Shown here: positions 1 to 6,700 of the stretch, piece by piece
Position numbering within the stretch: the stretch's first letter is position 1
Layout: every line of letters begins with the position of its first letter
Virus record (IMG/VR): IMGVR_UViG_3300010409_000030
Coordinates: 1 to 6,700 of that record
DNA: 6,700 nucleotides
Direction: 5' to 3' (one strand)
DNA from: a virus
Program-made: the position numbers and the translations under genes
The notes under the pieces: generated by a model
What the model was told of the DNA's origin: nothing
Seen by the model: the letters and a program-made list of their open reading frames with translations, nothing else
Databases searched by the model: none

Positions 1-50
1 ATTTATAACCTTTTTTATTTAATTCTATATGAGAATGATTATATTAAACT

Positions 51-92
51 GTGTAAGAATGTATAAGTGTCAAAGTGTAAAAGTATTAAAGA
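51..92. repeat. Tandem 8-bp iteron-like repeats, consensus GT(A/C)(A/T)AAGT, in the intergenic region between the gV-like gene and the plus-strand RHH gene
   Basis: Read directly: gtgtaagaat(51-60) gtataagt(61-68) gtcaaagt(69-76) gtaaaagt(77-84) attaaaga(85-92). That is three clear head-to-tail copies flanked by degenerate ones. A duplicate lies at 6501-6542. Confidence 0.6.
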
Positions 93-122
93 AAATTAGC
101 AAACAATAATATTAATAATTTG

Positions 123-128
123 TATAAT
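123..128 (+). promoter_or_regulatory. Candidate -10 element (perfect TATAAT) for the plus-strand RHH-like gene
   Basis: TATAAT at 123-128 lies 34 nt upstream of the ATG at 162. The best -35 candidates are poor (caaaca at 100-105; ttagca at 96-101 with spacing that is too long). The upstream region is A/T-rich. Confidence 0.35.
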
Positions 129-161
129 GGAAAATGTAATATGATTTTAATAGGCAATACA

Positions 162-341
162 ATGAATGAACTAAAAACGATAAAGATAACAGACGAAGCA
201 CATAGAGCACTTGTACTGGGGAAAGCGATGGACGGAATTGCAATGACAAAATGGGTAAGTACTGTAATACTAGAAGCATTACAAAAAGATTGTCCAAGAG
301 CGTATGAAGAATTAAGAAAAGAGTTTATTAAAGAAGAATGA
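162..341 (+). CDS. Small (59 aa) ribbon-helix-helix-like DNA-binding protein, a putative phage transcriptional regulator. Alternative starts are ATG 141 and TTG 120.
   Basis: Translation from 162 is MNELKTIKITDEAHRALVLGKAMDGIAMTKWVSTVILEALQKDCPRAYEELRKEFIKEE. The pattern is a short beta strand (KTIKIT), helix, G-turn and a second helix (MTKWVSTVILEALQK), typical of Arc/CopG/MetJ-type RHH proteins. It is the only credible plus-strand gene, and its stop TGA is at 339-341. Start choice is uncertain: the SD is weak (tAGGc before 162; GGAAAA before 141). Confidence 0.6.
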   Translation: MNELKTIKITDEAHRALVLGKAMDGIAMTKWVSTVILEALQKDCPRAYEELRKEFIKEE

Positions 342-1598
342 TTACTTATATATATATTCAGTATTAACACCGTGTAATTTCAGCCATTCAACACACAAAT
401 GAAAACCACCATTTTCGATTAAATAAAGCATTAAGAAACGTGCTTTATTTTTTCGAATAATTAACCAGCTAATACCGTCAAGGTTACCAAGTTGATAAGC
501 CTTATCAATATCTTCATTAGCAATTTCTTCATCTGTTTTTTCATCAACATTGAAAAAGTCTTTAAGACCATTCGTCCAATAAAGCTGTCTTTTGCCTGCG
601 AATGCCTTAGCATATTCAACAAATAATTGGCCGTGAGCTTCACGATCTGAAGATTCGAGAGAGTTTGCACTTTCGAGAAGTGCGAACGGAGGCAAACCTT
701 TTGAAGAAGATTTCAAACTTGAAGACGTTAACTCTTTATCAATACCCCAACCATCCTGAGAGCTTTTCTGAAGATAATCACCAGAGGAAACATTGAGCTT
801 TATATCAACAGCGTGCTTTTTAAAAGAAGTGCTTTTCCCTTTCGGGATGAGTCCTGCTTTATCACATGCTTTAAACCAAAAATGTTTGATAATTGCCGTT
901 TGTCTATGAATTTTGGAAGGCTTATGAAACCACAACTCATGTGTATGAGGGTGCCAACCATTAGAACCATAAACAACTTCGAGGCCACGAATTAAACCCT
1001 TGTAACCTATTTCTTTAAGCATGTTTTTATATGCGCGTGATTCTCTAAAGTACTTAAGAGCTTGTTTTTGCTTATCTATCAAATATTTACAAGATTGAAA
1101 AGAATAGTGCGGGAAAGTTAAAGTGATCATTGAGCATGATAAACCATGATCATTATAAGCTGATTCGATTGCCTTGGAGACTTCAACCGAACGACGAGAT
1201 TGAATAAGAACAGAACAAAGAGGACAAGACCAGACAGAACCGCAAGTTACTAGACCAGTGTAAAAGCATTTGCCAGTAGACGCGGATTTGTTAATACCGA
1301 CTTGTTTAGCCATCATTGTGTGTCGACAATGAACAACGCGATAAGCACCTTTGATCTGTTTTATATCAATAGCACCTTTTGACAGTAAATCATTTCTTAA
1401 TAATGATCTGGCTGTGTCGTGCATTTCGTAACGTAAAGCCCTATTTTTTACAGACTTTTGAGCCGCTTTTTCGGTATCGGAGCCACCGTCATTGCTACGT
1501 TTTGACCCTCCAATAGCGGCCGAGGATTTCGCATAGTTACCTAGCTGCTCCGCAAGCTCCGCAGATGTAACTAAACTAGATATTTTAAGCGCTTCCAT
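342..1598 (-). CDS. Rolling-circle replication initiator (HUH endonuclease superfamily; pC194/Rep_1- or phage CRI-like), functional equivalent of gII/RstA
   Basis: 418 aa. Motif 1-like MITLTF (res 157-162). HUH motif WHPHTHELWF (H216-H220, nt 939-953, checked against the DNA). Candidate catalytic Tyr in SGDYLQK (Y275). A Cys cluster C91/C111/C119/C125-P-L-C128 (CGSVWSCPLC) resembles the zinc-ribbon found ahead of motif 1 in many RCR Reps. It sits in the position expected for rep in an inovirus. Confidence 0.88.
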   Translation of the reverse strand: MEALKISSLVTSAELAEQLGNYAKSSAAIGGSKRSNDGGSDTEKAAQKSVKNRALRYEMHDTARSLLRNDLLSKGAIDIKQIKGAYRVVHCRHTMMAKQVGINKSASTGKCFYTGLVTCGSVWSCPLCSVLIQSRRSVEVSKAIESAYNDHGLSCSMITLTFPHYSFQSCKYLIDKQKQALKYFRESRAYKNMLKEIGYKGLIRGLEVVYGSNGWHPHTHELWFHKPSKIHRQTAIIKHFWFKACDKAGLIPKGKSTSFKKHAVDIKLNVSSGDYLQKSSQDGWGIDKELTSSSLKSSSKGLPPFALLESANSLESSDREAHGQLFVEYAKAFAGKRQLYWTNGLKDFFNVDEKTDEEIANEDIDKAYQLGNLDGISWLIIRKNKARFLMLYLIENGGFHLCVEWLKLHGVNTEYIYK

Positions 1599-1625
1599 TT
1601 ATAATAATCCCGTCTTAGTATGACA

Positions 1626-1657
1626 GGCGGTCATAATGGGTGTGGAGCCCGACCGCC
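1626..1657. promoter_or_regulatory. GC-rich bulged hairpin in the rep leader; candidate origin, nick-site or translational control structure
   Basis: ggcggtc(1626-1632) pairs perfectly with gaccgcc(1651-1657). An inner ggg(1638-1640)/ccc(1648-1650) gives 10 bp in total, with a 5-nt bulge (ataat) and a 7-nt loop (tgtggag). It lies 28 nt upstream of the rep ATG and downstream of the predicted rep promoter, and it is a GC island in very AT-rich DNA. Confidence 0.55.
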
Positions 1658-1666
1658 AAAACAATT

Positions 1667-1695
1667 ATTCTATATATATTACACTTTTCTATCAA
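1667..1695 (-). promoter_or_regulatory. Candidate sigma70-type promoter for rep
   Basis: On the minus strand: TTGATA (1695..1690), a 17-nt spacer, then TAGAAT (1672..1667). This predicts a start near 1660 and a leader of about 60 nt containing the 1626-1657 hairpin. Confidence 0.5.
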
Positions 1696-1750
1696 TACAC
1701 TTTTAAGATATACGCGTTACGTCCTTCGTCGATAGTTTCTAAACGGAACG

Positions 1751-1787
1751 GTTTTTTAAAATATCGAAAAGATGATATTTTAAAAAC
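1751..1787. repeat. AT-rich inverted repeat (13-bp perfect arms, 8-nt loop) between the accessory operon and the rep promoter
   Basis: tttttaaaatatc(1753-1765) and gatattttaaaaa(1774-1786) are exact reverse complements, with loop gaaaagat. The stem can extend to g1751/c1787 with a 1-nt bulge. It starts 16 nt after the stop of the 51-aa ORF on the minus strand. No proper U-tract follows, so it is not a canonical terminator. Confidence 0.6.
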
Positions 1788-1802
1788 GACCCTCTTGGTA
1801 AA

Positions 1803-1958
1803 TTATAGTGATTTAAAAAATTTGTAAATCATCGGTAAAAGCCCAAGCGAGACAATAAAGTAAAAAATATAATAATTTAAATCCATGTTGACCCCTAATG
1901 TGGTGGGTAAAATAATAAGCAAAGATAGCAGTATTATTATCAGGTTTGTATTAGTCAT
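1803..1958 (-). CDS. Unannotated small ORF: 51-aa predicted two-TM membrane peptide, third gene of the accessory operon
   Basis: Hand translation of the minus strand from ATG 1958..1956 gives MTNTNLIIILLSLLIILPTTLGVNMDLNYYIFYFIVSLGLLPMIYKFFKSL, with stop TAA at 1805..1803. It has two hydrophobic stretches separated by a polar turn and a basic C-terminus. The ATG overlaps the upstream stop (ATGACTAA, 8-nt overlap), and AAGG lies 9-10 nt upstream. It is below the length cutoff of the ORF track. Confidence 0.5.
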   Translation of the reverse strand: MTNTNLIIILLSLLIILPTTLGVNMDLNYYIFYFIVSLGLLPMIYKFFKSL

Positions 1959-2157
1959 TTTTTATTACCTTTTCATAAGTGTAATTAACACTATCAATTG
2001 CCCAGTAATAGCGAATTTCTTTATTTGTGGATGACTCTGTGTCAATCCTAAGTAATGCTGTTGTTTCATCTACAGATAGTAAATGGTATCCGCAATAGGC
2101 ACATATTTTACAAAGTAGGTCAAAAACAAAATCACTTTTTTTAATAGAATTAATCAT
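1951..2157 (-). CDS. Hypothetical 68-aa protein with a C-x2-C-x2-C motif, second gene of the accessory operon
   Basis: MINSIKKSDFVFDLLCKICAYCGYHLL... The SD GGAG lies 8 nt upstream (ctaGGAGtttaataATG). The ATG begins 2 nt after the TAA of the upstream gene, which suggests translational coupling. I recognise no family. Confidence 0.6.
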   Translation of the reverse strand: MINSIKKSDFVFDLLCKICAYCGYHLLSVDETTALLRIDTESSTNKEIRYYWAIDSVNYTYEKVIKND

Positions 2158-2159
2158 TA

Positions 2160-2444
2160 TTAAACTCCTAGATCAATCGATAATAAATCACCTTGATGTG
2201 TAATTTCCAAAGCTCTACGACAAACACCATCGAGGGTTTTAATAATTTGCTCCTGACTTTGTTGTTTACCCAATAATGAAATATATTTACTTTCTAAATC
2301 CTGATATTCCTTTTGTAATTTTAAGTACTCACGTCCAGCGGTAATAAAAGTCTTAGACATAGTTACTTCATTTACTGAATTTTGTAGATCAGTAAGGAAT
2401 TGCTCAGTTTCTTTGTTTTCTTGTATACGTAGTTGAATTATCAT
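2160..2444 (-). CDS. Hypothetical 94-aa protein with an RHH-like N-terminus and a coiled-coil-like C-terminal half; first gene of the accessory operon and a putative autoregulator
   Basis: Preferred start is ATG 2444..2442, because AAGGTG lies 5 nt upstream (aaaAAGGTGttattATG). The track ORF start at 2543 adds a hydrophobic, Cys-rich 33-aa extension that overlaps the predicted promoter. The sequence MIIQLRIQENKETEQFLTDLQNSVNEVTMSKTFITAGREYLKLQKEYQDLESKYISLLGKQQSQEQ has a strand-helix-helix pattern followed by a heptad-like Q/E/K/L-rich segment. Confidence 0.6.
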   Translation of the reverse strand: MIIQLRIQENKETEQFLTDLQNSVNEVTMSKTFITAGREYLKLQKEYQDLESKYISLLGKQQSQEQIIKTLDGVCRRALEITHQGDLLSIDLGV

Positions 2445-2500
2445 AATAACACCTTTTTTAATATCAAAAATTAAGCAGGTTGAATACCTGGGACAAAAGA

Positions 2501-2529
2501 ATGATATCAAAAAAGATAAGTAATGACAA
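2501..2529 (-). promoter_or_regulatory. Candidate strong sigma70 promoter with extended -10 for the accessory operon
   Basis: On the minus strand: TTGTCA (2529..2524), a 17-nt spacer, then TGaTATCAT (TG 2509..2508, -10 at 2506..2501). This predicts a leader of about 50 nt to the ATG at 2444. The -10 lies inside a TGATATCA palindrome. Confidence 0.55.
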
Positions 2530-2548
2530 TAAAATGATATCAAAATGT

Positions 2549-2572
2549 CTACCCGGTAGAGCTACCAGGTGA
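2549..2572. promoter_or_regulatory. Alternating CTACC/GGTAG half-sites (tandem palindromes), a candidate second operator
   Basis: CTACC(2549-2553) c GGTAG(2555-2559) ag CTACC(2562-2566) a GGTGA(2568-2572). That is three perfect 5-mers in alternating orientation plus a degenerate fourth, located between repeat copies 2 and 3. Confidence 0.4.
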
Positions 2573-2585
2573 AGATAATGATATG

Positions 2586-2643
2586 AAAAACAGCGATTAG
2601 CCTGCGCGCTCCTCATGTCGCTTGCTTGCTAATCGCTGTTTTT
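2586..2643 (-). terminator. Large hairpin immediately after the zot-like stop: an intrinsic (potentially bidirectional) terminator and candidate packaging-signal hairpin
   Basis: aaaaacagcgattagc(2586-2601) and gctaatcgctgttttt(2628-2643) are perfect 16-bp reverse complements. The 26-nt loop is GC-rich (ctgcgcgctcctcatgtcgcttgctt). T-runs follow the stem on both strands. The stem begins at the zot-like stop codon (2643-2645). Confidence 0.65.
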
Positions 2644-3872
2644 TAAAGTGATATAGTTATACAAGTTAATTTAGTTTGAAATTTTTTATACTTAATTTCG
2701 GCCGCACAATGGTCATAAGGCTTAATCTCATAACCTATATTTTTAAGATCGGTACTTAAATAAGTTGAGACTTGACCAGAGTTAACAAAAGATAATGTAT
2801 AAATATAACCGGATGCAGAACGGCCAGATCCAGAGATATAAATAGTTGAGCCTTCGAGAGGCCCCGAGATTATCCGACCAGCCTTATTAGAGATGACAGG
2901 GCCATCATTATCAGTACTGCTATGATTATGGCTAAAGGTATGCGAAAGACTTTTAAAAATATCTTCATTAGAAATAGGGGCACCGCCTTTACTACTTTGT
3001 ATATTATCTTGAGTAACTTCAGAACTACTATCTTCAATAGAAACAGGAACGGGAAGACTATCTTTTTTAATATTAGTAGGAACTGCTGTTGGGTTGTCGA
3101 ATACTGGTGGTAGGAATCCGTCACCTGATTTACTGAAAGCCCACCCCGCACACCCAACGGCCACAGATACCAGAATAATAACTCTAGGCGAAGCAAAGAC
3201 GTTAAAACCGTTGAAAGTATCGGTAAACCGACCTGTTTGTGTTGAATGGTAGAGACTAAAGGTAAGTGGACTAATCCTTTTATCTTTGATTGATTCGAAG
3301 TCTGTAAATGATTTTCCGTCTTTTTGTGCATCGTGTAATGCCTCCTTATAACCTTTAAACATAGGCCCAAACAAAGCCTTGTTTCTGTGTTTGTATGCAG
3401 ATTCACAAGTCATTCTAATATCATCGCGAATATATTTAATATTAGGTGCTGTTAAGACAATGTCCCAGTTATAGTGCCGTTGCTTTTGCCAAGCTGTGTT
3501 CCAATTAAAAGGCCTCCCTATTTTATTGCAACCATCTAAACCAAGTGGATTATTTAACGATTCAATTTGTCTCTTGTCCCAAATTTTTGGAAAAATAACA
3601 CCAGCCTCATCCAATAAGATCAAAGCTCCAAGTGGTGCCCAATGAAACCAAGTTGCAATCTTATCAAGCCCTTCTGTTGTTTCTGTATCAACATTAATAA
3701 CATCGAAAGAATCAGGTATGTGCGGCATATTCTTAAATGTATTATCACGAGTGACACCAGCAATATTAGTTACTACAACCCTCCCCTGTTCAGCAGCCGG
3801 AATAAAGTAATCTTGAATAACGCCTGAAGTTTTGAAAGAACCGTTTGAACCATGGTGAATAGCTATGGCCAT
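2643..3872 (-). CDS. zot: Zot/pI-family phage assembly ATPase (inner-membrane morphogenesis protein)
   Basis: 409 aa. The N-terminus MAIAIHHGSNGSFKTSG closely resembles the N-terminus of Vibrio cholerae Zot as I recall it (MSIFIHHGAPGSYKTSG). Walker A is GSNGSFKTS (res 8-16) and Walker B is LILLDEA (res 84-90). A single central TM is VIILVSVAVGCAGWAF (res 231-246), followed by a periplasmic C-terminal domain. SD GAGGG lies 7 nt upstream. The ATG overlaps the upstream stop (TAATG). Confidence 0.93.
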   Translation of the reverse strand: MAIAIHHGSNGSFKTSGVIQDYFIPAAEQGRVVVTNIAGVTRDNTFKNMPHIPDSFDVINVDTETTEGLDKIATWFHWAPLGALILLDEAGVIFPKIWDKRQIESLNNPLGLDGCNKIGRPFNWNTAWQKQRHYNWDIVLTAPNIKYIRDDIRMTCESAYKHRNKALFGPMFKGYKEALHDAQKDGKSFTDFESIKDKRISPLTFSLYHSTQTGRFTDTFNGFNVFASPRVIILVSVAVGCAGWAFSKSGDGFLPPVFDNPTAVPTNIKKDSLPVPVSIEDSSSEVTQDNIQSSKGGAPISNEDIFKSLSHTFSHNHSSTDNDGPVISNKAGRIISGPLEGSTIYISGSGRSASGYIYTLSFVNSGQVSTYLSTDLKNIGYEIKPYDHCAAEIKYKKFQTKLTCITISL

Positions 3873-4192
3873 TATATAACCCTCAACATTTTAAGAACTA
3901 AGCGAGTAGCAAAACCCGTAAGAACTGTGTTAATAAACTCAGGTACATTAAAAAAAGTTAAAATTGTTCGTATGTCAGTTGGCAATATTATCCAAGCCGA
4001 TTGGATGTGATCAGACACATTTAATTGAGTTAGGACTTCCTTAGCAACTCCCCAGCCGAAAGGTATCATCATTTTGAGAAACTGTATTTTCATCAAAATG
4101 GCACTTTTAACAGCATGAGCAGTTAAAGAAGTAAAAAAGGTATATTGCCCAGACTCCAACCAATCATTTATATAAATCAAAAAATCTTCCAT
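3872..4192 (-). CDS. pVI/Ace-like small hydrophobic minor virion protein (106 aa), assigned by position and hydrophobicity
   Basis: Preferred start is ATG 4192..4190. It lies 4 nt after the pIII-like stop, with AGGTGA (which contains that stop) serving as the SD. The track start at 4222 would overlap pIII by 26 nt. The protein has several hydrophobic segments. Its position between the pIII-like and pI-like genes matches gVI of Ff and ace of CTXphi. Confidence 0.65.
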   Translation of the reverse strand: MEDFLIYINDWLESGQYTFFTSLTAHAVKSAILMKIQFLKMMIPFGWGVAKEVLTQLNVSDHIQSAWIILPTDIRTILTFFNVPEFINTVLTGFATRLVLKMLRVI

Positions 4193-4196
4193 GCAA

Positions 4197-5564
4197 TCAC
4201 CTAAATATAATAAAAGCGGCAATCATTAAGCCGAGGAATAAAAATAAAAGCTGAATTGGGGCCAACCCATCTTGGTAGTCAGTAAGGCAAATTTCTCTTG
4301 TAACATCGCCAAAAGTAATGAAATCAATACAAGAAGGAGTCGCAGAACTAATTAATTCAACATCGAAAATATCTTCAGCTTCAGAACGAACAAGGCCAAT
4401 TTGAGTCTTTAATCCTGCAAGTTCTGTCAAAATCTCAGCTTCAATTGAATCAGTATCAAATTCCCCGATCACCCCCGAAGGATTAAAGTTAATACAGCTA
4501 AGACCGTTAGGATCAGACTCACAAGTAACATCTTGTTCTGCGGGTTCGCCATCACTGCCCGAACTTTCCGTACTAGTGTTAGAGCTAGTTTTATTTCCTG
4601 AGGAGTCATAAGTTTCACTTGTATTGGTTGTTTGAGAACCCGACAAAGACGGGGAAGTAGTTTGAGTAATTGTGTTGTTTTTTATATCAACTACGGTGGT
4701 ATCGACTGGAGTCTGAGTGTAGTCAGTGGTAGTAGAAGATTGGACAGTTTTTGAACCGTCCGAAGCAGTTGTAATAGACGTTACTGTGGTTTCACTCTTT
4801 ATTAAACCCTGCGTATCAGTAATGGTCTTTTTATCTGTAGTTGTTTGAATAGTAATACCAGTAGATTTAGTTTCTGTTAAAACGTCAGTTTTAGTCTCTA
4901 CGATAGAACCATCGGGCAAAGATGTAGTAATAGGATCGTTAAAAGTTTGAGTTGAAGTATCTTTTGTATAGTCACCATCAGTCAATAAATTATCAGGTTC
5001 ATCTAAACTATCAGGATGAGAATCATCAAAAACCTCTTTTTCATCATCAGTAGGAAAACCTGTATATGTATATTCAATAAGTGCTGCACATTGAATCGAA
5101 GTTTTAGAAGGGTCTTTATAACAAGCGTAGGTATCACGCTCATTACTTACCACGTCACAACCTTGATAAGAATACTGATTACTAAAAGAAATTACCATTT
5201 CACCATCATTATCTCGCACAGGACTTGGAACAAACCTTTTAATAACAGTACCAGTTTCAGGACAATTAACTGGAGGAGGTGTCAAACTACATTCAAATGA
5301 ATCAGAAACATACGTACAATTTTCATCACCTAAAACCGCCATCCTAAAATAATGACCAACATCTTGGGATGGTCTAAAATAGCCCTTGGTCGGTGTGCTT
5401 GAACATTGGCGAGAATAAAGCCAAGTAAACGCCCTAGCTTCAGCATTGCAGGCAGCACGTAATGCAGTAACATTGGTGTAATATTTATTATAAGTAAGAG
5501 CAAAAGCTTCAAAAGATAAAACCGACGTAATAAGCCCAAAGAAACCCAGAAAAAAATACTTCAT
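4197..5564 (-). CDS. pIII/OrfU-like minor coat adsorption protein
   Basis: 455 aa. Signal peptide MKYFFLGFFGLITSVLSFEAFA. N-terminal domain with 8 Cys. Long Thr/Ser-rich low-complexity linker (about res 195-340, nt about 4545-4982). C-terminal domain with 4 Cys. Terminal TM anchor LLFLFLGLMIAAFIIFR. Its position between the major coat gene and the pVI-like gene is canonical. Confidence 0.8.
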   Translation of the reverse strand: MKYFFLGFFGLITSVLSFEAFALTYNKYYTNVTALRAACNAEARAFTWLYSRQCSSTPTKGYFRPSQDVGHYFRMAVLGDENCTYVSDSFECSLTPPPVNCPETGTVIKRFVPSPVRDNDGEMVISFSNQYSYQGCDVVSNERDTYACYKDPSKTSIQCAALIEYTYTGFPTDDEKEVFDDSHPDSLDEPDNLLTDGDYTKDTSTQTFNDPITTSLPDGSIVETKTDVLTETKSTGITIQTTTDKKTITDTQGLIKSETTVTSITTASDGSKTVQSSTTTDYTQTPVDTTVVDIKNNTITQTTSPSLSGSQTTNTSETYDSSGNKTSSNTSTESSGSDGEPAEQDVTCESDPNGLSCINFNPSGVIGEFDTDSIEAEILTELAGLKTQIGLVRSEAEDIFDVELISSATPSCIDFITFGDVTREICLTDYQDGLAPIQLLFLFLGLMIAAFIIFR

Positions 5565-5579
5565 ATAATTAACTCAGAT

Positions 5580-5605
5580 AAAAAAAAAGGAGCCTAAGCC
5601 CCTTT
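5580..5605 (-). terminator. Rho-independent terminator downstream of the major coat gene
   Basis: The minus-strand RNA reads AAAGGGGC UUAG GCUCCUUU followed by a U-run. That is an 8-bp stem including one G-U pair and a 4-nt loop; the T-run (9 A at 5580-5588 on the plus strand) supplies the last three stem pairs. The placement mirrors the terminator after gene VIII in Ff phages. Confidence 0.8.
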
Positions 5606-5677
5606 ATATATACCAACCGAGCCGAACGCCCGTAACGAACGCACTAGCCGCAGCAGCTCCAAGGAGCATGGAAAAAA

Positions 5678-5896
5678 TCAAATTTTACGGATCATTCCAA
5701 GAACTACACCAACAACCACGAAGGATGCGACAGCAGCAATTACCATTTGCCCGATTGATAAACCGGAAGTTTCCGCAGCAGTAATAGCTGTTTGAACAGC
5801 TGTATCATCAAGAGCAGCATGGGCCTGTGAAACAACAAGAGCAGAACCAGTAGCAAAAGTCGCAGCTAAACTTTTTAAGATAAAACCTTTATTCAT
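5678..5896 (-). CDS. Major coat protein (pVIII/Cep-like) precursor
   Basis: 72 aa. A 27-aa signal peptide ends AHA, then a 45-aa mature peptide ALDDTAVQTAITAAETSGLSIGQMVIAAVASFVVVGVVLGMIRKI. The mature peptide has an acidic N-terminus, a hydrophobic core and a basic C-terminus. SD AGGA lies 8 nt upstream. ATGA overlaps the upstream gene. A terminator follows. Confidence 0.85.
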   Translation of the reverse strand: MNKGFILKSLAATFATGSALVVSQAHAALDDTAVQTAITAAETSGLSIGQMVIAAVASFVVVGVVLGMIRKI

Positions 5897-6123
5897 TTTA
5901 ATTTCCTTAACATTGAGATAATAAAACCGACTGTAAGACCAGCAACAAACAATACTATGACTGCTTGAAAACCATAATCGAACGAATCGCGATCAAAACC
6001 GAAAACCTCGGCACTTACTTCATTTTTAATCTGTTCAAGAGATAAAGCCTGCCAGCCTTCAGAACAGGTTGCGGTATTTTGGGCGGTAGATACAGGATCA
6101 CCAGAACAGACTAGAAAATTCAT
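5893..6123 (-). CDS. Small C-terminally anchored protein (76 aa); candidate minor virion or assembly protein in the psh/gVII-gIX position
   Basis: One C-terminal TM (AVIVLFVAGLTVGFIISM) followed by RKLK. The ATG immediately follows the TAA of the gV-like gene (TAAATG). Assigned by position and topology only. Confidence 0.55.
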   Translation of the reverse strand: MNFLVCSGDPVSTAQNTATCSEGWQALSLEQIKNEVSAEVFGFDRDSFDYGFQAVIVLFVAGLTVGFIISMLRKLK

Positions 6124-6450
6124 TTAAATATCTATTACTTGAAATAATTTTAAATCACGGCCATCAATGTTCAGTGAGCCAAAATTATCAAAAACTAAAG
6201 ACGGTAAAATATCCATCACATAAAAACCAACAGGAAAAGGCGAATTTTTAGAAGCAACTTGAATCTGAAATTGACGTGGATACTTTTGTGAAGGGTCATG
6301 TAAATAAGCGATTTGCTTACTAATCGAATAATCTTTACCAGCTTTTGAAACACCCTCACGATGATCAATATCAGTACTAAAAATTTCAATCACTGGAGGA
6401 TGGATACGATGCTGTTTAGCAGCTAATTCTAAAACTTTATTAATTTGCAT
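6124..6450 (-). CDS. gV-type ssDNA-binding protein
   Basis: 108 aa. The segment REGVSKAGKDYSISKQIAYL..YPRQFQIQV..PFPVGFYVMD..FDNFGSLNIDGRDLKL aligns by eye with M13 gVp as I recall it (RSGVSRQGKPYSLNEQLCYV..YPVLVKITL..YAPGLYTVHL..VGQFGSLMIDRLRL). Shared elements are GVS, GK-YS, YP, PG-Y and FGSL-ID. SD AAGG lies 8 nt upstream. Confidence 0.88.
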   Translation of the reverse strand: MQINKVLELAAKQHRIHPPVIEIFSTDIDHREGVSKAGKDYSISKQIAYLHDPSQKYPRQFQIQVASKNSPFPVGFYVMDILPSLVFDNFGSLNIDGRDLKLFQVIDI

Positions 6451-6487
6451 ATTTATAACCTTTTTTATTTAATTCTATATGAGAATG

Positions 6488-6515
6488 ATTATATTAAACT
6501 GTGTAAGAATGTATA
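6488..6515 (-). promoter_or_regulatory. Candidate promoter for the gV-coat operon (copy also at 38-65)
   Basis: On the minus strand: TATACA (6515..6510), a 16-nt spacer, then a perfect TATAAT (6493..6488). This lies about 38 nt upstream of the gV-like ATG. The -35 overlaps the 8-bp tandem repeats. Confidence 0.4.
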
Positions 6516-6611
6516 AGTGTCAAAGTGTAAAAGTATTAAAGAAAATTAGCAAACAATAATATTAATAATTTGTATAATGGAAAATGTAATATGATTTTAA
6601 TAGGCAATACA

Positions 6612-6700
6612 ATGAATGAACTAAAAACGATAAAGATAACAGACGAAGCACATAGAGCACTTGTACTGGGGAAAGCGATGGACGGAATTGCAATGACAAA
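6612..6700 (+). CDS. Duplicate 5-prime part of the RHH-like gene (same gene as 162..341), truncated by the window end
   Basis: It lies inside the exact terminal overlap and is not an independent locus. Confidence 0.6.
   Translation, partial: MNELKTIKITDEAHRALVLGKAMDGIAMT

What the first reader, a model, noticed from the sequence alone, without database searches (positions are those of the whole stretch)
1803..2589. Self-contained three-gene accessory operon of unknown function in the ctxAB-equivalent slot
A strong hairpin terminator follows zot. Downstream of it, and before the rep promoter, sit three tightly coupled minus-strand genes.
- A 94-aa protein with an RHH-like N-terminus and a coiled-coil tail.
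- A 68-aa protein with CKICAYC.
- A 51-aa two-TM peptide.

Gene spacing is a 2-nt gap and then an 8-nt overlap. The operon has its own near-consensus extended -10 promoter. That promoter is embedded in repeated palindromes, which is the arrangement expected for autoregulation by the RHH protein.

In CTXphi the region after zot carries the cargo toxin genes. Inoviruses are also known to carry toxin-antitoxin and superinfection-exclusion cargo. An RHH regulator followed by small effectors, ending in a membrane peptide, fits three readings: a TA-like or abortive module, an exclusion module, or a lysogeny/maintenance switch.

I recognise no family for any of the three proteins. By eye the region looks more AT-rich than the core genes.

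An alternative reading follows from the absence of a canonical terminator between the operon and rep. It may be the regulatory module of the phage, reading through into rep, and not cargo.
Basis: partly seen in the sequence, partly recalled or inferred. Interest (0 to 1): 0.8.

Follow-up and report, generated by a model that had tools for sequence, protein, structure and literature searches.

The report
Phage regulator operon with phased operators
The three small genes after zot are real, but the first is a conserved and so far unnamed filamentous-phage regulator that most likely shuts off its own promoter through four evenly spaced palindromes, and the other two are a variable payload of unknown function, not a toxin cargo or toxin-antitoxin unit.

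Summary
The window is a complete 6,450-bp circular inovirus. The described anatomy is correct: a strong hairpin after zot, then three coupled minus-strand genes of 94, 68 and 51 aa.

The 94-aa protein is not an orphan. It belongs to an unnamed family of about 46 proteins. Members always sit after the morphogenesis genes and before rep, in inoviruses with two different Rep types. One also sits in a 3.85-kb plasmid-like replicon, and one as a solo copy in a Pseudomonas aeruginosa chromosome.

Every member is preceded by four palindromes near -142, -98, -65 and -21, spaced 44/33/44 bp. Site 3 forms the extended -10. The palindrome type follows the first seven residues of the protein in all 16 lineages: Arg6 goes with GATATC, Lys4 with GGTACC. 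The predicted fold has a ribbon-helix-helix-like N-terminus followed by a 50-residue helix. No sequence or fold match is significant.

The likeliest function is an autorepressor heading the replication and regulatory module. The genes downstream of it vary between phages. The 68-aa gene has no relatives and is absent from the closest relative. Small membrane peptides recur in this position.

The cargo and toxin-antitoxin readings are not supported. The regulatory reading is partly supported, although rep has its own conserved promoter.

The parts
2586..2643 (-). Hairpin directly after the zot stop codon: 16-bp perfect arms, a 26-nt G+C-rich loop, then T5. It probably terminates the morphogenesis operon and is a candidate packaging signal.
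   Evidence: -30.8 kcal/mol, z = -6.6. Equivalent hairpins with 26-28-nt loops follow the last morphogenesis gene in L001, L006 and L007. Between the window and L001 the stems differ completely while the loop GCGACATGAGGAGCG.GCAGG is conserved.
2579..2586 (.). Operator site 1 (TCATATCA on the coding strand, one mismatch to TGATATCA), about -142 from the ATG.
2552..2569 (.). CCTGGTAG-CT-CTACCGGG inverted repeat in the middle of the 44-bp spacer between sites 1 and 2. Function unexplained.
   Evidence: Read. An ACCWGGT-type element sits at the same place in both operator classes.
2535..2542 (.). Operator site 2 (exact TGATATCA), about -98.
2501..2529 (-). Promoter of the operon: -35 TTGTCA, 17-nt spacer, extended -10 TG-a-TATCAT.
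   Evidence: A -35-like hexamer (TTGACA, TTTACA, TTTACT, TTGACG) lies 16-17 nt upstream of site 3 in relatives, and site 3 plus the next T reads TGnTAnnAT in 12 of the 14 loci examined (L012 reads TGGTACCTT and L005 CGGTACCGT).
2502..2509 (.). Operator site 3 (exact TGATATCA), about -65. It is the extended -10 element.
2476..2490 (.). CAGGT-ATTCA-ACCTG inverted repeat between sites 3 and 4, inside the predicted 5' untranslated region.
   Evidence: The fold is not better than shuffles (z = -0.24). Conserved element type.
2459..2466 (.). Operator site 4 (TGATATTA on the coding strand, one mismatch), about -21, next to the Shine-Dalgarno sequence.
2160..2444 (-). The 94-aa regulator. It has an N-terminal strand MIIQLRI, helix 11-24, helix 29-81 (coiled coil) and a conserved C-terminal LEITHQGDLL motif.
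   Evidence: Family of about 46 proteins. AlphaFold2 model with pLDDT 87. dN/dS 0.11. N-terminus and operator covary.
1951..2157 (-). The 68-aa protein with CKICAYCGYH. It is an orphan and part of the variable payload.
   Evidence: Only itself found among 5.8 billion proteins. Absent from relative L001. No family match.
1803..1958 (-). The 51-aa peptide with two hydrophobic segments. It is part of the variable payload.
   Evidence: L001 has a 54-aa two-segment peptide at the same place with weak similarity (z = 2.3). Unrelated 40-55-aa membrane peptides follow the regulator in L033, L034 and L036.
1753..1786 (.). Perfect 13-bp inverted repeat with an 8-nt loop between the operon and rep. Conserved with L001. 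Function unknown.
1667..1695 (-). rep's own promoter: TTGATA, 17 nt, TAGAAT. It contains AAAGTGTAA motifs.
   Evidence: (conserved in L006 and L007).

Best explanation
The 94-aa gene encodes a sequence-specific DNA-binding regulator of a conserved, unnamed family linked to filamentous phages.

Proposed mechanism.
- Its first seven residues form the DNA-reading strand of a ribbon-helix-helix-like dimer.
- The 50-residue helix that follows probably joins dimers into higher oligomers.
- The protein binds four TGATATCA palindromes spaced 44/33/44 bp. These spacings are whole helical turns, so all four sites face the same side of the DNA.
- Site 3 is the extended -10 of the operon's promoter and site 4 abuts the ribosome-binding site. 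Binding therefore represses the protein's own operon.

Place in the genome.
- This cassette opens the replication and regulatory module of the phage, just after the terminator of the morphogenesis operon.
- The genes that follow the regulator in the same transcript are a lineage-specific payload. Here they are a 68-aa cysteine-containing orphan and a 51-aa inner-membrane peptide. Their level is set by the regulator, and their functions are unknown.

Shown: the gene anatomy, the family, the synteny, the array and its spacing, the covariation between N-terminus and operator, and purifying selection.

Inferred: DNA binding, repression, oligomerisation, and co-transcription of the three genes.
For: 1. 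Family and selection.
- A profile search finds 46 proteins of 83-137 aa with the same layout and a near-invariant C-terminal motif.
- dN/dS is 0.11 against the 74%-identical relative.

2. Fixed position.
- The gene lies after Zot or the secretin and before rep in L005-L008, L032, L035 and L036.
- This holds whether rep is Rep_1 or the gpII type (Phage_CRI plus G2P_X_C).
- It holds whether the reverse-strand gene is RHH-like or HTH-like.
- One member lies in a 3,848-bp Rep_1 replicon with no virion genes.

3. Array.
- Four palindromes lie at about -142, -98, -65 and -21 in nearly every locus.
- Six are present in L006 and L007, with identical 44/32/44/32/42 spacing, although those two proteins are only about 40% identical to the window's.

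4. Specificity follows the N-terminal strand.
- Nine lineages with Arg6 have GATATC-type sites. One of them, with Asn4, has the variant GCTATC.
- Seven lineages with Lys4 and no Arg6 have GGTACC. There are no exceptions.
- Five further loci were fetched to test the Arg6 rule, one of them (L035) carrying Asn4 in place of Gln4. All five carry GATATC-type sites; L035 has the GCTATC variant.
- L027, L032, L033 and L034 are 47-64% identical in residues 11 to the end to GGTACC-class proteins, and only 19-37% identical to the AT-rich GATATC class. They still use GATATC.

5. Promoter overlap. Site 3 plus the following T reads TGnTAnnAT in 12 of the 14 loci examined, the exceptions being L012 (TGGTACCTT) and L005 (CGGTACCGT). 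A -35-like hexamer lies 16-17 nt upstream in many of them and matches best in the AT-rich clade.

6. Fold.
- The AlphaFold2 model has pLDDT 87: an extended stretch 1-10, helix 11-24 and helix 29-81.
- Ser30 at the start of the second helix is nearly invariant.
- The top PDB fold ranks are RHH-type domains: TCP, ParD2, ParD and MazE-mt1.
Against: - No statistically significant link to any RHH family or structure was found. Foldseek E-values are all 2.3 or higher. PDB profile searches return only coiled-coil noise. Pfam RHH_1 and PSK_trans_fac are hit by 1-3 members at E of 0.01-0.05.
- No binding, transcript or repression data exist.
- An ACCWGGT-type element in each 44-bp spacer is conserved across both operator classes and is not explained by this model.
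- The invariant C-terminal motif implies a conserved partner that has not been identified.
- The covariation test is not corrected for phylogeny.
Confidence: 0.68

Rival explanations
1. Copy-number control in the CopG-RepB manner. The operon promoter also drives rep by read-through, so the regulator's main task is to set the Rep level, and the two small genes are passengers.
For: - rep is downstream on the same strand in every Rep_1 relative.
- No convincing intrinsic terminator lies in 1599-1802.
- A family member is kept in a 3.85-kb Rep_1 mini-replicon.
- In pMV158, copG and repB are co-transcribed from a promoter that CopG represses (PMC2724298).
- The authors of PMBT54 proposed a similar role for its omega-like ORF13, which sits in the same slot (PMC10534721).
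Against: - rep has its own promoter (TTGATA, 17 nt, TAGAAT), conserved in L006 and L007. It carries a different repeated motif, AAAGTGTAA, which also occurs in the intergenic region between ssb and the reverse gene.
- No TGATATCA site lies near rep.
- In gpII-type relatives, reverse-strand genes separate the regulator from rep.
- This reading is compatible with the best explanation and would add to it.
Confidence: 0.3
2. Toxin-antitoxin or abortive module. The 94-aa protein is an RHH antitoxin, and the 68-aa protein, the 51-aa membrane peptide, or both are its toxins.
For: - The gene order is regulator first, small effectors after, with tight coupling.
- Small hydrophobic peptides recur after the regulator in five lineages.
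- The top fold ranks include the RHH antitoxins ParD and MazE.
Against: - The downstream genes are not homologous between family members, while the regulator's C-terminus is nearly invariant. A toxin-neutralising tail would be expected to co-vary with its toxin.
- The 68-aa gene is simply missing in the closest relative.
- Solo copies of the regulator exist without a partner.
- PADLOC, Pfam, PHROGs and NCBIfam give no hit.
Confidence: 0.07
3. The 51-aa peptide is a superinfection-exclusion or host-modulating membrane peptide, in the manner of PfsE of Pf phages, expressed at a level set by the regulator.
For: - Unrelated 40-55-aa membrane peptides recur directly after the regulator in W, L001, L033, L034 and L036.
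- There is a precedent for a very small hydrophobic inovirus protein that blocks type IV pili (PMC8764522).
Against: - There is no sequence similarity to anything.
- Seven other lineages carry non-membrane proteins at this position instead.
- This reading is entirely by analogy.
Confidence: 0.2
4. The 51-aa peptide is a displaced virion or assembly protein resembling pVII or pIX, not an accessory gene.
For: - The window has only one small ORF (76 aa) between ssb and the major coat gene.
- L006 has an extra 42-aa ORF there and no membrane peptide after its regulator.
- L008 has three 44-aa ORFs there and a non-membrane protein after its regulator.
Against: - The case rests on three genomes.
- The gene sits outside the structural operon, behind a terminator and a repressed promoter.
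- The peptide has two hydrophobic segments, whereas pVII and pIX of Ff phages have one (from established knowledge of those phages).
Confidence: 0.12
5. The palindrome array is not mainly an operator. It is a centromere-like, iteron-like or replication-control site, and the protein acts in replicon maintenance.
For: - There are four to seven phased sites over 130-260 bp.
- The cassette is retained in a minimal Rep_1 replicon.
- Omega and ParG are RHH proteins that bind arrays as centromere proteins (from established knowledge).
Against: - No ParA-type partner is present in the 6.45-kb genome.
- Site 3 coincides with the -10 and site 4 with the ribosome-binding region at fixed distances from the ATG in all loci, which is the signature of an operator.
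- The array is independent of Rep type, so it is not a Rep-binding origin.
Confidence: 0.15

Closest known systems
CopG (RepA) of the rolling-circle plasmid pMV158
   Same: It is a small RHH-type repressor encoded just upstream of the gene for a rolling-circle initiator, on the same strand. It binds a palindromic operator that overlaps its own promoter (PMC2724298).
   Different: - CopG is 45 aa with no coiled coil. It binds one pseudo-palindrome and spreads from it, and copG-repB is a single transcript.
- Here the protein is 94 aa with a 50-residue helix and four discrete sites spaced 44/33/44 bp. One or two extra genes are inserted, and rep has its own promoter.
- There is no detectable sequence homology.
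Mnt repressor of phage P22
   Same: The architecture is alike: an N-terminal RHH DNA-binding domain followed by a C-terminal coiled coil that joins two dimers, so that two half-operators are read together (from established knowledge).
   Different: Mnt reads one 17-bp operator. Here the paired sites are 44 bp apart. There is no sequence similarity, and oligomerisation here is only inferred.
Omega repressor of pSM19035, and the omega-like ORF13 of Pseudomonas phage PMBT54
   Same: - PMBT54 has the closest Rep among described phages (34% identity).
- It shares the genome plan, including a reverse-strand RHH-like gene after rep.
- It carries a 63-aa RHH gene in the same slot just upstream of rep, which its authors suggested acts in episome maintenance.
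   Different: - ORF13 is not a member of this family and lacks the coiled coil.
- Omega binds contiguous 7-bp heptads, not spaced 8-bp palindromes.
- Neither phage protein has been tested.
The ctxAB slot and RstR/RS2 module of CTXphi
   Same: The position is the same, after zot and before the replication genes. Small regulators control the replication module.
   Different: - ctxAB is lineage-specific cargo. The 94-aa gene is conserved across lineages with its cis-array.
- RstR is an HTH repressor transcribed divergently from rstA. The nearer analogue of RstR here is the reverse-strand ORF at 141-341.
PfsE of Pf4/Pf5
   Same: It is a very small hydrophobic protein encoded by an inovirus that acts on the host envelope to prevent superinfection (PMC8764522). 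This is a possible analogue for the 51-aa peptide.
   Different: PfsE is about 30 aa, has one hydrophobic segment, and lies in the structural region. There is no sequence similarity.

Membership tests
Ribbon-helix-helix (CopG/Arc/MetJ) superfamily, for the 94-aa protein | An N-terminal beta-strand followed by two helices, with a Ser/Thr/Asn cap at the start of the second helix. | tested here: met
   - The AlphaFold2 model has pLDDT 87: extended 1-10, helix 11-24, a four-residue turn, then a helix from residue 29.
- Ser30 is conserved in at least 90% of members.
- The strand itself cannot form in a monomer model.
Ribbon-helix-helix (CopG/Arc/MetJ) superfamily, for the 94-aa protein | Significant sequence or fold similarity to known RHH domains. 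| tested here: inconclusive
   - Foldseek top ranks are RHH-type domains (TCP, ParD2, ParD, MazE-mt1), but E-values are 2.3-4.2 and target-normalised TM-scores for those domains are 0.38-0.59.
- Pfam RHH_1 and PSK_trans_fac are hit by 1-3 of 45 members at E of 0.01-0.05.
- PDB profile searches give nothing.
Ribbon-helix-helix (CopG/Arc/MetJ) superfamily, for the 94-aa protein | Residues of the N-terminal strand determine which repeated or palindromic DNA site is read. | tested here: met
   - Operator type follows residues 4 and 6 in 16 of 16 lineages.
- This includes four lineages whose remaining sequence belongs to the other class.
- The evidence is comparative, not biochemical.
Ribbon-helix-helix (CopG/Arc/MetJ) superfamily, for the 94-aa protein | Dimer with an intertwined antiparallel beta-ribbon inserted in the major groove. 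| not testable with these tools
   Only monomer prediction was available. It needs multimer prediction or an experimental structure.
Type II toxin-antitoxin module | A cognate toxin gene conserved next to the antitoxin. | tested here: not met
   - Downstream genes are unrelated between family members.
- The 68-aa gene is absent in L001.
- A solo regulator exists in P. aeruginosa.
Type II toxin-antitoxin module | The toxin belongs to a recognisable toxin family or is toxic when expressed. | tested here: not met
   There are no Pfam, PHROG, NCBIfam or PADLOC matches for the 68-aa and 51-aa proteins. Toxicity itself was not testable.
Inovirus cargo ('moron') such as ctxAB | Lineage-specific presence, and absence from close relatives. 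| tested here: not met
   - This verdict is for the 94-aa gene, which is conserved with its array in all relatives examined.
- The feature is met for the 68-aa gene.
- It is met loosely for the 51-aa gene.
Inovirus cargo ('moron') such as ctxAB | Composition or codon usage distinct from the core genome. | tested here: not met
   Total G+C is lower, but GC3 is within the range of the core genes.
CopG-RepB-type copy-control operon | The regulator and the initiator are co-transcribed from the promoter that the regulator represses. | tested here: inconclusive
   - In W they are on the same strand with no clear terminator between them.
- rep has its own conserved promoter.
- In gpII-type relatives, reverse-strand genes intervene.
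- Transcript mapping is needed.

The most novel reading that the evidence does not exclude
The 94-aa family and its four-site phased palindrome array form a portable regulatory cassette that has not been described.

- It moves between filamentous phages with unrelated initiators, mini-replicons and bacterial chromosomes.
- Its DNA specificity is reprogrammed by two residues of the N-terminal strand: Gln/Ile4 plus Arg6 read GATATC, and Lys4 reads GGTACC.
- The 50-residue coiled coil and the invariant tail (EKTGQGDLL in the family consensus, EITHQGDLL in the window's protein) would bridge palindromes 44 bp apart and recruit a conserved partner that is still unknown.
- Solo chromosomal copies, for example in P. 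aeruginosa, could then act as immunity determinants against incoming phages of the same operator class.
Probability: 0.25. Interest if true: 0.65.

Novelty: new variant of a known kind. Interest (0 to 1): 0.45.

Why it matters
Regulation of episomal, non-integrating filamentous phages is poorly understood. Only one GenBank phage carries a member of this family, and there it is annotated as hypothetical.

- The comparative data give a ready-made and testable operator code: two residues against two central base pairs.
- They give a defined promoter architecture for a group of inoviruses found in marine and metagenomic samples and in Pseudomonas.
- They also mark the position just downstream of the regulator as a hot spot where these phages swap small payload genes: membrane peptides, small P-loop proteins and zinc-ribbon proteins. 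That is the place to look for exclusion or host-modulating functions.

It is not a new toxin locus, and nothing here points to a new kind of mechanism.

Tried and rejected
DNA similarity and Rep-based searches.
- Megablast of the whole window against GenBank phages found nothing.
- A Rep-based scan of IMG/VR found nothing.
- A first IMG/VR scan with the family alignment failed, because confirmation uses the divergent first sequence. Reordering the alignment gave 19 loci.

Structure and family searches for the 94-aa protein.
- AlphaFold2 with two sequences gave a poor model (pLDDT 62) and was repeated with 45 sequences.
- Profile searches of the PDB with the whole protein and with the N-terminal 46 residues gave only coiled-coil noise or nothing.
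- hhalign against the omega-like ORF13 of PMBT54 gave nothing.

Ideas considered and rejected.
- A XerCD/dif-like attachment site: no hit above chance.
- The palindromes as Rep_1 nick sites, because TTGATA resembles the pC194/phiX174 nick site recalled from memory. This was rejected because the array keeps its form with gpII-type Reps, and because Rep_1 phages of the other class use GGTACC.
- The reverse-strand RHH-like protein as the palindrome binder. This was rejected because L007 has an HTH-type reverse gene yet the same TGATATCA array as L006.
- The spacer hairpin at 2476-2490 as an attenuator: it folds no better than shuffles.

Searches for the 51-aa peptide. tblastn against phages found nothing.
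Full report
**What the window is.** Bases 1-250 repeat exactly at 6451-6700, so the window is one complete circular genome of 6,450 bp. Two independent assemblies carry the same genome. All core genes are on the minus strand. In order they are:
- a single-strand DNA-binding protein (6450-6124);
- a 76-aa protein;
- the major coat protein (5896-5678);
- a 455-aa pIII-like protein;
- a pVI-like protein;
- Zot (3872-2643);
- the hairpin;
- the three small genes;
- a Rep_1-type initiator (1598-342).

One small plus-strand ORF (141-341) lies between rep and the DNA-binding protein gene.

**Check of the observation.** All stated features are present.
- The ORFs are at 2444-2160, 2157-1951 and 1958-1803, with a 2-nt gap and an 8-nt overlap. 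Each has a Shine-Dalgarno-like sequence.
- The post-zot hairpin has 16 perfect pairs and folds at -30.8 kcal/mol (z = -6.6).
- The promoter TTGTCA-17-TGaTATCAT is there. Promoter-like matches in the window as a whole are at chance level, so I rely on conservation instead.
- The palindromes number four, not two, and are spaced 44/33/43 bp. The exact 8-mer TGATATCA occurs nowhere else in the genome.
- The region is more AT-rich than the core, but third-position G+C is not different, so composition does not indicate foreign origin.

**The 94-aa protein has a family.**
- A single-sequence search found only one relative: 74% identity, on a 1.5-kb contig.
- An exhaustive profile search, followed by a second profile search, found 46 proteins of 83-137 aa.
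- They share M-(hydrophobic)x-K/Q-x-x-D near the N-terminus, a near-invariant Ser-Lys-Ala at the start of the second helix, a heptad-like central stretch, and a C-terminal IEGARSAAALLLEKTGQGDLL. In the window's AT-rich clade this reads LD..CR..LEIT.QGDLL.
- None has a Pfam domain or an informative name.
- Among 50,697 GenBank phage records only 'Phage blackswan219-6' has one, annotated as hypothetical.
- The gene is under purifying selection, with dN/dS 0.11.

**Synteny.**
- In every contig long enough to judge, the family gene is the first gene after the morphogenesis module (Zot, or the secretin in L006). It lies upstream of rep on the same strand, with one or two small genes in between.
- The initiator can be Rep_1 (the window, L006, L032; L008 shares the genome plan, but its rep ORF is cut by the contig ends and has no Pfam call) or the gpII type (L018, L028, L033, L035).
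- The reverse-strand small gene can be RHH-like (the window, L006, L008, PMBT54) or HTH-like (L007).
- A P. aeruginosa 'plasmid' of 7,695 bp is a head-to-tail dimer of a 3,848-bp unit. The unit carries a Rep_1-like rep, a family member and no virion genes.
- A 1.3-kb piece holding only the array and the gene sits in a P. aeruginosa chromosome, 99.5% identical to a prophage.
- The cassette is therefore a conserved and portable regulatory unit, not cargo.

**The cis-array.**
- Upstream of each family gene there are four 8-bp palindromes at about -142, -98, -65 and -21 from the ATG, spaced 44/33/44 bp.
- L006 and L007 have six with identical 44/32/44/32/42 spacing. Some Pseudomonas prophages have up to seven. 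L027/L028 show 44/24/44 and L031 shows 44/22/44.
- These spacings are close to whole numbers of helical turns.
- Site 3 followed by T reads TGnTAnnAT, an extended -10, in 12 of the 14 loci examined; L012 reads TGGTACCTT and L005 CGGTACCGT. A -35-like hexamer lies 16-17 nt upstream and matches well in the AT-rich clade.
- Site 4 abuts the ribosome-binding site.
- This is the layout expected for a promoter that is shut off by the protein it encodes.

**Protein and operator covary.**
- Proteins beginning M(I/V)IQLR, MVINIR, MHLIVR or MNILIR all have Arg at residue 6 and have GATATC-type sites. The Asn4 variant has GCTATC.
- Proteins beginning ML(I/V/L)K(I/L) have GGTACC.
- The split is nine lineages against seven, with no exception.
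- I tested this as a prediction on five further loci, chosen because their products carry Arg6; one of them, L035, has Asn4 in place of Gln4. All five have GATATC-type sites, and L035 has the GCTATC variant.
- L027, L032, L033 and L034 are 47-64% identical over residues 11 to the end to GGTACC-class proteins, but only 19-37% identical to the AT-rich GATATC class. L032 and L025 are 64% identical there and differ in the strand, MVIQLRD against MLIKITD.
- Specificity therefore follows the first seven residues and not overall relatedness. This is what an RHH beta-ribbon reader would give. The test is not corrected for phylogeny.

**Fold.**
- With 45 sequences AlphaFold2 gives pLDDT 87: an extended N-terminus, helix 11-24, a short turn, helix 29-81 and a short terminal helix.
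- Foldseek finds nothing significant. The best PDB ranks are RHH-type domains at E of 2-4.
- Sequence profiles do not reach any RHH family or structure.
- I therefore call the protein RHH-like and do not file it as a proven member.

**Genes 2 and 3.**
- The 68-aa protein has no relative among 5.8 billion proteins.
- In the closest relative it is absent: there the regulator is followed directly by a 54-aa peptide with two hydrophobic segments.
- That peptide resembles the window's 51-aa peptide only weakly (z = 2.3; 46 of 2,000 shuffles score as well).
- Across lineages the position after the regulator holds unrelated genes:
  - membrane peptides of 40-55 aa in five lineages;
  - related small P-loop proteins in two (31% identity, E = 5e-12);
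  - a CxxC...CxxC protein in one;
  - other small proteins in the rest.
- No toxin, defence or phage family matches the window's two proteins.
- The regulator's tail is invariant while its neighbours change. This argues against a toxin-antitoxin pairing.

**Relation to rep.**
- No convincing terminator lies between the 51-aa gene and rep, so read-through is possible.
- rep nevertheless has its own promoter (1695-1667), and the leader just upstream of its start codon holds a stem (GGCGGTC ... GACCGCC). Both are conserved in L006 and L007.
- That promoter carries AAAGTGTAA motifs. The same motif also occurs in the intergenic region between the DNA-binding protein gene and the reverse-strand ORF, in both the window and L006.
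- The reverse-strand 66-aa protein is 68% identical to its L006 counterpart and related to ORF2 of PMBT54. It is the more likely regulator of rep and of the structural operon.

**Comparison with what is known.**
- Functionally the nearest models are CopG of pMV158 (an RHH repressor upstream of a rolling-circle initiator gene, PMC2724298) and Mnt of P22 (RHH plus coiled coil).
- The nearest described phage, PMBT54, has 34% Rep identity and an unrelated omega-like RHH gene in the same slot. It is untested.
- The window's protein differs from all of these in several ways: no detectable homology, the long helix, the invariant tail, the four-site 44/33/44 array, and the variable genes inserted behind it.

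**Verdict.** The cargo and toxin-antitoxin interpretation is not supported for the operon as a unit. The regulatory interpretation is supported for gene 1. Genes 2 and 3 are a variable payload of unknown function. This is a new, uncharacterised variant of a familiar kind of small autoregulator, and it is of moderate interest.

Noticed in passing
window 141-341 (+), with motifs at 63-80, 1679-1687 and 1695-1703: A reverse-strand 66-aa RHH-like ORF lies between rep and the DNA-binding protein gene. It is conserved: 68% identical in L006 and related to PMBT54 ORF2 'MatP_C'. An AAAGTGTAA motif occurs both in rep's promoter and in the intergenic region this ORF shares with the structural operon, in the window and in L006. 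This protein may be the repressor of rep and of the structural genes.
   Followed up: partly
window 2586-2643; L001 726-789; L007 2974-3037; L006 1472-1523: The hairpin after the last morphogenesis gene recurs with 26-28-nt loops. Between the window and L001 the 16-18-bp stems are entirely different but perfect, while the loop GCGACATGAGGAGCG.GCAGG is conserved. This suggests a role beyond termination, for example as a packaging signal.
   Followed up: partly
window 2552-2569 and 2476-2490; the same position in L001, L006, L008, L012-L034: An ACCWGGT or CCWGG-N5-8-CCWGG element sits in the middle of each 44-bp spacer between paired palindromes, in both operator classes. The palindrome-binding model does not explain it.
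   Followed up: no
window 1753-1786: A perfect 13-bp inverted repeat (TTTTTAAAATATC / GATATTTTAAAAA) with an 8-nt loop lies upstream of rep's promoter. It sits inside the only stretch downstream of the regulator gene that is conserved with L001 (44 nt, 89% identity). Function unknown.
   Followed up: no
L031 (NZ_CP124661.1, P. aeruginosa 'plasmid'): This 7,695-bp record is a head-to-tail dimer of a 3,848-bp unit. The unit carries a Rep_1-like rep, a family member with four GGTACC sites (44/22/44), a classical 106-aa RHH protein, and no virion genes. It could be a mini-replicon or a miniphage.
   Followed up: partly
L010 7614-8934 (P. aeruginosa chromosome contig RWSN01000022.1): A solo 1.3-kb fragment holding the operator array and the family gene is 99.5% identical to a prophage (L014) and has no other inovirus genes nearby. 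The protein cluster has 107 member sequences. It could be a retained immunity determinant or a remnant.
   Followed up: partly
L007 3968-4393 and L035 1685-2053: Related small P-loop proteins of 141 and 122 aa (31% identity, E = 5e-12, Walker A GxxGxGKT) occupy the slot between the regulator and rep in two phages with different Rep types.
   Followed up: no
L035 upstream of 1419: A family member with Asn instead of Gln at residue 4 (MVINIRL) has four sites of the asymmetric variant GCTATC/GATAGC in place of GATATC. This may be a third operator specificity.
   Followed up: no
window 5678-6123, compared with L006 4546-5088: The window has only one small ORF (76 aa) between the DNA-binding protein gene and the major coat gene. 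L006 has an additional 42-aa ORF there. The window may lack, or encode elsewhere, one of the small virion-tip proteins.
   Followed up: partly
window 1609-1660; L006 about 2555-2620; L007 about 4440-4490: A conserved stem (GGCGGTC...GACCGCC in the window) lies in the leader just upstream of rep's start codon in three phages. The stem sequence differs between them but the position is the same. It could control translation or be an antisense target.
   Followed up: no

Follow-up and report, generated by a model that had tools for sequence, protein, structure and literature searches.

Small membrane peptides have been described in the inovirus Pf4. One of them, PftP4 (PA0726.1), is a formerly unannotated peptide of 33 aa whose ATG overlaps the stop codon of zot (Weng et al., Viruses 2025; PMC11769263). 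It is located in the membrane, is toxic when overexpressed, is dispensable for virion production and may, according to a proposal of its authors, slow down phage production as a brake (PMC11769263). Its sequence (MIDWEFLVPVAMGWALHHWWTVMTALAAVGAPP) could be confirmed in the Pf4 record at the place given by those authors. Another, PfsE (PA0721), is described as an inner-membrane peptide that inhibits type IV pili and brings about superinfection exclusion (Schmidt et al., mBio 2022; PMC8764522), and is treated as the gVII capsid gene in the study of PftP4 (PMC11769263). In the sequence taken from AY324828, PfsE has 30 aa and a single transmembrane (TM) segment, and its gene lies in the structural module, between the gene of the ssDNA-binding protein (gene V) and PA0722. 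Peptides of the PfsE type are characterized by their binding to PilC, the platform protein of type IV pili, and by the block of reinfection.

The locus that we have analyzed holds a small ORF, hereafter cand51, that is probably translated into another hydrophobic peptide. The window (6,700 nucleotides) represents the whole circular genome of an inovirus of ~6450 bp, with bases 1-250 recurring at 6451-6700. The circularity is based on the same ORFs appearing again at an offset of 6450 and on the sequence mapping round two circularly permuted contigs. The genome originates from a kelp-biofilm metagenome of Monterey Bay (contig Ga0136809_1005945, run SRR5035895), and both assemblies that contain it are identical over the region and derive from the same kelp sample, so that there is no variation to read. 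Its G+C content is 36%, the coding strand is T-rich and the core genes are all on the minus strand (Table 1). The initial annotation had assigned the DNA to a filamentous phage, and rightly so, as Zot, DUF2523/pVI, Phage_Coat_B, an ssDNA-binding protein and Rep_1 are all present; neither an integrase nor a secretin was found in the 6.45-kb genome, either in the ORF list or with Pfam profiles. Zot has 37-47% identity to its counterparts in Pf1/Pf4-like phages and Rep 34% to that of Pseudomonas phage PMBT54. The closest Rep among 5.8 billion proteins has 59% identity, and the relatives of Rep found within genomes (at most 41% identity) belong mainly to Gammaproteobacteria. For comparison of gene neighborhoods we have used seven relatives of Rep with their context and 80 more from genomes (Rep identity at most 59%).

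Table 1. Coordinates of the genes, predicted segments and DNA elements of the window, in the order in which they are read on the minus strand.
Feature	Position	Strand	Remarks
ssDNA-binding protein	6450-6124	-	
g76	6123-5893	-	76-aa protein
Major coat protein	5896-5678	-	Phage_Coat_B, 72 aa
pIII-like protein	5564-4197	-	455 aa
pVI-like protein	4192-3872	-	DUF2523
Zot/pI	3872-2643	-	
Inverted repeat	2586-2643	-	terminator-like; perfect 16 bp, 26-nt loop, then T run; starts at zot stop
Promoter-like sigma-70 hexamers	2440-2589	-	2529-2501 and 2467-2440, overlapping the three 21-nt direct repeats
21-nt direct repeats, three copies	2492-2512, 2525-2545, 2569-2589		
g94	2160-2444	-	first cistron of its unit; PHROG 8031/15613
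g68	1951-2157	-	68-aa orphan gene; SD TAGGAG; start 2 nt past g94 stop
Shine-Dalgarno-like AAGGT	1967-1971	-	within AAAAGGT; AAGG at 1971-1968, last G 9 nt from ATG
ATGACTAA	1951-1958	-	cand51 start codon embedded in the 3' end of g68, stop codon included; 8-nt overlap
cand51	1958-1803	-	51-codon ATG ORF, TAA stop at 1805-1803; product MTNTNLIIILLSLLIILPTTLGVNMDLNYYIFYFIVSLGLLPMIYKFFKSL
Hydrophobic segment 1	1890-1943	-	codons of L6-V23
Hydrophobic segment 2	1824-1874	-	aromatic-rich; codons of Y29-Y45, then basic tail KFFKSL
A/T palindrome	1753-1786	.	perfect 13 bp, 8-nt loop; 17 nt past cand51 stop; absent from L006
DNA block conserved with L005 and L006	1600-1702	-	promoter-like TTGATA-17-TAGAAT; GGCGGTC/GACCGCC hairpin
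Rolling-circle replication initiator (Rep)	342-1598	-	Rep_1-type; next gene downstream of cand51
Small regulator-like gene	141/162-341	+	conserved

Within the structural module, another small ORF was found directly after the coat gene and before the coat terminator. It comprises 25 codons (5681-5604, minus strand; product MIFSMLLGAAAASAFVTGVRLGWYI) and has a TTG start that overlaps the coat stop. Clearly related peptides with a GTG start occupy the same slot in the relatives L009 (VIWSLLLGTLAAGAFITGCKQGWFT) and L011 (VIFSILAGCLVAAGFIGGVRLGWFA) and in Pf4 and Pf1 (VLWSVWLGAFFAGAFITGYRTGEFF); in the reference record of Pf1 this stretch is annotated as intergenic. The nucleotide differences are concentrated at the third codon position (e.g., 8/9/18 and 12/8/20 for the three positions), with 8-9 of 24 codons differing synonymously. 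Judged by these alignments, the 25-aa ORF carries a conservation signature that is missing from cand51 in the same comparative loci. Together with g76 it is a candidate for the small tip proteins of the structural module. That small hydrophobic cistrons of inoviruses are missed by gene callers is illustrated more strongly by this ORF than by cand51.

Downstream of zot, the order of the genes is g94, g68 and cand51, with the terminator of zot on one side of them and the Rep promoter/origin block on the other. The terminator-like hairpin would separate the morphogenesis operon from this unit, and the hexamers and direct repeats that follow it are its probable promoter/operator. The g94 protein has a strand-like N-terminal start, a coiled coil and a C-terminal LEITxQGDLL motif, and homologues with this motif were found in L005 (43% identity), L006, L010, phage blackswan219-6 and a Pseudomonas contig, in each case just ahead of Rep. 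Searches of the PDB gave coiled-coil matches only and the g94 profile had no match in IMG/VR; g94 is probably a regulator. The g68 protein has no recognizable fold or DNA-binding motif and its AlphaFold2 model is of low confidence (pLDDT 58). A 58-aa Cys-rich gene that occupies the same slot in L005 was considered as its relative and discarded, as the two proteins gave no alignment.

The slot between g94 and Rep is filled differently among the relatives, with nothing in L006, the 58-aa Cys-rich gene in L005 and a 94-aa gene in blackswan219-6. At the DNA level, L005 and L006 share with this genome only the conserved block that is the likely Rep promoter and/or plus-strand origin, and cand51 lies outside it. 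As read from these alignments, the slot is a variable cargo space that holds g68 and cand51, apart from the conserved origin/promoter block. The A/T palindrome located between cand51 and this block is a putative operator or origin element. Genes of the g94 family have a 3' end similar to a 19-nt stretch that begins 5 nt beyond the stop of cand51 (shuffle p=0.018). This stretch may, as a weak indication, be a scar at the edge of an insertion that brought g68 and cand51.

The ORF lies exactly where the initial annotation had placed it, with the same predicted peptide, and its start could be read directly in the minus strand as embedded in the stop of the upstream gene. The 3' end of g68 reads GAA AAG GTA ATA AAA AAT GAC TAA, and the ATG of cand51 (1958-1956) is contained within AAT GAC TAA. 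The AAGG that had been pointed out upstream of the ATG is present too. The longer motif AAAAGGT is found at nearly the same spacing before the ssDNA-binding-protein gene and g94. A Shine-Dalgarno-like 5-mer precedes six of the nine real starts of the phage (67%) and only 2 of 100 other ATGs of the coding strand; at non-gene ATGs its frequency is 2-7%. All cistrons of the phage are tightly joined, and the start of cand51 at the stop of the upstream gene follows its other junctions. In these respects (ribosome-binding motif, proper spacing, junction with the upstream cistron) cand51 looks like an ordinary gene.

The description of the product as two hydrophobic helices with a basic tail was also borne out. 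Both hydrophobic stretches are devoid of charges, the loop between them (NMDLN) has one Asp and the tail (KFFKSL) has two Lys, these three being the only charged residues in the peptide. AlphaFold2, run on the single sequence, predicts helices at residues 2-20 and 25-50 with a mean pLDDT of 82.7, in agreement with the segments listed in Table 1.

The alternative with the best standing is that cand51 is not a gene. It would be a chance frame in T-rich non-coding DNA, a spacer or insert that separates g68 from the Rep promoter/origin. In this case the ATG and the AAGG would be nothing but coding sequence of g68 (EKVIKND*), and the hydrophobic look would come from T-rich codons. We consider this possible, although rather doubtful. 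The length of the open frame speaks for a gene: when the 367-nt stretch is shuffled with its dinucleotides preserved, 5.9% of the shuffles contain a forward ATG ORF of 51 aa or more, and in shuffles that keep the base composition of cand51 a fixed ATG is followed by 50 codons without a stop in 3.0% of cases. The T-richness alone lifts the expected GRAVY to 0.76; shuffles of the same composition attain the value of cand51 (1.32) in 4% of cases. Spurious ORFs of ~50 aa with GRAVY of ~1.3-1.4 can be found in the same window (5003-5143, minus strand; 1885-2034, plus strand). Hydrophobicity alone is thus weak evidence because the genome is T-rich, and to this extent the caveat about AT-rich codon bias voiced in the initial annotation was justified. 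The clean two-segment pattern, however, is not given by T-richness itself. Only 0.9% of the open shuffles contain two charge-free hydrophobic windows, and the joint chance of an open frame (3%) with two TM windows from the ATG of cand51 is ~3e-4. In cand51, T is concentrated at the second codon position (0.56, against 0.33 and 0.37 at the others). One of ~25 spurious ORFs, 86-370 on the minus strand, has a two-TM pattern, which speaks for a chance origin. Apart from cand51, no further ORF of the window looks like this, and the frame at 86-370 shadows the plus-strand regulator, which is conserved. A shadow of this kind was rejected for cand51 itself, as each of the three antisense frames has several stops. 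Structured DNA such as a packaging signal or an origin was also discarded as the source of the pattern (z = -0.87, without excess structure), and so was a known RNA (no Rfam match at E<=1). Together with the motif frequencies and the position of the start, these results count against a chance frame.

Codon usage points in the opposite direction. The log-odds per codon of cand51 is -0.12, whereas the nine called genes range from +0.08 to +0.45 and the spurious ORFs from -0.40 to +0.02. The score for synonymous codons, in which amino-acid composition is accounted for, is 0.011 versus 0.135-0.43 in real genes; a value this low has p=0.011 under the preferences of the phage and fits the background composition. 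G at the first codon position amounts to only 0.10. By both codon and synonymous-codon usage cand51 is thus unlike the genes of the phage, and both gene-calling pipelines (JGI and Logan) skipped it. Such codon usage would be expected if the gene were young or recently acquired. Of the called genes it is g68, equally an orphan, that scores lowest, so that a foreign origin could account for the codon usage; this argument rescues the gene and is not evidence for it.

The homology searches favored a chance frame as well. Neither cand51 nor g68 had a homologue in a word-index search of 5.8 billion proteins, in which g68 matched itself only. HMMER over 1.84 billion representative proteins gave cand51 a single match (P0122), which we have rejected as a homologue, given that it is a translated tandem repeat of 1598 aa and a compositional artifact. 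No Pfam family was matched at E<=0.1, including Hok/Gef, Ldr, TisB, Ibs, Fst, GhoT/OrtT and the holins, and none of the PADLOC defence families at E<=1. NCBIfam returned a noise match of 13 bits, and nothing was found in PHROGs or among the PDB sequences. With Foldseek, the cand51 model produced at best E=2, or nothing, against BFVD and the PDB. There was no tblastn match of cand51 in phages and plasmids and no blastn match of the cassette in phages. When contigs (viral, metagenome and genome) were scanned with peptide patterns, low-complexity patterns saturated the output, with ~600 stretches and none confirmed, and a degenerate DNA pattern for NMDLNYYIFYF had no match in metagenome and viral contigs. 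A pattern for the C-terminal end of g68 gave three chance matches, in large unrelated contigs. No cand51-like sequence was present at E<1 in 89 related loci. Every test of family membership that could be run was thus negative. The relatives also have gaps before Rep of 80-823 nt, compared to 352 nt in this genome if cand51 is left out, so that a spacer there would be nothing unusual.

In weighing these results, the start site, the coupling, the open frame and the hydrophobic pattern multiply to a chance of ~1e-4 to 1e-3 for the junction; on the opposite side, the codon evidence amounts to a factor of ~5- to 10-fold, and the post-hoc selection of the ORF was also allowed for. Taken together, we regard cand51 as probably translated. 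Of the initial annotation, the ORF, the embedded start, the Shine-Dalgarno-like motif and the predicted two-helix product stand, and cand51 is a plausible gene; the codon usage argues against long-term coding in this phage and there is no homologue to lean on.

On the whole we lean slightly towards cand51 being a translated membrane hairpin, a lineage-specific accessory cargo of the 'moron' type that acts on the envelope, in an uncultured marine inovirus. The g94-g68-cand51 unit would begin just past the terminator of zot, with promoter/operator repeats of its own, and end ~100 nt ahead of the conserved Rep promoter/origin block. Ribosomes finishing g68 would re-initiate at the embedded ATG, aided by the AAGGT located 9 nt upstream. 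The product would insert in the inner membrane as a helical hairpin whose short NMDLN loop faces the periplasm and whose two ends stay in the cytoplasm. This predicted topology agrees with the positive-inside rule, with the two Lys at the C-terminal end and the Asp in the loop. The peptide has no soluble domain and must therefore act within the membrane, where it could either oligomerize or bind transmembrane parts of a host machine. The analogy to PftP4 and PfsE suggests as its target an envelope machine of the carrier cell, which it would bind or perturb. The outcome could be superinfection exclusion or a toxic 'brake' or addiction function, rather than a contribution to building the virion.

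A more specific proposal makes g68 and cand51 an addiction or abortive module, in which cand51 would be a pore-forming or depolarizing toxin neutralized by the soluble g68 protein, translated first and in excess. Such a module would stabilize an episome devoid of integrase or limit phage production. A way to assess this idea is the comparison with GhoT/OrtT, toxins of ~55 aa with two TM helices (type V toxin-antitoxin system GhoST of E. coli) encoded directly downstream of a small soluble partner. The layout here is similar: a small soluble protein followed in one operon by a stop-overlapping small hydrophobic protein with two TM segments, under its own promoter/operator, as in GhoS-GhoT or other antitoxin-then-toxin operons. 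The 6.45-kb genome indeed has no integrase, both genes are cargo missing from the relatives, and PftP4 provides the case of a toxic inovirus membrane peptide with a proposed role as an abortive-infection-like brake. Against this, no toxin (at E<=0.1 in Pfam), antitoxin, holin or defence family was matched, and g68, with its low-confidence model lacking a recognizable fold or DNA-binding motif, shows no recognizable relation to GhoS. Small membrane toxins, moreover, mostly have one TM segment and RNA antitoxins. We therefore think that an addiction module is unlikely. Similarly improbable, in our opinion, is a broader version in which g68 and cand51 are a two-gene cassette inserted as a unit in the regulator-to-Rep slot, with the two-TM peptide as a new kind of membrane effector that serves exclusion, addiction or the braking of production and is under the control of the soluble g68 protein. 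Coupled translation would exert this control; a more speculative route is a +1 slip at the A6 run of the junction, which would tether g68 to the membrane.

Segment 1 may alternatively be a leader peptide, with a possible cleavage at TLG|VN as judged by the -3/-1 rule alone. Cand51 would then be a procoat-like precursor or a minor virion or assembly protein, whose leader (residues 1-22) is cut off to leave a 29-aa N-out/C-in peptide with an acidic N-terminal end, an aromatic belt and a basic C-tail, much like a miniature coat protein or one of the pVII/pIX type. The residues at -5 (Pro), -3 (Thr) and -1 (Gly) agree with what signal peptidase I requires, and the C-terminal MIYKFFKSL resembles the basic ends of coat proteins (that of the window ends in GMIRKI). 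The procoat of M13/Ff is likewise a hairpin with N and C termini inside, a short periplasmic loop and a basic C-tail, all predicted for cand51 too, and pVII and pIX are of similar size. We nevertheless consider this reading very improbable, given that the n-region has no K or R, there is no profile match to Phage_Coat_B or Phage_coatGP8 and no alignment to the 72-aa coat protein of the window, the ORF lies outside the structural module (which already has its own small tip-protein candidates), in the variable cargo space that follows a terminator, and it is absent from all the relatives, unlike what is expected for a core virion protein.

We are left with an accessory membrane hairpin as the preferred reading, and among the described systems the initial annotation had compared cand51 to PfsE. 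Both are small, hydrophobic, aromatic-rich peptides of inoviruses, but they differ in size (30 versus 51 aa), in the number of membrane segments (one TM versus two segments) and in location (structural module versus zot-rep interval), and no BLASTP alignment was obtained at E<=100, so that the analogy holds only loosely. PftP4 is nearer in kind, being a hidden gene for a small hydrophobic inovirus peptide that overlaps an upstream stop between zot and the replication gene. Here too the differences are clear. PftP4 has 33 aa and one TM helix, overlaps zot itself, is transcribed together with it and is conserved across Pf1-Pf8, while cand51 has 51 aa and two hydrophobic segments, overlaps the orphan g68 and belongs to a separate unit behind a terminator, without relatives. 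In this genome there is no ATG at the zot stop, as would be expected for a start of the PftP type, and the 16-bp hairpin with its T run follows zot directly. The BLASTP comparison with MIDWEFLVPVAMGWALHHWWTVMTALAAVGAPP gave no alignment at E<=100 either. The closest analogue of cand51 would thus be PftP4 and not PfsE, with homology to neither, a likeness of kind and not of family. Membrane peptides of this sort can decide about superinfection, host fitness and phage yield. If translated, cand51 would provide, beside PftP4, a second and sequence-unrelated example of membrane-active micro-genes of inoviruses at zot-rep junctions, and would indicate that peptides of this kind are carried as variable cargo in a slot adjoining the replication module; if real, it is an unrelated addition to the small hydrophobic accessory peptides known to be hidden at gene junctions of inoviruses.

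Another hidden micro-gene of this genome, encoding a hydrophobic peptide of 25 aa, lies directly behind the major coat gene, whose stop is overlapped by its TTG start, and ends immediately ahead of the coat terminator. The same slot holds related peptides, all with a GTG start, in two metagenomic relatives (L009 and L011) and in Pf1 and Pf4. The mismatches among these ORFs cluster at codon position 3, with synonymous differences in 8-9 of 24 codons. The reference record of Pf1 labels this stretch "intergenic region", and a text search for PA0723.1 gave no match. The post-coat peptide may be the tip protein, of pVII/pIX type, that is missing in the Pf-like phages. A different uncalled ORF, also hydrophobic, with an ATG start and 22-24 aa long (for example MSPDPYLLILITGVLGIYLMCS, MEQLYVFAFFVIGASCAFATFRGW and MSYELYVLILTTLAFYLVFFGRV), was found in L006, PMBT54 and blackswan219-6, located 3' of the coat terminator and directly 5' of the pIII-like gene; those of L006 and blackswan219-6 are similar in appearance.

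Coordinates of the features in the window and in related inovirus loci (L-numbers)
Feature	Locus	Position	Strand	Remarks
25-aa ORF MIFSMLLGAAAASAFVTGVRLGWYI	window	5604-5681	-	
25-aa ORF relative	L009	3371-3451		
25-aa ORF relative	L011	~4243-4317		
25-aa ORF relative	L092 (Pf4)	4951-5028		
25-aa ORF relative	L093 (Pf1)	1070-1147		
22-24-aa ORF	L006	~4363-4431		
22-24-aa ORF	L001 (PMBT54)	~2661-2735		
22-24-aa ORF	L002 (blackswan219-6)	~2233-2304		
94-aa ORF, GTG start	window	86-370	-	antisense to conserved plus-strand regulator gene (141/162-341)
Perfect A/T-only 13-bp palindrome, TTTTTAAAATATC N8 GATATTTTAAAAA	window	1753-1786		17 nt beyond cand51 stop
g94	window	2160-2444	-	homologues in L005, L006, L010, L002, L020
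Conserved block AAGTGTATTGATAGAAAAGTGTAATA ... GGCGGTCGGGCT...	window	1600-1702	-	directly upstream of Rep
Block counterpart	L005	~2520-2623		
Block counterpart	L006	~1834-1902		
Direct repeats of 21 nt, three copies (GACAAAAGAATGATATCAAAA with variants)	window	2492-2589		upstream of g94
Perfect 16-bp hairpin	window	2586-2643		at zot stop; direct repeats follow directly

Frames that look like two-TM proteins can appear spuriously in this genome, as is shown by the 94-aa ORF, which has this pattern with just 2% charged residues and is most likely a shadow ORF. At the junction of the orphan gene g68 with cand51, the candidate 51-aa two-TM ORF, the sequence reads ATA AAA AAT GAC TAA and includes a run of six A (1959-1964, -). 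A -1 slip on this run leads to an immediate TGA, and a +1 slip would join g68 to cand51, a purely speculative event.

The first cistron of the unit that also contains g68 and cand51 is g94. It defines a small family conserved among inoviruses (PHROG 8031/15613), whose genes always directly precede that of Rep, the Rep_1-type initiator. Its members have a coiled coil and an invariant C-terminal LE..Q..L motif, and g94 is probably a regulator of replication or lysogeny. Just past the cand51 stop, CAAGAGGGTCGTTTTTAAA (1779-1797, -) is similar to the 3' end of the L006 family gene, CAAGGGGATCTTTTGAAA (shuffle p=0.018), which encodes QGDLLK; behind QGDLL, the g94 of the window carries the additional tail SIDLGV. 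This stretch may be the scar of the insertion that introduced g68 and cand51. No equivalent of the A/T palindrome was found in L006.

The block ahead of Rep is kept between phages with Rep proteins just 58-59% identical and gives rise to a spurious "conserved" ORF of 26-29 aa (MIEKCN...); it is likely to serve as the promoter of Rep, as the plus-strand origin or as both. The direct repeats upstream of g94 are spaced 33 and 44 nt apart and overlap with hexamers that resemble promoter elements; they probably constitute an operator array. Read on the coding strand, these repeats contain TTGATAT, which may resemble the core of the nick site in Rep_1 origins of the pC194 type.
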